In this document: one piece after another, positions 1-64,000 of the stretch
Layout of the letters: each line of letters starts with the position of its first letter
How positions within the stretch are numbered: the stretch's first letter is position 1
Position numbers and translations under genes: made by a program
From: Enterobacteria phage vB_EcoM_IME341
Sequence record: MH051917
Direction: 5' to 3' (one strand)
DNA length: 64,000 bases
Notes under the pieces: model-generated
Database searches by the model: none
What the model saw: the letters and a program-made list of their open reading frames with translations, nothing else
What the model was told of the DNA's origin: nothing

Positions 1-161
1 TTTACAGGAATCTCGTAATGGTAGAATTATTCACAGAACCGCTTTGGATGCTGGAATTATTTACGATTACGTTTATTAATAAAGGGCCTTGCGGCCCTTA
101 TTTAGTTTATGATATTTTAGGAGATTAAGTTATTGACGAATAATTTTTAATAGGTGAATAT

Positions 162-341
162 ATGAAATTTAACAAATATATATGGGTGTTGATTTTCTTT
201 ATAGTGCTATTTTTGTTTTCGTTAATTTCATTAACTAGTGTGATGTTTGCTTCTATATTGGCTCTTTTCACCTGCATTAGTTCCTTTTTTGGGATAATAG
301 CTACTATAGATAAAATTTTACGTACCAAAAAGGGCCCTTAG
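162..341 (+). CDS. small hydrophobic (2-TM) protein, hypothetical; below the 60-aa ORF-track cutoff
   Basis: ATG 162 after AGGTGA; 59 codons, strongly hydrophobic; stop overlaps hairpin 331-346. Confidence 0.3.
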   Translation: MKFNKYIWVLIFFIVLFLFSLISLTSVMFASILALFTCISSFFGIIATIDKILRTKKGP

Positions 342-440
342 GCCCTTCCCTAAAAGCTTGCTTTATAATTCACGCCCATAACTTTGAGAAGAACCCAGCA
401 TAGTGAGCCTAAGGTGCTACTTGTCCTACCATGAATCTCC

Positions 441-470
441 TGTTTACAAGTTAAAATTCTCATGTTACTA
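441..470 (+). promoter_or_regulatory. early sigma70-type promoter (GTTTAC -35, 17-bp spacer, TACTAT -10)
   Basis: GTTTACA 441-447; TACTAT 465-470; precedes ORF 500. Confidence 0.55.
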
Positions 471-499
471 TTGAATAGTCAAATCACAAGAGAATTGTT

Positions 500-712
500 A
501 TGGATAAGATTAAAGTACATTTTTTACATGAATCAGGTATGAATTTTATTGATATTGCTAAAAAGATTGGCGGAACTGCCAGAGATATGGCTAAAGCTTG
601 GGCCGAAGTTGAGAATGCTAAGGCCAAGTTTAAAGCAAGAGAGAAAGTCGTATATCGTAAAAGATTAAACAACAAAAAGGTCAGCGCAAAGCGCGTTTTT
701 GGTCCAAAGTAA
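500..712 (+). CDS. small basic protein, possible HTH
   Basis: ORF with upstream early promoter; basic C-terminus. Confidence 0.45.
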   Translation: MDKIKVHFLHESGMNFIDIAKKIGGTARDMAKAWAEVENAKAKFKAREKVVYRKRLNNKKVSAKRVFGPK

Positions 713-752
713 TATGCTTTAAATTTAGGTGTGTTATAATGGGTCTAGGTCC
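711..752 (+). promoter_or_regulatory. middle-type promoter cassette (MotA-box-like TGCTTTA, 13 bp, extended -10 TGtTATAAT, conserved GGGTCTAGGTCC downstream)
   Basis: TGCTTTA 715-721; TATAAT 735-740; cassette recurs at 11902 and 63541. Confidence 0.55.
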
Positions 753-826
753 TTCCGTTAAACCATTTGGCTTGGTGACAGAAGAATACTAGCTCTTCTA
801 TTTAATTATATTTATTATGGTGATTT

Positions 827-1195
827 ATGCCGCTTCTTAAAAAGAGAAATGGTGCCACCCGTCAGGTCTTCCTGACGAAACGATACGCCATCAAAATACC
901 CAGTTTCTATAGTTGGAAATTGTTTTTAACTGGATTATGTTGTAATATAACAGAACATGAGTTTACATCTTTGAATGACTCGTATTTGTGCCCTGTTATA
1001 TGGAAATCTTGGTTAGGACTCGTTATAGTTATGCCAAGAGCTAAAGAAGTTACTAATATCGGGTTGTGGAAAACAGAAATACACCATGCTAGGCACCACA
1101 CTCTGGTAGAAAGCCTGTATATGTCTGATTGCAAGCCTTCAAATTATGGTTACCTTAAAGGTAAATTGGTTAAAATTGATTATGGAAGCAAATAA
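827..1195 (+). CDS. hypothetical protein
   Basis: 122-aa ORF downstream of the middle promoter, ends immediately before rnlB. Confidence 0.4.
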
Positions 1196-1196
1196 T

Positions 1197-2204
1197 ATGT
1201 TCAAGAAATATAGCAGTCTCGAAAACCATTACAACAGTAAGTTTATCGAAAAACTCCGTACTAATGGTTTGACTGGTGGTGAATGGGTAGCACGTGAGAA
1301 GATTCATGGGACCAACTTTAGTTTAATCATAGAACGTGACGCAGTCACATGCGCCAAGCGCACTGGCCCTATCCTCCCTGCTGAAGATTTCTATGGCTAT
1401 GAAATTGTACTCAAGAACTATGCTGATTCTATTAAATCTGTTCAACATCTAATTGAATCGATTAATTACCAGTCGTACCAGATTTATGGTGAATTCGCTG
1501 GGCCAGGTATCCAGAAGAATGTGGACTACGGTGATAAAGACTTTTATGTGTTCGATATCCGAGTTACTAAGGAAGATGGTTCAGAATCTGTTCTAACCGA
1601 TACATTGATGGAAGCCTTCTGTATTATCCATAAGTTTAAGGTAGCTCCATGTCTGGCTACAGGTAGCTTTGAAGACCTTATTAAATTACCTAATGACTTT
1701 GATTCAGTTATTCCTGATTATAATTTTGCGGTGGATAACGCTGGCCTAACTATTGCAAACTCGACAGACTTTATTCCTAAGGTAGAAGGTAAAGTATTCA
1801 CGGCTGAAGGCTTTGTACTTAAACCTGATATTCCTACCTGGCTTCCAAACGGAAATCGTGTAGCGATTAAATGTAAGAACTCTAAATTCAGCGAGAAGAA
1901 AAAGTCTGATAAGCCTATTAAGGCTGCGGTAGTTTTATCCCAAGATGATATGGATTTGCTGTGGCAATTCACTGATTATGTGACAGTTAACCGTATCAAT
2001 AACGTTATTAGTAAGATTGGCGAAGTATCACCTAAAGATTTTGGAAAGGTAATGGGCTTGACGGTCCAAGATATCCTTGAAGAAGCTGCCCGTGAAGAAT
2101 TGGAATTAACTGACGCTGAAAATCCTGTTGAAGTTAAAAAGCAGCTCATTGAGTGCGTAAAAGAAACATTAAGACATGTTTGGATTGAACTAGTATCCAA
2201 ATAA
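1197..2204 (+). CDS. rnlB: RNA ligase 2 (Rnl2)
   Basis: N-terminus [12 protein letters not shown] and EKIHGTNFS nucleotidyltransferase motif I match recalled T4 Rnl2; about 335 aa. Confidence 0.85.
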
Positions 2205-2211
2205 ATGATAA

Positions 2212-2235
2212 AGGGACCGTAAGGTCCCTTTTTTT
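2212..2235. terminator. bidirectional intrinsic terminator between convergent rnlB and gp24 paralogue
   Basis: AGGGACC-GTAA-GGTCCCT hairpin flanked by A-run and T-run. Confidence 0.7.
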
Positions 2236-3517
2236 AGTTTTTATCCAATGGAGGAAGTTTAACACCAAGATAAGAACTCAATTGACTTTGATTAGCCATT
2301 TTGTCCATATCCGCACCGTCAATAATACGAGCTTCTTTGTCGTCTTTAGCGACGGTATAAGGATTCGCAGTCAATGCATACCGAGCCAATAAAGATATGG
2401 TAGGTTGCAATGAATCTGGGTCTACAATAACCTTGAATTCACCTACTGAAGTATCACCTTCATCATCAACTTCTTCGAGCCCTTCCGTATAAGGCGCATA
2501 ATACAAAGATGCGACCGTCTGCCCTTCACCCATCTGAGCATTTACACCGACAATAACATAATCACACGGACTATTCATATCAGCATAAAGTGGTAGACCG
2601 TTCTTTAATATGCCATAAGCTAATTCGTCTTGGTCTTCTTTTTTCTCAACCCAACCGGATGCAGCTAAAATAGCGGCGCAACGAGAAGAAGCTACTGCAT
2701 AAGTACCTGCAAACGAAGTCTGGCGTTGAACAGCAGAATTCATTTCACACATATAGTAATACAAGGTACGCGCTCGGTCTTGGGCGTTATCATATTGTGG
2801 GTCTGTTAAGTTCAAGACGCCTTTCTCGGAAACTCCTTGGACTTTAAAACGAGAACTTACCGTAATTAAGGACTGTAATACGTCTTTATTAATTTCTTCG
2901 GCCATTTGAATAGCCAAAATATTGTCTATAAAGTCTGGTGCATTAAACCCGTTGGATTCTAAATCCTGGGCCAGTTCTACAGTCAAAGAAGTTTTAAGTT
3001 TACGCGATTTAACTTCAGTCTGCCACTTATCAATACGGAATCCTGCTTCAGCAATCTCAGGATGGCCTTTTTCAAATTTATTGGTAAAGGCTGCATCAGA
3101 CATCATACGAATATGGCCTGCTGCAATAGCTTCTGAAATAACTTCACCCAAATCGGTTTCAGTTGTTCCTGCAAACGGAGAAGCTTCTAATACCTTGAAA
3201 ACCACACTTTCGAATTGGAACATATCACCAACAGCATATGCTTCGTCTTTATCGGTGAATTCAGGAATGTTTTTACGTTCGAACATACCAATTTCGCCTG
3301 CAAAAGTGGCTCCGCCGAGATAAGTCATTTTATCGTCTGGGTTTAAAACACGGACACCATATAATGCTGCAACAGGTTGAGTAGTTTTTTGTTCAGCAAC
3401 AAGGGCTTTAAAAATTCTTTTATTAGTTGCCTGGGTATATGAAAGAAGATTAGGACGGGCGACCTGGTTGGCCGCCGTCAAAGTTGATTCTTGTATTAAT
3501 GCATTAATCTTTTTCAT
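2234..3517 (-). CDS. second, diverged copy of capsid vertex protein gp24
   Basis: 427 aa, same length and alignable end to end with adjacent gp24 at clearly lower identity. Confidence 0.85.
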   Translation of the reverse strand: MKKINALIQESTLTAANQVARPNLLSYTQATNKRIFKALVAEQKTTQPVAALYGVRVLNPDDKMTYLGGATFAGEIGMFERKNIPEFTDKDEAYAVGDMFQFESVVFKVLEASPFAGTTETDLGEVISEAIAAGHIRMMSDAAFTNKFEKGHPEIAEAGFRIDKWQTEVKSRKLKTSLTVELAQDLESNGFNAPDFIDNILAIQMAEEINKDVLQSLITVSSRFKVQGVSEKGVLNLTDPQYDNAQDRARTLYYYMCEMNSAVQRQTSFAGTYAVASSRCAAILAASGWVEKKEDQDELAYGILKNGLPLYADMNSPCDYVIVGVNAQMGEGQTVASLYYAPYTEGLEEVDDEGDTSVGEFKVIVDPDSLQPTISLLARYALTANPYTVAKDDKEARIIDGADMDKMANQSQLSSYLGVKLPPLDKN

Positions 3518-4798
3518 TTATGCCTCGTAAATAATTGGAGGAAGTTTAACACCAAGCAGATAAGACATATTACTCTGCCCTGCCATTAAATCCATATTAG
3601 TTGCGTCTATAACACGAGCTTCTTTATCATCTTTAGCAACGGTATACGGGTTTGCTGAAAGTGCATAACGAACCATCAGAGAAATAGCCGGTTGCAAACT
3701 ATCAGGGTCTACAATAACTTTATAGGCACCAACATGTTCTTGGTCGTCTAAATCCAGACCTTCGGTATACGGAGCATAGAAAATAGAACCAACTACTTCA
3801 TTACCGCCGTAATCTTCTTTAACGCCTACGATAACATAATCTAAAGGACTATTAACATCACAGAATACAGGCAATCCATTAATCAAATAACCGTAAGCAG
3901 TTTCTGGGAGCCAAGCTTCATCTTCTGGTTTATGTTTCAACCAACCTGAACCTGCAAGCATTGCGGCTACACGACTAGATGCGACAACAAACGTACCTGA
4001 ATAAGAAGTGGTTTTCTGAATTTCAGAATTCATCTCACAAACCATTTCATATAATTTACGTGCACTTTCTGGAGCGGAATTATAGGACAAATCAATAATA
4101 CCGTTATCAGATACACCAGTTACTTTGTAACGTTTAGATACGGTAATCAAGGATTGTAATACGTCTTTATTGATTTCATCAGCCATTACAGTGGCTAAAA
4201 GGTCTTCTAAGAACGCAGGGGCGTCGAAGCCATTAGATTCCATGTCTTGGGCTAGTTCTACAGTCAAAGCGGTTTTAAGCTTACGGGACTTAACAGGGGC
4301 GTTCCATTTATTAACCTGGAATACTGCATTGCTAATTTCAACATCACCTGCTTCGAATTTTTCTGTGTGGGCCGCATCAGGAACAAGACGACAAGTTAAT
4401 GACACCAAACCTTCTTGAAGGGCATCAGCCAATTCTGTAGCGCTAGTGGATGCGAGTGGGCTTGCTTGAAGAGCCTTATAAACCACATTCTGATACTTGA
4501 AATATTCACCCTCGGCAATCGCCTGGGCCTTATCTGTGAGTTCCGGGATAGTTTCACGGTCTTTAGAACCAACTTCACCGCCATAAACGGCACCAGTTTG
4601 GAAGCTGAATTCATTATCAGGGGTAAGATATTTGACACCATACAATGCAGCAATAGGCTGGCTAGTACGTTGTTCAGCAATAATATCACGGTAAATCAAT
4701 TTGGTTGTAGCACGGGTCAAAGCAACAAGATTAGGGCGACCCAATGAGTTGCTAGAAGTAGTTGTTGACTCGCGCAGTAATTCGTTAATCTTTGCCAT
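3518..4798 (-). CDS. 24: capsid vertex protein gp24
   Basis: 426 aa; N-terminus MAKINELLRESTTTSSNS; position next to gp23 as in T4. Confidence 0.9.
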   Translation of the reverse strand: MAKINELLRESTTTSSNSLGRPNLVALTRATTKLIYRDIIAEQRTSQPIAALYGVKYLTPDNEFSFQTGAVYGGEVGSKDRETIPELTDKAQAIAEGEYFKYQNVVYKALQASPLASTSATELADALQEGLVSLTCRLVPDAAHTEKFEAGDVEISNAVFQVNKWNAPVKSRKLKTALTVELAQDMESNGFDAPAFLEDLLATVMADEINKDVLQSLITVSKRYKVTGVSDNGIIDLSYNSAPESARKLYEMVCEMNSEIQKTTSYSGTFVVASSRVAAMLAGSGWLKHKPEDEAWLPETAYGYLINGLPVFCDVNSPLDYVIVGVKEDYGGNEVVGSIFYAPYTEGLDLDDQEHVGAYKVIVDPDSLQPAISLMVRYALSANPYTVAKDDKEARVIDATNMDLMAGQSNMSYLLGVKLPPIIYEA

Positions 4799-4826
4799 TG
4801 CGCTTTCCTTATTGAGGGTATATGTT

Positions 4827-4834
4827 TATTTATA
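4827..4834 (-). promoter_or_regulatory. late promoter TATAAATA for gp24
   Basis: TATTTATA on plus strand about 29 nt upstream of gp24 start. Confidence 0.6.
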
Positions 4835-4840
4835 AAAGTT

Positions 4841-4880
4841 GTTTACAGCAAGGTTATCACATGTTACTATAGACCTATCA
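4841..4880 (+). promoter_or_regulatory. early promoter cassette (GTTTAC-17-TACTAT-AGACCTATCA)
   Basis: consensus cassette; precedes ORF 4900. Confidence 0.65.
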
Positions 4881-4899
4881 AAACATGAGGAGATTAAAA

Positions 4900-5166
4900 A
4901 TGAACAAGTTAAACTTTATTCGTACTACTCTTTCCGCTCTTGATAAAGACATCAAAGCCCTGGTAGAAAAATATGGTTCCAATCCTAACGGTAATGCAGT
5001 GAATGCACTAGTTAAGAAATACGAAGCCATGGCTTATGCTACCGACTTCTGGTGGAACGGTGAATACTCTACCCATACCAAAGACAAATCTGGTAACTGG
5101 CTGAAAATCCAAGAAAATCGTATTGACTTCCGTGATATCATCAACCGTCGTGTCAAAGCAGCGTAA
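4900..5166 (+). CDS. hypothetical protein, first gene of insert between gp24 and gp23
   Basis: ATG 4900 after GAGGAG; 88 aa. Confidence 0.5.
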   Translation: MNKLNFIRTTLSALDKDIKALVEKYGSNPNGNAVNALVKKYEAMAYATDFWWNGEYSTHTKDKSGNWLKIQENRIDFRDIINRRVKAA

Positions 5167-5169
5167 AAT

Positions 5170-5841
5170 ATGAATTATTTAATTTACAAAATAACCAATC
5201 TCATTAATAACAAGATTTATGTTGGAGCCCATGCCACTACAGATGTTAATGATTCTTATATGGGCTCCGGGGTTAACATAGTAAAATCCATAAAGAAATA
5301 CGGCTTAGAGAATTTTAAAAAGGAAATCCTTTTCAATTTCGAAACATCTGAAGAGATGTATGCTAAGGAAGCCGAACTAGTTGACGAGGCTTTTGTTATG
5401 AGAACAGATACTTATAATGCAGCTTTAGGTGGTAAGGGTAATCCTGTTATAGTAGCTTTACAGGAACCTGGGTATCGTGAGATGTTATCCGAAAAGACCA
5501 AGGCAGGTATGACCAAGGAAGTAAGGGCCAAAATGTCTAAATCGAAAACAGGTTCTAAAGAATCCAAAGAGCACCGAGAAAACAAATCTATAGCTAATAA
5601 AAAGTTTTATGAGAATAGGGATTCTCATCTTAAAGGTAGGAAACTATCGGAAGAACATAAAGCCAAAATTAGAGAGAACTCTAATAAAGGTAAGAAATTT
5701 GTATTTGTTGATATAATGATTAAAGGATATAGATTTGACAGATACGAAACCGCCGCCGAATTTTTTAATGTTACCGGAGCTACCATTCGTAATTGGATTA
5801 AAGAAACAAGGCCTCAATTTGACGATTGCTATAAGTTATAG
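5170..5841 (+). CDS. GIY-YIG homing endonuclease, SegD-like by position
   Basis: N-terminal IYKITNLINNKIYVGAH...YMGSG GIY-YIG motif; C-terminal NUMOD-like K/S-rich repeats; sits between genes 23 and 24. Confidence 0.8.
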   Translation: MNYLIYKITNLINNKIYVGAHATTDVNDSYMGSGVNIVKSIKKYGLENFKKEILFNFETSEEMYAKEAELVDEAFVMRTDTYNAALGGKGNPVIVALQEPGYREMLSEKTKAGMTKEVRAKMSKSKTGSKESKEHRENKSIANKKFYENRDSHLKGRKLSEEHKAKIRENSNKGKKFVFVDIMIKGYRFDRYETAAEFFNVTGATIRNWIKETRPQFDDCYKL

Positions 5842-5851
5842 AAACAAGAAT

Positions 5852-5869
5852 GGGAGACCGAAGTCTCCC
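5852..5869 (-). terminator. terminator hairpin downstream of gp23
   Basis: GGGAGAC-TTCG-GTCTCCC on minus strand, 30 nt after gp23 stop, followed by U-rich tract. Confidence 0.6.
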
Positions 5870-5899
5870 AAATAATTTAAGAATTAATAACTTATGTTA

Positions 5900-7459
5900 T
5901 CAAATTCCCTTAACGTAAACGCGACGGAAGTAACCATTCAGACCGAGGCTGTTAACGATGTCAGGCATACCATTCTGAATACGTTTGGTAGGCGCCTGAG
6001 CAGCTGGGTCAGCGAACGGGTTAATACCGATACCGTAACGAGTTTTGAAGCCCATTACCGGTTGGAAGTTCTTCGGATCGGAACCACGCAGCGGAGTCAG
6101 TGCAACGTACGGAGCATAGTAGATACCTGCGTCCATTTCGTTAGAACCTTTATAACCGATGGTGAAGTAATCGGAACGAGCATACTGGTCGATGTAAACA
6201 CGATATTTACCACCAAGAACACCGGCAAATACTGCTTTGGTTGTGTCAACGTTGAAACCCTGACCCAAACCTTGAGCTGCATAACTTACAGAAGTATCAA
6301 CTGCAGCCAGTACGTTAACTACGTTACGGGAAGCGATGATGAAGTTACCAGCACCACGACCGGTCTGACGAGCGATTTCGGCTGCTTCTTTATCAATCTG
6401 GAACAGAAGGGCTTTAAAGCTCTCACCGGCCCAACGAGCACCACGGATATCAATCGGGTCCTGGAAGTCAAACACACCAGCTTTAGCGCCAACGGTGTTG
6501 GTCATACCAGATTTACCAACCTGTGCAGAGTAGTTAATCCAATCGATAACTTCACGGTTGATTTCGAGCATAATTTCGGTAGCAAGGATACCGGACAGTT
6601 CAGCATCTGCATCCATACCGTGTACTGCACGAAGGTCCTGTGCCAGTTCGATAGAGTAGCTTGCTTTCAGCTGACGGGATTTAGCTTCGATAACTTGTTT
6701 GTCGATGCGGAAGCCCATTTCGTTCCACGGGTTATCGGTAGAACCGTTGAAACCTTCCTGAAGTTCAGCGATAGAAGTAGCCATACCTTCAGCGATTTCA
6801 GCCAGTTGACCAGCTTCAACCAGAGCGGTAACAGCAGCATCCAGTTTAGCGGCATCAGTAGCGCCTGCATCAACGGTCACAGCTTCAACAGCCTGGAAGT
6901 GTGCAGCACCGGTAGCTTCGAAGAAGTGAGAATAAATTTTACCAACTTCCAGAACTTTGCTTGCAGCCAGTGCTTCGAAAGTTTCAGCAGCACCCTGACC
7001 AGAGAACATAGCGTTCGGAGCATACATCGGATGGAAAGCTTCTTTAGCGCCTGCAGCGATAGGGTCTTTACCGTATACTGCACGCAGTGCAAATACCTGA
7101 CCAGTAGGGTTATTCAGAGGCTGAACACCACAAATATCAAAAGCAATCAGATGAGGAATAGCACGACGAACCATACCCATTACTGCCGGCCCAATCTGAG
7201 TTACAGCACCAGAGGTCTGGCCAGCTGCGATATTGGTAGCATCATAACCGTGGTCACCACCGATTTCAGCTTCAGTCAGGAAAGAACCAAATGCTTCGGA
7301 GATTTTTTCGTCACGATATTCTGGAGCAGTCAGGATGTCTTGTTCCTGGTTTTCGAAAATTTTAGCGATGATAGCTTGTTTAGAAGCACCAACGATTTCA
7401 GGAAGAGCTTCGTTTTCCAGCAGAGCGGACCATTTTTGAACTAATGCATTCTTTTTCAT
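5900..7459 (-). CDS. 23: major capsid protein gp23
   Basis: 519 aa; synteny 22-23-24; gp23/gp24 paralogy visible. Confidence 0.95.
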   Translation of the reverse strand: MKKNALVQKWSALLENEALPEIVGASKQAIIAKIFENQEQDILTAPEYRDEKISEAFGSFLTEAEIGGDHGYDATNIAAGQTSGAVTQIGPAVMGMVRRAIPHLIAFDICGVQPLNNPTGQVFALRAVYGKDPIAAGAKEAFHPMYAPNAMFSGQGAAETFEALAASKVLEVGKIYSHFFEATGAAHFQAVEAVTVDAGATDAAKLDAAVTALVEAGQLAEIAEGMATSIAELQEGFNGSTDNPWNEMGFRIDKQVIEAKSRQLKASYSIELAQDLRAVHGMDADAELSGILATEIMLEINREVIDWINYSAQVGKSGMTNTVGAKAGVFDFQDPIDIRGARWAGESFKALLFQIDKEAAEIARQTGRGAGNFIIASRNVVNVLAAVDTSVSYAAQGLGQGFNVDTTKAVFAGVLGGKYRVYIDQYARSDYFTIGYKGSNEMDAGIYYAPYVALTPLRGSDPKNFQPVMGFKTRYGIGINPFADPAAQAPTKRIQNGMPDIVNSLGLNGYFRRVYVKGI

Positions 7460-7480
7460 GTGTTGTATAACCTTATTAAA

Positions 7481-8296
7481 TTAAGAAATTCGTGATGCTG
7501 CGATTGCAGACAGGTCCGCGAAGGACAGGGTAGGCTTAGCGCCTTTTTCTTCAACTGCTTCCGAAATGTAATTCAGTGCTGCAGCATCGTCTTCAGTTTT
7601 ATTTATAGCGGCTTCGGTGATTGGTTTTTCAACGTCAGACTGACCTTTAACCATTTCAACGATAGCGCTAATTTTTTTACCAAATGCATCGGAATAATCC
7701 ATGCCTTCTACCAGAGAACTAACTTTTTCTTTCTGAGATTCGGTCAGGTCTTTGGTTGCTTCCGTAACAGCAACTTCACGCTGTACGTAATTGATATAAG
7801 AATCACGCTTACCAACTTCTTCGAACAGGCGAGCGGTTTCGGCTTTCTGTTCAGCCAATTCTTCTTCCATTTCAGCAACAACATCTACTGCTTCTTCTGG
7901 AACAACCACATTGTGTTCAACAAACAGTTCTTTCATACCCATCAACATGGATTCGAACAGTTCGGCTTTAATACCTTTATCAACAGCCAGCTGGTTTTCA
8001 GCCATCCATTCTTTAGCAACGTGGTCAAGGAAACGACCGGCAGCTTCTTGGATTTTCTTATCGGCTTTTTCTTCAGCTTCTTCTTTATTTTTCTCAACTT
8101 CTTCTTCCGCTTTTTCAGCGATTTTAGCGATGTGAGATTCAGCCAGTTTCACGGCGTGTTGCTTGACGGTAGCTTCGAATACAGTGCCGAAAGTTTCTTT
8201 TGCTTCCGGAGAAATATTAACTGATTCGAAAATACTATCAAGAGCAACGGAAGCATCAATATTCTGTGCTTCGGCAATCAGTTGTTCTTTAAGCAT
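7481..8296 (-). CDS. 22: prohead core scaffold protein gp22
   Basis: 271 aa, highly acidic coiled-coil; synteny. Confidence 0.85.
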   Translation of the reverse strand: MLKEQLIAEAQNIDASVALDSIFESVNISPEAKETFGTVFEATVKQHAVKLAESHIAKIAEKAEEEVEKNKEEAEEKADKKIQEAAGRFLDHVAKEWMAENQLAVDKGIKAELFESMLMGMKELFVEHNVVVPEEAVDVVAEMEEELAEQKAETARLFEEVGKRDSYINYVQREVAVTEATKDLTESQKEKVSSLVEGMDYSDAFGKKISAIVEMVKGQSDVEKPITEAAINKTEDDAAALNYISEAVEEKGAKPTLSFADLSAIAASRIS

Positions 8297-8323
8297 TTTG
8301 TAGTCCTGTTGTTTAGATAATAA

Positions 8324-8331
8324 TATTTATA
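8324..8331 (-). promoter_or_regulatory. late promoter TATAAATA for gp22
   Basis: TATTTATA on plus strand 28 nt upstream of gp22 ATG. Confidence 0.55.
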
Positions 8332-8962
8332 ACGCTTTTTTCATGGCCTCTGCGAGAGCCATAAAGGCGTCATCGGCACTGGTATCGGTTTCTACCGTTT
8401 GTGATTCTGTAATTTGCTTTGGAGTTACATAAGCATCAGGAGCAGATGGTCCCCATACTGCATCAACACCGACGGTTAATTTATAACCTTCGTTTACACG
8501 CTTATATCCTTTGTTGGTTTCGGTTAAAGAACCAAGACCACGAGAACTAACACCAGGAACCCAACCTGCTCGAATATTTGCAGCTAGTTTATCACCTGGA
8601 CCATGGTCACCTTCGATGATACGTGCACGTCCATAAACGTCATTACCTTTCCACCACATATCTTCTATAATAATAGCGGCTTGCATAGGGTCGACGTTAG
8701 CACGAGGCGGATGATTTAATTCTCCTAAAGCTTGTTTAGTAGCAACTTGTTCTGCCATATAATCGGCAACGGCTTTTTCCAAAATAGGTTTTGGGTAAAG
8801 ACGTTTATTACGGTTAACTACTTCGGCTTGCATGAAAATGCCTTCTATATAAAGGCCTGGGGCAAGTCCAGAATCTTTCCCATCATGAGATTCCAACATA
8901 GGAACCCCATCGATAATTTCACCTGGTTGTCCCCAATGTTCGATGAGCAATTCAGGTTTCAT
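8327..8962 (-). CDS. 21: prohead protease gp21
   Basis: 211 aa; synteny between gp68 and gp22. Confidence 0.85.
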   Translation of the reverse strand: MKPELLIEHWGQPGEIIDGVPMLESHDGKDSGLAPGLYIEGIFMQAEVVNRNKRLYPKPILEKAVADYMAEQVATKQALGELNHPPRANVDPMQAAIIIEDMWWKGNDVYGRARIIEGDHGPGDKLAANIRAGWVPGVSSRGLGSLTETNKGYKRVNEGYKLTVGVDAVWGPSAPDAYVTPKQITESQTVETDTSADDAFMALAEAMKKAL

Positions 8963-9390
8963 TAGTTAAGTCCAAAGGCTTTACGTTTAGAACGAGCTTT
9001 TTTACGCTTACGTTCAGCACGTACTTGAGTAGACGGATTAGCACGTTTGGTTTTAGATGCTTTGCGAGCAATCTGACGGCGTTTTGCTTTAGATAACCCA
9101 GTCGTTTGATAAGCATTGCGTTGACGGGTTTTAATATCTTTAGTACGAGTAAGCTCACCTTTAGAGGAGACATGCTTAACGATAAATTCGTTAAGAGCCA
9201 TATTTTCATTCAAAGAAGCAATGGCAATAGCTGTATCGATATCACCATCAGCAATCATGTTCTCTACAAGATTATTTATATCGCTTTTCTCGAGTGCTTC
9301 AGAAAGAATAGCAAAACGTCCCTGTGCTTCTAGAATTTTGGCCTCTACGCTTTCAAGAGTTAATTCGTAATCATCAGGGATAAGGAACAT
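8962..9390 (-). CDS. 68: prohead core protein gp68
   Basis: 142 aa, basic C-terminus; synteny. Confidence 0.7.
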
Positions 9391-9659
9391 TATTCATCGT
9401 CCTCGTCGTCATCGCCATCATCACCTTCATCCGCGTCGTCAGATTCTTTTTTGTCTTTCTTATCTGCTTTATCGGATTTTTTGTCATCTTCGTCTTCGTC
9501 ATCTTCGTCAGCTTCTTCGCCTTCAATCATAACGGAGCGAGCAATTTCTGCTTTACGGGCTTCAATCAAAGCGGCTACTCGAGATTCGATAAGCGGGGCT
9601 GCTGCTTTACGAACTGCTACGAGGTCGTTTGATTTAATAGCTTCGATTAAATCTTCCAT
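9390..9659 (-). CDS. 67: prohead core protein gp67
   Basis: 89 aa with acidic D/E tail; synteny after gp20. Confidence 0.7.
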
Positions 9660-11233
9660 TAGAAATCCTCTTCTTCTTCATCTGGGTTTTGGAAACGAGC
9701 CTCTTTAGACTCTTCTTCAATTTGCTTAGCTTCTTGATTAATTTCTTCGTCAGTCATCTGAAGGAAATCTTTCATAGCCGTTTGATGTGAAATGTACTTA
9801 CCAATAAATGGTTCAGCCATCGTTAGCATATTGATTCTGCGTTCCATGATTTCCGCATCTTTCATTTCACTGAAATAGCTATCACGATTGAACGTAACTT
9901 TAATATTATTTATTTCTCTTTCCCACTCATCTTCTGTAATAATCTTTTTAAGAATGAGGTTTGTTTTTAATGGGTCTAAGAAAATTTCTTCAAATTTATT
10001 TTGGAGCTGGCGAATCCATTTAGCAAATTTCAACTCGTCACGAGTTATAGCTGTACCGGCATCAAACATAACACCTGAATTAGATTCACTAGGGATACGT
10101 GATTCTGGAATACGCAGTGCACGGTAAAGTGCTGTGCGGAAATAAAGAACGTCATCCATATCACTCATACCAGTAGCACCTGGCATTGTATCAACTTCTG
10201 TAACCGCTTTACCGTCACGACGTTGCAACCAATAGTCTTCAGTCATGGACATATTGTGTTGTTGGTTTTTAATTTTACCTGTCGAAGCATCATACACTAC
10301 ACGGTTTTTCATCGTGTTCATGATATGTTGCATTTGTGCTGCAGCCTTACGTGAAGGCATATTACCTGTATCGATATAAAATACACGACGGTCAGGAGCA
10401 CGGGTAATACGGTAGATGACCATTGCGTCTTCCATCAATTTAAGCTGGTTTGCAGGCTTAATAGCACGTTGCAAATAGCCAATGATGTTTTTACCACAAC
10501 AATCTAATAATCCTGAATGGGCATAAACCACAGCAGCACGAGGAATTTTAACTTTAGTCCCGGCTGAATAAATGCGTCCATCTGCGCAATAGCTTTCATG
10601 ACCTGTATCATAAACGAAAAACTCACGGTATCCGTCTACAATTTTAACACCATCTTCCATACGTGTAACGATTTCACGAATATATTGGACTTGGCGCGGG
10701 TCTAAGCGACGAAGCTCTTGTACGCCATCTTTCATTTTTTTAGGGTTTATAATTTTATGAAAGAAAATTCTTGAGTCTACATACCAGCGTTGGAAATGGT
10801 CAGTGCCTTTACGTTGGAAATTTAAAAGGTTTAAAACTTCACTGAATTCGGCCAAGATTTTATCTTTAATTGCTTGACTAAATTCTGTCCCGTCTAAATT
10901 CAATGCAACTACTTCTTTATCATCCTCATAGACAATAGCGTCAGACACAATTTCCTGTACGGCGTTGTCGACTTCATAGTTGTTCATTAAATTACGGTAG
11001 GTATCAATAAGTTCCCTGGTATTTTTAACTTCAGGCTCATTACTACCAAACATCTGTTGCATAAGAGCATTATAAGGAATATTTTGCTCTTGTGTCTCAA
11101 TTTCGCGAGCGCCATCATCAAGCTTAGGTGCGGTGACAGACTCTAAATTGTTATTAATTTGTTGTTTATATTCTTTTTCGTCTTCATTAGCCCATGGCTT
11201 AAGAAAACTTAATATTGTATTAAAGTTTGCCAT
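9659..11233 (-). CDS. 20: portal vertex protein gp20
   Basis: 524 aa, same length as T4 gp20; synteny. Confidence 0.9.
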
Positions 11234-11290
11234 TAGAGTCTCCGATGAATGGGATAAGGAGCCGAAGCTCCTTGATAATTCTATTTATAC

Positions 11291-11782
11291 TCATTCCCAC
11301 CAATCGATAGCGAACGTACTTTCAAACGTTTCAACTTCGTTGTTCGAATCCCAATCCATCTGGACTTCACCAACGTTAGTAGGCCATAAGCCGTAAATTG
11401 TAACTTCTTTGGTCACAGTCTTGCCGTCACGATGGAACTGGCGAACTACTGCTTGTTTCTTATATTCTGCAGGTGCTGCACCCGTAATTTCATTGGTCAT
11501 ACCATGACAGAGATTCTGCCAATCAACAATTGCTTGACGAGTGTCATGTGCATCATCGTTATAAATGGTAATAGTCCAATCATCAAACGTACGGTCACCA
11601 GCTACGTTAATTTTACGGTTCATGTAGCCAACCGGTACTTTTTCTACAATGCCTGCCGGCATAGGTGCCGCTTTACATTTAAAGCTAAAGTTTTTACCAA
11701 GAAATGGAATTTCCACTTCGAAAAGGTTAGGGCGTGCAAAGTCACCTGACTCAAACGCACGAGTGATATCTGTCAACTCCAT
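11291..11782 (-). CDS. 19: tail tube protein gp19
   Basis: start moved to internal Met (MELTDITRAFESGDFARPNLFEVEI) giving 163 aa as in T4. Confidence 0.85.
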   Translation of the reverse strand: MELTDITRAFESGDFARPNLFEVEIPFLGKNFSFKCKAAPMPAGIVEKVPVGYMNRKINVAGDRTFDDWTITIYNDDAHDTRQAIVDWQNLCHGMTNEITGAAPAEYKKQAVVRQFHRDGKTVTKEVTIYGLWPTNVGEVQMDWDSNNEVETFESTFAIDWWE

Positions 11783-11800
11783 GGGATGCCTCTTAAGTCG

Positions 11801-11823
11801 GTTCCTGGACACACCAGGAACGT
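11801..11823 (-). promoter_or_regulatory. 5' leader stem-loop of gp19
   Basis: GTTCCTGG-ACACA-CCAGGAAC perfect 8-bp hairpin between late promoter and gp19 RBS. Confidence 0.5.
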
Positions 11824-11834
11824 TCTGATTAATT

Positions 11835-11842
11835 TATTTATA
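11835..11842 (-). promoter_or_regulatory. late promoter TATAAATA for gp19
   Basis: TATTTATA on plus strand in the 18-19 intergenic region. Confidence 0.55.
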
Positions 11843-11901
11843 ACAGTTGATAAATCATATTCTGAGAGAATAATCAATCCCAGGCGCAATTCTACGTGAT
11901 G

Positions 11902-11941
11902 TACGCTGTAACCAAACTCATGGTATAATGGTTTTAGGTTC
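11902..11941 (+). promoter_or_regulatory. middle-type promoter cassette, antisense to gp18
   Basis: CGCTGTA 11904-11910, 13 bp, TGGTATAAT, then GGTTTTAGGTTC; same cassette as 711 and 63541 but pointing into the 3' end of gp18. Confidence 0.4.
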
Positions 11942-11967
11942 TTTATATTACAACCTGGGATAATAGA

Positions 11968-13950
11968 TTATACTAACGGTCCAATCAATTCATCAAAATC
12001 AGCACCAGTGCTCGTTGCAACGAAGTTCAACGTGATGTAGTTAATAGAACGAGAAGGTTTAACGTAGATATTAGCAATAAACTCATTACGGTCGATAACC
12101 GCAGGGGTGTTCACTGTAGTATCACAAACCACACGTCCTTCATAAATCCCACCAAGTGCCTTAATACCATCTAAGTACTGAGAAACTTCCATACGGAAGC
12201 TTGAACGAGTGAAGTTGTCGTTCAATTCAAACAGTTTATATTTAGAGGCATCGCCGATATTTTTCTTAAGCATGTTGAACAGACGGCGAACGTTAATGTG
12301 GTCCATCGGAGATGGAACTTTAGTTGCAGTCTTATCACCAAACAATACGAAGCCATCACCGCCGGCAAAACCGACAACTGGGTTAATAGCTTCTTGGTAC
12401 ATGCGGTCACGTTGTGCTTGACGTGGTTCAATTGCCAATTTCAGAACGTTAAGAATCTGACCACGGTTATAACCAGCTGGAGACATCCAAGGCTGAGAAA
12501 CATCATCTGTACGCGCACACAAACCGGCCATATCGGCGGCCAGAGGCACCCAACGGTTTACGTCATTATATTTGTCATACTGATATTTATAGTTACCGTC
12601 AATAGCAGCATAAGTGGTGCTAATGTTCATATTGTTGCTTTCAAACAATCCTGAACCAGTACGCCAGTCGATAAGGTTATCTACTGCACGAGTCAGTGGA
12701 ACGTTAACCAAAAGACCTTTAGGAGGAGAAATAAATGCTAAGCAATCCTGACGTTCATCAGCAATACTAACAACGTGTTTCTGGACGGTAGAAGCAACTT
12801 CATCACCTTCACCAGCAACAGCACCAGCAATCAAAAGGTTAATATGGAGGGCTTCACGATCGGCAAACAAATCCCAACCCTGCATCAAATCGCCTGCGGT
12901 AACTTTATCGTTGGCAGAAACACCACCCATCAAATTAATGATACCACTGAAGCCTTTTGGCCAGTTCAGAGAAGTTGCATAGATGTAATTGGAAGTACCT
13001 TTAGCGAAATAGTCATCAAGATAAATGTTATTACCGTAAACGTCTTTTTCGCCTTCTTTGGTAGAAAGTACGACAGATTCTACGATAGCGCCATCACGAC
13101 GAACAATAATAGCGTATTGGTCTTCTGTTTGAGGACCGTAATTAAATACCGCCTTGGCAATAGAAGCACGAGAACCACCGCCTGGATAAATATCCAGCAT
13201 TTTAGTAGAACCGGCATCATAAGCTGCTTTAGAAACAATTTCTACTTCTAAGGTAGAACCAATTTCGCCTGGATAAAGAGCAACTACGCCTGGCATAGCA
13301 AATTTCTTAAGAGACGCTTGGAATTCAAGAGAAGTAATAGCTTCTTCACTATTCTCGGCTTCGGTCAAAAGAATACCGGAATCGGTAACAATTTTGCCTA
13401 CGGTAATAGTACCAGAAACACCAGAAGAAGCGGAAGTAACTTCAGCCGTCCAAGCCGGACCCAGGGTAGGATACTGGTTTAAAGAACGTGCATAAGTAAT
13501 AATTTTTGCCGATGGGATAAACACAGAAAGAATTTTACCGTCTGTATCTACAGAAGTAACACGGCCTTCAGATTCGATTACAGTTTGGTTATATTTAATA
13601 TTGATTTTATCGCCTACTGCATAGTTAGAACCGGCCGTAGTAATAGTGGTTTCGATATTACCGGCAATAGGAGATGCGTTTTTAGCAAACTCACGACTAA
13701 CAACACGAACTGTACGAAGGTCGTTACCATACTGGAGGAAGTTCATACCAGACATAAAATAATCTGCTACTTCGTTATTAGGACCTCCAAACAAATCCAC
13801 CAGTTCAACTTCGTTAGTAATTTGAGTTACCTGGAAAGCAGGGCCCCACTGGAATTTACCAACCAGCGCTGCACGACCCGTTGCGTTACGAACGACAGTA
13901 CTCTGTACGGACGTTTCTTTGAGCTCAATGCCCGGTGATAATAAAGCCAT
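11968..13950 (-). CDS. 18: tail sheath protein gp18
   Basis: 660 aa; synteny. Confidence 0.9.
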   Translation of the reverse strand: MALLSPGIELKETSVQSTVVRNATGRAALVGKFQWGPAFQVTQITNEVELVDLFGGPNNEVADYFMSGMNFLQYGNDLRTVRVVSREFAKNASPIAGNIETTITTAGSNYAVGDKINIKYNQTVIESEGRVTSVDTDGKILSVFIPSAKIITYARSLNQYPTLGPAWTAEVTSASSGVSGTITVGKIVTDSGILLTEAENSEEAITSLEFQASLKKFAMPGVVALYPGEIGSTLEVEIVSKAAYDAGSTKMLDIYPGGGSRASIAKAVFNYGPQTEDQYAIIVRRDGAIVESVVLSTKEGEKDVYGNNIYLDDYFAKGTSNYIYATSLNWPKGFSGIINLMGGVSANDKVTAGDLMQGWDLFADREALHINLLIAGAVAGEGDEVASTVQKHVVSIADERQDCLAFISPPKGLLVNVPLTRAVDNLIDWRTGSGLFESNNMNISTTYAAIDGNYKYQYDKYNDVNRWVPLAADMAGLCARTDDVSQPWMSPAGYNRGQILNVLKLAIEPRQAQRDRMYQEAINPVVGFAGGDGFVLFGDKTATKVPSPMDHINVRRLFNMLKKNIGDASKYKLFELNDNFTRSSFRMEVSQYLDGIKALGGIYEGRVVCDTTVNTPAVIDRNEFIANIYVKPSRSINYITLNFVATSTGADFDELIGPLV

Positions 13951-13979
13951 TTTGAATCCTCTTGGTTATGCTTTATTGT

Positions 13980-16289
<2,310 letters not shown>

Positions 16290-16293
<4 letters not shown>

Positions 16294-17156
16294 GGGTTTC
16301 TCCTTGGTGCTGGAGGCGCTGGCTCGACAGGCACTGGAATATCTTGTGAATATGTTTGAACGGAACTTCCATCCCATTCTGTTTGTTCTACACCTCTCGG
16401 AACCACTTCGCTATCAACCGATTCGAAATTACCTTCAGGAGCGAGTTCCTTTGAGTTAGCAAAGAAATCAAGATAAATGGTTTTAATTTCGCCTTCCATT
16501 TCTTTCACAGGAGGATATAACCACCCATTAACCTCAAACATCATAGACCATTCTAAACGACGACGTGAAGCGGTATCACCTTCAAGTTGTTCATCCATAG
16601 CAATAGACTGGAACACAATACGAATATCACGGTCAAATTTAATCTCGTTTGTATAGAGTTCAGTGATTGTTGTATTAAAGTGAGGTTGGAAATAAGGCAT
16701 AATCTGTTCCACAATTTGGAACATATCATCTTGGGTTCTAGTGTAAATACCCAGTTCGAAAATCATTTTAACCGGAGTAGGAGAATATTGGCTAACTCGT
16801 TTTCTTGGGTCACCATTCTCAAATTGAATTTGTGTTCTGTTCTGAAGAGCTGTTTTGTATTGTGAGTTATAAAGCATATCAACCATTTGAAGGTTCATAC
16901 GTGGGAGAACTGTTTCCACTTTAGCTTTTTGTTCAGCTCGTTCTTTAGGAGACATATTAGGGTTTGGAATATTTTGAACAGCAGTCCATTTACCCAAATT
17001 TGCCATAAATCTTTCTTTAGAAGCATACGTAATAGGAACCTTAATAAATTTAAGCCCTGTATCTTCTCTTTGACGTGCTACTTGAACATGGGAAAATAAA
17101 TCACCCATCAAAACAATATAGCGACGTAGCGAACTATTATACCAATGTCCAAACAT
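16290..17156 (-). CDS. 15: tail sheath stabiliser and completion protein gp15
   Basis: start moved to [13 protein letters not shown]; synteny. Confidence 0.8.
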
Positions 17157-17194
17157 CAAACCTCCTAAATGGCGCACCATGCGCCATGTATTAT

Positions 17195-17968
17195 TTAATC
17201 ATCTAAAAAAGCATCATCAAATGCTGTAGGAGGAGCATCCTCTCCTCGGCCATTAATTACAACATAAGGATGTACGAATTCTGCAGCTTCGGCATTAATC
17301 TCATTGACCTCTTCGTATTGAATGTCGGAGATATCAGCCAACCCGTCGATATTCTTAACAGGCATTAAATCAAGCTCACTGAATTCGGGAATATTAATAC
17401 CTTCATTTCTCTGTAATTCAGGACGAAGTTCTTCACCGTTGTAAATGAACTTGGTAGCAGTGATTCGACGCTGGACGTTAGCACCCACTTGATAGAATGG
17501 GTCATAAGGTTGAACCCAGTTAATTTCGAATAGGCTGTTGTCCATTGGGAAATAAATCAAGTCGCCTGAAACAGGTTCAGTGCCATTGCATTGATGTTTA
17601 AAAAGGTTAGGGTTAATTGTGATTGTTACCTCATCATTAACCATCATACCGAACTTACTGAAATAAGTATTGTCACCGGAATAACCTTCAAAGGAATCCA
17701 AATATCCTGCAAACTTCCAGGCTTTAGTAAATTTGTTCTGAAGGTCTTCGCCAAATAGCTGGTCAGGTTTAACGTATTCACGTGGTATATAATAAAGCTC
17801 AATACCACGCATTTGAATAGACTCAGCAACTAAAGCATCAGCCAATGTTTGGGTATTCTCATGCTTATAAAAGTTGACGAAAGGGTTCATTATTTCAGTT
17901 TCGTTCGTGTTAGCATAGCCAGTATTATCTTCTAGCTTAGCGAATAAACTCGAATCGAAAGTAGCCAT
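17195..17968 (-). CDS. 14: neck protein gp14
   Basis: 257 aa; synteny. Confidence 0.8.
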
Positions 17969-17970
17969 AA

Positions 17971-18903
17971 TTATCCAATTAAAATAGGTGTTGGTGGGTC
18001 GAGTAAATCTAATTCTTCACGAAGACGTTCTTTTTCTAAACGAGCCTCTTCAATCAATCGAATACCGTCTACGGTGGTTCCGCCTGCAAGTTGCATGCCT
18101 TGGTGTTTGGCCAAAATATTACCATTGACTTCTTTAACCAGTGCCGTAGCATAATCTTTAACCCAACGGTTATTATATGCACCATCTTGAAGACCAAGGT
18201 CCTCACCTACACGCATACCAGAAATACGACGTGACGGGTTATCCCAAACAGCACCCGGGCTCCATGCATCTTCACCACAAGCTGAAGCATAACCATATCC
18301 TACAGTATTTCCTACCATAGAATCCACTCCATTAAAAGAGCGAGTATAAACTTCAATTACAATAAAATCGCCTTTAACAAAGTTACCCATTACCTTCAAC
18401 TGTTCAGTGGCATCGTTATACCAATAATCAGGTAGTGGAACCAAAAGGTCCTGCATCATAGAACGATATTGCATTAATTGTGTAAAATAACCAAGGTCAG
18501 CACCAAAGGCATTAGGTCCGAAGCTATTACATGAAGACCCTAACCCACCATTAATTCCGGCTAGGCCTAATACAAAATCAGTAAACCACGGATAAGTTGC
18601 TTGCCCGTCCATAGATGTTAAAGAACCCACGTTGGTTCTCAAAATTTGTGTTACTGCAAATATATTACGTCCTTTAAGGTCAAACACTCCATTACGGAAT
18701 TTTTCTTCATCATCATGACCGATATAAAAAGCCTGATAACCTTTGTTATACCCATTATAATGATACTCGCCGTAGAGCTCTAGGGCGCGCTGGATGCAAT
18801 CGTATACTTGGTCTGTAGTTACTTCAATATTTGTAATCGGCGCACCCAGGCGGCGCAGAATAGCGTCCTTGAGTTGCTTAGGGTTAAATGATTCACTTGC
18901 CAT
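17971..18903 (-). CDS. 13: neck protein gp13
   Basis: 310 aa; synteny. Confidence 0.8.
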
Positions 18904-18924
18904 ATTTTATTCCTCTAATAACCG

Positions 18925-18932
18925 TATTTATA
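18925..18932 (-). promoter_or_regulatory. late promoter TATAAATA for gp13
   Basis: TATTTATA on plus strand 22 nt upstream of gp13 ATG. Confidence 0.6.
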
Positions 18933-18933
18933 G

Positions 18934-18953
18934 CAAAAAAAGGGCCGAAGCCC
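18934..18953 (-). terminator. intrinsic terminator after wac
   Basis: GGGC-TTCG-GCCC hairpin followed by 7-8 U on minus strand. Confidence 0.75.
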
Positions 18954-18958
18954 TTTTA

Positions 18959-21358
18959 TTATGGTGCTGAGTTTAAAGTCACAAAATCTGACAATAGAAC
19001 CCATGCATTATCAACCAGAACATACGGAAGTCCATCAGCTGCAGGAGCAACAGGAGGGCGTTTAGCCAACTCAGTTTCTAGTGCAGTGATTTTACCTTCA
19101 GCCGCAGTTAAACGGGTTCCTAAATCAGCAACTTTATCAGATTCAACTTTAACCGCCGCTAAACCTGTTTCAAGAGTACCAACTTTACCTTCTACCGTAC
19201 CTAAACGGGTATTGATTCCTGCAACTTTATCGGATTCAACTTTAACTGCTGCCAACCCGGTTTCAAGAGTACTAACTTCACCTTCAACAACGCCTAAACG
19301 GGTATTGATTCCAGCCACTTTACCAGATTCAACTTCAACAACACCTAAACGGGTATCGATCCCTGCAACTTTATCGGATTCAACTTTAACATCGTCCAAA
19401 CCGGTTTCTAAGGTGGTAATTTTACCTTCAGCTGTACCTAAACGGGTATTAATTCCTGCAACTTTATCAGATTCAACTTTAACAGCAGCTAAACCTGTTT
19501 CTAAGGTGACAATTTTACCTTCAGCAGTAGTGACTCTGGTGGTTAAAGGAGCTATTTTAGCGGTGTCCAATTTAATATCGGTAATTTCACCTTCATTAGC
19601 AGCTACTCGTCCGGTTAAAGTAACGATATCGCCTTTGTTCTTAGTTATATCAGCTTTAATAGGAGTTAATTGTGATTCTATAGAACTCACATCTAAGGCC
19701 AAAGCAGTAACATCAGAATCAGTGGTATCGGTTTTAGATTCAAGTGCCGTTATTTTTCCGTTAACGGTAACATCACTTTCTTCTAAAGCTGTGATACGAC
19801 TATCTTGCTCGGTGTCTTTAGATTTTAACAAAACGATATCGGCTTTAATTTCTCCTACTGAAGTGTTTAAAGCTCCGGTACGTGTATCAAGAGAAGAAAT
19901 TGAAGTGTCATTGGAATCGACTCTTGCCGTTAAAGCTGATACTTTACCGTCTGTAACCAATAAAGAAGCTTTGACTGCATCAATTTCTGCGGTGCCGTCA
20001 AGGATTTCCTCCCATGCAGCATCTTTACGTCCGTACAATTTACCGTCAGCAGGAGCTTCACCCAATTTAGTAGGCATTTGGGCTTCAAGGCCTTTAACAG
20101 AGTTTATTAACCCTCGTTCTTCTACAGTACTACCGTTAGGGTTGGTTCCTTCAATCTGGTTGGTAATTTTAAGAATAGAACCCTTAATACCGGTTTGGTT
20201 ATTACCAATCTCTGCCTGCAGGTCCTGAATAGTAGAGGCTGAAGTATTACCTTGAGTTGTAAGGTCATTCAAACGTTTATTAATTGTTCCTGCAGCCGGA
20301 CTTACATCGGCACCAATTTTACGGTCAATATCAGAAACCTGGAAACGAAGCCCTTCAGACGAACTATCACCAACTATATTTTTTAGCTCATTAACATCAG
20401 TACGTAAGCCACCTAATCTACCGTTAATAGAAGTAGGGGTATCCGCAGTACCGATAGTGGTCTCTACCGCAGTAACTCTAGGAACCAAACCATTATTAAC
20501 TGTGTTTTCCAAAGTGGAAGTTTTAGTTTCTAGTGTGGTTACTCTTGTATCAATAGAGCCTTTATCAAAACCTATACTGGTCTTGATGGAATCTATTGAT
20601 TCATTAAAGCTTTCAGCAGCAGTTTCAAGAGCAGAAATCCTGGTATACGCTGGTTGTTTACCTACGGTATCAATATGAGGACCTAGTTCTTCGCGAATTT
20701 CGTTAAGCTTAAGACCAAGTTGCCCTACATCAGAATCTTCGTAATTCTTTTCAAGGGTATCTATACGTTGTGAATGGTCGACAATAGCACTGGTATTATC
20801 CATAATGCGACGTTTCATGCCGGTGGCTTCAGAAGTTTCACCTGGAGGAAGCGGCTGGCTGTTTATGTCCTGGTTTGCATAGTGGCCAATTTCAGATTTG
20901 AGAAGATTTATATTTTCTCTGACGGTGAGATATGGGCCATCTAAAGACGGGTCATAATAACCTACATCTTCTTCTAAAAAATTAAAATTAACGGTTAAGT
21001 CACCTAATTCTTGTTTAGTTTCGGAAGCCTTTTCATCCACAGCCAGTATATCGACACGGTTCTTTTCAATTTGCTGAATAACCGCCGTATCAGTAGAAAT
21101 ATCTAGGGCTTCATTAATCAAATTAACGTTATCCACAAGCTCGTTAATTTTGTCTTTAGAAGCTATACTGTTTTCTTCTAATCTAACTACGTTGGTTTGT
21201 ACTCCTAAAGCAGGGGCGTTCAAATTACCGTCGTGACCGTATTTAGTCGTGGCTCCTTCAATACATTCTCCATTGCGTATCCAACGGATACGCTCTTGGG
21301 ATGCATCAGGTACACCATCGACAAACGGAAGTTCTTTAATACTCAGTTTGTCAATCAT
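18959..21358 (-). CDS. wac: fibritin (whisker/neck fibre), enlarged to about 799 aa with C-terminal repeat array and foldon-like end
   Basis: start moved to MIDKLSIKELPFVDG (T4 wac begins ...LPFVDG); coiled-coil; C-terminal ...DGLPYVLVDNAWVLLSDF. Confidence 0.8.
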   Translation of the reverse strand: MIDKLSIKELPFVDGVPDASQERIRWIRNGECIEGATTKYGHDGNLNAPALGVQTNVVRLEENSIASKDKINELVDNVNLINEALDISTDTAVIQQIEKNRVDILAVDEKASETKQELGDLTVNFNFLEEDVGYYDPSLDGPYLTVRENINLLKSEIGHYANQDINSQPLPPGETSEATGMKRRIMDNTSAIVDHSQRIDTLEKNYEDSDVGQLGLKLNEIREELGPHIDTVGKQPAYTRISALETAAESFNESIDSIKTSIGFDKGSIDTRVTTLETKTSTLENTVNNGLVPRVTAVETTIGTADTPTSINGRLGGLRTDVNELKNIVGDSSSEGLRFQVSDIDRKIGADVSPAAGTINKRLNDLTTQGNTSASTIQDLQAEIGNNQTGIKGSILKITNQIEGTNPNGSTVEERGLINSVKGLEAQMPTKLGEAPADGKLYGRKDAAWEEILDGTAEIDAVKASLLVTDGKVSALTARVDSNDTSISSLDTRTGALNTSVGEIKADIVLLKSKDTEQDSRITALEESDVTVNGKITALESKTDTTDSDVTALALDVSSIESQLTPIKADITKNKGDIVTLTGRVAANEGEITDIKLDTAKIAPLTTRVTTAEGKIVTLETGLAAVKVESDKVAGINTRLGTAEGKITTLETGLDDVKVESDKVAGIDTRLGVVEVESGKVAGINTRLGVVEGEVSTLETGLAAVKVESDKVAGINTRLGTVEGKVGTLETGLAAVKVESDKVADLGTRLTAAEGKITALETELAKRPPVAPAADGLPYVLVDNAWVLLSDFVTLNSAP
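18990..19560 (-). repeat. in-frame tandem repeats of about 93 bp (31 aa, VESDKVAGINTRLGTxEGKxxTLETGLAAVK) inside wac
   Basis: about 5 copies visible in DNA and protein, one truncated. Confidence 0.7.
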
Positions 21359-21368
21359 TTTTATTTCC

Positions 21369-22901
21369 TTAAGCAACTTTAATAATGAATAGGATGGACA
21401 TAGTCCAAGGACGGTTTTCGTTACCAATTAACCCTTCACTGTTTAGGGTAGTTCTTGAATCTCGTGAACCTGAACCATCAATTTCGTATCCTTCGTTTGT
21501 AAAGTAAGAACGGTTATCCCAGTCCAGTCCTTTACGAGTACCGGCAAAGTTAGAACGAACGGTATTACCAAATGCACCCGCATTGTCGTGTTCACCAAAG
21601 CCGCCAGCGTGTTTATGGAAACGAAGTTGCTGGGCTTGTACAGTACCATGGCCATATGAACCACAGCCTACGCCTAATCTTGGTTTACCTTTGGCATCAT
21701 TACCTTTGGCATCTCTAATTCTAACGTTGGCATCCCATTCTCTTAATCCGCCGTCATTAGTCTGGTTTGCTCCACGCGGATATAATCCTCGGAAGTCGGG
21801 ACGAGCACCAGTTGAACCCCATTTACTACCAACTACATTTCGGAATCCTTGTTCACCAGAGTTACCACCATCACAAACAGCCCAACCTGCAGGGATATTA
21901 TTAATCTGGCCTCCCCACATAACAATAGTACCGATAGGGACAGAATCTTTTAATTGGTCGATAGTAACAACATCACGCCCATTGCGACGCAAATTACCAT
22001 TAACGTTTAAAGTACCGTTAATGGTGCCGCCTGTGGTAGAAATAACGTTAGCATTATATGCCAATGCCGTATTCCCATCACCGGAACCAACCGTAGTCGA
22101 TAATTTAACAACACCCAACCTTCCAGTAGTACCAGTACGAGAAAGAAGAGTTGAAGGAGATAAAGCTATATTAGAATCGCTCCCAGCCGAAGCTTCTTGT
22201 GGAGTAGCCAATCTAATAATACCTGCTCGCCCTTGGGTAGAAGTTAAAGATTTTAACCCGGAAGGAGAAATTGCCACACCATTGGTCAATGTACCATTTG
22301 CCACTTCGGCATTTGTTGCGATTCTAACAATACCTTCAACAGTTTGGGTAGCGCTGGCATAAGTCGGTAATGCGGATGTAGCGGCACCAATTGCCTGGGC
22401 GGTTTTCAGAGGTGTCATTGCCGTCGTATCATCTGTACCTGCTAGAGCAGCCGGCAGGGTTGAAATCTTGAGTACGCCTGTAGTGTTCTCTGTGGCTAAA
22501 CGATTGGTGAATGTATAATCTATAGTAGCTTTCAAAGACGATGCTACGATTGCAGCCTGGGTTTCTGTTCCAGCAATGGCTTCATCATTAGTGGCATAAC
22601 GGGTGATGCCTACATAAGTTTCTGTTGCTTGAGTAGGAATATCTAAACGACCTTTTAAAGTGGCCGGAGTTACCGCAGAGAAAGTATCAGTACCATCAAT
22701 AACTTCTTGTTGGGTCGCTAATCTAATAATACCCTGTTCTGTTTCAGAAGCCGAAGGTATATTACCTGTAACACCTATAGCGGAAATAGACGCCAATGCG
22801 TCCTGGACATTAGTAATAGAGGGGTCAAAATTCGACCCGGTAGGGTCGAATGTTTTAAATTCTGATTTATCACTTATGTGTTTTAGTGTATTTGTAGACA
22901 T
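21369..22901 (-). CDS. 12: short tail fibre gp12
   Basis: N-terminus ...KFDPTGSNFDPSITNVQDA...LATQQEVIDGT matches recalled T4 gp12. Confidence 0.85.
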   Translation of the reverse strand: MSTNTLKHISDKSEFKTFDPTGSNFDPSITNVQDALASISAIGVTGNIPSASETEQGIIRLATQQEVIDGTDTFSAVTPATLKGRLDIPTQATETYVGITRYATNDEAIAGTETQAAIVASSLKATIDYTFTNRLATENTTGVLKISTLPAALAGTDDTTAMTPLKTAQAIGAATSALPTYASATQTVEGIVRIATNAEVANGTLTNGVAISPSGLKSLTSTQGRAGIIRLATPQEASAGSDSNIALSPSTLLSRTGTTGRLGVVKLSTTVGSGDGNTALAYNANVISTTGGTINGTLNVNGNLRRNGRDVVTIDQLKDSVPIGTIVMWGGQINNIPAGWAVCDGGNSGEQGFRNVVGSKWGSTGARPDFRGLYPRGANQTNDGGLREWDANVRIRDAKGNDAKGKPRLGVGCGSYGHGTVQAQQLRFHKHAGGFGEHDNAGAFGNTVRSNFAGTRKGLDWDNRSYFTNEGYEIDGSGSRDSRTTLNSEGLIGNENRPWTMSILFIIKVA

Positions 22902-23566
22902 TAACTTACTCGCTTATAGTGATATAAGGTTGTTGTTCCATTTACGGTTCCACCTGTCATAGATTCTGTAGTAGAACCCAAATATTCCCAGTATCCATAA
23001 CCTGCACGAGGCTCTTGAACTATAGTCTGAGAAATGGTGCATCCTGCTTGTTTAAATGGCTCAAAAATATGGTTTTGGTAGTCGTTATATTTAATGTTTA
23101 AAGTAGATTGGTCTAGAGGGTCAATAGACGTTTCTGCCAAAATATAACTATCGGCAATAGCGCTTATAAAAGCATCGTTAACTTTAGAAGCAACCAGGAC
23201 CGAAGAATCACCTACAATAACTTCAACAGGCAAACCGAATACCTTAATAATAACCGTATCGCCTAATTCACCACCAGAAGAAATGGAGCCAGAGAAAGTT
23301 AATTTATCCGATTGTTGAATAAAACCAGGCGCTCTGTTTTCAGTAGTAGTTACAACTGCATTAACAGGAAGTTCTGCACGGAAAGCAATATCATCAATAG
23401 CACTTTGGACCGTAGGATAATAAACGCCTTTTTGAGTTTGGTTTGCTGATGGACCACCAATAGGACGTTGACCTGCCACTGCGGCAGGTTGATTAGTTGT
23501 AAAAGAAAATTCTAAAAAGTCAGCAAGGCGGGATTTTAACCCGCTTTTCATTTCTGTTAAAGTCAT
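22901..23566 (-). CDS. 11: baseplate wedge protein gp11
   Basis: 221 aa; synteny. Confidence 0.8.
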   Translation of the reverse strand: MTLTEMKSGLKSRLADFLEFSFTTNQPAAVAGQRPIGGPSANQTQKGVYYPTVQSAIDDIAFRAELPVNAVVTTTENRAPGFIQQSDKLTFSGSISSGGELGDTVIIKVFGLPVEVIVGDSSVLVASKVNDAFISAIADSYILAETSIDPLDQSTLNIKYNDYQNHIFEPFKQAGCTISQTIVQEPRAGYGYWEYLGSTTESMTGGTVNGTTTLYHYKRVS

Positions 23567-25377
23567 TACGCAATCCTCACCCAGCGATAAACGGTTGTAT
23601 ATGGAGGCAAAGTATCAATAGGAATAGGCGTTGTAGATTGCTGCTTGTTTATCGTAGCTTTATCTTCACGATATTTTGTATAAGCAGGGCCTTGGGCATC
23701 CGGGTCTACCAAACATCCACCGATAACAATAGGACCGTTATCATCAGCAACTAATACCTTGTCATCTGTATTAAGTTCAGGAACGTTTTCATATTTAATG
23801 GAAATATTATGAGAACCACCTGTTCCACCGGCAGTAGATTTAGGAATACCTGAAGAATCTAAATCATTATTGTTTGCATTGAACAATGAATCAGCGTCCG
23901 GAGACCAACCTACAAGGAAACTATCAGACAGACGTTTCCAACTACCCATACCCATATAAGTTGCAGGGTTATTAGGGTTCACGGTGTTCTCATAAATCGT
24001 TCCGATAGGGTGGAACAAATCAAACATCACTGCGGCCGTATTAATAGAAACTTCAGATTCTGCTACAGGTTCAAAGTTAGGAGAAAACGGATTATCCACA
24101 TCAGTAATACGAACCTGGCCAGTCAAAGATACCGAAGGACCTTGAGAAATATAGATATCGTTTGTTGTATCTAAAATCTCGTCAATAGTCATAGTGGTAC
24201 CGATATCGTTATTATACCAAATCACAGTAAGGATATCGCCATGTTCCAGTTTACGTCCAAATTCAAATGACTCGATTTTGTCATCATCTGCTATATTCAA
24301 AATATAATCAGATTTGGATTGGGTCCATACACCACCCGAATCTGCACAAAGGCCTGCATCATCCGTATCAACACCTTCACAATAGAAAGCAGGGAATCCG
24401 GCAGTACCAGCTTGATGCAATAAAGTACTGTTAAGCATCACCTGGCAAGCATTAGGGTTAATAGGGCTTGTAGGAGAAACGTTTAATTCTGCCGATGTAA
24501 TAGTCTGTACGGTAGAAAGGTCTAATACTACTTTAGAACCATTAACTGTGGTTTCATGGGTCAGGGTTTTATCTAAAATGGTAATATCACGACGGTTATA
24601 AGAACTACGCCATTGGGCCAATCCATCGTTATACGATTTAATAATTACCGTATCGCCAGCTTCACAAGGATATTTCAAACGGATATCTTTACCGTTCAAT
24701 TCAACCAATTCGCCTGGGTTTGCACCTGGGCTACCAAACTCAGAAGTAGCTTCATCAAATATATCGTCTACACCATAAAACAAGGTGTTACCACGTTGGA
24801 TAACGCTAAGACTTGAAATATTATAGGTTAGACCTGGGAAAATATCCAAGAAATCAGTTTGGCCTTCAGTGGCAATAAACTGTTTAGTTGCTACAGTAGC
24901 GAGGTCGTTATTTGGGATACGGTTAACTTGTTTGTTCTCAACATATTCCCAACGTCCTGGAGCACAGTAAACAAGTTCAAGGTCAGCAAAGTTACGTGCT
25001 ATTTCAACCTGTACAGCAGAACCTTTAATTGTATCACCTGGAGCAGGTATAATCGTTACAGGGTTAGCTTGCCAAGAAGAATAAACGTCGCGTAAACGAA
25101 TTACAAAGTTATATTCTGATGGGGTGCCTTTAGGAAGTTGAACGTTAATCCTTCCACCTTGGGTATTCAATGTGTAGCTATGACCCATAACGGCATTAAG
25201 TAAAGGACCGTCTGCAGTAGAATATTGTTTCCAGGCACCAGCAGCGTGTGGATTATCTCCATCACCTAATTGATAATATAACTCATTAAAGTTATTATTG
25301 ATTTTTAGACCGCCTGCGCGCAGGTAATCTCCGGAGCCATCGTCAACGGCCTGGCCGATTTTTAATTCTTGTTTCAT
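23566..25377 (-). CDS. 10: baseplate wedge protein gp10
   Basis: 603 aa; synteny. Confidence 0.8.
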   Translation of the reverse strand: MKQELKIGQAVDDGSGDYLRAGGLKINNNFNELYYQLGDGDNPHAAGAWKQYSTADGPLLNAVMGHSYTLNTQGGRINVQLPKGTPSEYNFVIRLRDVYSSWQANPVTIIPAPGDTIKGSAVQVEIARNFADLELVYCAPGRWEYVENKQVNRIPNNDLATVATKQFIATEGQTDFLDIFPGLTYNISSLSVIQRGNTLFYGVDDIFDEATSEFGSPGANPGELVELNGKDIRLKYPCEAGDTVIIKSYNDGLAQWRSSYNRRDITILDKTLTHETTVNGSKVVLDLSTVQTITSAELNVSPTSPINPNACQVMLNSTLLHQAGTAGFPAFYCEGVDTDDAGLCADSGGVWTQSKSDYILNIADDDKIESFEFGRKLEHGDILTVIWYNNDIGTTMTIDEILDTTNDIYISQGPSVSLTGQVRITDVDNPFSPNFEPVAESEVSINTAAVMFDLFHPIGTIYENTVNPNNPATYMGMGSWKRLSDSFLVGWSPDADSLFNANNNDLDSSGIPKSTAGGTGGSHNISIKYENVPELNTDDKVLVADDNGPIVIGGCLVDPDAQGPAYTKYREDKATINKQQSTTPIPIDTLPPYTTVYRWVRIA

Positions 25378-26237
25378 TATACTGGGACTCCAATAGTTTG
25401 GGTATCTACGACTTTAATTGCCAATCTCATAGGGATTTCAGATGATGCCGTAGCCACTATATAGTTAGTTGCATCAAATTTAAAATCGAGTTTGTAAATT
25501 TCGTCTTCATCAGTGGCCTGACCACGACGGATAACAGCGTATTCCGTAGAATATATTTTTTTAGCTTGGTTATCCATAAACAAAAGATATTCAGAAGCTT
25601 TATAAATGGTTTCATTGGCATTTACTGCCGTAACTAAAAGCTTAACCAAAGAATATTGGCCTGAAAAAACCACTGGGATATCTCTAGGTACGTTAGAAAT
25701 ATTATATGTTCTATTTAATGGTACTCGCTTATCACCAAACATACTCTCAATAGAATAATCCCATACAGCTATACCGTTTATATCACTTACACACCACAAC
25801 AGAACTCGAGTATAAGGAGTTACTATTCTTAGGGTTGATGTAGGGTGATTTAAAAATGAATCCAATATACGGATTTCAAGATAGTTAGTAGCTGAAATGC
25901 TTCCGTTAGAGTTAATTATTTCAATACCTTCACCCACAGCTCCTTTTACAGTTGTCAAAACTATAGAACCTGTAGAGGCATCAATATCAACCAAAGAGCC
26001 AAGGTCAACAGAACCTGCTTGGTCGGTATCGCCAAATTTTTGATAGTATCCAGTGGCATGTAATTTCTGACCGGTAGTTTCGCCTGTAAGGGCTGCTTTA
26101 CGTTGGTCACCAAAAGTATTGTAGATGTTATTTAAGTCGGTGTTCAGTTTAACACCACCGTCATATAAGATGTCGCCGGTGCTAGCATTACCAATTTCAC
26201 CAACGTCAATTAGTAATTTACCAGTTTGCTTAATCAT
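25377..26237 (-). CDS. 9: baseplate wedge protein gp9
   Basis: 286 aa; synteny. Confidence 0.8.
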   Translation of the reverse strand: MIKQTGKLLIDVGEIGNASTGDILYDGGVKLNTDLNNIYNTFGDQRKAALTGETTGQKLHATGYYQKFGDTDQAGSVDLGSLVDIDASTGSIVLTTVKGAVGEGIEIINSNGSISATNYLEIRILDSFLNHPTSTLRIVTPYTRVLLWCVSDINGIAVWDYSIESMFGDKRVPLNRTYNISNVPRDIPVVFSGQYSLVKLLVTAVNANETIYKASEYLLFMDNQAKKIYSTEYAVIRRGQATDEDEIYKLDFKFDATNYIVATASSEIPMRLAIKVVDTQTIGVPV

Positions 26238-26263
26238 AGGTATGCCTCATTATTGATATAATG

Positions 26264-26271
26264 TATTTATA
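26264..26271 (-). promoter_or_regulatory. late promoter TATAAATA for gp9
   Basis: TATTTATA on plus strand 27 nt upstream of gp9 start. Confidence 0.55.
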
Positions 26272-26280
26272 CCCCCGAAA

Positions 26281-26299
26281 GGGCCTTGCGGCCCTTTTT
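26281..26299. other. intergenic GC hairpin between gp8 and gp9
   Basis: GGGCC-TTGC-GGCCC followed by TTTTT on plus strand; orientation ambiguous. Confidence 0.45.
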
Positions 26300-27305
26300 A
26301 GAATTCGAAGACAATGTTAATTTCTTCGGTCTGGTCCATGGAACGAATAACCGGAGGTCGGTTTTCCATATAAATCATTTCACCGGAGTGGCGGGAGAGG
26401 TCTATAACATCATAGTACTCTTTTTCGGCTTTAATGATCGGATCGGATGGGTGGGCTTTAGCTTCCAAAGGGTTGGAAATTATTGAAAGTTGTCTAAACC
26501 CTTTGTTACCAGGCAGACTAAATTCAGGGAAGTAAACTGAATCTAAGAATGCTTTAAAACGAATAGTATTGGCTTTAATACGATAAATTAAACCATAATC
26601 GTCTTGTTGCCAAGTAAGGTTATTCTCGTATCCCCAACGTTCAGGGTCTTCAGCAATTTCTTCTGGCCATGGTACTACAATATATTCGTTGGTGCAACGG
26701 TTGATACTTACATCAGGTGGAATCTCATAAAGGTATTCCCAAAGATATCCATCACCAGTATCAACCATACCTTCTGTATCGCCTTGTCCTGCCGGGGCTT
26801 TAACTGAAGGAACGTTAGCAGTCCATTTACCACCAAGTTTAATACACTCGGTTTTGTTATCAAGAGATAAAATGGAACATGCTCCGGATTCCGGTACGTC
26901 TACACAACGATAAACCATCCAACCTGCACCTACATCAGTACGGTTTTGTGGTTGGCTATTCGCCACTACAATTTCACCGATTTGGAAAGTGAAAGGGTTA
27001 GGATAAGAGGTATCGCCCCAGTCTTTGCGAGGAACAACACAATCTAGCATACTCTTATAAACCTTAACACAACCCATCATGTTTGTCCAGACGTCTTCTA
27101 CGCCCTCAGAATCATCTACAGGATAAGGTGGAGCAAAGCCTGGGTCGTTTTCGTTAGGAGCCCATGGTTGGGCTCTTCCGAAAGATACATACATCGTGTT
27201 CTGGTCTTCGCCGTCACCGATTGTTCTGTAAAAGTTGTACATTTTTTCCGTTCTAAATTTAGAAGTAACAATAGAACGGTATATTACTGTTGAATTAATC
27301 ATCAA
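26298..27305 (-). CDS. 8: baseplate wedge protein gp8
   Basis: 335 aa; synteny. Confidence 0.8.
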   Translation of the reverse strand: MMINSTVIYRSIVTSKFRTEKMYNFYRTIGDGEDQNTMYVSFGRAQPWAPNENDPGFAPPYPVDDSEGVEDVWTNMMGCVKVYKSMLDCVVPRKDWGDTSYPNPFTFQIGEIVVANSQPQNRTDVGAGWMVYRCVDVPESGACSILSLDNKTECIKLGGKWTANVPSVKAPAGQGDTEGMVDTGDGYLWEYLYEIPPDVSINRCTNEYIVVPWPEEIAEDPERWGYENNLTWQQDDYGLIYRIKANTIRFKAFLDSVYFPEFSLPGNKGFRQLSIISNPLEAKAHPSDPIIKAEKEYYDVIDLSRHSGEMIYMENRPPVIRSMDQTEEINIVFEF

Positions 27306-30300
27306 TTTTTACCTGAGTTGGGTCTTGCGGGTCTCTAGGGTTTCCTATATCAGCTTTAAGTCTGTCATCAACTAAAGCACGCCATTTTGAAAATGTTACT
27401 GCACTTTGGTCAAATAAAGGACTATGCTTTTTAATACGTTCATGAGGTAATTGACCTTGGAATACAGAGAAATCATTTTCTGCATCATAGTCATCAGGAA
27501 TAGGGAACGGTTCGCCTGCTTTAGGTCCAACGTTATAAACCGGAAGTCCTGTTCTAGGGTCTCTTTCTATATTACCATCAAATCCGATTACAGCAACTCT
27601 ATCGTACCACTCGGATGGAAGTCCTGAGTCCCACTTATAGTTCTTAAGTATATTAATAATGGTTTCCGTGTGCTTTAATGTCAATCCGACGTTAACAAAC
27701 ATAGAAAGCAACGTAATCCCTATAAAGCCAAATCCTACAGGGTGGACAAATCTCAACACGTCATTACGATATCGAGAAGTAGGGAGGTTGGATTTAATAG
27801 TCATAACATAATAAGAACGGTTACGGTTAATATAATCGATATTGTTACTTAACAATTCTTTACCGCGTACACCCTGCACTATCATACCTTTAAATGAGGT
27901 GCGTTCAGATTTAATCTCTTGTCCGACTATAAAACGGCCTAAAAGATTGTGGATGGTTAAACGCCATTGCAATTTACCATCTTTGTAATTTCGTTCTATA
28001 TAAGTAACATTACTTCTTCCTGTAGGGGTATAAATCGTTTGGCCTACGATATCTTCACTGATATTGTCGGATTCTACAATGATATCATATTCAATCGAGT
28101 TCTTGGACTCGATGTCAATTTCAACATCTTCGTTATAAAGCAATTTAAACAGGAATTTATATGAAGCTTCGGTACCTTTTGTAGACCAGAAATCCGATTG
28201 TCTTGCTTGGAAGAAACGAACTACTTCGTCGCGTTTTTCTTTAGACAAATAGATATTGCGTTTATAGATTTCAGACCATAAGTATTCCCATGCATCTTCT
28301 TCTCTAGGATATTGGTTACGAATAAGATTTAATAGATTATTATAATGGGTGCCGGAGCCATCACTAATAAACTGAAGATAGTATTCGCAGAATTTTTCAA
28401 AGTTAGAATCTTGAAGCAAATAACTATCAGGAACCATTTTAACCAATAAAGGACGCAAATCTGGGTCTTGTTCGCCGGTTTCTTCTTTAGGCGTCCATGG
28501 AATTTCATGCTCTTGGTTTTGAAGCTCAGCCGTAAACATTATTTCTTTAGGCTTCCAAATTATTCTAACTTCATCTCGAACTCGGTAGTCGAACTCGAAA
28601 TATCCAACCAATTCACCCGATGATTTGTGAATCATTATACCTGAAGAATATTTTTTAAATCCATTGAATTCAATGTTCGGGCATGTTACGGTACAAAAGC
28701 CTTTATCCCAAATTTCGCGAATAATACGTTCAGGAGAAGAACCACTGTTTAAATCAATAATTTTCTGGTATAAGGCATCATTATAAACAACCATTGCATG
28801 ATTACTTGTGGTAATCCAAGAACGGGTCCCGTCGCGTCTAGACCAACTAAAGAATGGTTCAGCATAATAAGCCATTCGACCAGGTTTGAATTCTTTAAAA
28901 TCTGACTTACTGTTAGCTCTAAAGCTCATCATCAGATAATGTTTATCATGAATCCACTGTTCGTCCTTAACATATTTTACCGCTGAGGCCACAATAGGGG
29001 TTTCTAAAGGTAATTCGTTATCAACTTCTATTTCGTATTTGAAGTTACTGGAGCTAAAGAATATTTCTTCGCCATCAGTAGACATGCTAGTATAACCGTG
29101 CTCAATACGACGTCTCTCTTCTTCAGTATTACCAAATACTCGGGTCCACGTATCGGTTTCGACATCCAGCCAATAAACACCTTTAGATTCAGAATCAACC
29201 ACGTTTTCTTCTTTAGTAGGGTCCATTCTTTCTTCTTTAACTTCACCCGTAATTAAGGCAAAGGTATTTCCTTGGATTGAATCTAACTTATAACAAACTG
29301 CTTTAGGGTTACCGGTTATAGTCGAATATCCGCTTTCAAATATTTTTTCACCATAAGTAGGAGAACCCGGGTCGGTATCAATAGGGGCATCAGTAGTTTT
29401 TGCTTTATAAACTCGGTCACGGGCCGCAACGTAAATAAAATCGTCCGAAGCACACATAGCTTCTGTGATAGTAGAAATAGCTAATGGTAAACGGGCATAA
29501 GAACCGAAAATTTCGATTTCGAAGTCCAGGTCGATATCACTACCAATTTTGGCAAATGTCACGTCTTGTGAGCTAAAACGTACATCATCAGCAGACCAAC
29601 GAATATCACTCGATTTACGTCCGTAAAATATACGGTCATAACCTAGAACATAAGTTGTTGTGTCTGTTTGATAATGAGCCGTACGTGAAACCGGATTACC
29701 TACCCTATCATTAAACAAACGGATATAATGCCAGTTCTGGGCCTTATCATTAGATACCTTAGCGGTGTTTTGGAATCTTTCTAAAAGGTAAAGTACACCA
29801 CCAAGCTCCATTAAAATAGAACGATTAGGGTCTTTACAAACGGCTTGGATACTTCCTTGAATCTCATGGAAGCGGTCAGCCTTTAATACGTAATTAGAAA
29901 TTGAAGAAAGGTGTGAATATGCCGGAGTCCAAGTAAAATCTTCGGTCATCATAGAGGCCATAATGGCGTCACTATTAAAATCTACGTAACTCTGGTTATT
30001 TTTAGTAAATTTTTCTTCAATGAATTTATTAGATAAAGTGAATTCGCGCATATGCTCGAAGGTATATGCGTTAGTAGAAAATGTCTCGAATTCTTCTGTA
30101 TAAACCCAGTCGGATTGTTCAAATCCTTGAGCCGCTACAGCGACACGCATTTTATAAAACGAATCAGGAGAAATAAATCTTTCTTCGAACCAGTTATTGT
30201 TCGGGGTGTAACCTAAATTTCTCCAAAATAACTTATCATCGGGTATAGATTCACCCGCATCCTTGGTTTGGGCCAGTTCTACGAAATAATAGAAATTGGC

Positions 30301-30387
30301 GCCTACGTCATCCCAAAGAATACTTACATGGTTAGCCGAGAGTTTATCAATTCTCAAACTAGTAACGGAAGGCGCTTGCACAGACAT
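27295..30387 (-). CDS. 7: baseplate wedge protein gp7
   Basis: 1030 aa; synteny. Confidence 0.8.
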   Translation of the reverse strand: MSVQAPSVTSLRIDKLSANHVSILWDDVGANFYYFVELAQTKDAGESIPDDKLFWRNLGYTPNNNWFEERFISPDSFYKMRVAVAAQGFEQSDWVYTEEFETFSTNAYTFEHMREFTLSNKFIEEKFTKNNQSYVDFNSDAIMASMMTEDFTWTPAYSHLSSISNYVLKADRFHEIQGSIQAVCKDPNRSILMELGGVLYLLERFQNTAKVSNDKAQNWHYIRLFNDRVGNPVSRTAHYQTDTTTYVLGYDRIFYGRKSSDIRWSADDVRFSSQDVTFAKIGSDIDLDFEIEIFGSYARLPLAISTITEAMCASDDFIYVAARDRVYKAKTTDAPIDTDPGSPTYGEKIFESGYSTITGNPKAVCYKLDSIQGNTFALITGEVKEERMDPTKEENVVDSESKGVYWLDVETDTWTRVFGNTEEERRRIEHGYTSMSTDGEEIFFSSSNFKYEIEVDNELPLETPIVASAVKYVKDEQWIHDKHYLMMSFRANSKSDFKEFKPGRMAYYAEPFFSWSRRDGTRSWITTSNHAMVVYNDALYQKIIDLNSGSSPERIIREIWDKGFCTVTCPNIEFNGFKKYSSGIMIHKSSGELVGYFEFDYRVRDEVRIIWKPKEIMFTAELQNQEHEIPWTPKEETGEQDPDLRPLLVKMVPDSYLLQDSNFEKFCEYYLQFISDGSGTHYNNLLNLIRNQYPREEDAWEYLWSEIYKRNIYLSKEKRDEVVRFFQARQSDFWSTKGTEASYKFLFKLLYNEDVEIDIESKNSIEYDIIVESDNISEDIVGQTIYTPTGRSNVTYIERNYKDGKLQWRLTIHNLLGRFIVGQEIKSERTSFKGMIVQGVRGKELLSNNIDYINRNRSYYVMTIKSNLPTSRYRNDVLRFVHPVGFGFIGITLLSMFVNVGLTLKHTETIINILKNYKWDSGLPSEWYDRVAVIGFDGNIERDPRTGLPVYNVGPKAGEPFPIPDDYDAENDFSVFQGQLPHERIKKHSPLFDQSAVTFSKWRALVDDRLKADIGNPRDPQDPTQVKIDD

Positions 30388-30415
30388 TAAATCTCCTCAA
30401 AGCCTCCTAAGAGGC

Positions 30416-32374
30416 TTATATTGTAATAGGTTCTAATTCAATGGTCGTGTATTGAGGGCGGAGGTCATCTTCAAATACGATTAACGAACCGTCTTTTGTA
30501 AAGATGTTGTCTTGGTCAGGCCCCGCATAAAGTTCTATAGATTGAACTTCAAAACGATCGGACGTTAAACCGATAGCCGCAATGTCCCAGAAAATGAAAT
30601 CTGAATAATAATCAATTTCACCTATAACGTAATAAACGGATTGGTCTGCAGGAGCAGGCATTTTATCAAAGTCGTTTCCTGTATATGGTTTAATATATTG
30701 GTTTTCAATTACATCTCCTGGACGGAAAGGCCCAATAACAATTTTACCATCACCACGTTCGTCTTTATCTGTAGCGGCAATTCTGACATTATATGCCGGA
30801 TTGTCTTCAGAAACGGTAGTAGGGACAAACTCAAATTCACTAGAAACCACAGAACGGTTAGTGTATTGATTATAGTATTTAATACCTGATTCAGGGGTTT
30901 TGAAAAAGTTCAATACCTCACGAACCATTGTTATGGTAGCAGAGGAGCCTAAAATACTATGGTCTGCATTATCAATATAAGTCAGCATTTTTGACTTAGC
31001 GAATCCATGGTTAAAAATTTCTACTTCGTTAATATAATAACGGTCTATCTGAGAAAGAATTTGAGCCGATAACCACTGTTCAGATTCCTGTAATTTATTC
31101 AAGGCATACGAAACCTTAATTTTATGCTTTAAGAACAAATAATCGGGAGAAATAACAGAAGCGGTAATAGGGGCCAAGTTAAATTCTTTTAGGTAGTCTT
31201 GGATATCTTCACGCTGGACTGCGGTCAAATATAGCCCTGATTTAGGTTTAATGGTGACAAAAGCATAACCTGGCTTATTTGGGTCTGTAAAGGTTTGTAC
31301 TGCTTGTACAATAGAACCAAAACGTTCGGACACGAATGTATCGTAGTCGGTTCCTGTTACAGCACGCATCTGGGCTTCGCGCTTAACTACAGCCAATTCA
31401 CGAATACGTTCAATATCTTCAGGGTCACCACCGCCATCGGCACCTACATAATCAGGGTCGTCGTTATAGTTTTCAGTAATTTTTTCTACAGTAATATAAG
31501 CCAAGGAGTCAGCATAACTGAAGTCAACCGCACCGTTTGCAACTTCACCGTCTGTACGAAGGTATTCTATAACAATGGTAGAATCTTTAACAGGTTTTAG
31601 ACCACCAATATAATTAGCTTCTAATACTCCACCTGCAACAGATTTCTCGGCTTCACCCTCACCAAAGAAGAATTCAGTATTACCATCTACGGTTTCGCGC
31701 ATATAGTAAATGGTAGAGGTGCTACCAGCATGAACCATCGATTTATTGGTCCAGTTAATCCATTCTGCGCCATCAACATAAAGTTTAACTTCTTGTCTAT
31801 CGATATCCGGGTCGCGAATAAGAATAGGAGTTTTAGGGTCGTATTTAAGTTCGGTACGAATAATACGTCCTTGAGCCAGAGAAACAATAGGCCAATATTG
31901 GTTATTAACATCACGCACGGCAATAACGTTATCTGTTGTCACAAAAGAATATGGATCGGCGGATGTATCACGGGCATACGCTAAGAATTTAGTACCTCTT
32001 GGAATACGAATATTCTTTTCATTAAGGGCCTGAGTACACGTAAGCATTACGGTAGTTTTTGCCGCTGATTTAGAACTAGGAAGATATCCGTTATCCTGTG
32101 CAGCCTGGACAACCGAAGAACGAAGGTTTGCAGTTCCTATAAAAGATTCGTATAAAGCTGTGTTAGCAAATTGTTGCATATAAAGGGTATTATAAGCAAG
32201 CATATCAATAAGGATATTCATTCGAGAACCAACGAAATCATAATCCTTAAATTCGTCCTGGCTAGAAAGCCAGTCTATAATATTCTTTTTAATTTCTTCA
32301 AACGTAGCTCCCACAAATACTTTTGGGATAGCGTTAACGGTTCTTGTTAATTGGTAATTCGTAGGAGTAGCCAT
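30416..32374 (-). CDS. 6: baseplate wedge protein gp6
   Basis: start moved to MATPTNYQLTRT; synteny. Confidence 0.8.
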   Translation of the reverse strand: MATPTNYQLTRTVNAIPKVFVGATFEEIKKNIIDWLSSQDEFKDYDFVGSRMNILIDMLAYNTLYMQQFANTALYESFIGTANLRSSVVQAAQDNGYLPSSKSAAKTTVMLTCTQALNEKNIRIPRGTKFLAYARDTSADPYSFVTTDNVIAVRDVNNQYWPIVSLAQGRIIRTELKYDPKTPILIRDPDIDRQEVKLYVDGAEWINWTNKSMVHAGSTSTIYYMRETVDGNTEFFFGEGEAEKSVAGGVLEANYIGGLKPVKDSTIVIEYLRTDGEVANGAVDFSYADSLAYITVEKITENYNDDPDYVGADGGGDPEDIERIRELAVVKREAQMRAVTGTDYDTFVSERFGSIVQAVQTFTDPNKPGYAFVTIKPKSGLYLTAVQREDIQDYLKEFNLAPITASVISPDYLFLKHKIKVSYALNKLQESEQWLSAQILSQIDRYYINEVEIFNHGFAKSKMLTYIDNADHSILGSSATITMVREVLNFFKTPESGIKYYNQYTNRSVVSSEFEFVPTTVSEDNPAYNVRIAATDKDERGDGKIVIGPFRPGDVIENQYIKPYTGNDFDKMPAPADQSVYYVIGEIDYYSDFIFWDIAAIGLTSDRFEVQSIELYAGPDQDNIFTKDGSLIVFEDDLRPQYTTIELEPITI

Positions 32375-32382
32375 TTTAATTC

Positions 32383-32676
32383 CTATTTTATGAATACTTT
32401 GGATGAGGCTTGTGCGACTGTATCTCCGCATGAAATAGGGTCCGCCATCTGGACAGCCTTTTTGCCTGTAACATATACCTTTGATGTTCTAGGTTGGGTT
32501 ACCCCACCGTGGGTTTCATATGGTTTTTTAATTTCTGTGTGTTCTGTAATAGGGTCCCCTGCAACTAATACAGGAATACCACCCGTAAATACTTTACCTT
32601 GGGTGGCATTTATTACTGTAGGAGGCCACGCTTCATGACCTGCCGTTACGCATTGGTTGTAACTTAAGCCTGACAT
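32383..32676 (-). CDS. 5.4: PAAR-repeat spike tip protein gp5.4
   Basis: 97 aa, position between gp5.1 and gp6. Confidence 0.7.
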
Positions 32677-33237
32677 TTACGGCCTCGCATATACGTATTC
32701 TCTTAATTGGTGAGCCCATTTGCTCCAATTACCCACTATAACCTTGGTATAAACCTTAGTAAGGGTTTTTCTTACTGGTGCTGGAGGAGGGTCTGTTTCG
32801 TTACCAGCTCTAGAATTACTCCCTCCTGAGCTCCCTGTATCACCTCCTGACGTCTCTTCCTGAAAGTCATAGATTAATGTGACAGTATAAGAAAAAGTCT
32901 TCTGGAGATTGCTAGGGGCTTTCCAGAGGTATAATTGAGTGCTCTCGTCCTCTGGTAAATCTTTCCATGAACCAGCAGTTTTAAATTCATCGTTTAATCG
33001 GTATTTTAATGCATCCTCGGAGAATCCAAATACTGATTCGTAGGTTCCATATAAACGGGCCCCATCGACAATAATGCCTTCTGTAGGCTCATATTCTGTT
33101 ATATTTATTTCAACTAATGTTTCGTTTGTTTCTAATTGAGCAGTAAACGTAACATCGATTGAGGCTCCTTCCATGGAGTCTCCTAAATCTGTGCTCATAG
33201 GTAAAATATTAGCCAATGTCAATCCTCGAACCATCAA
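32677..33237 (-). CDS. 5.1: gp5.1-like protein
   Basis: position; true start possibly internal (MSTDLGD), the 5' end overlaps gp5. Confidence 0.55.
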   Translation of the reverse strand: MMVRGLTLANILPMSTDLGDSMEGASIDVTFTAQLETNETLVEINITEYEPTEGIIVDGARLYGTYESVFGFSEDALKYRLNDEFKTAGSWKDLPEDESTQLYLWKAPSNLQKTFSYTVTLIYDFQEETSGGDTGSSGGSNSRAGNETDPPPAPVRKTLTKVYTKVIVGNWSKWAHQLREYVYARP

Positions 33238-34951
33238 TAGTGTATTGACCTGATGCTATAGAACTCATGGTCGACATAGTTTCAGACCAATTACCGGCAA
33301 CAGTCATATCAACGTTTCCGTTTACAGACCATTTAACGTTTCCATTTACTGTGTAATCATGGTTGCCTTCAACTAATGTTTTTGCATCACCTTTAACAGT
33401 TATATCGGCATTGCCTTCAACAATAACCGTAACGTTCCCTTTAACAATAAGGGTCCCATCACCTTCTACAGTTTTGGTTTCATTACCGCGAATATGGATG
33501 CTTTCGGACCCATCAGTTTGACGGCGCACGTTTGCCATATTATAATAGGTTTCATCACCACCTATATTGACTTTATTATTACCACCAACATAAGTATTTG
33601 AATCACCTTGGGTCATATAATACCCATCAGCTACAGTCTTAGAAGTTTTACGTCCGTCGGGAGCAACTTCTTCATAACTACCAGTTGGGTGGATTAAACG
33701 ATAACGTTCTTGCCCTGGGGTGTTATCGAATTCTTGAATATGTCCACCTTCAGTTTGCATGGTTTGGACATATGGGTATTCGCCTTTATAACTAGAATCA
33801 GGCTCTTTAAAAAGAATCCTTGTGTCTTCTGGAGTCCACGGATCGGCCGGGTCTGAATTTGTAGGAGCAGCAAAAGTTTGAATCATCCTATACGAACGCC
33901 CTTTAAATTCTCGTTCTTTAGGAGCCATTATGCCGTATGATTCCATATTACCGGTAAGGATAATCATTGATACCCTTGATGCACGCCCTTTAGTTTGGTT
34001 AAACCATACCGAATTTCTAGCTTCTTCAAATGCCTTTTTATAATCGCCTACTAACATTGCACCGAGCATACCACGGAATTTAGCCAACCCACCTAATCCC
34101 ATTTGGAAAGCCATGTTTTCAAGGGCCATTTGTCTTGAACGGTTTTCTTTATTGTAAACAGGACCTACAACACTGTGCCTACCTATATCATTTTGAACTT
34201 TTTTAAGGTCCTCTTGGAATAATTTAGAAGCCTCGTCCATTGATATTGCACCAGGGTTACCTTTAACTTCACGGCCTATTTGATTAGATAATATTTTGTT
34301 TATCTGATTCATATCTCTAATAGGTTGTGGTGTAATAAGGTGGCCTATACCTATAGTAGGATACCCTTCGGTGTCCCAATATACTTTAAGACGAAGACCC
34401 TCATCACGATGAAGCATGTTTTCTATTGTGAAATTAGGATTATCGTCAGGCTTGACTTGACTTAAATCTAAACCATCAGGATTAATACCTACATCAGTGT
34501 TTGCATCTTGTATTACGTTAGAAGTCGCATCATATCCAACTTCACCACCTCGGTTTAGTGCAGCAGCATCATTACCTAAATAAAGTGGGTATTGGCCTGT
34601 TGGGTCACTAAAACCTTCATTAGGGTTTGCTTTTTGTTTTGAAGCGGAACCGTATGTACCAAGGACAAGCCCGTTTAATTTCCACTTATCAAGAAAGTGG
34701 CCATAAACTTGTGTACCCGGGACCATACCTGTCATAGCGGTTTGGATACCAGAAACAGAGGCTGAAGATGTAGGCATTAATACTGACATCCATGGTAAAT
34801 CTTCTGTACGAAGGCCTTTTACAGGGCCCTGTACCTTTTCATAGGGATGCATACCCCATACGCGTACACGCACGCGACCTTGTTTGAGAGGGTCCATTCG
34901 GTCTTCAACCACACCGACGAACCAACTTACATTATCAGACATGTTAATCAT
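33209..34951 (-). CDS. 5: baseplate hub/spike with lysozyme domain gp5
   Basis: 580 aa; internal YWDTEGYPTIGIGHLI lysozyme motif; C-terminal VxGN beta-helix repeats. Confidence 0.9.
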   Translation of the reverse strand: MINMSDNVSWFVGVVEDRMDPLKQGRVRVRVWGMHPYEKVQGPVKGLRTEDLPWMSVLMPTSSASVSGIQTAMTGMVPGTQVYGHFLDKWKLNGLVLGTYGSASKQKANPNEGFSDPTGQYPLYLGNDAAALNRGGEVGYDATSNVIQDANTDVGINPDGLDLSQVKPDDNPNFTIENMLHRDEGLRLKVYWDTEGYPTIGIGHLITPQPIRDMNQINKILSNQIGREVKGNPGAISMDEASKLFQEDLKKVQNDIGRHSVVGPVYNKENRSRQMALENMAFQMGLGGLAKFRGMLGAMLVGDYKKAFEEARNSVWFNQTKGRASRVSMIILTGNMESYGIMAPKEREFKGRSYRMIQTFAAPTNSDPADPWTPEDTRILFKEPDSSYKGEYPYVQTMQTEGGHIQEFDNTPGQERYRLIHPTGSYEEVAPDGRKTSKTVADGYYMTQGDSNTYVGGNNKVNIGGDETYYNMANVRRQTDGSESIHIRGNETKTVEGDGTLIVKGNVTVIVEGNADITVKGDAKTLVEGNHDYTVNGNVKWSVNGNVDMTVAGNWSETMSTMSSIASGQYTIDGSRIDIG

Positions 34952-35553
34952 TAGAGGGCTTTCTCCATTTCGCGAATAAGGGCAGAAATAAAGGACTCAA
35001 TATCATTAGGGTCTACAATCTTTATTTCGCGCTTATATTCATTTTTACGAATAGCATCCTCGTAAATATCTACTGCGGCCAAAGGGCCCTCATATTGAGG
35101 ATAACGTTTTTCTGTATCGCCTTTATCATACCAAGTGTACGGGTTTTCTGGAGTGTTAACAAGATTCCAGAATTTCTCACCCTTTTCATTAACATGATAA
35201 AGAACTTGATTACCACCTGCAGTAGAATATCTTTGGATAGCTGCTTGATAGGCCGCTTCTTGACCTGTAATCCAGCCGTAATAGGGGTCGTATATATTAT
35301 TGCACATCAATAAAACCCAGTATAATTGAACATTGCCATAAAGTTGATGGGCCAATTCTTCCGGACGAGGAGCCCCATTGATATAATAAGTTTTTAGTGT
35401 ATAATTTTTAGCCACTTTATCAAAATATTCTTTATAATTTCTAAATATATCAGTCATCGGCACGCTCAATACATCGGCATTGGTTAATGAGCCCGAATCC
35501 GGCTTGACTGTTTTTGATTCGTAATCGATAGGATCGAAAAATGAGAAGAGCAT
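34951..35553 (-). CDS. 53: baseplate wedge protein gp53
   Basis: 200 aa; synteny, divergent from gene 4. Confidence 0.75.
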   Translation of the reverse strand: MLFSFFDPIDYESKTVKPDSGSLTNADVLSVPMTDIFRNYKEYFDKVAKNYTLKTYYINGAPRPEELAHQLYGNVQLYWVLLMCNNIYDPYYGWITGQEAAYQAAIQRYSTAGGNQVLYHVNEKGEKFWNLVNTPENPYTWYDKGDTEKRYPQYEGPLAAVDIYEDAIRKNEYKREIKIVDPNDIESFISALIREMEKAL

Positions 35554-35565
35554 AGGGCCTCCGAG

Positions 35566-35573
35566 TATAAATA
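35566..35573 (+). promoter_or_regulatory. late promoter TATAAATA for gene 4 operon
   Basis: TATAAATA 27 nt upstream of gp4 ATG. Confidence 0.6.
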
Positions 35574-35580
35574 ATATTAA

Positions 35581-35588
35581 TATTTATA
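35581..35588 (-). promoter_or_regulatory. late promoter TATAAATA for gp53
   Basis: TATTTATA on plus strand 28 nt upstream of gp53 ATG; divergent partner of 35566. Confidence 0.6.
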
Positions 35589-35599
35589 AGGAGGCGACT

Positions 35600-36049
35600 A
35601 TGGCTTACTCAGGGAAATTTAAACCTACAAACTTACAAAAATATAAAGGTGACTGGAAGAAAATCCAATATCGTTCCTCTTGGGAAGCATGGTTTATGCG
35701 TTGGCTTGACAACCATCCTAATGTAGTCCAGTGGAATTCAGAAGAGGTGGTTATCCCATACTTTTGCAATGCTGAAGGAAAGAAAAGACGTTATTTTATG
35801 GACTTCTGGGTTAAATTTGATACAGGTCAACAATTCTTTTTTGAAGTCAAACCTTTTAAAGAAACCCATGCTCCTGCGGTGCCTGTTAAAATGACTACGG
35901 CCGCTAAAAAGAGATATATCAACGAACACTATACTTGGTCTGTTAATACCGATAAGTGGAAAGCAGCTAAAGCTACAGCAGATAAAATGGGTATCACCTT
36001 TAGATTGATTACCGAACATTCACTGAAAAAATTAGGATGGAAAGGATGA
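35600..36049 (+). CDS. 4: head completion protein gp4
   Basis: 149 aa; synteny; PD-(D/E)xK-like YFMDF...FEVK. Confidence 0.75.
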
Positions 36050-36873
36050 GTATATTTTCCTACATCAATGAGGCTACTGAAACCACAAAAGGTTCTAAGC
36101 CTACCCGTTCAGAACAACAATGGATAGCTTTAGGTGTTGAATATGCCAAAGCTAAGGCTAAAGGTGTCTCGGCTAAGAAATTCGCTGAAGATAAAGGCAT
36201 TAAGTATTCTAGCTTTACATCTGCGATGTCTCGATACTCGAGTCGAATTAAAACCGCTGTACAGGTTGAAAAGCTTCAGAAGAAACCTGGCAATAAATTA
36301 ACCAAAGCCGAACGTCAATTAATTTTGGTAAACAGTTTTAGAAAGAGTATTCGTGATAAGATTGCTAACGAAGGCGCTGCTGTAAACAATAAATCCGCTA
36401 AATGGTTTACAGAAACATTAAAGAAAGGAATTCGTGGACACCAGGTATCTAAACCACAACCTGGAAAGCTTTATGCTTATATCTATGACGCTAAACACAA
36501 GGATACCCTACCGTACTGGGACAAATATCCTTTAATCATTTATCTTGGGTTAGGTAAGCATAATTTAATGTATGGTCTGAACTTACACTATATCCCACCT
36601 AAAGCACGCCAACAATTTCTAGAAGAATTGCTGAAGCAATACGCGAGTACGCCTACCATTACCAACTCGACTAAATTAAAAATCGATTGGAGTAAGGTAA
36701 AAGGATTCGCTGGTGCAGACGTTATGATTAAGGCTTATATCCCTGGAAATATTAAAGGACCTTTAGTAGAGATAAAACCATCTGATTGGGCTAATGTGGT
36801 CATGATGCCTCTCCAACAGTTCATGTCTAAAGGCAAGCGTTATTCAGCTCAGAAAGTATGGAAGAACTCATAA
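36037..36873 (+). CDS. 2: DNA end protector protein gp2
   Basis: 278 aa; synteny. Confidence 0.75.
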
Positions 36874-36958
36874 TAATCTATTATCCCAGCCAGTTATTGA
36901 ATGGAACAGACCTAGGACCATTATACACTGTCTGGGACTTAAGCAATATAGGAACCCT

Positions 36959-37549
36959 ATGAACGGTTTATTTAACCAAACTAACACCACCAACTTTATC
37001 TTAGAGGTTAGTGACTCAGGAATGACCCAGTCATTCAAATTGAACGTACAAGATGTAACACTACCTGGTATCCATATTCCGATCTCAGACGTCCCAGGAT
37101 CGACCCAGGGTATACATCGTGCTAAGCTGCCAGGTTCTACAGTAGAATTCGACCCATTGGTCGTGAACTTTCTTGTAGACCGTGAATTGAAATCATGGCT
37201 TGATGTTTATAAGTGGATGTTGTCATTAAACAACTACGTAACCCACGAATCCGAAGCTTGGCATCCTAAAGGCTTACCTGAAGCAATTACGCTCCATATT
37301 CTTGATAATAACAAACAGAAAATCGTAATGAGCATTCATTACTACGGTGGTTGGCCATCCGACCTATCCGAAATCCAGTACTCATATAAAGAGGATTCCG
37401 ACCCTGCGATAATCGCTACAGCAACATTCAACTTCAAATCGTTTGCTGTAGAAATAGATGGTACAATAGTTACAGGTCGTCCACAAATTGATTCGTATGC
37501 CGAACAACGTGTGGCTCGTATGTCTATGCATCCATCTATGAGAAAATAA
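36959..37549 (+). CDS. 3: tail completion and sheath stabiliser gp3
   Basis: synteny; AGGAA RBS. Confidence 0.7.
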   Translation: MNGLFNQTNTTNFILEVSDSGMTQSFKLNVQDVTLPGIHIPISDVPGSTQGIHRAKLPGSTVEFDPLVVNFLVDRELKSWLDVYKWMLSLNNYVTHESEAWHPKGLPEAITLHILDNNKQKIVMSIHYYGGWPSDLSEIQYSYKEDSDPAIIATATFNFKSFAVEIDGTIVTGRPQIDSYAEQRVARMSMHPSMRK

Positions 37550-38302
37550 TGAAACTAATATCAATTGTAGGAATCAAACGTAGCGGTAAGGATACCGTTG
37601 CTAACTATGTAATCGAAAATATGGATTCGGTAAAATTTCAGCTCGCGGGTCCTATTAAAAAGTATCTGGCTGAAGCCTATGAATACATCTCTGATGACCC
37701 TGTATTCGACCGTAGTTATATGCCTAAACTCGATTTTAACTGTTTTGAAGGTATCGGTTACGACCGCGAAGAAATCCTTCCTTTAAAACCATATGATGTG
37801 ATTGATATCTTTGAAAATGCTATTGTCAAACTGAATAATATCCTTCCTATTCCGGGAATTGATGTTCTTACCGCATATCATTATGGTCTTACCCCAGTCC
37901 AGTATCTGTCTGAAGAAACAAAAGACCAACTGTTTGAAGTAATAAATAAAAATAACAATTGGTCAGTACGTCGTCTCATGCAGACCCTTGGGACCGATAT
38001 TATTGTTAACCAATTTGATAAGATGTATTGGGTTAAGTTGTTCGCTTTAGACTATTTTGATAAAATATACTCTGATGCGAAATACTATGTCGTACCTGAT
38101 GTTCGTCAAACACACGAAATTGATTCGCTCAGAGCGATGGGTGCTACGATTATTCATGTAGTTCGCGCTGAAACCGGTCAAGTACAAGACTCGCACATCA
38201 CTGAAGCGGGTCTACCAATTTTACCTGGTGACGTTGTTGTTGAAAATAACGGCACTCTTTCTGAACTATACACTACTATTGATAAATTATTAGGAAATAA
38301 AA

Positions 38303-38310
<8 letters not shown>
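37549..38310 (+). CDS. 1: deoxynucleoside monophosphate kinase
   Basis: N-terminal P-loop IVGIKRSGKDT; synteny. Confidence 0.85.
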
Positions 38311-39194
<884 letters not shown>

Positions 39195-39206
39195 TTTAAA
39201 AAAGGT

Positions 39207-39246
39207 GTTTACAAGGTCTATAGGCATGATACTATAGACCTATCAA
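39207..39246 (+). promoter_or_regulatory. early promoter cassette with 10-bp inverted repeat flanking the -10
   Basis: GTTTAC 39207-12; TACTAT 39230-35; AGGTCTATAG 39214-23 pairs CTATAGACCT 39232-41. Confidence 0.7.
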
Positions 39247-39272
39247 AACAAACTAACCAAACGGAAATCAAA

Positions 39273-39497
39273 ATGAAAACTTATCAAGAATTTATTACCG
39301 AAGCTAAAAAACACGAAGACCAACTGCCGGTTGTTACAAAAACCTTTGACGGTTCATTGGCTGATTTTAAAAAAGTCCCTAGTGATAAGCTCGCTAAATT
39401 GACCGGGAGCATCGGCGAAAAAGACGGCAAGGTCACATTTTCTGCTCAAGGCACCGCTAATCTTAAAAAACTTTTGAAAGCCGCTGGCGCTGAATAA
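39273..39497 (+). CDS. internal-protein-like small protein with leader MKTYQEFITEAK
   Basis: capsid-targeting leader. Confidence 0.65.
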   Translation: MKTYQEFITEAKKHEDQLPVVTKTFDGSLADFKKVPSDKLAKLTGSIGEKDGKVTFSAQGTANLKKLLKAAGAE

Positions 39498-39499
39498 AA

Positions 39500-39772
39500 A
39501 TGAAAACATATCAAGAATTTATCGCTGAATCTATTCTTAATGAAGAAGTAAAAATTAACAAATCTGTTAAGACTATGATTGATAATATAAATCATCTCTA
39601 TAACATCGATTTGACTAATCATGTAACTTTAGGCAATAAGCGAAACTTTTTTGTATTTGATACTTCAGAACTCGACCAGAATCAAATTAACAATATTGAA
39701 CGTTTTGCTAATGAAAAAGGGCTGCGTCACGAAACGGCTGGTTATAAAAAGTATGCAATTTATTTAAAATAA
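39500..39772 (+). CDS. internal-protein-like small protein with leader MKTYQEFIAESI
   Basis: capsid-targeting leader. Confidence 0.65.
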   Translation: MKTYQEFIAESILNEEVKINKSVKTMIDNINHLYNIDLTNHVTLGNKRNFFVFDTSELDQNQINNIERFANEKGLRHETAGYKKYAIYLK

Positions 39773-39774
39773 TT

Positions 39775-39816
39775 GTTTACAACGGGCTCTAGTGATGGTA
39801 CTATAGCCCTATCAAA
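39775..39816 (+). promoter_or_regulatory. early promoter cassette with compensated inverted repeat
   Basis: GTTTAC 39775-80; TACTAT 39799-804; GGGCTCTAG vs CTATAGCCC. Confidence 0.65.
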
Positions 39817-39840
39817 ACAAATGAGTGATTGGAGAATAAA

Positions 39841-40026
39841 ATGAAACGTTGTGAATTAATTAGAAATGTTACTGCACTGGCAGCCGTTACTGCTTTTGGC
39901 TTTAGTATGTTTGCAGGATTCATGCTCGATATGCTTTCAACTTCCGAGAATATAATCTCTTTAGTAGTGGCATTTTTAATTGGTTCAATCTCTTTCGTAA
40001 TGGATAAAATCTCTAAAGGTGAATAA
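39841..40026 (+). CDS. small membrane protein
   Basis: ATG 39841 after GGAGA; two hydrophobic segments. Confidence 0.45.
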   Translation: MKRCELIRNVTALAAVTAFGFSMFAGFMLDMLSTSENIISLVVAFLIGSISFVMDKISKGE

Positions 40027-40427
40027 TGAACGTTGAATATTATGTATATGCGGATTATGAAAATAACCCGTCTAAAGATGAAGATAACCGTTTAGGTGTT
40101 GATGCTTTTGACTCTCCTGCTGCAGCTTGGCAATGGGTTGAAAGTACTGATATCCCTTATCGTTATATTGAAGTGGTAGACCATGCAGGAAACAAGTATC
40201 CTAAGGAAGCATATATTCCTTCTGGAAAGGTAAATTTCCTTTTGTTCGCCGGTGACAACTATTATCCACGTGGTGGATACACTGACTTAATCGCAAAAGC
40301 TGCTACTGAAGATGAACTACGTAATATCATTAAAGATAACGAGAATAAGCCTTGTTACGGTTCTAATCGTTTTGACTGGTGGCAGATTGTTAATGCCAAT
40401 ACCCACACAATTGTAGACGAGGGTTAA
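40026..40427 (+). CDS. hypothetical protein
   Basis: 133-aa ORF, translationally coupled. Confidence 0.5.
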   Translation: MNVEYYVYADYENNPSKDEDNRLGVDAFDSPAAAWQWVESTDIPYRYIEVVDHAGNKYPKEAYIPSGKVNFLLFAGDNYYPRGGYTDLIAKAATEDELRNIIKDNENKPCYGSNRFDWWQIVNANTHTIVDEG

Positions 40428-40712
40428 ATGCTATACGTTAAGGTTACTAATCCAGAGAATGGCTATAAATCCGATCAGGTTGCAGCTGAGTTGTTGATTC
40501 GCAATTATGGCAAAGATGCTGTTCTTGATGTTCAACAGGTTAATATAGGACGTAGTTCAAGCGATGTTAAGCTCAAAGTTAACAGCCATCGTTATAATTC
40601 TGTTAACTTTACTTTTTATACCGCAACTGAAAATGGATTGGTCGAATACGACATCTTTAAAAATCCTTTGAAGATTGCTTCTATTAAACTTGATTACATT
40701 AATATGCTTTAA
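40428..40712 (+). CDS. hypothetical protein
   Basis: 94-aa ORF. Confidence 0.45.
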   Translation: MLYVKVTNPENGYKSDQVAAELLIRNYGKDAVLDVQQVNIGRSSSDVKLKVNSHRYNSVNFTFYTATENGLVEYDIFKNPLKIASIKLDYINML

Positions 40713-40815
40713 GAATTATGTGATATTATTACTCTATCATTAATACCCTCTATTACCAAAGGTTCTTCCCTCAAAGAATCTTTCATAATAGAATTAATCA
40801 ACTAATGAGGAAAAT

Positions 40816-41235
40816 ATGATTACTCCAATTCTTATCGATTTTAACAGCGAAACCTGGGAAAATCCAGAAATCGCTACAGAAGTATTTTATAACTGCCAAC
40901 CATCTGAAATTAACTATAATTGTTTTGACGGGAATTTAATCCGTATTTGGTTAAAATCTAAAGAACACTCGGCCCATATTGTGGCTACAGTCTGTGATGA
41001 CGAGTTATATGAAATGTGTTCCGGCGTAACAGAATTTGATGCCGATTTAATTGCTGGATGGTTATTCACTGTTTTATTTGAAGATGTTTGGTCACCAGGC
41101 GGTGAACAATTCTGTTTCAGCGAGTTTGGTAAAAAGTTAGGTGTTTTTTCTTCGGATGACACCAATTTTAATATTTCGCCTGATATTTGTGTACACTATG
41201 ATGGCCCTTCCGAAGGTTGGAATTGGTCTAGTTAA
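40816..41235 (+). CDS. hypothetical acidic protein
   Basis: 139-aa ORF with AGGAAAA RBS. Confidence 0.5.
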   Translation: MITPILIDFNSETWENPEIATEVFYNCQPSEINYNCFDGNLIRIWLKSKEHSAHIVATVCDDELYEMCSGVTEFDADLIAGWLFTVLFEDVWSPGGEQFCFSEFGKKLGVFSSDDTNFNISPDICVHYDGPSEGWNWSS

Positions 41236-41242
41236 GAATTAA

Positions 41243-41319
41243 GGCCCTGTAGCTCAATGGTTAGCAGCAGTCCCCTCATAAGGGAAAGGTTACCAGTTCA
41301 AATCTGGTCTGGGTCACCA
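41243..41319 (+). tRNA. tRNA with CAT anticodon (Met, or Ile2 if lysidine-modified)
   Basis: cloverleaf folded by hand: T-arm ACCAG-TTCAAAT-CTGGT, anticodon loop CTCATAA, 3' CCA encoded; one acceptor mismatch. Confidence 0.65.
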
Positions 41320-41387
41320 ACTTTGATTAGGTAGAGCAGTCAACTTCTCCATGAATAAATATCTATATAAAATTCATGGAGAAAATT

Positions 41388-42047
41388 ATGCTTTGCCAAT
41401 ATTGTTCTAAAGAATGTAAAAACTTAAATTCACTAAAGCAACATGAAAAACGGTGCAAATCTAACCCAAATGGATTAGATATGAGCGGCCCTAATAACCC
41501 TCGTTTCGGTCTTAAAGGTGTCAATCAATTTACAAAAGCCAAAGAACTAGGTAAAGAAATAAAGGTTTCTGATAAAACCAGAGAAAAACTTAGAAAAGCC
41601 AATACAGGATATGTATGGTCTAATGAACGCAAAGAAGCACATTCTAAAAGAATGCGGCAAGCTGTTCTTGATAATCCTGATTCATATTCTGCTTCTAATG
41701 TTTCTGGTCGAGTAAAAACATATGAGTTTGACGGATTTAAATTTAAAGGGACTTGGGAATTAAAAGTTGCTAAGTTTTTAAAAGAACACAATATCAAATA
41801 TACTAATGAAATAAAGCCAATTCCTTACGAATGGGAAGGTTCAGAACATCTCTATTTTCCTGATTTTTATTTACCCACTTATGATTTTTATATAGAAGTC
41901 AAAGGATATAAAAGAGATAGAGACCTTTGTAAATGGAAAGCTTTAGAAAATTTGATAGTTTTAGAAAAAGATGAGATTTCCGATTTGTCTTGTCTTTTAA
42001 ATAAATTACGTCCCGCTGGTGTAATGGATAGCATACGATCCTTCTAA
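41388..42047 (+). CDS. free-standing homing-endonuclease-like protein: CxxC...HxxxxC zinc finger, NUMOD-like linker, PD-(D/E)xK domain related to gp4
   Basis: ATG 41388 after GGAGA; C-terminal YFPDFYLPTYDFYIEVKG parallels gp4 YFMDF...FEVK; lies in tRNA cluster like T4 segB. Confidence 0.55.
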   Translation: MLCQYCSKECKNLNSLKQHEKRCKSNPNGLDMSGPNNPRFGLKGVNQFTKAKELGKEIKVSDKTREKLRKANTGYVWSNERKEAHSKRMRQAVLDNPDSYSASNVSGRVKTYEFDGFKFKGTWELKVAKFLKEHNIKYTNEIKPIPYEWEGSEHLYFPDFYLPTYDFYIEVKGYKRDRDLCKWKALENLIVLEKDEISDLSCLLNKLRPAGVMDSIRSF

Positions 42048-42084
42048 GTTTGCGGTCCTGGTTCGATCCCAGGGCGGGATACCA
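42010..42084 (+). tRNA. tRNA-Arg (TCT anticodon)
   Basis: acceptor GTCCCGC/GCGGGAT, T-arm CCTGG-TTCGATC-CCAGG, anticodon loop CTTCTAA, CCA encoded; overlaps 3' end of the preceding ORF. Confidence 0.7.
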
Positions 42085-42314
42085 AATGAAGACTATTATA
42101 TAGTCAAGCCGTCGTATGAAGACTGATTGCCAGCATTCACCGGCGCAACAAACAAGAAACCGGGTCGCTACCGGTAAGTCGTCGGACTGAAGTTCTCTGG
42201 AGTATAGTTCCTCCCACAGTTGTACTGTGTTCTGGTTCTTTACTATCACAGCTGAAACGGCGCACCGAACACTTGCCTAGCAGGTGGAACCCCGACAAGG
42301 TTGCCGCAAGGCAT
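42085..42314 (+). ncRNA. GC-rich non-coding segment downstream of tRNA-Arg; candidate stable RNA (cf. T4 species 1 and 2 RNAs)
   Basis: no ORF, GC clearly above the window background, ends at an intrinsic terminator; inference only. Confidence 0.3.
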
Positions 42315-42342
42315 AGCCCCTTCCGAAAGGTTGGGGCTTTTT
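42315..42342 (+). terminator. intrinsic terminator (AGCCCCTTCC-GAAA-GGTTGGGGCT + T5)
   Basis: GNRA-loop hairpin and U-run; near-identical copy at 42963. Confidence 0.7.
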
Positions 42343-42383
42343 GGCATAATAAATAGATAAGTTAATTAACTTAGGAAATAATA

Positions 42384-42848
42384 ATGAAAACTTACAATGA
42401 ATTTTTGACTGAACAATCTAGTTCAGATGTAAAAGCCGCTGCGATTGCAGCAATTCAAGCAGGTAAATATTCTTACAAAGACGCCTCTGATGAAGAACGT
42501 TTCCGTTTTATTAAAGATTTTAAAGCCGAAGGTTTTACTAATGCTAATACTGTTAGCCGAGTTTTTAAAAGCCTAGCTGCATCAGGTGAATTGTTCCAGA
42601 AAGCTACAGGTAAAGCACCTGCGCCAAAAGCGGACCCTAAAGCCGCTCAAGAAAAAAATATCGCCAAAGGAATTATTTCTAAGTATGAAGCAATTCTTAA
42701 AGAGCTTTTAGTAATCAAAACAGAAGGCCAGAAACTGGCACGGGCACATAGCTTCAAAGATAATCCGCATGCTCACGACTTAGAGTATGTTGAAGATATT
42801 CAGAAAATCATCAAAGACCGTATCTGGTCTGCTAAACAAATCAAATAA
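42384..42848 (+). CDS. internal-protein-like protein with leader [11 protein letters not shown]
   Basis: capsid-targeting leader; 154 aa; position corresponds to ipI in T4. Confidence 0.65.
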   Translation: MKTYNEFLTEQSSSDVKAAAIAAIQAGKYSYKDASDEERFRFIKDFKAEGFTNANTVSRVFKSLAASGELFQKATGKAPAPKADPKAAQEKNIAKGIISKYEAILKELLVIKTEGQKLARAHSFKDNPHAHDLEYVEDIQKIIKDRIWSAKQIK

Positions 42849-42853
42849 CGAAA

Positions 42854-42872
42854 GCCCCGTCTGGGGTTTTTT
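42854..42872 (+). terminator. intrinsic terminator
   Basis: GCCCC-GTCT-GGGGT followed by TTTTTT. Confidence 0.7.
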
Positions 42873-42962
42873 GGTTAACTTAGAGAAATATATGAAACTT
42901 TTAAAATAAAGCTATGTTAGCCTTCCACATAAACCCATTCCGGTTCTACAAGAACTGATTCT

Positions 42963-42992
42963 AGGCCCTTCCGAAAGGTTGGGCCTTTTTTG
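42963..42992 (+). terminator. intrinsic terminator, direct repeat of 42315
   Basis: AGGCCCTTCC-GAAA-GGTTGGGCCT + T6. Confidence 0.7.
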
Positions 42993-43014
42993 TTTCTAAA
43001 AGTTTAAAAAAGTT

Positions 43015-43053
43015 GTTTACACCTCCTTTAAACATGATACTATAGACCTATCA
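43015..43053 (+). promoter_or_regulatory. early promoter cassette; spacer CCTCCTT complementary to downstream SD
   Basis: GTTTAC 43015-20; TACTAT 43038-43; SD AAGGAGA 43067-73. Confidence 0.65.
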
Positions 43054-43078
43054 AAACAACAGAGTGAAGGAGAGTAAA

Positions 43079-43342
43079 ATGGATAATTATGGTGAATTGT
43101 TTAATTTCTTTATGAAATGCGTTCCTGAAGAATTTGGTGCTACTGTTAACGATATTAAGGTTATAGGTGACGACCATCCTATATTTGAAACGTATGCAGT
43201 AATGGGTAATGATGATGGCCAGTGGTATACCGTAAAGGTTGTGGTTAATATGTTTGCCGCCGAAGGTTATGTTAAATTGTCTACCAAAGTTTATCATGAT
43301 AACGATTTTGATGCGGAAGAGTATTTCAATAATATGAAATAA
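43079..43342 (+). CDS. hypothetical protein
   Basis: ATG 43079 after AAGGAGAG. Confidence 0.5.
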   Translation: MDNYGELFNFFMKCVPEEFGATVNDIKVIGDDHPIFETYAVMGNDDGQWYTVKVVVNMFAAEGYVKLSTKVYHDNDFDAEEYFNNMK

Positions 43343-43344
43343 TT

Positions 43345-43381
43345 GTTTACATGGGCTCATGATTAAGATATTATGAGCCCA
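43345..43381 (+). promoter_or_regulatory. early promoter cassette with 9-bp inverted repeat across the -10
   Basis: GTTTAC 43345-50; TATTAT 43369-74; TGGGCTCAT 43352-60 vs ATGAGCCCA 43373-81. Confidence 0.65.
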
Positions 43382-43399
43382 TAATTTGAGGAGAACATA

Positions 43400-43798
43400 A
43401 TGAATATCGAAGATAAAGAAATGCAAGAGTTGTACAATTCATTAACGCCTGAACAACAAAAAGCTGCCAAAGAATTAGAGAAAGCTCTTACTTTCAACTT
43501 GGCAAAAACTGATTGGGCTGCCATGTATGAAGAAAAAACTAGATTAGAACTTGAAGCGGTCGAGAGAAATGAATGGATTGTCGAAACCAAGATTTCTGAT
43601 GGTGGTTGCTCTGTTGAGGTGTCAGCTGTAGTTAAAGGTACCCATGGCGAAAAATCATGGGGCTGGCATAATGAGACAAACAAATATATTGTTCTCTCAA
43701 CGTCAAAAACTTATGGCCAAAGGGCTCCTGTATCCAAAGCTATTATTAAGCAAGCTCAATGGGAAGCCAATGAAATCTGCCTCGCAAAAATGAAATAA
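43400..43798 (+). CDS. hypothetical protein
   Basis: 132-aa ORF after GAGGAG. Confidence 0.5.
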   Translation: MNIEDKEMQELYNSLTPEQQKAAKELEKALTFNLAKTDWAAMYEEKTRLELEAVERNEWIVETKISDGGCSVEVSAVVKGTHGEKSWGWHNETNKYIVLSTSKTYGQRAPVSKAIIKQAQWEANEICLAKMK

Positions 43799-43801
43799 AA
43801 T

Positions 43802-43838
43802 GTTTACATCCCTCAGAGGACAGGGTATAATGTCCTCA
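43802..43838 (+). promoter_or_regulatory. early promoter cassette with 7-bp inverted repeat across the -10
   Basis: GTTTAC 43802-07; TATAAT 43826-31; GAGGACA vs TGTCCTC. Confidence 0.65.
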
Positions 43839-43873
43839 TGGATTATAAATCTTAACCAACTGAAGGAAATACT

Positions 43874-44467
43874 ATGAACACTTTAAAGAAAATCGTTGAA
43901 TTCATCCGTTCTAAACTGGGTACTGCAATGGCTCAGAACCTGTCAATCGAAGACCAGTATACTAAAGCTGCTTCTACCCTGATTGATAAAATCACTGAAC
44001 TCCAGACTGCTCATGTTAAGTCTGTGAATGAAGAAAAACGTATTCGGGCGTTGGCTAATGAAAAAGACCAGCTTGCTGCTTCTAAAGAACGTGAAATTCG
44101 TAAACTGATTGCCGAAGGCGCTGATGTCCAGGTACATGCTAAACTCGGCCTCCTTTATCGTCGTACGGCTACTCAGCTTCGTAAGAAAGCCGATGATTAT
44201 ATCGAAATGCGTAATGAAATTAAACTGAAGGTCAAGGAACTTGATGACTCTCGTCAGGAACTGGCTGTTAAGCTCGAGTACATCCGTGAAACTCGTAATA
44301 TGGCTGCCCTTGGTATTGCTACTGCCGATGATGTTGTTGAAATCGCTGCACTGACTAAGATTGATATTGAAGATACCCTGCTGCGTGTAGAAACGTTTAA
44401 AGGCCCACAGGTTGGAATGGATACGACTTCTGCTGATATCGACGACTACATTAATTCACTTAAGTAA
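43874..44467 (+). CDS. coiled-coil protein, PspA/IM30-like by composition
   Basis: 197 aa, heptad-rich; similarity judged by eye only. Confidence 0.45.
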
Positions 44468-44474
44468 TGTTACC

Positions 44475-44497
44475 GGGAGACTTCGGTCTCCCTATTT
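44475..44497 (+). terminator. hairpin, weak terminator
   Basis: GGGAGAC-TTCG-GTCTCCC then TATTT; inverted copy of the hairpin at 5852. Confidence 0.5.
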
Positions 44498-44515
44498 GGA
44501 GGAGAGGAGAATATT

Positions 44516-45058
44516 ATGAGTTTATATGATGACCTGATATCAAATATTGATTGGTTTAAACATAGCGGTCTTTCCCATGAAACTAATGCAGTTCTTTATA
44601 GAATTCGCCAAGACCTAGGTTATTCCAATGATTTCTTAAGTCGAACAAGTAGCCATGGACACACTACCAAATTGCCCTTTATCTTCGCTTTAGCTGAAGA
44701 CCTTTCTTTTGCAGAAGCTTTAGAAATTATTGACGTAAATCTGGGTATTCAACGAGTGGAATTCGCTGGATTATGCTATTCAGTATACGCTTTAAATGAA
44801 CCAAGTGATTGTAAACAGCTTGTTGATGCTGACGATGATTACCATTTAGTATGCTATTTGATGTTAGAAAATGGTGACCACTTTGGTATGGTCGACCGCC
44901 GCCCGAGTTATTCGGATATTAAAAATTACGATAAAGATGAGCTTATTATTTTGGCTAATGAGTATACATCAGAGATTCGAAAACAACAACGGAAGCTTAA
45001 TCGTTTTATTGCTGAATGTCGCGAATACGCTAAAGAGGTTCAAAATGGAACGGCCTAG
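44516..45058 (+). CDS. hypothetical protein, C-terminal ...NRFIAECRE
   Basis: 180-aa ORF after GGAGGAGAGGAG. Confidence 0.5.
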   Translation: MSLYDDLISNIDWFKHSGLSHETNAVLYRIRQDLGYSNDFLSRTSSHGHTTKLPFIFALAEDLSFAEALEIIDVNLGIQRVEFAGLCYSVYALNEPSDCKQLVDADDDYHLVCYLMLENGDHFGMVDRRPSYSDIKNYDKDELIILANEYTSEIRKQQRKLNRFIAECREYAKEVQNGTA

Positions 45059-45398
45059 TCTTTCATCACATGTTTATCAATTGGCTGAATATGATATTGC
45101 TATTTCCTTATTTATGGGAATTGTCACCGGTATGCTAGGAGGTTTGGTTGGTCTGGTAATGACCACGGTTATGGCGGCAATCGAAGGAGTCACGCCTATT
45201 GAGATGGGTTTTTATATGATAATCGCTCCGGCTGTCGTGGCTTATTTTATCCCTGTTGTGTATGATATTTGCCATACAAACGCTTTGAATGCTCCCATCC
45301 GTAAGAGATATGCTTTAGAGATGGCTAATTATAATGAGCATGTAAAACAAACTAAACGTAATGACCTTGAAATCTTTATTAAGGAATGTAAATCATGA
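45045..45398 (+). CDS. small membrane protein, C-terminal ...EIFIKECKS
   Basis: two TM segments; coupled to next gene. Confidence 0.5.
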   Translation: MERPSLSSHVYQLAEYDIAISLFMGIVTGMLGGLVGLVMTTVMAAIEGVTPIEMGFYMIIAPAVVAYFIPVVYDICHTNALNAPIRKRYALEMANYNEHVKQTKRNDLEIFIKECKS

Positions 45399-45685
45399 AT
45401 AAAATTGAAATCGAAATCCCAGAACACAACGATGAGAAATCTGCAGAAAAGGCTATCTATGCTCTTCTGAATAAAGTGAATACCATCGAACATGAATGTG
45501 AAGCTATTGCCGATAAGTATGGTATCCAATTCGGTACCGGTGATTATGGTTCAGGCCGTACATATTATCCTGTCGGTTATGAATGCTCCCAGTGGTTTAA
45601 AGATGAAATTGAAAACAACGGCGGTGAAGTTGAAAACGGCGTCGTTACAGTTGGTGCTTGGGTCTCCTCTTCAGCAATGTGCTAA
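45395..45685 (+). CDS. tandem-family member A (C-terminus GAWVSSSAMC)
   Basis: TAAGGA RBS; shared C-terminal motif. Confidence 0.6.
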   Translation: MNKIEIEIPEHNDEKSAEKAIYALLNKVNTIEHECEAIADKYGIQFGTGDYGSGRTYYPVGYECSQWFKDEIENNGGEVENGVVTVGAWVSSSAMC

Positions 45686-45694
45686 GGAAACGCT

Positions 45695-45976
45695 ATGATG
45701 AATGATAACCATAACAACCCGGAGCTTCTGGCCGCAGTAAAAGAAATCCATGAAGCTATTCGTCGTGCTGAGGAAATTGCAGACAAATATGAGACTCATT
45801 TTAATATATACCCTGCTCGCGGTATGGGCGGTGACTATTATTCTCCTGGCGCCCTGAAAGCTGACCTGGCCCACTGGGAAGAAGATGGTCATCCTGAATG
45901 GGCTATTGTTAATACTCATGACTATACAACTGACCTGGAAAATGGTGGTTGGGTGTCCTCTTCTTCTGAATGTTAA
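45695..45976 (+). CDS. tandem-family member B (C-terminus GGWVSSSSEC)
   Basis: TAAGGA RBS overlapping upstream stop; shared motif. Confidence 0.6.
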   Translation: MMNDNHNNPELLAAVKEIHEAIRRAEEIADKYETHFNIYPARGMGGDYYSPGALKADLAHWEEDGHPEWAIVNTHDYTTDLENGGWVSSSSEC

Positions 45977-45985
45977 GGAATTATT

Positions 45986-46183
45986 ATGTCTCGTGAATTA
46001 GATTGTGCAATCCGTACTGCAGCCGCAGCTATTGAAAACGTTATCCAGATTTGTAAAGAAGAACGCGAAGAAGCCGATATCTATATCGATGGTGTTCGTG
46101 ACCTAGAACGACATATCACGCTTTATAACGGTTGTATTACTATTAGTGGTACCTCTTGGGTGTCCTCCTCTTACGAATGCTAA
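45986..46183 (+). CDS. tandem-family member C (C-terminus TSWVSSSYEC)
   Basis: as above. Confidence 0.6.
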   Translation: MSRELDCAIRTAAAAIENVIQICKEEREEADIYIDGVRDLERHITLYNGCITISGTSWVSSSYEC

Positions 46184-46192
46184 GGAAATAAA

Positions 46193-46402
46193 ATGACTAT
46201 TGATGAAATTGAAAAACAAATCCGTGAATTAGTACGTAAAGGCCAGTCTGTGGCTGACGAAACAGGTCAGCACTTCCACGCTGGTGGCGAAGAATATATT
46301 CCAGCTTCTAGTCCGGAATATGATGATTACGAATGGGTCCGTGATGACTACGGTATTCCTGAAGGTGAAGGTTTCTGGTTTAGCTCCTCTATGTCTTGCT
46401 AA
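46193..46402 (+). CDS. tandem-family member D (C-terminus GFWFSSSMSC)
   Basis: as above. Confidence 0.6.
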   Translation: MTIDEIEKQIRELVRKGQSVADETGQHFHAGGEEYIPASSPEYDDYEWVRDDYGIPEGEGFWFSSSMSC

Positions 46403-46412
46403 GGTGATAAAA

Positions 46413-46637
46413 ATGACTGATATTAATGAATTAGAAAAAGCGGCACTTGAACTGGCTGCACTGTATAAGAAAGTAAAAGATATGGCTTCTGCTCAGGATT
46501 TTGGTGTTGAGCTCGATGATTATGACGGTGAAGTTCGTCTCGAAGATTGGCTGAATAGCTCTTGTTATGGTGAAGAAGCTGGTCGCACCTTCGTTGCTCG
46601 GTCCGATGGTAAAATCTGGTACCCAAGCTCATGCTAA
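46413..46637 (+). CDS. tandem-family member E (C-terminus KIWYPSSC)
   Basis: as above; degenerate motif. Confidence 0.55.
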   Translation: MTDINELEKAALELAALYKKVKDMASAQDFGVELDDYDGEVRLEDWLNSSCYGEEAGRTFVARSDGKIWYPSSC

Positions 46638-46858
46638 AATTGAAAAAACGATACATTCGTAAAATAAACGGTCTTCGCGATTATGCCAAAGGTTGGCCAC
46701 TAAGTATTATTATGGCTGATAGACACCCACGTTATAATACCGAGATGACTTATTACAAAAAGTATGATTCGTATTGTCGGTCTAAAGCAGGCCGTTTAGA
46801 TGGTTCTTACGAAGACTATTTTGGTAAAAAACCTACTCGTGTTTCGTTAGGAAAATAA
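46631..46858 (+). CDS. hypothetical basic protein
   Basis: 75-aa ORF, weak RBS. Confidence 0.35.
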   Translation: MLKLKKRYIRKINGLRDYAKGWPLSIIMADRHPRYNTEMTYYKKYDSYCRSKAGRLDGSYEDYFGKKPTRVSLGK

Positions 46859-46888
46859 TTTAACCACATGGATGTGGTAGGAGGACTT

Positions 46889-47218
46889 ATGCATAAAGAT
46901 TCAGTATTCAAATATCTTTTGAAAACAGATAAAGAATTCTATATGAATGGGCAAGCCTTCTTGTTCGTTCGTGGTAAACGTGAGATGTTTTACAAATGCG
47001 ACCTCTCAATGCACCATCATATGTATCACACCCATGGCGAGCCTATACTGGGGTTCTCTGGTGACGAAACTAGACGTATAGCTATGTACTACGACCATTT
47101 TAAGCTCAATGATTGTGGTGACAACGCTCTGGTCTGGAATCCATCTTGGCGTCGTTGGGATACGGTAGACAACGATAAATTATTTTTAGAATATTGCAGA
47201 AGTGATGTACAACTCTAA
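46889..47218 (+). CDS. hypothetical His-rich protein
   Basis: ATG 46889 after AGGAGGA. Confidence 0.45.
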   Translation: MHKDSVFKYLLKTDKEFYMNGQAFLFVRGKREMFYKCDLSMHHHMYHTHGEPILGFSGDETRRIAMYYDHFKLNDCGDNALVWNPSWRRWDTVDNDKLFLEYCRSDVQL

Positions 47219-47234
47219 AAATACGTGTTACTAT
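47207..47234 (+). promoter_or_regulatory. early promoter variant (TGTACA -35, TACTAT -10)
   Basis: leader ACACAAACATGAGGAGAAC shared with the denV leader. Confidence 0.45.
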
Positions 47235-47261
47235 TACCCTACACAAACATGAGGAGAACAT

Positions 47262-47501
47262 ATGTGGTATTACGCTCCGATGTCCGATAAGTCTAATGAA
47301 CCGGTACGCATTACTCGTGCCAAGTTTAAAAAGATTTATGGCTTTGCTTATAAGAAGTCTGATTACGGTGTTCGTTTTGAAGATGCTCACTGTATCAATG
47401 ACCCTTATGCAGAAGAAATTTCTAATGAGATAATTCCTATCGTTGAGAGTAATTCCAATGATATGTGGGAATTGCATAACACTTACGTTGCCGAAATTTA
47501 A
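47262..47501 (+). CDS. hypothetical protein
   Basis: 79-aa ORF after GAGGAG. Confidence 0.5.
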   Translation: MWYYAPMSDKSNEPVRITRAKFKKIYGFAYKKSDYGVRFEDAHCINDPYAEEISNEIIPIVESNSNDMWELHNTYVAEI

Positions 47502-47520
47502 GTTTACTGAGGAAAATATT

Positions 47521-48480
47521 ATGATGCTAGTTATTGGTTCTCGCGCACTGCACCACGCTGGTCTGATTGAAAATAAGTATATCGAAAATTCTGATTGGGA
47601 TTTCATTGCCGACCAAGGCTCATGGAACCACTTTAAAGCTCGGATGTTCGGCGCCCATGTACACGTTGACAATCCTGATGTTCAGGCTTTCAAATGTATG
47701 CATAATGGTAAAGAAACCTATTTCGAAGCTTATATCGTCCGTGCTCTGACTAACGTACGTGAAATCACTGGTGAGCTCCAAGACGAAGATTTCACCTCAA
47801 GTTATCGTCTCCTGAAATATGCTGAAAATCGTATTAAAAAGGACCGTCTTACAGGTTTCTATTGGGCTACGCCTGATATCTGTCTGGCTATCAAAACCTC
47901 TCATCGTTTCCTGAAGAATAATCCTTTCTTCTTGAAAACTATGTCCCACATCAAATACCTTCGTAATAAAGGTATCACCCTGAATGAAGAACTCCAGGAA
48001 ATTATGCTGCAGCGTCAAAAAGAAACGTTGAGCTATTCCCACCCTAAATTGGATGTAAACAAATCATCGTTCTTTAACGATACCATTTATACGCTAGACC
48101 ACGACTCTATCCATGAAGCCGTGGCATTGGCAGGGCGCCCGGCATATACCTTTTATATGAAGGAAGGTTCTGAAGTCATGACCTCTCGTGAGAAGTTCGA
48201 GGCTTTGCCTGAAGCTATTAAACTGGCTGGTGTATATGAAGAAACTTGTGTCCTGGCACTAGAACGTTCACAGGTTCCTAATGACTTCAATATTTCACCA
48301 TCATTAAGTTTCTATATGGCTCTTGAGAAAGTGTGTACCTCAATCACTTCAGGTTGGTTCCGTGAGTACGCCTGGGAAAACTACCAAGCTGTGGTTAATA
48401 TGTACAAGACTTTAGGTGAAAACGACTACATCAAACGATTCCAAGATAACCATCATTTAATTCGTCCTTTCGAAAAATAA
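47521..48480 (+). CDS. hypothetical protein with possible G-S...D-x-D nucleotidyltransferase-like N-terminus
   Basis: ATG 47521 after GAGGAAAA; IGSRALHHAG...SDWDF; weak. Confidence 0.5.
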   Translation: MMLVIGSRALHHAGLIENKYIENSDWDFIADQGSWNHFKARMFGAHVHVDNPDVQAFKCMHNGKETYFEAYIVRALTNVREITGELQDEDFTSSYRLLKYAENRIKKDRLTGFYWATPDICLAIKTSHRFLKNNPFFLKTMSHIKYLRNKGITLNEELQEIMLQRQKETLSYSHPKLDVNKSSFFNDTIYTLDHDSIHEAVALAGRPAYTFYMKEGSEVMTSREKFEALPEAIKLAGVYEETCVLALERSQVPNDFNISPSLSFYMALEKVCTSITSGWFREYAWENYQAVVNMYKTLGENDYIKRFQDNHHLIRPFEK

Positions 48481-48492
48481 TTGCATAAAATT

Positions 48493-48532
48493 GTTTACAA
48501 GGTCTATAGGCATGATACTATAGACCTATCAA
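48493..48532 (+). promoter_or_regulatory. early promoter cassette, 45-bp identical copy of 39207
   Basis: identical GTTTACAAGGTCTATAGGCATGATACTATAGACCTATCAAAACAA. Confidence 0.7.
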
Positions 48533-48558
48533 AACAACAGAGTGAAATGGAGAATAAA

Positions 48559-48771
48559 ATGAAACTTTCTAACCAAGCAATCAACATGTTAAACGAAGTT
48601 CGTGCAGCTGGTGCTAAATGCCTGATGGTTAACACTCGTGACGGTGACCTTCGTCAAGCATTCGGTGAATTGAAATCTGCTGACCTGGTTAAATGTTCAG
48701 TTGGTATCGGTAACGCACTTCGTGTATCCTTATCCCCTAAAGGTAAAATGTACTTTTTCAACAAAAAGTAA
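48559..48771 (+). CDS. hypothetical protein
   Basis: ATG 48559 after GGAGA; 70 aa. Confidence 0.5.
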   Translation: MKLSNQAINMLNEVRAAGAKCLMVNTRDGDLRQAFGELKSADLVKCSVGIGNALRVSLSPKGKMYFFNKK

Positions 48772-48785
48772 GTGAGGAAAATATT

Positions 48786-49472
48786 ATGAACGGTCCAAAA
48801 ACTTTTAATTCTAAAGCTCGTGCAGTAGGTGGTTTCGCTGGTAAAATTTCTAATGATAAAATCAAAAACGAACCTATGTTCTTCAACAGCTCGTTGGCCT
48901 TCGCTTTTGATAATGGTGGCCCTATTACTCGCAGCTTCATCATGAACCTACCGGATGATTGGAACACTGACCGGGTTGTATTTGATTCTCGTGTTCATAT
49001 GCTGATGCCTGGCTGGTACCCTGCTATCCCAGGTTATCACCATGATGATGTACCACGTCCGGATATTCCGGTTGGCCAACACTTTATTACCGCAGGGCAG
49101 CCTGATTATGATAATCCTCGTTACCATTCTGAACATATTCTTGGTCTTGTTAACGCTGATGTGTGTCCTACCCATTTTGCAACCGGAACTGCGCAATTTA
49201 GCCAGATTCCTGAAGGCGAACTTATCTATCGCCAGTGGCATAAAGAAGTTCTGGAAAAAATTGAGTCCAATGAATTAACCAAGTGGGATGCTCCTGACCG
49301 CACGTTGCTCCAATTTGATTGGCAGACATGGCATACAGGTTCTCGTGCAGTAAGTAACGGTTGGCGCTGGTTTGGTCGTGTCTCTCGTAATACCGACCGT
49401 GTTAAAAAGATTACTAATGAAATCCGTGTTAATGCTCAAGTTTATCTGGAATTCCCTATGGAGGGCTGGTAA
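48786..49472 (+). CDS. hypothetical protein with H-H-D-D...H metal-binding-like motif
   Basis: 228-aa ORF after GAGGAAAA; motif-level only. Confidence 0.5.
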   Translation: MNGPKTFNSKARAVGGFAGKISNDKIKNEPMFFNSSLAFAFDNGGPITRSFIMNLPDDWNTDRVVFDSRVHMLMPGWYPAIPGYHHDDVPRPDIPVGQHFITAGQPDYDNPRYHSEHILGLVNADVCPTHFATGTAQFSQIPEGELIYRQWHKEVLEKIESNELTKWDAPDRTLLQFDWQTWHTGSRAVSNGWRWFGRVSRNTDRVKKITNEIRVNAQVYLEFPMEGW

Positions 49473-50059
49473 TGGCCCTTTATGAACCCGGGTGTATGGG
49501 CATTGATGTAAACTTCATCCGTCGGTCGGAAAATGCCGGAATTATTATCCCAAGAGGTGAGAATATGATTATTAAAAAGTCCTGGCGAAATCTCGATGAC
49601 GGTGATGAAGGAATTTCAGCCAGTACAATAGATTGGTCAGGTTGTACTGCTGAAATGAAACAGCTTTTAATTGAGGAATATAAAATGGGTTATATCGTAA
49701 ACGGTTGGCAACCTGAACCACATAAAGAGCAGACTCCGGACCCGTTGATTTGTTATAGTAAAAAATACGGCTTTCGCGCATGGAGTGACGAATATGACAA
49801 ATTAGTGAGTTCTAGGTTCTATGTTTGGATGGGAATATTATTTTTTCCACTCCTTTGGTTTTTCCTGACAACAGATAATGACCTGCCTATTTGTGTATTC
49901 GCTTCAGCGATGTCTGCGGCTATCTCGGGTCTTATTGCGTCATTTTTATGGACCTCGGTTATCGAAGTACCTTTTCGTATTTCTAAAGTTAAAAAGGTAT
50001 ATGATGATATCTCCAAGAAAAATACATTAAACTCTTTTATTGAGGAATGCCGTAAATGA
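49472..50059 (+). CDS. membrane protein, C-terminal ...NSFIEECRK
   Basis: 195 aa, C-terminal TM segments. Confidence 0.5.
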   Translation: MALYEPGCMGIDVNFIRRSENAGIIIPRGENMIIKKSWRNLDDGDEGISASTIDWSGCTAEMKQLLIEEYKMGYIVNGWQPEPHKEQTPDPLICYSKKYGFRAWSDEYDKLVSSRFYVWMGILFFPLLWFFLTTDNDLPICVFASAMSAAISGLIASFLWTSVIEVPFRISKVKKVYDDISKKNTLNSFIEECRK

Positions 50060-50292
50060 GTATTGCAATTTATATTAAATCTGAGTCATGTGATTCTTAT
50101 CTGTATTCCTATGATACCGGAACGTCAGAAGAAAAAATCAAAGAAGATTTAGAAAGCGACTTGGATATGTTCCGACCTATTTCTGATTATATGGTCCAAA
50201 TATCTGATAGTGAAAGTCCGTCAACAGAAACGTGTGTTGAAATTATTATACGAGATATCTTTAAACAATCATGGGACCGAGACAATGAGTAA
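50056..50292 (+). CDS. small acidic protein
   Basis: 78-aa ORF, coupled. Confidence 0.4.
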   Translation: MSIAIYIKSESCDSYLYSYDTGTSEEKIKEDLESDLDMFRPISDYMVQISDSESPSTETCVEIIIRDIFKQSWDRDNE

Positions 50293-50734
50293 GAAAGCTA
50301 AGGAATTATCGGCAGGTATTTTGTTCATGACTGTTGATAAAGAACTGGTCATGGGGCGTGTAACAGGCTCTCGTAATCCAGAGAATATGCGTCATAAATG
50401 GGACATTCCTAAAGGTCATGTCGAACCAGGCGAAGAGCCTATTCAAGCGGCAATGCGTGAAACCGAAGAAGAGATTGGATTCACAGCATACGATCCTGCG
50501 TTCCTGAAAGACCTAGGTGAGTTCAAATATTCAAGCAATAAGAATCTACATCTGTTCTTATATACGGTGCCTGTGGAACACGAGCAGTTCAAGAATTGCA
50601 AATGTACGGCTTACCATACGTTCCCTGACGGTCGCACGATTCCTGAATTCGATGCGTTTGCCTTGATTAAACGTCCACAATGGGAATATGTCATGGGTAA
50701 GTCGATGTTTAAGGTTTTAGATTCGCTCTTTTGA
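50285..50734 (+). CDS. nudE: Nudix hydrolase
   Basis: Nudix box GHVEPGEEPIQAAMRETEEEIG; start at MSKKAKEL; directly upstream of e. Confidence 0.8.
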   Translation: MSKKAKELSAGILFMTVDKELVMGRVTGSRNPENMRHKWDIPKGHVEPGEEPIQAAMRETEEEIGFTAYDPAFLKDLGEFKYSSNKNLHLFLYTVPVEHEQFKNCKCTAYHTFPDGRTIPEFDAFALIKRPQWEYVMGKSMFKVLDSLF

Positions 50735-50761
50735 TATAAATACCTCCTATACTCAGGAGGT
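50735..50761 (+). promoter_or_regulatory. late promoter TATAAATA embedded in an SD-sequestering hairpin upstream of e
   Basis: TATAAATA 50735-42; ACCTCCT 50742-48 pairs AGGAGGT 50755-61 (the e RBS). Confidence 0.7.
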
Positions 50762-50764
50762 ATT

Positions 50765-51259
50765 ATGGATATTTTTGATATGTTACGTCAAGACGAAGGT
50801 CTTGATTTAAATCTTTATAAAGACACCGAAGGTTATTGGACTATTGGGATTGGCCAGTTGATTACCAAAAACCCTTCAAAAGATGTTGCTCGTGCCGAAC
50901 TTGATAAGCTTATGGGCCGGGTTTGCAACGGTCGTATTACTATGGCTGAAGCTGAACAACTCTTTAACCGATCGGTTGAAAATGCTCGTAGAGCTATTCT
51001 GCGTAATCCTAAATTGAAACCTGTTTATGATGTACTGGACGAAGTTCGTCGTTGTGCTTTAATTAACATGGTCTTCCAGATGGGTGAAGCAGGTGTAGCT
51101 GGGTTCACTAACTCTTTACGTATGCTCCAACAGAAACGTTGGGACGATGCGGCAGTTAACCTGGCTCAATCCCGTTGGTATAAACAAACTCCTAATCGTG
51201 CTAAGCGCGTGATTTCAACATTTAAAACAGGTACTTGGAAAGCATATGAAAACTTATAA
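50765..51259 (+). CDS. e: endolysin (T4 lysozyme)
   Basis: 164 aa, near-collinear with recalled T4 lysozyme ([21 protein letters not shown]...[31 protein letters not shown]). Confidence 0.95.
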
Positions 51260-51548
51260 TGAATTTATCACTGAAGCCCGCGTAACCGCAGGTAAATTAG
51301 AAGCCGCTGTAAATAAAAAGGCCCATTCATTTCATGATTTGCCAGATAAAGACCGTAAGAAACTTGTAAGCCTTTATATTGACAAAGAGCGTATTCTCGC
51401 TCTCCCGGGCGCTAATGAAGGTAAACAGGCCAAGCCTTTGAATTCTGTCGAAAAGAAAATTGATAACTTTGCTTCTAAGTTTGGTATGTCTATGGATGAC
51501 CTTCAGCAAGCGGCTACCGAAGCAGCTAAAGCAATTAAAGGTAAATAA
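51246..51548 (+). CDS. internal-protein-like protein with leader [12 protein letters not shown]
   Basis: capsid-targeting leader; position matches ipIII/ipII in T4. Confidence 0.65.
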
Positions 51549-51550
51549 CA

Positions 51551-51580
51551 GTTTACTTTTACAATAGCTGTGATATAGTG
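51551..51580 (+). promoter_or_regulatory. early promoter (GTTTAC, 17 bp, TATAGT)
   Basis: upstream of denV. Confidence 0.5.
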
Positions 51581-51608
51581 TTCTCACACAAACATGGAGA
51601 ACACTAAA

Positions 51609-52025
51609 ATGACTCGTATTAACCTTACCTTAGTATCTGAATTGGCCGACCAACACTTAATGGCTGAATATCGCGAATTACCACGTGTTTTCGGTGCAGT
51701 TCGTAAGCATGTTGCTAATGGTAAACGTGTTCGTGATTTTAAAATTAGCTCTACTTTTATCCTTGGTACCGGCCATGTTACTTTCTTTTATGATAAGCTT
51801 GAATTTTTACGTAAACGTCAAATCGAGCTTATAGCCGAATGTTTAAAACGTGGTTTTAATATCAAGGACACTACGGTCCAAGACATTAGTGATATTCCTC
51901 AGGAATTCCGTGGTGACTATACTCCACACGAAGCTTCTATTGCTATATCTCAGGCCCGTTTGGACGAAAAAATTGCACAGCGTCCTACCTGGTACAAACA
52001 TTATGGCAAGGCTATTTACGCTTAA
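51609..52025 (+). CDS. denV: endonuclease V (pyrimidine-dimer DNA glycosylase)
   Basis: 138 aa, near-identical to recalled T4 DenV ([47 protein letters not shown]...). Confidence 0.95.
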
Positions 52026-52067
52026 TTAAATCCGTGATAGAATACTTCTATCAACTTAAGGAATAAT

Positions 52068-52367
52068 ATGAAAACTTATCAAGAATTTATTACAGAAGCC
52101 AAAGCTCCTAAAGCATTTCAAATTGGAGTTCAAGGCAATTTAGACCAAGAATATGTTGATGCTATTGTAGCAAGCCTCGGTAAACAGGGTGTACAAGTGG
52201 ATTTTGTTGATTTTACCAAAGGTAATACTTTTAATATTGTTACATCTAAAGGTTCTTTAGCTAAAGTTAAAAAGGCCTTTGGCGTAGCACAAGCATATGA
52301 AATCGACCACTCCGAATTGGAAAATAAAGGTCGCCAGAACACAATTAAAGGTTCTGGTTCTTTCTAA
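52068..52367 (+). CDS. internal-protein-like protein with leader MKTYQEFITEAK
   Basis: capsid-targeting leader. Confidence 0.65.
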   Translation: MKTYQEFITEAKAPKAFQIGVQGNLDQEYVDAIVASLGKQGVQVDFVDFTKGNTFNIVTSKGSLAKVKKAFGVAQAYEIDHSELENKGRQNTIKGSGSF

Positions 52368-52527
52368 TAAAGGCAAGCCGGCCCTCTCCTCATGAACGTC
52401 GCGTCCTCTGAGTGATGGACCTTTCCCTACCTGTAATAAGGTCGAGCCCAAGTGCGGTAAAGGGTTTACATACGGATACATGGACGAATTATGTGCCAAG
52501 GAACGGCCCCACCACTAAGAGACTACT

Positions 52528-53055
52528 ATGAAATTTTTAACTCCCATTTATCTAACCTTAATGCACGCCTTCGCTGAACGCGCCATTGAACGTTTAGACT
52601 CAGACCAATATACCTGGTATGAACCTGCTTCAAGAATGCAAGAGTTTGGTACTCTTCGACTTGATGGCGGACGCCAAACAGGTAAAACAAGTGCCCTTGC
52701 TCAGTTCGCAGCTGATTGGGTTTCCAAGGGTAATGATGTGATTGTTATGTCAAGTTCTTCGCATCGCTCGCGGGAAATCTGTAATATAATAAAGCGGGTT
52801 TCTAAGGCACAACCGCATCTTAATGTTGACCAACCCGGTTTTATCGTCTACGATACTGTTCGTTCATTTTTAGATGAAGATCATTTCCATAAGTACCGTG
52901 GGCTATCTGTTACCCGATTATTGATTATTATTGAAGAGCCGATGCGCCTTCCGGCAATGGATAAGTTCTATGAAGCTTATCAGGTAATGATTAATAAATT
53001 TATGTGCCAAGGCGACAAACCTTTACCTCTGTTCTTTGTGATAGGAATGCAATGA
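52528..53055 (+). CDS. small P-loop protein
   Basis: Walker A-like GGRQTGKTS; 175 aa. Confidence 0.5.
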   Translation: MKFLTPIYLTLMHAFAERAIERLDSDQYTWYEPASRMQEFGTLRLDGGRQTGKTSALAQFAADWVSKGNDVIVMSSSSHRSREICNIIKRVSKAQPHLNVDQPGFIVYDTVRSFLDEDHFHKYRGLSVTRLLIIIEEPMRLPAMDKFYEAYQVMINKFMCQGDKPLPLFFVIGMQ

Positions 53056-53348
53056 TGACTGATGAAGAACTTTTTGAGTTCTGTTATTTCTCACGTAAGG
53101 TTCGAAGAGAGGACCTTACCGCGAATTTTGAATATGCTTATTTTTACCCACTAGAATACGTGTTCATGACAGGGCCCTTTAAGGGCTCTCGTTTTAGATG
53201 TCATGCCCCAAGCATCCGATTAATGAAACAGGTTCCTTACTTTACCCTCGAGTTCATCTCAGGGCCTTGTAAGGGTATTATTACTCGCAGTCTCTTAACT
53301 TATGACCAAGAGATTCATATGATTTCTGACTGGAAGAAATATGTCTAA
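53052..53348 (+). CDS. hypothetical protein
   Basis: ATGA-coupled ORF. Confidence 0.45.
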   Translation: MMTDEELFEFCYFSRKVRREDLTANFEYAYFYPLEYVFMTGPFKGSRFRCHAPSIRLMKQVPYFTLEFISGPCKGIITRSLLTYDQEIHMISDWKKYV

Positions 53349-53559
53349 ATTGACAATTGAAGGCTCTGATGAAGCTCTGAAGATGTTTGTTGACTGGTTC
53401 CACGGACAGGGCGAACAAGGCTTTTTGGAATGTTGGGATGGCGGACGCTGGAATGGTAAAGAAACCGTTTATCCTAGCACATATATCTCTGTTCGTGGTG
53501 GATATGACGGGATTCATTTAGTTGAATACGATATTGCATCTGATGAGGAAGTGAAATGA
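53341..53559 (+). CDS. hypothetical protein
   Basis: 72-aa ORF. Confidence 0.45.
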   Translation: MSKLTIEGSDEALKMFVDWFHGQGEQGFLECWDGGRWNGKETVYPSTYISVRGGYDGIHLVEYDIASDEEVK

Positions 53560-53834
53560 TTGAAGATATTAAGGGTTACAAACCACATACCGACGACAAA
53601 ATCAGTAAAGTGAACGCGATTAAAGATGCTGAAGTTCGATTAGGGTTAATCTTTAAAGCCTTGGAAGAAGAATATGTTGAAGCCTTTACATGCTCGGGTG
53701 TTGACAAAATGAGTGATGAAGAATTCAACCTCACCCATGAACGCCTAGCCCAGATTCGTACGGCAATCGAACGCTTGAAAGAAGCAAGCATGTGGGCGTG
53801 TCGTTCCGTTTTCCAGCCCGAGGAAAAATACTGA
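53556..53834 (+). CDS. hypothetical protein
   Basis: 92-aa ORF after GAGGAAG. Confidence 0.45.
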   Translation: MIEDIKGYKPHTDDKISKVNAIKDAEVRLGLIFKALEEEYVEAFTCSGVDKMSDEEFNLTHERLAQIRTAIERLKEASMWACRSVFQPEEKY

Positions 53835-54043
53835 TGAAAATTGAAAGTTTACAAGATTTCCAGCGTATCATTGGTGAAGCCTGTACCGGCTACCACAAAT
53901 ACTTGCTTGACGACCAAATGGCTTGTCTCGAAGAAGGTGAAGTACAGTATGCAGCCCAACGCCTTGAACAAGTGAAAGAGTTTTATCCTGTATTGGTAGA
54001 AATTTGTTCAGCTGCTGGAAAACTTACCCCATTCCAAGAATAA
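53834..54043 (+). CDS. hypothetical protein
   Basis: ATG 53834 after GAGGAAAAA. Confidence 0.45.
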   Translation: MKIESLQDFQRIIGEACTGYHKYLLDDQMACLEEGEVQYAAQRLEQVKEFYPVLVEICSAAGKLTPFQE

Positions 54044-54047
54044 AGCA

Positions 54048-54096
54048 GTTTACATCTCCTGTAGACATGATACTATAAACCTATCAACTACAGGAG
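54048..54096 (+). promoter_or_regulatory. early promoter cassette; spacer CTCCTGTAG pairs with SD-containing CTACAGGAG
   Basis: GTTTAC 54048-53; TACTAT 54071-76; arms 54056-64 and 54088-96. Confidence 0.7.
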
Positions 54097-54104
54097 ATTA
54101 CAAA

Positions 54105-54563
54105 ATGTCAGAAATTAATTCAGAAGTATTCATCCGCCGCAACAAATTACGTCGTCAGTTCGAAACCGAATTCCGTGAACTGAATGCGTCCATCAAAAAA
54201 GCCGCCATTAAGAGCGGTGTCCCAGCCTTCTTTATTAAGTACTCTAATCACTTGTTGGACCGTGCTATCCAACGTGAAATCGACGAAAAATACGTTTTTG
54301 CTTTATTCAAGCAACTCCATAACCATGTTAAAGAAATCCACGAATTCTTAATCCAGGAACCTCTGCCTGATGTAGAATCCGAAATTGTCCCTGGTAAAGT
54401 GTATCGTCCATTGCGTCTCGAAATTACCGATAAAACCTTATGGCTAGGTATGACAGTAGACCGTAAACATCCTGATAAAGGATATTCCCTTAAATGTCGT
54501 ATGGCATTTGTTAACTCTAAACGTTTAGAAGGTAAAACCAGCACTAAAGTAATCTATCTTTAA
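54105..54563 (+). CDS. hypothetical protein
   Basis: 152-aa ORF. Confidence 0.5.
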   Translation: MSEINSEVFIRRNKLRRQFETEFRELNASIKKAAIKSGVPAFFIKYSNHLLDRAIQREIDEKYVFALFKQLHNHVKEIHEFLIQEPLPDVESEIVPGKVYRPLRLEITDKTLWLGMTVDRKHPDKGYSLKCRMAFVNSKRLEGKTSTKVIYL

Positions 54564-54575
54564 TAATGAGGTCTC

Positions 54576-55115
54576 ATGAAAAAAGTATTAGCCACTTTAC
54601 TATTGACAGTTAGTATGTCTGCCCATAGCGTAGAGCCTACTTTCAGTAATGAACAACTCGATAATTTACATTACGCGTATGCTTTCGGTGAACAATACCA
54701 AAAGTCGGGAAAGTTCAAAGAAAACCCTAATCAAAAAGGATTAGGATATATCATGGCCGGATTACTATGGCAGGAATCATCCGCCGGAATTAATCAAGGT
54801 TTAAATAAAGATAAGCACCATGCTTATGGCATGTTCCAAAATTACTTGCCTACGTTAAGAAGTCGTGTTCAACAGGTAGGTTGGAAGATGTCAGACAAAG
54901 AAATAATTCGTATGGTCCAAAAACGACAGAACAGTGCCTCTTGGGCCTACATTGAGCTGTCTTATTGGATTGATGTTCACAAAGGTGACCTGAGAAAAGC
55001 GATTGCTTCTTATAATGCGGGCTGGAACGTCAAAGCAGGCAGTAAGTATGCTTCTGAAGTTCTAGAAAAGGCCAATTACCTAAAATCTAAAAAGATGTTT
55101 GAGGCGGTATATTAA
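54576..55115 (+). CDS. secreted lytic-transglycosylase-like protein (SLT motifs)
   Basis: signal peptide MKKVLATLLLTVSMSAHS; catalytic-type WQESSAG...GMFQ and AYNAG-like ASYNAGWN. Confidence 0.55.
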   Translation: MKKVLATLLLTVSMSAHSVEPTFSNEQLDNLHYAYAFGEQYQKSGKFKENPNQKGLGYIMAGLLWQESSAGINQGLNKDKHHAYGMFQNYLPTLRSRVQQVGWKMSDKEIIRMVQKRQNSASWAYIELSYWIDVHKGDLRKAIASYNAGWNVKAGSKYASEVLEKANYLKSKKMFEAVY

Positions 55116-55472
55116 ATGATTAAGCAGATGACTATAGCGCTTATGTTGATCGCTCCGGGAGTATTAGCGTCACAAGTTGATGATAGCAATAATTCAATTG
55201 TTGAGTATGCTACCCGCACAGCAAAAGATTATTGTCATCCAAGTAATACTGAATGCGTTATCGAATTCAGTTCAAAAATCACAGCGGCTTTTAAAGATGG
55301 ACAGAACGACGTAGAGCATCGCAGAATGAAAGAGAAAACTCTTTCTAAAAGGTACGAGCAACGTCTAAACGTTACTGAATGTGTTCCATCTGATAAAAAG
55401 TACAAAGAAATGTGTGCGTCTATGGTAGACAGACTCGTTGACTCATACAACCGAGGATTAAACTCTAAATGA
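55116..55472 (+). CDS. secreted Cys-containing small protein
   Basis: signal peptide MIKQMTIALMLIAPGVLAS. Confidence 0.5.
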   Translation: MIKQMTIALMLIAPGVLASQVDDSNNSIVEYATRTAKDYCHPSNTECVIEFSSKITAAFKDGQNDVEHRRMKEKTLSKRYEQRLNVTECVPSDKKYKEMCASMVDRLVDSYNRGLNSK

Positions 55473-55936
55473 TTATTGATTATATTAAGGGCGATATAGT
55501 CGCCCTGTTTCTTCAAGGTAATAATGTTGCACACGGGTGCAATTGTTTCCATACAATGGGTTCAGGTGTAGCCGGACAATTGGCTAAGGCTTATCCGCCT
55601 ATTCTCGCTATCGATAAAACCACTTATTTAGGTGGGGTAGAAAAACTTGGCACGTTTACCCAAGCCACAGGTAATAATGGCCAAATTTGCTATAATCTTT
55701 ATACGCAATACGAACCTGGCCCTAATCTTGATTATGGTGCTTTAGTAAACTGTATGATAGAATTAAACCGTACCGCAAAGGGTCTTTTGTTTAAACCCAG
55801 AATTTATATTCCTCGCATCGGTTGTGGTATTGCTGGTGGTGATTGGGACAAGGTTTATCAATTGATTAATTTGTTTACTCCTGATATTAATTTAGTGGTG
55901 GTAGATTATGAAAGCCCATTACCCACATCCGTTTGA
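55469..55936 (+). CDS. macro-domain (ADP-ribose binding/hydrolase-like) protein
   Basis: GDIVAL...NNVAHGCNCFHTMGSGVAGQL resembles the macro-domain signature. Confidence 0.6.
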   Translation: MIIDYIKGDIVALFLQGNNVAHGCNCFHTMGSGVAGQLAKAYPPILAIDKTTYLGGVEKLGTFTQATGNNGQICYNLYTQYEPGPNLDYGALVNCMIELNRTAKGLLFKPRIYIPRIGCGIAGGDWDKVYQLINLFTPDINLVVVDYESPLPTSV

Positions 55937-56120
55937 CCCTAAAAACAAAGCGGAAATTATTCGACGCTGGACCGAAACCCGAGTAACCAAATGTCCTATA
56001 AAAAGTCAACACAACACCGATAAATGGTATATCGGTGAATACGTTGAATATACTTTTATAGATAAAAATAAACGTAAACATCATGTAGAAGAATATTGCT
56101 TAAAGGTGCAATGGCTATGA
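55908..56120 (+). CDS. hypothetical protein
   Basis: 70-aa ORF. Confidence 0.4.
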   Translation: MKAHYPHPFDPKNKAEIIRRWTETRVTKCPIKSQHNTDKWYIGEYVEYTFIDKNKRKHHVEEYCLKVQWL

Positions 56121-56302
56121 GTCTGAGTAAAGAACAGAAAGATAAATTGTTTGAGCTTATCCATGAGCTTTTGGATGAGCATACAGAAGCAAACGCCTTT
56201 TATGATGAATACGGTCCAATAGATGCCGAACATCAGGAAGAATTTGCCAATCGATTTGATGAGAAAGAAAATGAATTAATAGCTTATGTAAATAGTCTTT
56301 AA
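56111..56302 (+). CDS. small acidic protein
   Basis: ATG 56111 after AAGGTG. Confidence 0.4.
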   Translation: MAMSLSKEQKDKLFELIHELLDEHTEANAFYDEYGPIDAEHQEEFANRFDEKENELIAYVNSL

Positions 56303-56311
56303 GAAGGTAAT

Positions 56312-56884
56312 ATGGCCCAACTTTATTTTCACTACGCAGCAATGAATTCCGGGAAGACCGCTTCATTGCTAACAGCCGCTCATAACTACAAAGAACGTGG
56401 TATGGGCGTACTTCTTTTAAAGCCTGCGATAGACAATAGAGAATCAAGCCATAGCATTTCGTCTCGTATAGGGATTAGCCAAGAGGCTAATGCAGTGACT
56501 CCAGATATGGACCTATACGAGTTCTATCGTTGGGCTGAATCTCAAAAAGATATCCACTGCGTGTTTGTGGATGAAGCACAGTTCTTAGAACCAATACAGA
56601 TAAAACAACTGGCAAAGATAGTAGACAATTATAATGTTCCAGTTATGTGCTATGGGCTAAGAACTGATTTTCAGGGTAAACTGTTTCCTGGTTCTGCTGA
56701 ATTACTCGCTACAGCAGATAAACTCGTTGAGTACAAAGGTGTGTGCCATTGTGGACGTAAAGCTACTATGACGGCTCGTATCCAAGATGGTATCGCAATT
56801 AAGGACGGTGACCAAGTTTCTATAGGTGGCAACGATTCTTACGTGTCATTGTGCAGGAAGCACTGGATAGAAATAACGAGTTGA
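56312..56884 (+). CDS. tk: thymidine kinase
   Basis: N-terminal P-loop YFHYAAMNSGKT; 190 aa. Confidence 0.9.
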   Translation: MAQLYFHYAAMNSGKTASLLTAAHNYKERGMGVLLLKPAIDNRESSHSISSRIGISQEANAVTPDMDLYEFYRWAESQKDIHCVFVDEAQFLEPIQIKQLAKIVDNYNVPVMCYGLRTDFQGKLFPGSAELLATADKLVEYKGVCHCGRKATMTARIQDGIAIKDGDQVSIGGNDSYVSLCRKHWIEITS

Positions 56885-56891
56885 GGGTACT

Positions 56892-57170
56892 ATGGACCTA
56901 AATTCAAAGATTTTAATTCTAGCGTTCGCTGTGGCTATTTCTTATATTGTTCTTTCGCCTATCATGGATGATGTGGCTTACAAAAGAGAGATAGAGGTTG
57001 TAGCAGCGACGTATAATGCTAATAATAAAGAATGCCCTAATAAAAATGGGATGGATTTAATTAAAGCGCATTATATGCTTTCCATTACCTCGCCTATACA
57101 GAGGAATTGGGTTGAATATAATTTTAACGACGTGTTCTATTCTTATTGTCGTAAGCTTAAAAAGCTATAA
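56892..57170 (+). CDS. N-terminally membrane-anchored small protein (rI-like by position after tk)
   Basis: N-terminal TM, Cys-containing periplasmic part. Confidence 0.45.
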   Translation: MDLNSKILILAFAVAISYIVLSPIMDDVAYKREIEVVAATYNANNKECPNKNGMDLIKAHYMLSITSPIQRNWVEYNFNDVFYSYCRKLKKL

Positions 57171-57262
57171 ATAATAATACTAACCGTAGAGCTTTAGCTT
57201 TTGGTAATCGCTATCGGTTAAGGCCGAAAGGCAAATAGTATAAAACAACAAAGGACATTTGT

Positions 57263-57556
57263 ATGGATATTTTCCGTACAGCGGCTTGTATCCTTATGGC
57301 GGGATGTTTAGGCCCTTCAGTTTCACTAGCAAATGATACCAATGATAAATTGATGGACGCGTTTGCTAGTAGTGCGATGCCTGTTTATGCGCAAATGAGT
57401 AGACCCAGCGTAAAAGCCTCCGAAGATTATTGGGCCTATGTTACGGCTTCCTGGAAGAATTCAAGTTGTCGGACTATAGAAGCGTGCTCAATTGAAGGTC
57501 GTGCCATCGGAGAGCGTTATGCAAAACTAATGAAGGTAGAAGATGAAATTCAATGA
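57263..57556 (+). CDS. putative lipoprotein
   Basis: signal peptide with lipobox-like LMAGC. Confidence 0.45.
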   Translation: MDIFRTAACILMAGCLGPSVSLANDTNDKLMDAFASSAMPVYAQMSRPSVKASEDYWAYVTASWKNSSCRTIEACSIEGRAIGERYAKLMKVEDEIQ

Positions 57557-57926
57557 TTTCGTACCCGGTCGAGGGTCTGAAGTGGATTCTTATATTGGTT
57601 GGCTACTGGTTTCTTTAGCCTATTTTAAGTCAGCCCATTTAGAAACCAAAAGCTATGCAAGACACAAAGCGTATGACTTCTATTATGTAGAAGTTCAAGG
57701 ACCTCTGGACCAATTTAGTGAGCAATATCTTGGATTCAGTGGCAAAGAATATAAAGCATCATTACCGTCTGCTTCAGACTTGCCTAAGGACCCTGTAGAT
57801 TTCCTTGATGAGCTTCTTAAAGCAACTGATAAAATCTATGGCACTCTTCCTAAGGCCATCCAGTCGACTTTGGACGATATCACTGGCGTCTTTTACCAGA
57901 CTAAGTATTTGCTGACGTTAGAATAA
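57543..57926 (+). CDS. hypothetical protein
   Basis: 127-aa ORF. Confidence 0.5.
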   Translation: MKFNDFVPGRGSEVDSYIGWLLVSLAYFKSAHLETKSYARHKAYDFYYVEVQGPLDQFSEQYLGFSGKEYKASLPSASDLPKDPVDFLDELLKATDKIYGTLPKAIQSTLDDITGVFYQTKYLLTLE

Positions 57927-57931
57927 TCAAA

Positions 57932-57957
57932 GGTCTCACTTCGGTGGGACCTTTTTT
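57932..57957 (+). terminator. intrinsic terminator
   Basis: GGTCTCAC-TTCG-GTGGGACC + T6. Confidence 0.75.
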
Positions 57958-57966
57958 CGTTTAGGT

Positions 57967-58016
57967 GTTTACATCCTCTAGGAACATGATACTATAGACC
58001 TATCAACTAATGAGGA
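57967..58016 (+). promoter_or_regulatory. early promoter cassette
   Basis: GTTTAC 57967-72; TACTAT 57990-95; spacer TCCTC vs SD GAGGA. Confidence 0.65.
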
Positions 58017-58023
58017 AAACAGT

Positions 58024-58260
58024 ATGAAACTTACAAGTACTACGGTTTCATTAGAATATGAAATCAACGGTCGTATCCTTGAGATTAAGATATTCGACGA
58101 CCGAAGTATCTTTGCCGATTATCGAGGATACAGAATTCGTCTGGAAAAGGACGAGCTCAAGGAACCGTGGCTCCTTAAAGACACATTAAAGGGTTGTGGG
58201 TGTAAACTGAAAACCACCCAAGCCCAAGAATTAATTTCTACTATCAACAAATACTGGTGA
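58024..58260 (+). CDS. hypothetical protein
   Basis: 78-aa ORF. Confidence 0.5.
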   Translation: MKLTSTTVSLEYEINGRILEIKIFDDRSIFADYRGYRIRLEKDELKEPWLLKDTLKGCGCKLKTTQAQELISTINKYW

Positions 58261-58264
58261 TATT

Positions 58265-58447
58265 ATGTTAACTACTGAACAGTGTGCAAAAATTCTTAAA
58301 TTGGCTATTGAAATTGAAAGAGATTCTAACGACCTTGCGGTTGAGATGTGTGAAGGTTATTCATATTCCGGAATAGAACGGTGTAAACGAGATTTGGCTA
58401 AATCAAAACAGGCTTTGGTTGATTATTTAGAAGAATTGAAAGCATAA
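58265..58447 (+). CDS. hypothetical protein
   Basis: 60-aa ORF. Confidence 0.4.
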   Translation: MLTTEQCAKILKLAIEIERDSNDLAVEMCEGYSYSGIERCKRDLAKSKQALVDYLEELKA

Positions 58448-58566
58448 TGGCTGGTGGCATAGGAGCATGATATGATTTACTATCTTGAACCTTGGGCTTG
58501 GCTAACAATGGCTGTAGGGCCTGTTTTAATTGGTTTATTCTTTTCATGGTTAGCGAGGAAACTGTA

Positions 58567-58764
58567 ATGTTATACGATCCGAGTGGTTGTTCTGAAGATG
58601 GTATTATTGTTCTTTTGGCAGATGTTGAAGAATCTGACGATGATATCTTTGTTAAAGATTGGGAAGAAAAAGGTGGAATTACGCTCCAACAAGAAAATGA
58701 TATGATTTGTCTGAACGCAAGCCAAGTCGAAGAGCTTTATAGTATTTTAAAACACAACCGGTGA
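58567..58764 (+). CDS. small acidic protein
   Basis: ATG 58567 after GAGGAAA. Confidence 0.4.
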   Translation: MLYDPSGCSEDGIIVLLADVEESDDDIFVKDWEEKGGITLQQENDMICLNASQVEELYSILKHNR

Positions 58765-58767
58765 TTT

Positions 58768-58950
58768 ATGAAAACCGAAGAAAAGCACTTAAAGCTTGAA
58801 GAGCTTATCGAGATATATTCTGGAGCAGTGGCCAGATTTGAAACTGCGTTTTGCAACGATTACCCAGCTAGTGAATGCAGCAGGCTTTCTAAAGAAGAAG
58901 ATGAAGCTCTTAAAGAGTTGTTAAATTTTATTAAACAAAATGTGAAATGA
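58768..58950 (+). CDS. hypothetical protein
   Basis: 60-aa ORF. Confidence 0.4.
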   Translation: MKTEEKHLKLEELIEIYSGAVARFETAFCNDYPASECSRLSKEEDEALKELLNFIKQNVK

Positions 58951-58960
58951 GGAACGGAAA

Positions 58961-59521
58961 ATGATTATTGAAACATCTGGGTTGTTTGGTGACCTGACCG
59001 CTGAAGTAGTTGATAATGCAATTGTGCTTTCACAAGAAGACGATAAAATCGTACTGACTATCCAAGATATCAAACCACTTTACGATTTAAAGGTTTTGGA
59101 CAAACACCAATATCTTAATGGTAGTTTTAGAGGTGTATTTAATATTAACGATGATATGTGGGCCCAGATTTATAACCATGACAACGGGTTTAATTTGGAA
59201 ACGGATAGGGAATGTCTAAGCATTAGTGATTCTGCTAATTTCTTTAAATGTATTTTTAAACTGTTCCAGGAAGAATGTAAGCCAGAAGTCGAATGGAAAG
59301 TCCCTGGCCAAGATGCGGTGATTCGTTCTAGTGAAACCTTTGAGGGTGACGAAGAAGAACTGGATTATGACACCGAATTGTCCGTGTATCAACACCAGGG
59401 TCGTGATTTGCTATCCTTGACCCAAAGACATGACGGTGAAAATGAAGTGGTATTTACTAAGGACGAGCTCAAGGCTTTAGTCTCTTATCTGAACTCTGTT
59501 ATCCCAACTATGAACTCTTAA
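58961..59521 (+). CDS. hypothetical acidic protein
   Basis: 186-aa ORF after GAGGAA. Confidence 0.5.
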   Translation: MIIETSGLFGDLTAEVVDNAIVLSQEDDKIVLTIQDIKPLYDLKVLDKHQYLNGSFRGVFNINDDMWAQIYNHDNGFNLETDRECLSISDSANFFKCIFKLFQEECKPEVEWKVPGQDAVIRSSETFEGDEEELDYDTELSVYQHQGRDLLSLTQRHDGENEVVFTKDELKALVSYLNSVIPTMNS

Positions 59522-59530
59522 GGAAATATT

Positions 59531-59983
59531 ATGATTATCAATACAAACTCTTGGCACGTTAAATTACACGACCGTTTTTATGACCGTCATTCTCGACCGC
59601 ACTCTTTATGTGCTTACTTCTGGAAAATGGTTTGGGCCTGTTTTGCTTGTGCTGTTGTTGCAGGTAGTACGCTTTTTGGATTAACTGTTGCAGGCGCTGG
59701 TGTATTAGAGCATTTCTTTGTATTAAGTACCCCTGTTCTGTTGAGTCTAGGGTTTGTTTTAGGGTTGATTACGATAGCTCTTATTATTGCGCTATCCATT
59801 GGTTTGGCATTCGGTGCGATGAATTTACACGCATGGTATGATGCCCGTAGAGAAGAAAAGGAATGGCAACGTATTCAAGCTGAGCGTGAAGGCCGAGAAA
59901 CTAAAGAAAACGTTGTCATCCAATATATTAAAGCTCGTAAATCTAAGGTCTGCCCTGTAATCCACTTCGAGAACAAAGAATGA
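59531..59983 (+). CDS. multi-pass membrane protein
   Basis: 2-3 TM segments; TAAGGA RBS; overlaps start of next gene. Confidence 0.5.
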   Translation: MIINTNSWHVKLHDRFYDRHSRPHSLCAYFWKMVWACFACAVVAGSTLFGLTVAGAGVLEHFFVLSTPVLLSLGFVLGLITIALIIALSIGLAFGAMNLHAWYDARREEKEWQRIQAEREGRETKENVVIQYIKARKSKVCPVIHFENKE

Positions 59984-60990
59984 GAACAGTTATGAAAGGC
60001 TACTTCGGTAGCCACCTTTATGGAACAAGTACTCCGGAATCTGATGTCGATTTTAAAGAAATCTTTGTTCCACATCCGCGTGATATTCTGTTAGGTACGG
60101 CTATGAACCATACCAACCTGAATACGAATAACACCGCTTCCAAAAACACTAAAGATGATGTTGACCACGAGCTTTATAGCCTGAAATATTTCTTTAAACT
60201 AGCGGCTGAAGGCGAAACCGTTGCTCTGGACATGATTCATACTCCACCTGAACTGGTGGTTAAATCTGATTTACCTGATGTATGGAAATTTATCCAGGAT
60301 AACCGTTCACGGTTCTATACAACCAACATGAAAGCCTATTTAGGGTACGTCCGTAAGCAAGCTTCTAAATATGGTGTTAAAGGTTCTCGTCTGGCTGCTC
60401 TGCGTGGTGTACTGGCTATTGTTAACCAGATTCCTGAACAGTGGGTCGATTATCAAGAAGATGGTTCGACTAAGCAACGTCGCTCTAAGGTGGAAGATAT
60501 CAAACATCGGCTCCCTGAAAACGAATTCTGTGAATGGGTATTCCATAACCATGAGAAAACAGGTCCTCAAACGTTTTATACTGTTCTCGGACGTAAATAC
60601 CAAACCACTCTGTCATTAATCGAGCTCAAGCAATCTCTGAATAAGCTCGATGCGGAATATGGTGAACGTGCTCGTAAGGCTGAAGCCAATGAAGGTATTG
60701 ACTGGAAAGCTCTGAGCCATGCTTATCGTGCTGGTTATCAGTTGAAGGAAATCTATCAAACAGGTGACCTGGTTTATCCGCTTAAAAATGCTTCTATTAT
60801 TAAAGCAATAAAAGCAGGTGATATGCCTTTTAAAGTGGTCCAAGGGCTGTTGGAAAATATTGTTGATGAAGTCGAAGTCCTGGCTATCCAGGCTCATAAG
60901 AACGGTATGCCTGAGAAGGTAGATATGAAGTTCTGGGACAAGTTCGTTGAAGAGGTGTACCTTGACAACCACAACGCTTATTACCGCTAA
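59980..60990 (+). CDS. Pol-beta-superfamily nucleotidyltransferase-like protein
   Basis: N-terminal YFGSHLYGTSTPESDVDF (GS...DxD) and downstream LDMIH acidic residue. Confidence 0.55.
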   Translation: MRTVMKGYFGSHLYGTSTPESDVDFKEIFVPHPRDILLGTAMNHTNLNTNNTASKNTKDDVDHELYSLKYFFKLAAEGETVALDMIHTPPELVVKSDLPDVWKFIQDNRSRFYTTNMKAYLGYVRKQASKYGVKGSRLAALRGVLAIVNQIPEQWVDYQEDGSTKQRRSKVEDIKHRLPENEFCEWVFHNHEKTGPQTFYTVLGRKYQTTLSLIELKQSLNKLDAEYGERARKAEANEGIDWKALSHAYRAGYQLKEIYQTGDLVYPLKNASIIKAIKAGDMPFKVVQGLLENIVDEVEVLAIQAHKNGMPEKVDMKFWDKFVEEVYLDNHNAYYR

Positions 60991-61186
60991 AGAAGAAATT
61001 AACGTCTTTCTATCGTATGGAAGACCTCATAAAACTCGACGTTGGTATCTTGAAGCCGTCTGTAAAGAAACCGGACGTCGAGTCAATATCAAGTACGCAT
61101 GCAAACCTACGCCTAAACAGACAAGACGATTTGTTAACTGGGCTATAAATGATATCCGCTTCTATAATTTTTGGAGCGCAATTTAG
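60947..61186 (+). CDS. possible small basic protein; start uncertain
   Basis: ORF overlaps the 3' end of the preceding gene by 44 nt, no internal ATG. Confidence 0.25.
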   Translation: MKRCTLTTTTLITAKEEINVFLSYGRPHKTRRWYLEAVCKETGRRVNIKYACKPTPKQTRRFVNWAINDIRFYNFWSAI

Positions 61187-61207
61187 GAACCTTCGGGTTC
61201 CTTTTTT
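61186..61207 (+). terminator. intrinsic terminator
   Basis: GGAACC-TTCG-GGTTCC + T6. Confidence 0.75.
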
Positions 61208-61226
61208 GGGTTTAGTGCAAAAAGGT

Positions 61227-61266
61227 GTTTACAACCTCGTAGAGCATGATACTATAGACCTATCAA
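61227..61266 (+). promoter_or_regulatory. early promoter cassette
   Basis: GTTTAC 61227-32; TACTAT 61250-55; TAGACCTATCAA. Confidence 0.65.
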
Positions 61267-61303
61267 ATAAATGAACTGAAACAACTTAAAACGGAGATAC
61301 AAA

Positions 61304-61558
61304 ATGAATATTAAAGCACCTTTCGCCGGTAATGTTATTCGTGAAGATTCAATCGAAATCAACGGTGTGGTAGTTAAAGCGGTTTTAACTGATATCAAAA
61401 CCCTGGTTAAAGTTGATTACTTAACCTTTAATTTCGAAAACATTGAAGGTTATATTAATTTCCCACCAAGCATTAAAATGCATGTACGCCATGAAACTTG
61501 GTCTAAAGCAGATCAGCAAAAAGCAGTAGATTTTATTATTGAGTTCTTCTCAAAATAA
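61304..61558 (+). CDS. hypothetical protein
   Basis: 84-aa ORF. Confidence 0.5.
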   Translation: MNIKAPFAGNVIREDSIEINGVVVKAVLTDIKTLVKVDYLTFNFENIEGYINFPPSIKMHVRHETWSKADQQKAVDFIIEFFSK

Positions 61559-61560
61559 GT

Positions 61561-61600
61561 GTGTACATATGCTTTAAACGTGTTATTATAGACCTATCAA
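61561..61600 (+). promoter_or_regulatory. early promoter variant (GTGTACA -35, TATTAT -10, TAGACCTATCAA)
   Basis: cassette variant upstream of the ATPase gene. Confidence 0.5.
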
Positions 61601-61626
61601 ATCTACTGAGTGAAATGGAGAATATA

Positions 61627-62607
61627 ATGTTAACTATCAAAATCAACAAAGGTATCTATCGCGGTAATGAAATCTCTGGTACGTTCATGAGTTCAGGTAA
61701 AACCTGGTTCCCTAATAAAATTCATGAATCCGAAGCTCACCTCGGTGATGGCAAGGTATTCGTACAGATTGATGGTGTTGAACGTGGTGTATGGGTGTTC
61801 AAATGTGACGTTGAAATGGAAGGTGCTGAAGCTCCTGTAGTGGTTACTGAATCCGCTGAAGAAATGAAACATCGCATCAACAAACGTTTTAAAGTAATGA
61901 ACATGATGACTAACGGAATCATCGATGGTAAAATTCGTTCCCTTATCATCTCTGGTGCCGCAGGTATTGGTAAAACGTATTCTTTGGATAAAGCATTACA
62001 GAATGCCCATGAAAATGAAACTATCGAATATAAATCAATCAACGGAAAGATTAGTGGAATCGGTCTTTACGAGCAGCTTTGGAATAACCGCGGCCCTAAT
62101 AGTGTTCTTCTTATCGATGATGTTGATGTATTCTCTGATATGGATATCCTGAACCTGTTAAAAGCAGCATTGGATACCGGTGAAAAACGTAAGGTGTGCT
62201 GGAGCACTTCAAGTTCTTACCTCGATGATAAAAATATCGATAAAGAATTCGAATACGAAGGCACCATCGTGTTCATCACCAACGTTGATATTGACCGTGA
62301 ATTAGAACGTGGAACTAAACTTGCTCCACACCTCCAGGCTTTAGTATCTCGTTCAGTTTACTTAGACCTCGGAGTTCACTCTAACGAAGAGATTATGGTT
62401 CGTGTTGAAGACGTTATCCTGTCCACTGATATGATGCAAAACCGAGGTCTGTCTGATGCTGAGACCTATCAAGCTTTAGCATGGATGAAGGCTAATGTAT
62501 CTCGTCTTCGTAACGTATCATTACGTACAGCTCTTTATCTAGCGGACTTCATTGCCACCGATAAAAATGACTGGAACGAAATCGCTGAAGTTACCCTTCT
62601 GAAATAA
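61627..62607 (+). CDS. P-loop ATPase (Walker A GAAGIGKT, Walker B LLIDDVD) with distinct N-terminal domain
   Basis: ATG 61627 after GGAGAATATA; motifs read from translation. Confidence 0.6.
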   Translation: MLTIKINKGIYRGNEISGTFMSSGKTWFPNKIHESEAHLGDGKVFVQIDGVERGVWVFKCDVEMEGAEAPVVVTESAEEMKHRINKRFKVMNMMTNGIIDGKIRSLIISGAAGIGKTYSLDKALQNAHENETIEYKSINGKISGIGLYEQLWNNRGPNSVLLIDDVDVFSDMDILNLLKAALDTGEKRKVCWSTSSSYLDDKNIDKEFEYEGTIVFITNVDIDRELERGTKLAPHLQALVSRSVYLDLGVHSNEEIMVRVEDVILSTDMMQNRGLSDAETYQALAWMKANVSRLRNVSLRTALYLADFIATDKNDWNEIAEVTLLK

Positions 62608-62617
62608 AGGTGAAATT

Positions 62618-62959
62618 ATGTTCGAACAATTTAGTTACGACCTTATAAAAGCAGAGTTGAAGTACTCTAATGCCATGAAACAGTCCGTCGAGGACTACGA
62701 TAATGAATTTAAATACAAATTCGCCGAAAAGGTTTATAAAACCGATTGTGAAGAAGGAGACTACAAGAGACTGGCCTTGGCCGCTAAGACTCAGGCCTTA
62801 ATAAATCTAGACCGTAAGCAGGTAAAGTTGGCAGGCGACTTCCGAGGTGAACTCTGCGCCATCAGGAATGAATACCTTATTCGTATTAAACACCAACGGA
62901 AAGAGAACAACCAATCCGCTTGGTTTAGTGGTCAATCAGGTGAAAAAAGTTTCTATTAG
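62618..62959 (+). CDS. hypothetical protein
   Basis: 113-aa ORF after AAGGTGA. Confidence 0.5.
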   Translation: MFEQFSYDLIKAELKYSNAMKQSVEDYDNEFKYKFAEKVYKTDCEEGDYKRLALAAKTQALINLDRKQVKLAGDFRGELCAIRNEYLIRIKHQRKENNQSAWFSGQSGEKSFY

Positions 62960-62961
62960 TT

Positions 62962-63010
62962 GTTTACATCTCCAGTAGAAATGATACTATAGACCTATCA
63001 ACTACTGGAG
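62962..63010 (+). promoter_or_regulatory. early promoter cassette; spacer CTCCAGTAG pairs with SD-containing CTACTGGAG
   Basis: GTTTAC 62962-67; TACTAT 62985-90; arms 62970-78 and 63002-10. Confidence 0.7.
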
Positions 63011-63016
63011 GTTATC

Positions 63017-63541
63017 ATGAACGCTAAAGATATTTTTTCACTGATTAATTTCAACAACGGTAATTTCAAATCTGAAAAACAAAGCAAGTTCTTTAACGAC
63101 GTTGCTTGTGGTAATGAGATTACCGTATCTGGAGGAGAGATTTACAAAAGCCGTTGGAACTGGATTGCTATCATCGATTCAGTTGGTATTGTAGAGCTCT
63201 ATAAAAACACTAACAAAAAACGTATTCTTTACTGGAGTCGTGAAAACAATCAAGCTTATCAAGCTGAACGTAACAAACGTTTAATGCCTACTGAATCTGA
63301 CCTGGCAAACGTTAAATCTGATATCGCTTATTTCGATAATCTGATTGCCGAACAACAAGCAGTTATTGATAAGTTTGACGAAATCAAAGCTTGTAAAGAG
63401 ATTCCTGAATTCATGCGGGAATCAGTAAACGAACAGTACGCCCTCACTTCAGGTCGTATCGAGCAGTACAAATCACAACGAGCTGAACGCCAAGCTCTGC
63501 TTCAGAAATTTGAAGAGCGTTTAAAGACGGTTCTCGCATAA
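63017..63541 (+). CDS. hypothetical coiled-coil protein
   Basis: 174-aa ORF after GGAGG. Confidence 0.5.
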   Translation: MNAKDIFSLINFNNGNFKSEKQSKFFNDVACGNEITVSGGEIYKSRWNWIAIIDSVGIVELYKNTNKKRILYWSRENNQAYQAERNKRLMPTESDLANVKSDIAYFDNLIAEQQAVIDKFDEIKACKEIPEFMRESVNEQYALTSGRIEQYKSQRAERQALLQKFEERLKTVLA

Positions 63542-63579
63542 ACGCTTTATACCAAGGATGGTATAATGGTTCTAGGTTC
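63541..63579 (+). promoter_or_regulatory. middle-type promoter cassette
   Basis: CGCTTTA 63543-49, 12 bp, TGGTATAAT, then GGTTCTAGGTTC. Confidence 0.55.
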
Positions 63580-63604
63580 TTAATTACTTACTGAGGAAAT
63601 TATT

Positions 63605-64000
63605 ATGTCACAGGCAATTAATCAAATTCGTTCTGAAGTTAAAAAAGTTATTAAATTTGGTCGTATTCCACTGAATAAAGAAGTGGTTGAAAAGGTTTTG
63701 GCCATGATGTGGGAAAAGTTTGAAGTTTGTATTTCTGTAGATGAATTCACTAAAATCTTTGACAAGACTAAAGGTTTGTTTACGTTAGAAGACAGAGTCA
63801 TGAAATCTCTTCACAGGGCCGGTATGTTGACTCGTGCTAACGCCAGAATTATTCTTAGAAATTATAACAAAGGCTACGACCTCTATGGTCGTTTAATCCC
63901 GGCGATGTCATTTGATGAAGTTGTTAAAGATCTTCGTACTAACCAACGTCGTTTACTAGCACTGGGTGCTCGTCTGGCTTTAGGTAAAGATAAGCAAATG
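63605..64000 (+). CDS. hypothetical protein, 3' end beyond window
   Basis: ORF after GAGGAAA runs to the window edge. Confidence 0.5.
   Translation, partial: MSQAINQIRSEVKKVIKFGRIPLNKEVVEKVLAMMWEKFEVCISVDEFTKIFDKTKGLFTLEDRVMKSLHRAGMLTRANARIILRNYNKGYDLYGRLIPAMSFDEVVKDLRTNQRRLLALGARLALGKDKQM

Follow-up and report, generated by a model that had tools for sequence, protein, structure and literature searches.

Several genes of bacteriophage T4, namely e, soc, 49 and I-TevI, are preceded by hairpins that occlude the ribosome-binding site (RBS) and hold an internal late promoter, with a 100-fold effect for e (PMC3014915). Their longer transcripts sequester the Shine-Dalgarno sequence (SD) or the AUG in a helix, and the internal promoter gives a translated RNA that lacks the 5' arm. 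This promoter is a late one (gp55, TATAAATA), and it is the early and middle RNA that is silenced. SD-masking hairpins have also been described for homing endonucleases (Aeh1 mobE, T4 segB and I-TevII/III), where the promoters are late or middle and the genes are mobile (PMC3014915).

Two other systems are relevant here. The PeSL cassettes (Arbiol 2010, PMC2839356; Comeau 2014, PMC4122927) contain stem-loops to which termination or attenuation, as well as a role in recombination, have been ascribed, and they lowered reporter expression in RB49/phi1 (PMC2839356). Pairing with the SD, covariation with the SD and an effect on translation are not described for PeSL, and the words "sequester" and "translation" are absent from PMC2839356. 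The RegB endoribonuclease cleaves the SD of its own gene and, thereby, autoregulates (Sanson & Uzan; PMC3014915). An anti-SD in an early promoter is not described in the T4 reviews and PeSL papers (PMC3014915, PMC2839356, PMC4122927), and regB, denV and nrdC.8 are not among the published occluding-hairpin genes (PMC3014915).

The DNA analyzed here, referred to as the window, is a stretch of 64,000 nucleotides from Enterobacteria phage vB_EcoM_IME341 (MH051917), a T4-type, JS98/IME08-like Dhakavirus. Our main reading, to which we assign a probability of roughly 0.6, is that a subset of its sigma-70 early promoters supplies the 5' arm of a hairpin in the RNA, with the SD region of the next gene as its 3' arm. 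The genes that appear to be masked in the window are denV, regB and nrdC.8. Gating of translation by such a promoter-embedded hairpin seems well supported by sequence and evolution. Across the whole window, Rfam returned only two tRNAs at gathering score and no family for the hairpins.

The first-pass annotation of this DNA had likened the arrangement to the e and soc mechanism. The principle of a promoter within a hairpin would be shared with e, soc, 49 and I-TevI: longer transcripts are predicted to sequester the SD or AUG in a helix, the internal promoter is predicted to give a translated RNA without the 5' arm, and the predicted energy scale is similar. However, the internal promoter in IME341 is a sigma-70 early promoter (GTTTAC-N17-TACTAT with an extended -10 TG), the spacer or discriminator of which contains the 5' arm. 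Since this promoter is early and not late, the timing would be reversed, with expression early only and silence later. In contrast to the homing endonuclease hairpins, those of IME341 belong to early promoters of core accessory genes. The likeness to PeSL cassettes includes the repeated early promoters with A/T-rich sequence upstream and an SD and start codon on the 3' side, the stem-loop between -35 and -10 or over the -10, and the exchange of cassettes between genes, whereas in the T4/PST pair the PeSL stem-loops are drawn upstream of the promoter. As in RegB autoregulation, the target is the GGAG of the regB leader and regB output would be tightly limited, but RegB makes an enzymatic cut on a free SD, and the helix would add a cis-acting layer against both translation and cleavage.

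The regB hairpin

The features of the regB locus are as follows.

53792..54043, + strand: upstream ORF, vs.3-like, phrog_2037; stop codon 54041-43, 10 nt 5' of the regB helix
54048..54076, + strand: regB early promoter; -35 GTTTAC 54048-53, extended -10 TG 54068-69, -10 TACTAT 54071-76
54054..54064, + strand: regB 5' arm (anti-SD) ATCTCCTGTAG, in the promoter spacer; pairs with 54088-98
~54083, + strand: regB predicted start site, placed from the -10
54088..54098, + strand: regB 3' arm CTACAGGAGAT, containing the SD GGAG 54093-96
54105..54563, + strand: regB (RegB endoribonuclease, 152 aa), 58% identity to T4 RegB

The neighbors of regB are the same as in T4 (vs.1, vs and tk.4). It had been claimed that CTCCTGTAG (54056-64) in the promoter spacer is complementary to CTACAGGAG (54088-96) around the SD. 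The complementarity is exact, and the true helix is longer, at 11 bp. Positions 54048-54107 fold at -18.9 kcal/mol with a z of -6.4, and 0 of 200 shuffles did as well. The loop of the hairpin holds the -10 TACTAT together with the predicted start site at ~54083. Transcripts from this predicted start would lack the 5' arm, and the 25-nt proximal leader is predicted to be unstructured, at 0 kcal/mol. All start sites were placed by the position of the -10 alone (about 7 nt downstream).

Masking was quantified as the opening cost, which is the ensemble cost of unfolding -15 to +5 around the start codon. The mean unpaired probability of the SD was rejected as a measure in favor of this cost; it was uninformative because weak alternative pairings saturate it. 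For regB, the opening cost was 4.7 kcal/mol in the proximal RNA and 13.1 kcal/mol in the read-through RNA (+8.4), and it was 5.1 kcal/mol with the 5' arm complemented. Shifting the predicted start site by +/-2 nt left the opening-cost result unchanged.

The nrdC.8 and denV hairpins

The same pairing of spacer and SD had been reported at 62962, and it was confirmed there, upstream of the nrdC.8 orthologue.

62962..62990, + strand: early promoter of the nrdC.8 orthologue; -10 TACTAT 62985-90; predicted start site ~62997
62968..62978, + strand: nrdC.8 5' arm ATCTCCAGTAG, in the promoter spacer
63002..63012, + strand: nrdC.8 3' arm CTACTGGAGGT, containing the SD GGAGG
63017..63541, + strand: nrdC.8 orthologue (174 aa, phrog_2274), ATG at 63017

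The helix has 11 bp, including one G.U, with -18.3 kcal/mol and a z of -3.6, and its loop holds the -10 and the predicted start site. Relative to the helix at 54048, a single pair is changed, with compensation, from T-A to A-T. In the read-through RNA the opening cost is 19.4 kcal/mol, compared to 6.3 kcal/mol in the proximal RNA (+13.1). T4 nrdC.8 (start 53885) has an analogous hairpin with other arm sequences.

A third strong case, absent from the first-pass annotation, was observed at denV.

51551..51579, + strand: denV early promoter; -35 GTTTAC 51551-56, TG 51571-72, -10 TATAGT 51574-79
51576..51585, + strand: denV 5' arm TAGTGTTCTC, overlapping the end of the -10 and the discriminator, and ending just 5' of the predicted start
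~51586, + strand: denV predicted start site, placed from the -10
51597..51606, + strand: denV 3' arm GAGAACACTA, overlapping the SD GGAG 51596-99; ATG 51609

The denV fold has -16.0 kcal/mol and a z of -3.7, and the opening cost goes from 2.1 to 12.3 kcal/mol in the read-through RNA (+10.2). The abstract of Valerie et al. 1986 (NAR) reportedly mentions potential stem-loops before ipIII, ipII, denV and tk, with no function assigned.

Overall, the strong hairpins (helices of 10-11 bp, -16 to -19 kcal/mol) have the predicted start site in the loop and bury the SD in their predicted folds, and the opening cost of the RBS increases by 8-13 kcal/mol in read-through RNA only. Since the 5' arms lie upstream of the predicted proximal start sites, the SD would be maskable only in read-through RNA.

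Conservation and covariation across Tevenvirinae

A spacer:SD helix at the regB promoter is kept in at least 10 Tevenvirinae lineages, among them those of T4 and RB69, with arms that differ in sequence; examples of the arm pairs are TCTCCTTTTAG/CTAAAAGGAGA, TCCTCATTTG/CAAATGAGGA and TCTCCTCTAGTTG/CAACTAGAGGAGA. The T4 regB helix has 18 bp (-22 to -23 kcal/mol, according to how much flank is folded), and that of Yersinia phage MHG19 has 15 bp. In 8 of 15 regB lineages, the best partner of the spacer is its own RBS (permutation p <= 1e-5). Compensatory changes were found at 9 of 14 regB pairs, counted on an alignment anchored on the CTCC and GGAG cores alone; 0 of 500 shuffles matched this, and slid registers all scored far lower. 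This covariation of spacer and SD supports the hairpin as a real structure. A plain MAFFT alignment of the regB promoters put the arms out of register and was replaced by a cognate/non-cognate duplex test and the core-anchored alignment.

The comparison extends to other genes. T4 and IME341 both mask denV, regB and nrdC.8, through different 5' arms or geometries, and T4 adds modB and e.8 to this predicted set; denV masking was found in 9 further lineages. Of 84 pairs of early promoter and gene, about 24% showed a rise in opening cost of at least 8 kcal/mol, compared to 3.3% with promoters swapped between genes. A control built from IME08 RefSeq gene starts was unusable because many of the annotated starts are no start codons; the regB start is annotated 93 nt too far upstream.

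The pattern is not uniform. The spacer:SD helix is lacking in regB lineages L023-25 and L040-41, and a few strains (L055, L017 and L034) carry uncompensated mismatches. A bias toward G.U over A.C in the arm pairs, examined to separate selection on the sense RNA from selection on the DNA, is weak and comes from few cases. A second form of hairpin, type B, in which the spacer pairs with the discriminator, occurs at regB in L007-9 and at nrdC.8 in L052-54. Type B hairpins miss the SD and, thus, these related hairpins have a role independent of it; the role of the hairpins may be additional to, or other than, SD masking.

Another possible explanation is that the repeats act at the level of DNA (cruciform, promoter melting) or are a chance product of a CTCC-rich spacer meeting a GGAG. 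Inverted repeats do lie on both sides of the -10, and CTCC is present in several spacers, which gives 4 bp of complementarity to any GGAG for free. However, the complementarity far exceeds the CTCC/GGAG core and covaries, with z down to -6.4. Loops of at least 23 nt disfavor cruciform extrusion. We consider this explanation highly improbable.

Terminators and read-through

Masking of the SD in longer RNA implies transcripts that enter the gene from upstream. No intrinsic terminator was found at the three strong hairpins in a scan of the window, which lists terminators at 57929-54 and 61185-202. The strong sites, with the strongest spacer-encoded helices (54048 and 62962) among them, have no upstream terminator, whereas the weakly paired 57967 has one. 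At regB, with its helix and no terminator after the vs.3-like ORF, transcripts over that ORF would have to continue into regB. The promoter at 61227 has an upstream terminator, and no spacer:SD pairing was found there. Promoters with a detected upstream terminator showed a smaller masking effect (Mann-Whitney p = 0.02); a thresholded Fisher's test of the association between terminator and masking was not significant (p = 0.33). In three Aeromonas phages, the regB promoter comes directly after a terminator and lacks a strong anti-SD.

These data also bear on the view that the hairpins are PeSL-type attenuators and recombination modules, in which the stem-loop stops or reduces transcription from upstream and the cassette is portable for gene shuffling. 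PeSL stem-loops in RB49/phi1 occupy the same place, between -35 and -10 or over the -10, and one of them matched the rrnB T1 terminator in lowering lacZ expression (PMC2839356). The regB cassette of the window agrees with the T4 denV cassette at 47/50 positions, and the denV of the window uses another cassette, which shows that cassettes are exchanged between genes. However, the 3' arms are followed by TACAAAATG, TATCATG and AAAATG. With no U-tract at these positions, the strong hairpins are not intrinsic terminators, and the window has separate canonical ones; the hairpins might attenuate transcription by other means. The drop in lacZ is equally expected under SD masking or RNA effects, and a role in recombination leaves the SD-placed 3' arm and the covariation of the arms unexplained. 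An attenuator or module as the main function is quite unlikely.

Upstream translation was considered as well. At regB and nrdC.8, the upstream ORF ends 8-10 nt short of the helix, and a ribosome finishing this ORF might open the helix base (CTCC:GGAG), which is the anti-SD itself, and so couple the translation of the two genes. In several lineages, the upstream stop overlaps the -35, as TAGTTTAC. With its usual footprint, a terminating ribosome would open about 5-6 nt beyond the stop codon and fall short of the helix at 54054. Moreover, the denV 5' arm is 28 nt past the upstream stop codon, which is beyond the reach of a terminating ribosome, and tight gene packing alone yields a short distance from stop to promoter. 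Translational coupling is a very unlikely account of the hairpins.

Proposed mechanism

In the gating model, a polymerase that fires from the proximal promoter would start within the loop, about 7 nt past the -10, and give a short leader of about 22 nt with a free SD. A polymerase that started upstream would copy both arms, and the hairpin would form once the 3' arm emerges, burying the SD. Such read-through polymerases could have started at early promoters further upstream or, as the infection proceeds, at middle promoters. Translation of denV, regB and nrdC.8 would then be tied to the firing of their own early promoter. As T4 early promoters are off 2-3 min post infection, a brief pulse of protein would be expected despite continued transcription of long RNA. 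In this model, we infer where transcription starts, whether and how much read-through RNA is made, and what the hairpin does to translation and cleavage.

The masking of the regB GGAG would also be a protection from RegB, a point absent from the first-pass annotation. The helix would hide this GGAG, autocontrol would then be limited to proximal transcripts, and the shielded long transcripts would stay intact for the genes 3' of regB.

Shielding from RegB, or stabilization of the RNA, could even be the main function, with the GGAG hidden in polycistronic RNA and silencing a by-product. The helix would perhaps be a decay barrier, and expression of downstream genes such as vs.1, vs and tk would be maintained, in contrast to the destruction of short early transcripts. 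RegB cuts GGAG in SDs, its own included, and is easily inhibited by secondary structure (PMC3014915), and most middle transcripts are RegB-resistant (PMC3014915; PMC1702504). A GGAG is buried in every strong helix, and the type B hairpins, which lie off the SD, would suit a general role in stability or processing. In contrast, the use of T4 denV for comparison in Durand 2006 (PMC1702504) suggests that its GGAG is cut poorly by RegB even in the absence of structure, and yet denV is masked in nearly every lineage. The helices also regularly span the whole SD and its 5' flank, beyond the GGAG. We find shielding unlikely as the main function; gating and shielding could come from one helix, so shielding does not exclude gating.

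A broader proposal is that a few early genes, conserved as a set among T-even phages, have their translation licensed by their own early promoter only. Potentially harmful enzymes would then be made in a pulse confined to the early phase, and the long middle-mode transcripts would be untranslatable at these genes and RegB-resistant. The RegB resistance of middle transcripts, noted long ago, would thus be encoded in part in cis. We offer this proposal tentatively, as a possibility with somewhat less than even odds.

If gating is true, one of the best-studied phage regulatory programs would gain a timing device that acts in cis, in which promoter positions of little weight for promoter strength carry a switch that silences the gene on transcripts started elsewhere. 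It would give a simple reason for a short pulse of RegB, DenV and NrdC.8 inside long transcription units, and the PeSL stem-loops could be re-read as translational elements. It would also predict which GGAG sites are accessible to RegB in early RNAs and hidden in longer ones. Since T4 regB, denV and nrdC.8 share the design, gating is directly testable in T4.

The promoter family and weaker sites in the window

Two further sites had been cited as examples of the same spacer and SD pairing.

43023..43072, + strand: arms of site 43015, CTCCTTTA 43023-30 and TGAAGGAG 43065-72; ATG 43079; fold -10.6 kcal/mol
57967..58026, + strand: site 57967, cited in the first-pass annotation; no predicted effect; terminator 57929-54 directly upstream

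At 43015, the pairing is present (8 bp, one G.U) but marginal, with a z of -1.8 and 11 of 200 shuffles as good, and the opening cost shows a modest increase from 4.7 to 8.2 kcal/mol. A GC-rich terminator-like hairpin with a T-run was read by eye directly 5' of the 43015 promoter; the terminator detector missed it. At 57967, occlusion did not hold up: there is only a 5-bp contact (CCUC/GAGG), which beats most shuffled spacers, with a z of -0.6 and a flat opening cost (6.7 vs 6.2 kcal/mol). The gating interpretation fits the anatomy and the cross-lineage covariation, but two of the four sites originally cited for it are weak or at chance level.

The early promoter is present in 14 + strand copies in the window, each 5' of an ORF and with a conserved core. 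Within the window, cognate spacer/RBS pairs score above permuted pairs (p = 0.002). A strong masking effect was found in just 3 of the 14 and, thus, masking is not general to the promoter family. The suggestion that early genes at large are the target was not borne out, and a specific conserved subset of genes alone is affected. Proximal RBS regions are partly closed too, with opening costs of 4.7-6.3 kcal/mol.

Hairpins around the -10 were found at 39207, 39775, 48493, 51551, 54048 and 62962. Those at 39207, 39775 and 48493 are type B, in which the -10 is enclosed and the SD is untouched. The early promoters fit the consensus of the T4 pair, TTTACW-N17-TAYWAT (PMC4122927), and the motif GTTTACA-N13-TGATACTATA has 8 occurrences compared to 0.5 expected.

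Hairpins at the regB, nrdC.8 and denV promoters

The Dhakavirus phages C6, IME08 and JS10 are 94-98% identical to a 3-kb query around the finding. The early-gene strand of the window is the + strand. The motif GTTTACA-N13-TGATACTATA occurs in 8 copies compared to 0.5 expected, and looser patterns gave 14 early promoters in the window, all on the + strand and each 5' of an ORF. The main features are as follows.

54048-53 (GTTTAC), 54068-69 (TG) and 54071-76 (TACTAT), + strand: T4-type early promoter of regB
54105-54563, + strand: regB (RegB endoribonuclease)
51576-85, + strand: anti-Shine-Dalgarno (anti-SD) sequence of denV, TAGTGTTCTC, located after the -10 and just before the predicted start site
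51597-606, + strand: 3' arm of denV, GAGAACACTA, which pairs with TAGTGTTCTC

The first-pass annotation had described a 9-nt complement between the regB promoter spacer (54056-64) and the SD region (54088-96). The complement is exact and grows to 11 bp (54054-64 with 54088-98); the loop holds the -10 as well as the start site, predicted at ~54083. The promoter-to-ATG segment folds at -18.9 kcal/mol (z -6.4; 0/200 shuffles were as good), and the 25-nt proximal leader was unstructured on folding. The same pairing had been claimed at three other promoters. At 62962 it was confirmed as an 11-bp helix (62968-78 with 63002-12, one G.U; -18.3 kcal/mol, z -3.6), which differs from the helix at 54048 by one compensated pair. 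At 43015 it is present (8 bp) but marginal (z -1.8), and at 57967 we found only a 5-bp contact (z -0.6) with no energetic consequence. The denV promoter at 51551 is a third strong case, absent from that annotation. Possible stem-loops before denV were reportedly noted by Valerie et al. in 1986. Of these promoters, 54048, 62962 and 51551 show real SD pairing and 57967 does not.

Other hairpins, termed type B, enclose the -10 and leave the SD untouched. Those at 39207-39250 and 48493-48536 are identical cassettes (-16.8 and -16.5 kcal/mol) in which the spacer AGGTCTATAG pairs with CTATAGACCT, spanning the -10 and discriminator. The cassette at 39775-39818 is a compensated variant (GGGCT.TAGT with ACTATAGCCC).

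Predicted cost of opening the ribosome-binding region

The ensemble cost of making positions -15 to +5 single-stranded was calculated for the proximal transcript and for read-through RNA.

Table. Opening cost (kcal/mol)
regB: proximal 4.7; read-through 13.1
nrdC.8 orthologue: proximal 6.3; read-through 19.4
denV: proximal 2.1; read-through 12.3

When the 5' arm of regB was complemented, the read-through cost went back to 5.1 kcal/mol. At the remaining 11 early promoters of the window, the change was at most 4 kcal/mol. Among 84 early promoter-gene pairs, drawn without redundancy from 15 genomes, the rise was bimodal, with 24% exceeding 8 kcal/mol compared to 3.3% in a control with promoters swapped between genes. 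If initiation scales with unfolding energy in the usual Boltzmann manner, a rise of 8-13 kcal/mol would correspond to a tens- to hundreds-fold drop. The effect measured for T4 gene e, 100-fold (PMC3014915), is of the same order.

Conservation of the regB helix

We compared 42 regB loci from IMG/VR and eight named phages: T4, RB69, RB49, Aeromonas 31, Asfd_1, AS-gz, Yersinia MHG19 and Klebsiella Biddle_MM4. The spacer:SD helix is kept in most Tevenvirinae lineages, with varying arm sequences.

Table. Arm pairs of the regB helix (5' arm/3' arm)
TCTCCTTTTAG/CTAAAAGGAGA
TCCTCATTTG/CAAATGAGGA
TCTCCTCTAGTTG/CAACTAGAGGAGA (RB69 type)
TTCTCCTCTTTAT/ATAAAGAGGAGAA
TCTCCTGTAAG/CTTACAGGAGA
CTCCTCTTG/CAAGAGGAG

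The T4 helix has 18 bp (-22 to -23 kcal/mol, varying with the flanking sequence included in the fold), and that of MHG19 has 15 bp and includes the -35. When the duplex energy of each spacer was calculated against the ribosome-binding region of every lineage, the cognate region was the best partner in 8/15 lineages (permutation p <= 1e-5). With only the CTCC and GGAG cores as anchors, the aligned sequences pair in 82% of cells, and slid registers all fall to 40-52%. Compensatory changes were found in 9/14 pairs (31 cells), a level reached by 0/500 shuffles. These comparisons indicate that selection acts on the hairpin structure throughout the T-even phages, T4 among them.

Some compared phage sequences (L-numbers) are arranged differently. 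In L007-9, which share the sequence of Biddle_MM4, the hairpin forms between spacer and discriminator and the SD stays free, and L010-14 and L018-19 combine an inner spacer:discriminator helix with an outer CTCC:GGAG helix. Folding of the promoter region gave no spacer:SD helix in L023-25 and L040-41, and RB49 regB is without its own promoter.

The same genes are predicted to be masked in T4 by different arms

In a survey of 20 early promoter-gene pairs of T4 (AF158101, 1-80 kb), the largest rises in opening cost were at regB (13.2 kcal/mol), nrdC.8 (12.7), modB (10.8), e.8 (8.4), denV (6.9) and motB.2 (6.3). The gene at 63017 in the window is orthologous to nrdC.8, so denV, regB and nrdC.8 are predicted to be masked in T4 and the window alike. 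The arms differ: the denV 5' arm is spacer CTCCTGTAG in T4 and discriminator GTGTTCTC in the window, and the nrdC.8 helix is GTTCCTCTGTGGT/ACTACGGAGGAAC in T4 and ATCTCCAGTAG/CTACTGGAGGT in the window. denV is masked in nine more lineages (rises of 6-20 kcal/mol). The masking effect is gene-specific and kept by differing means.

The window regB cassette (54048-54098) and the T4 denV cassette (AF158101, start codon 65355) are identical at 47/50 positions, suggesting that promoter-hairpin-SD cassettes are exchanged as units between genes and genomes. This resembles the modular behavior described for promoter-early stem-loops (PeSLs). Window denV uses another cassette than these two.

For T4 modB, e.8 and motB.2 (start codons 13130, 70623 and 8161), masking is predicted only in read-through RNA. 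The modB anti-SD, GATAGCTTC, lies directly 3' of the -10 and pairs with GGAGGCTATC.

Proposed gating by promoter of origin and other explanations

The best-supported explanation, predicted from sequence, is that translation is gated by promoter of origin, to which we assign a probability of about 0.6. It is held there mainly because the type B hairpins at 39207, 39775 and 48493, and those at certain orthologous promoters, show that a hairpin around the -10 can serve an SD-independent function. The 5' arm would be encoded at promoter positions tolerant of sequence change, in the spacer or discriminator. Transcripts from a gene's own promoter would start within the loop and leave the SD free, and in those started upstream the helix would fold during synthesis and prevent initiation at that gene. 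T4 early promoters are off 2-3 min after infection (PMC3014915) and, thus, synthesis of RegB, DenV and NrdC.8 would be limited to a pulse.

RegB cuts GGAG in the SDs of early mRNAs, its own included (PMC3014915), and is blocked by RNA structure (PMC3014915, PMC1702504). Therefore, the regB helix should also guard GGAG in the long RNA, and RegB self-control would act on proximal transcripts only. The T4 reviews describe regB control as promoter shut-off and self-cleavage only (PMC3014915). A main role in shielding from RegB, or in RNA stability, is compatible with all the evidence except the strong conservation at denV, where the GGAG is apparently cut poorly by RegB, to judge by its choice as a comparison substrate in one study (PMC1702504).

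By structure, the window hairpins fit the PeSL, in which an early promoter carries a stem-loop that lies between its -35 and -10 or covers the -10 (PMC2839356, PMC4122927); these papers do not mention SD pairing or translation. A reporter assay in RB49/phi1 speaks for attenuation of the PeSL type (PMC2839356), but the helices here are without U-tracts and the position of the 3' arm on the SD would be left unexplained. A DNA-level role is unlikely given loops of 23 nt; wobble-pair asymmetry, which bears on DNA versus RNA level, was too weak to separate the two.

The likeness to T4 e and soc proposed in the first-pass annotation held for the similar working, shared with 49 and I-TevI (PMC3014915), but not for the late internal promoter that defines those hairpins. 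Since this is lacking here and the timing is reversed, the window hairpins are a variant and not a member of that type. The T4 reviews consulted (including PMC3014915) list no early-promoter case; prior notice in the older key literature is possible.

Terminators and sources of read-through RNA

A scan of the window found no terminator 5' of 54048, 62962 or 51551. The ORF upstream of regB ends at 54043, 5 nt 5' of the -35. Translational coupling is possible at regB and nrdC.8, where a stop codon lies 8-10 nt before the helix, but not at denV, where this distance is 28 nt. Canonical terminators directly precede promoters 57967, with its weak 5-bp contact, and 61227, where spacer:SD pairing was looked for and none was found; the pairing at 43015 is marginal. 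In three Aeromonas phages, a canonical terminator adjoins the regB promoter on its 5' side and a strong anti-SD is absent. In all genomes taken together, effects were smaller where a terminator was detected upstream of the promoter (Mann-Whitney p = 0.02), and a threshold test was not significant.

The closest + strand early promoter 5' of regB is at 52015. Together with a candidate MotA box at 53135-57, it would supply read-through RNA across the regB hairpin.

Additional observations

The MotA box at 53135-53157 (+ strand) is a consensus-level middle-promoter candidate that would drive middle-mode transcription across the regB hairpin, and further candidates lie at 45311-45335 and 59025-59049. 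The pattern TGCTT-N12-TAnnnT has 24 matches in the window compared to 13.9 expected. Composite terminator-promoter cassettes, a terminator hairpin with a T-run and then an early promoter, occupy 57929-57996 and 61185-61256. Read by eye only, 42960-43044 holds a GC-rich terminator-like hairpin and then a T-run before promoter 43015.

Just 3' of the -10, the initial transcribed region AGACCTATCAA(A/C) is strongly kept at 10/14 window early promoters (e.g. 43045-43057 and 62991-63003). Its TGATA and TATCA form a small predicted inner helix, and T4 and RB69 early promoters carry related CTATCAAC motifs.

Rfam gave two tRNA genes in the window, and the IME08 record (L001, NC_014260.1) has three (Met, Asn, Arg) in the matching region.

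41243-41316, + strand: tRNA gene (Rfam)
42010-42081, + strand: tRNA gene (Rfam)

The same record puts the regB start 93 nt 5' of the real ATG, within the promoter region, and the nrdC.8 start 20 nt 5'. Many of its annotated CDS starts are the non-start codons ATA, ATT and CTG (e.g. locus 12987, 21697), which look like annotation errors.

Follow-up and report, generated by a model that had tools for sequence, protein, structure and literature searches.

The early vs.1-vs-tk.4 locus of phage vB_EcoM_IME341: two predicted exported proteins and a macrodomain with a proposed role against DarTG2

Gene content and transcription signals of the locus

The window, i.e., the whole 64,000-nt stretch of vB_EcoM_IME341 DNA (record MH051917) that was analysed, belongs to a Dhakavirus and shares approximately 98% identity with Escherichia phage IME08. 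Positions 54576-55936 hold three ORFs on the + strand, namely 54576-55115 (179 aa), 55116-55472 (118 aa), and 55469-55936 (155 aa), exactly where the initial annotation had placed three packed genes. The TAA stop of the first directly abuts the ATG of the second, an ATGA overlap joins the second to the third, and the third overlaps the next gene downstream by 29 nt. Identity between the window and IME08 is 97.9% across 3 kb, a region in which IME08 carries the annotations regB, vs.1, vs, tk.4, and tk. The order regB-vs.1-vs-tk.4-tk is the same in T4, and identities to the T4 proteins amount to 67% for Vs.1, 46% for Vs, and 54% for Tk.4 (full 155 aa). As judged from sequence and synteny, each of the three genes is the orthologue of a T4 early gene (vs.1, vs, and tk.4, respectively), and all three are already annotated in hundreds of T4-like genomes. 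Due to PHROG E-values of 1.9e-67 (Vs.1), 3.7e-34 (Vs, PHROG 1256), and 6.1e-67 (Tk.4), tblastn matches in 2,040 and 794 phage records for Vs.1 and Vs, respectively, and 358 protein clusters matching Tk.4, we regard them as real genes and not as chance ORFs. The features of the locus and of the surrounding unit are as follows.

54048..54076, + strand: T4-early-type promoter motif GTTTACA-N14-TGaTACTAT, 29 nt upstream of regB (motif match)
54105..54563, + strand: regB, endoribonuclease, first gene of the unit (Pfam REGB_T4, E 4.7e-69; position as in T4 and IME08)
54576..55115, + strand: vs.1, predicted Sec-exported family-1 lytic-transglycosylase-like protein
55116..55472, + strand: vs, orthologue of the "valyl-tRNA synthetase modifier" gene, product predicted to be exported (PHROG 1256; 46% identity to T4 Vs)
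55469..55936, + strand: tk.4/adfM, cytoplasmic stand-alone macrodomain of the Gln type (Pfam Macro; 54% identity to T4 Tk.4)
55738..55763, + strand: MotA-box-type middle-promoter pattern within tk.4 (pattern match alone)
55908..56884, + strand: tk.3 (DUF7202), tk.2 (DUF7438), and tk (thymidine kinase), downstream in the regB-led unit (Pfam; IME08 annotation)
57929..57954, + strand: hairpin resembling a strong intrinsic terminator (11-bp stem, then a T-run), behind rI and rI.-1

The window contains 11 copies of the early-promoter motif GTTTAC-N13-16-TGnTAnnnT, all on the + strand, with 0.22 copies expected by chance. The copy at 54048 likely marks the start of the transcription unit that holds vs.1, vs, and tk.4. 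Early expression of these genes, as assumed in the initial annotation, is supported by this motif, and all three would be transcribed from the early promoter in front of regB. The early unit likely ends at the hairpin (57929..57954), with the next copy of the early promoter motif at 57967. In case of the MotA-box pattern, 8 matches were found in the window compared to 3.2 expected; if real, the copy within tk.4 would drive tk.3, tk.2, and tk, which is uncertain. Generic sigma-70 and terminator scans of the window revealed no enrichment over shuffles, so that the T4-specific early motif alone was informative.

Export features of Vs and its linkage to vs.1

The gene annotated as valyl-tRNA synthetase (ValRS) modifier is the one for which a second secreted, Cys-containing protein had been proposed, and both a signal peptide and conserved cysteines were indeed found. 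Signal peptides of Vs and Vs.1 were called by a simple script with rules for hydrophobicity, charge, and the -3/-1 positions, i.e., a basic n-region, a hydrophobic h-region of at least 10 residues, and small residues at -3 and -1. In case of Vs, positions 55116-55169 encode the signal peptide, and cleavage is predicted at VLA/SQ. A signal peptide and four invariant cysteines (C40, C47, C89, and C100) are present in 26/26 members. The N-terminal sequence of these proteins is variable, yet the three-part Sec pattern and the V-x-A motif are kept in all 26 and in the distant members as well; one distant member carries a lipobox (LSG/C) in place of the usual signal. For the mature protein of approximately 100 aa, four helices are predicted (AF2 model, pLDDT 83), and in the model the cysteines flank both helix-hairpin loops, as expected for disulfide staples. 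Based on these features Vs is predicted to be exported and disulfide-bonded. Vs and T4 Vs are of equal length and occupy the same position, and no difference between the two was noted beyond the 46% identity. The features that are at odds with the ValRS name apply across the whole Vs family.

PF26829 was found on 27/27 homologue clusters, and the family profile matched 8 proteins only among 1.84 billion representatives, with no domain fusions hinting at a function. A 3,694-aa match to the profile was rejected as a low-complexity artefact. A PDB profile search with the family remained empty, and Foldseek comparison of the Vs model to the PDB yielded E-values of at least 1.4 throughout, TM-scores of at most 0.35 among the higher-ranked matches, and no Spackle-like or lysozyme-inhibitor-like structure.

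The adjacency of vs.1 and vs persists in distant phages in which Vs.1 is 43% identical. In Acinetobacter T4-like phages, vs.1 and vs occur together and tk.4 is missing from that position, which argues against a functional tie of tk.4 to vs.1 and vs. Thus, of the gene cluster described in the initial annotation the tight packing stands, whereas the three genes as one functional unit were rejected with respect to tk.4. In phages that lack both tk.4 and tk at this place, vs is still joined to vs.1 within a run of five exported proteins, which ends in the antiholin rI. Vs would be a conserved, translationally linked partner of Vs.1. It is tempting to speculate, though we hold this as a tentative reading with somewhat less than an even chance, that Vs is an exported, disulfide-stapled periplasmic protein that cooperates with Vs.1 in an early module of T4-like phages directed at the envelope. 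Vs might, for example, regulate or inhibit Vs.1, with a possible link to the timing of lysis or to superinfection. In this case the ValRS label would go back to a mis-assigned ORF, to a pre-export or moonlighting activity, or to an association formed after lysis.

The predicted export conflicts with the classical assignment, in which Vs is truly a cytoplasmic modifier of ValRS and the hydrophobic N-terminus does not act as a proper export signal, being either part of the ValRS-binding surface or only inefficiently used for export in infected cells; the adjacency to vs.1 would then be coincidental genome packing. This assignment is shared by all annotations and, as cited in later literature, by Muller and Marchin 1975, 1977, according to which the vs product binds the host, cytoplasmic ValRS. 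Furthermore, knockout of vs impairs T4 specifically in minimal medium (log2FC -2.19, q = 0; bioRxiv 10.1101/2025.11.20.689424), which might be explained by a translation-related role. A cytoplasmic Vs is difficult to reconcile with the retention of the Sec pattern and V-x-A motif on an otherwise variable N-terminus, the lipobox substituting for it in one member, the cysteine placement that fits disulfide staples in the model, and the join to vs.1 that is kept inside a run of exported proteins where tk.4 and tk are absent. The purified ValRS-modifying factor is reportedly a protein of approximately 10 kDa, which speaks for the classical assignment and is to be compared with a predicted mass of 11.1 kDa for mature T4 Vs; a factor of 11 kDa would mean that the leader itself had been removed, which speaks against it. 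In addition, N-terminally His-tagged T4 Vs formed inclusion bodies upon cytoplasmic expression, and a secretion signal was independently remarked by the depositors of phage Berthold. A literature search returned no paper pairing the ValRS modifier with a signal peptide. On balance a purely cytoplasmic Vs appears unlikely, although it retains a real share of the probability. Confirmation of the export of Vs and of its tie to an exported transglycosylase would upset or at least complicate the textbook annotation "valyl-tRNA synthetase modifier", in use for about fifty years, and would reveal, in one of the most thoroughly studied phages, an early periplasmic module that has gone unstudied.

Vs.1 as a predicted exported lytic transglycosylase

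The signature of family-1 lytic transglycosylases consists of a catalytic Glu-Ser, G-x-x-Q, and Y-N-x-G. In Vs.1, for which a secreted SLT-like protein with ES...GMFQ and AYNAG-like motifs had been proposed, the corresponding stretches are WQESS (residues 65-69) with the predicted catalytic Glu67, GMFQ (85-88), and SYNAG (145-149). Positions 54576-54629 encode the signal peptide, for which the predicted cleavage site is AHS/VEP. E67, S69, G85, Q88, Y146, N147, and G149 are invariant in 40 Vs.1 sequences, a set that reaches down to approximately 43% identity, and the rule script called signal peptides in 40/40 homologues. Structure prediction, which had been named as a check for an SLT fold, yielded a model (pLDDT 90) with the lysozyme-like GH23 fold that superposes on active transglycosylases at 2.5-3.0 Å rmsd. 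The Pfam SLT (PF01464) score of 15.9 bits lies below the threshold of 21.3, a precomputed PF01464 match is present in some of the homologues, and sequence searches of the PDB reached E-values of approximately 0.3 only. Judging from motifs and model, Vs.1 is most likely a single-domain, Sec-exported family-1 lytic transglycosylase, and most likely it would cut host peptidoglycan in the periplasm, starting early in infection.

Glu-Ser, GxxQ, and YNxG are common to Vs.1 and the family-1 enzymes Slt70, MltF, MltC, and MltE, at a sequence similarity of only approximately 15-19%. With its small size, single domain, and Sec signal, Vs.1 resembles the "specialised" transglycosylase EtgA. Unlike the family-1 enzymes, it comes from a lytic phage, with its gene in an early unit rather than among the lysis genes. 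An early muralytic enzyme had been considered unusual in the initial annotation; within the T4-like phages, however, such an early exported transglycosylase is conserved.

Alternatively, Vs.1 might be enzymatically inactive and, with its lysozyme-like fold, bind peptidoglycan or act as a decoy, e.g., as a blocker of host transglycosylases or of the lysozymes of superinfecting phages. This would be in agreement with the sub-threshold Pfam score, with the non-essential nature of T4 vs.1, and with the fact that no report of muralytic activity of Vs.1 was found in the literature searched. The motif residues, however, are invariant in all 40 homologues despite identities as low as approximately 43%, a level of conservation expected of an active site, and the fold is that of active transglycosylases. 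We therefore consider an inactive Vs.1 improbable.

Tk.4, a Gln-type macrodomain, and defence by DarTG2

Tk.4 matches Pfam Macro (PF01661) with 33.1 bits (threshold 22, E 5.9e-8) over model positions 2-117 of 118 and, unlike Vs.1 and Vs, has no signal-peptide features at its N-terminus, in agreement with the cytoplasmic macro-domain protein that had been expected here. The quoted motifs GDI...HGCNCFHTMGSGVAGQL are located at residues 8-10 and 22-38, respectively. Key residues are H22, N25, Q80, and a GCGIAGG loop, of which N25 and Q80 show no variation across 34 diverse homologues. The family profile matches BT1257 (E 1e-20), SCO6735 (2e-17), TARG1 (3e-17), and DarG (5e-11). Q80 aligns with the catalytic lysine of DarG (K80) and TARG1 (K84), and D125 of TARG1 aligns with Ala122. 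In case of the DarG models (NCBIfam and PADLOC), the macrodomain part alone was matched; the score of the 155-aa protein against NF048014 (DarG) is 20.2 bits at a cut-off of 250 and covers model positions 3-138 of 338. Tk.4 as a strict DarG homologue was rejected, since the catalytic lysine, the DarG domain architecture, and a score above the NCBIfam cut-off are all lacking. By its residues Tk.4 is a macrodomain of the Gln type and not of the DarG type with a catalytic lysine.

SCO6735 of Streptomyces coelicolor and BT1257 of Bacteroides, both of the Gln-type, ALC1-like class, are the best matches of the Tk.4 family among solved structures. In the alignment to 5e3b and 2afc, Tk.4 has in common with them the His, the GCGxAGG loop, and, at the position of the DarG/TARG1 lysine, a Gln together with the Asn by which it is held, at an identity of only approximately 25%. 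Val25 (or Ile) and the DNA-contacting Lys34 and Lys89 of the SCO6735 type are not preserved; Tk.4 has Gly23 and Ser32 at the first two positions and a shorter Lys89 loop after the Gln, and part of the DNA-binding "mobile loop" is absent. Due to these differences, the chemistry of Tk.4 may differ in detail from that of SCO6735. Compared to the SCO6735/BT1257 class, Tk.4 stands out as a phage counter-defence protein; it is not a chromosomal antitoxin.

The T4 orthologue of Tk.4 was named AdfM, anti-DarT factor, in a 2025 preprint, in which a transposon screen and a clean knockout provided genetic evidence that loss of tk.4 sensitises T4 to DarTG2, tk.4 being the single significant hit in the T4 DarTG2 screen (bioRxiv 10.1101/2025.11.20.689424). 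Thus the most valuable proposal of the initial annotation, a macrodomain that undoes DNA ADP-ribosylation by DarT, had already been demonstrated genetically for the T4 protein. Tk.4 of vB_EcoM_IME341, from a Dhakavirus, and T4 Tk.4/AdfM, from a Tequatrovirus, are 54% identical, lie between vs and tk.3 in both phages, and have the same invariant residues, H22, N25, and Q80. By analogy to this orthologue, Tk.4 most likely protects against DarTG2 here as well. The host toxin DarT2 would place ADP-ribose on thymidines of single-stranded phage DNA, and cytoplasmic Tk.4/AdfM would, most likely, remove it and thereby restore replication. The mechanism is probably of the type of SCO6735, which hydrolyses thymidine-linked ADPr-DNA, rescues DarT toxicity, and is inactive as Q85A or N27S: Gln80, held by Asn25, would position the distal ribose, and an activated water would react, without use of the catalytic lysine of DarG and TARG1.

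It is very unlikely that Tk.4 acts instead on the phage's own Alt, ModA, and ModB marks, for which no support was found, or on small molecules as an ADP-ribose-1''-phosphate phosphatase or O-acetyl-ADP-ribose deacetylase: the PHROG and RefSeq label "phosphatase" and the database label "A1pp", a profile match to the yeast ADP-ribose 1''-phosphate phosphatase Poa1p (E 4e-14, N-terminal half only), and the cleavage of protein-linked ADP-ribose by SCO6735 would fit, but "phosphatase" is just how the macro (A1pp) domain used to be named, and in the T4 transposon screens loss of tk.4 left fitness unchanged in LB, M9, and the further conditions considered, whereas in the DarTG2 screen tk.4 was the single hit. 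Alt, ModA, and ModB modify arginine, which counts further against the phage's own marks, and macrodomains of the Tk.4 class are not known to cleave the N-glycosidic ADP-ribose linkage to arginine. Considering all three genes, we are fairly sure of a T4-type vs.1/vs/tk.4 early locus in which Tk.4 would act against DarT2, Vs.1 would be an exported transglycosylase, and Vs would be exported.

The name AdfM was also given to PhiKZ gp104, which strips ADPr from DNA in vitro and has DarT2-modified DNA as its target, as is the case for DarG (PMC13309987). Tk.4, the DarG macrodomain, and gp104 are of the same fold class; identity between Tk.4 and gp104 amounts to only 20%, in contrast to an E-value of 9e-25 for the match of gp104 to DarG. 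The catalytic lysine lies in "FPTK" of DarG and gp104, replaced by "YTQ" in Tk.4, and Tk.4 lacks the C-terminal DarT-binding domain of DarG. Since AdfM of the T4 type falls into the Gln-type SCO6735 branch and PhiKZ AdfM is a Lys-type relative of DarG, the name covers two different macrodomain lineages, both recruited by phages and directed, with different chemistry, against the same defence. For the design of mutants or inhibitors of T4-type AdfM, the residues to aim at are Gln80 and Asn25, not a lysine.

Gene identity and predicted early transcription

Three coupled genes had been claimed at 54576-55936 of the window; three plus-strand ORFs match these coordinates exactly, and all motif strings quoted for them are present.

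54576-55115, + strand: vs.1, ORF of 179 aa
55116-55472, + strand: vs, ORF of 118 aa
55469-55936, + strand: tk.4, ORF of 155 aa

The vs.1 stop abuts the vs start (TAA ATG), vs and tk.4 overlap by ATGA, and 29 nt are shared between tk.4 and the gene after it. Across a 3-kb stretch around these genes the window is 97.9% identical to Escherichia phage IME08 (genus Dhakavirus, Straboviridae), where they are annotated as regB, vs.1, vs, tk.4, tk.3, tk.2, and tk, and the gene order in T4 is identical. Identity to the T4 proteins amounts to 67% for Vs.1, 46% for Vs, and 54% for Tk.4, with PHROG E-values of 1.9e-67, 3.7e-34, and 6.1e-67, respectively. Judged by this synteny and these matches, vs.1, vs, and tk.4 are known, conserved genes of T4-like phages. 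The initial annotation is accurate, and its interpretation is supported and largely anticipated in the literature.

54048-54076, + strand: T4-early-type promoter motif (GTTTACA-N14-TGaTACTAT), 29 nt upstream of regB
442, 4841, 39207, 39775, 43015, 48493, 51551, 54048, 57967, 61227, and 62962, + strand: early-promoter-like motif copies
57929-57954: strong terminator-like hairpin, followed by the motif copy at 57967

The motif at 54048 fits the T4 early-promoter consensus. The window has 11 copies of the pattern GTTTAC-N13-16-TGnTAnnnT, every one on the plus strand, versus 0.22 expected from shuffled sequences, and two of them (39207 and 48493) share an identical 29-mer. Together these copies probably chart the early transcription units of the window. 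Considering the motif at 54048 and the hairpin at 57929-57954 with the next motif behind it, an early unit likely comprises regB, vs.1, vs, tk.4, tk.3, tk.2, tk, one further ORF, rI, and rI.-1, which argues for the early expression originally proposed for the cluster. A MotA-box-like pattern, weakly enriched in the window, is situated inside tk.4 (55738). The terminator scan also returned an 8-bp GC-rich hairpin, AGGGCGATATAGTCGCCCT, at 55488-55506, 20 nt into the tk.4 coding sequence; it may be a chance match, since the region shows no overall enrichment in terminator-like matches (8 versus 4.8 +/- 2.1).

Vs.1 and Vs as a predicted exported pair

The Pfam SLT match of Vs.1 stays below threshold (15.9 versus 21.3 bits), and this marginal similarity was already on record in 2006. 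Across 40 homologues, the most distant approximately 43% identical, eleven residues never vary (W65, E67, S69, G85, Q88, N89, E127, W131, Y146, N147, and G149); they include the Glu-Ser, GxxQ, and YNxG motifs that mark family-1 lytic transglycosylases. A signal peptide is predicted in all 40, and with the AlphaFold2 model of mature Vs.1 (mean pLDDT 90.1) Foldseek ranked lytic transglycosylases and g-type lysozymes on top, albeit with weak E-values. Thus, the sequence match is marginal, whereas motifs and predicted structure strongly favor the secreted SLT-like protein that had been suggested. A transglycosylase fits better than a lysozyme because no second acidic residue after the catalytic Glu is conserved among the homologues. 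FelixO1-like and Vi1-like myoviruses are among the 2,040 phage records with Vs.1-like genes, so that an early exported transglycosylase appears to be a widespread trait.

Secreted SLT proteins approximately 30% identical to Vs.1 occur in FelixO1-like phages and Kuttervirus; in a FelixO1-like phage the gene directly follows rIIA-rIIB and is annotated as "putative lysin". No Vs-like neighbor was found at either of the following loci.

1501-2049, Escherichia phage pinkbiff (L006): Vs.1-like SLT gene
1471-2088, Salmonella phage vB_SenAc-pSC20 (L007): Vs.1-like SLT gene

The second protein, described initially as secreted and Cys-containing, is the orthologue of T4 Vs, annotated as "valyl-tRNA synthetase modifier", and belongs to a small, phage-restricted family (27 clusters; an exhaustive search returned 8 representatives). 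The first approximately 20 residues differ in sequence among the 26 aligned members, yet every member has a basic n-region, a 10-14-residue hydrophobic core, and V-x-A near residue 19, with the first acidic residue beyond position 18, whereas the remainder is highly conserved and carries four invariant cysteines; predicted signal peptide and cysteines both agree with the description. Distant members follow the same plan, and in one of them (P0251, 108 aa) a lipobox (LSG|C) replaces the ordinary Sec signal, with four Cys in the mature part. The Vs model (pLDDT 83) consists of four helices and places the cysteines on either side of the H1-H2 and H3-H4 loops, which is where two disulfide staples would be expected.

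vs.1 and vs stay next to each other, their codons abutting or overlapping, even at 43% Vs.1 identity and where tk.4 and tk are missing. In the Acinetobacter T4-like phages listed below, tk.4 and tk are not present at this spot; behind vs.1 and vs come two further small ORFs, also with secretion signals, and then the antiholin gene rI, giving five consecutive exported proteins; the depositors of phage Berthold annotated a "putative periplasmic secretion signal" on each.

1459-3305, Acinetobacter phage Berthold (L008, NC_049490): vs.1-to-rI run
3501-5311, second Acinetobacter T4-like phage (L003): vs.1-to-rI run

vs.1 is non-essential in T4. In a T4 transposon study (bioRxiv 10.1101/2025.11.20.689424, supplementary file 7), insertion read counts in LB were 26.6 for vs and 22.6 for vs.1 compared to 179-652 for regB, tk.4, and vs.3, i.e., even in LB approximately ten-fold below neighboring non-essential genes. 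In M9-glucose, insertions in both vs (log2FC -2.19, q = 0) and vs.1 (log2FC -0.87, p 0.0055, q 0.16) dropped, and tk.4 remained flat; in strain CFE299 both vs and vs.1 insertions fell (vs.1 q 0.015). vs.1 is not discussed in the text of that study, and its signal could be explained if vs.1 insertions have polar effects on vs. N-terminally tagged T4 Vs was insoluble when produced in the cytoplasm. Taken together, N-terminal and cysteine features, linkage, transposon data, and insolubility point to Vs as a putative exported protein that may work with Vs.1, a reading that conflicts with its annotated action on the cytoplasmic valyl-tRNA synthetase. This mismatch between name and sequence and the conserved pairing with an exported lytic transglycosylase are what the present analysis adds for Vs.

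Tk.4 macrodomain class and proposed DarT counter-defence

As had been claimed, the third gene encodes a macro-domain protein: Tk.4 exceeds the Pfam Macro threshold (33.1 versus 22 bits). A profile of 34 diverse homologues matched BT1257 (1e-20), SCO6735 (2e-17), and TARG1 (3e-17), and more weakly DarG (5e-11, 1.6e-8). Gln80, invariant in the family, aligns with the catalytic lysine of TARG1 (K84), DarG (K80), and PhiKZ gp104, and Ala122 aligns with TARG1 D125. Identification as DarG was rejected (20 bits versus the 250-bit equivalog cut-off, no DarT-binding domain). By sequence, Tk.4 groups with the Gln-type macrodomains rather than with DarG.

According to a 2022 paper, SCO6735 removes ADP-ribose linked to thymidine in DNA, by a mechanism proposed to be water-mediated, and rescues cells exposed to DarT; Q85A abolishes all and N27S almost all activity, and the Gln sets the SCO6735/ALC1 branch apart from DarG and TARG1. 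Tk.4 shares this Gln signature and keeps equivalents of His24, Asn27, Gln85, and the glycine-rich loop, but lacks Val25 (Gly in Tk.4), Lys34 (Ser), and the longer lysine-bearing loop.

In T4, tk.4 was the single significant gene in the transposon library under DarTG2 challenge, and a clean knockout, in a gene thereupon named adfM, is sensitive to DarTG2 (bioRxiv 10.1101/2025.11.20.689424). The proposed reversal of DarT marks is thus right for the T4 orthologue and, by analogy, would apply here. The name AdfM was also given to PhiKZ gp104, which strips ADP-ribose from DarT2-modified DNA in vitro (2026 Cell Reports, PMC13309987). gp104 is only 20% identical to the Tk.4 of the window; its match to the DarG macrodomain of M. 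tuberculosis reaches E 9e-25 and extends to the "FPTK" lysine. As far as sequence tells, the two proteins named AdfM are not close relatives, and the T4-type AdfM can be sub-classed as a Gln-type macrodomain resembling SCO6735, separate from the DarG-like PhiKZ AdfM.

The alternative initially offered, reversal of Alt/Mod marks, is without support. Alt/Mod enzymes modify arginine, and the macrodomain class of Tk.4 is not known to act on that linkage. Insertions in T4 tk.4 had no effect in the other screen conditions examined here (bioRxiv 10.1101/2025.11.20.689424).

A NudE-type nudix hydrolase gene (50210-50734), approximately 4.7 kb upstream, adjoins the e lysozyme gene (50765-51259). According to the T4 record, NudE acts on ADP-ribose, and ADP-ribose is the product Tk.4 would release; a functional link between both is pure speculation.

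Further genes in the window

The Vs.8 orthologue (52528-53055, PHROG 1488) gave weak P-loop NTPase and terminase-N-like matches, all sub-threshold (E 0.002-0.07). Two small proteins encoded at 51246-51548 (100 aa) and 52068-52367 (99 aa) have near-identical N-termini, MKTYQEFITEA in the second and 11 near-identical residues in the first. This common start looks like the sequence that targets internal proteins of T4 to the capsid. In IME08, the two are annotated as ipII and as an internal head protein.
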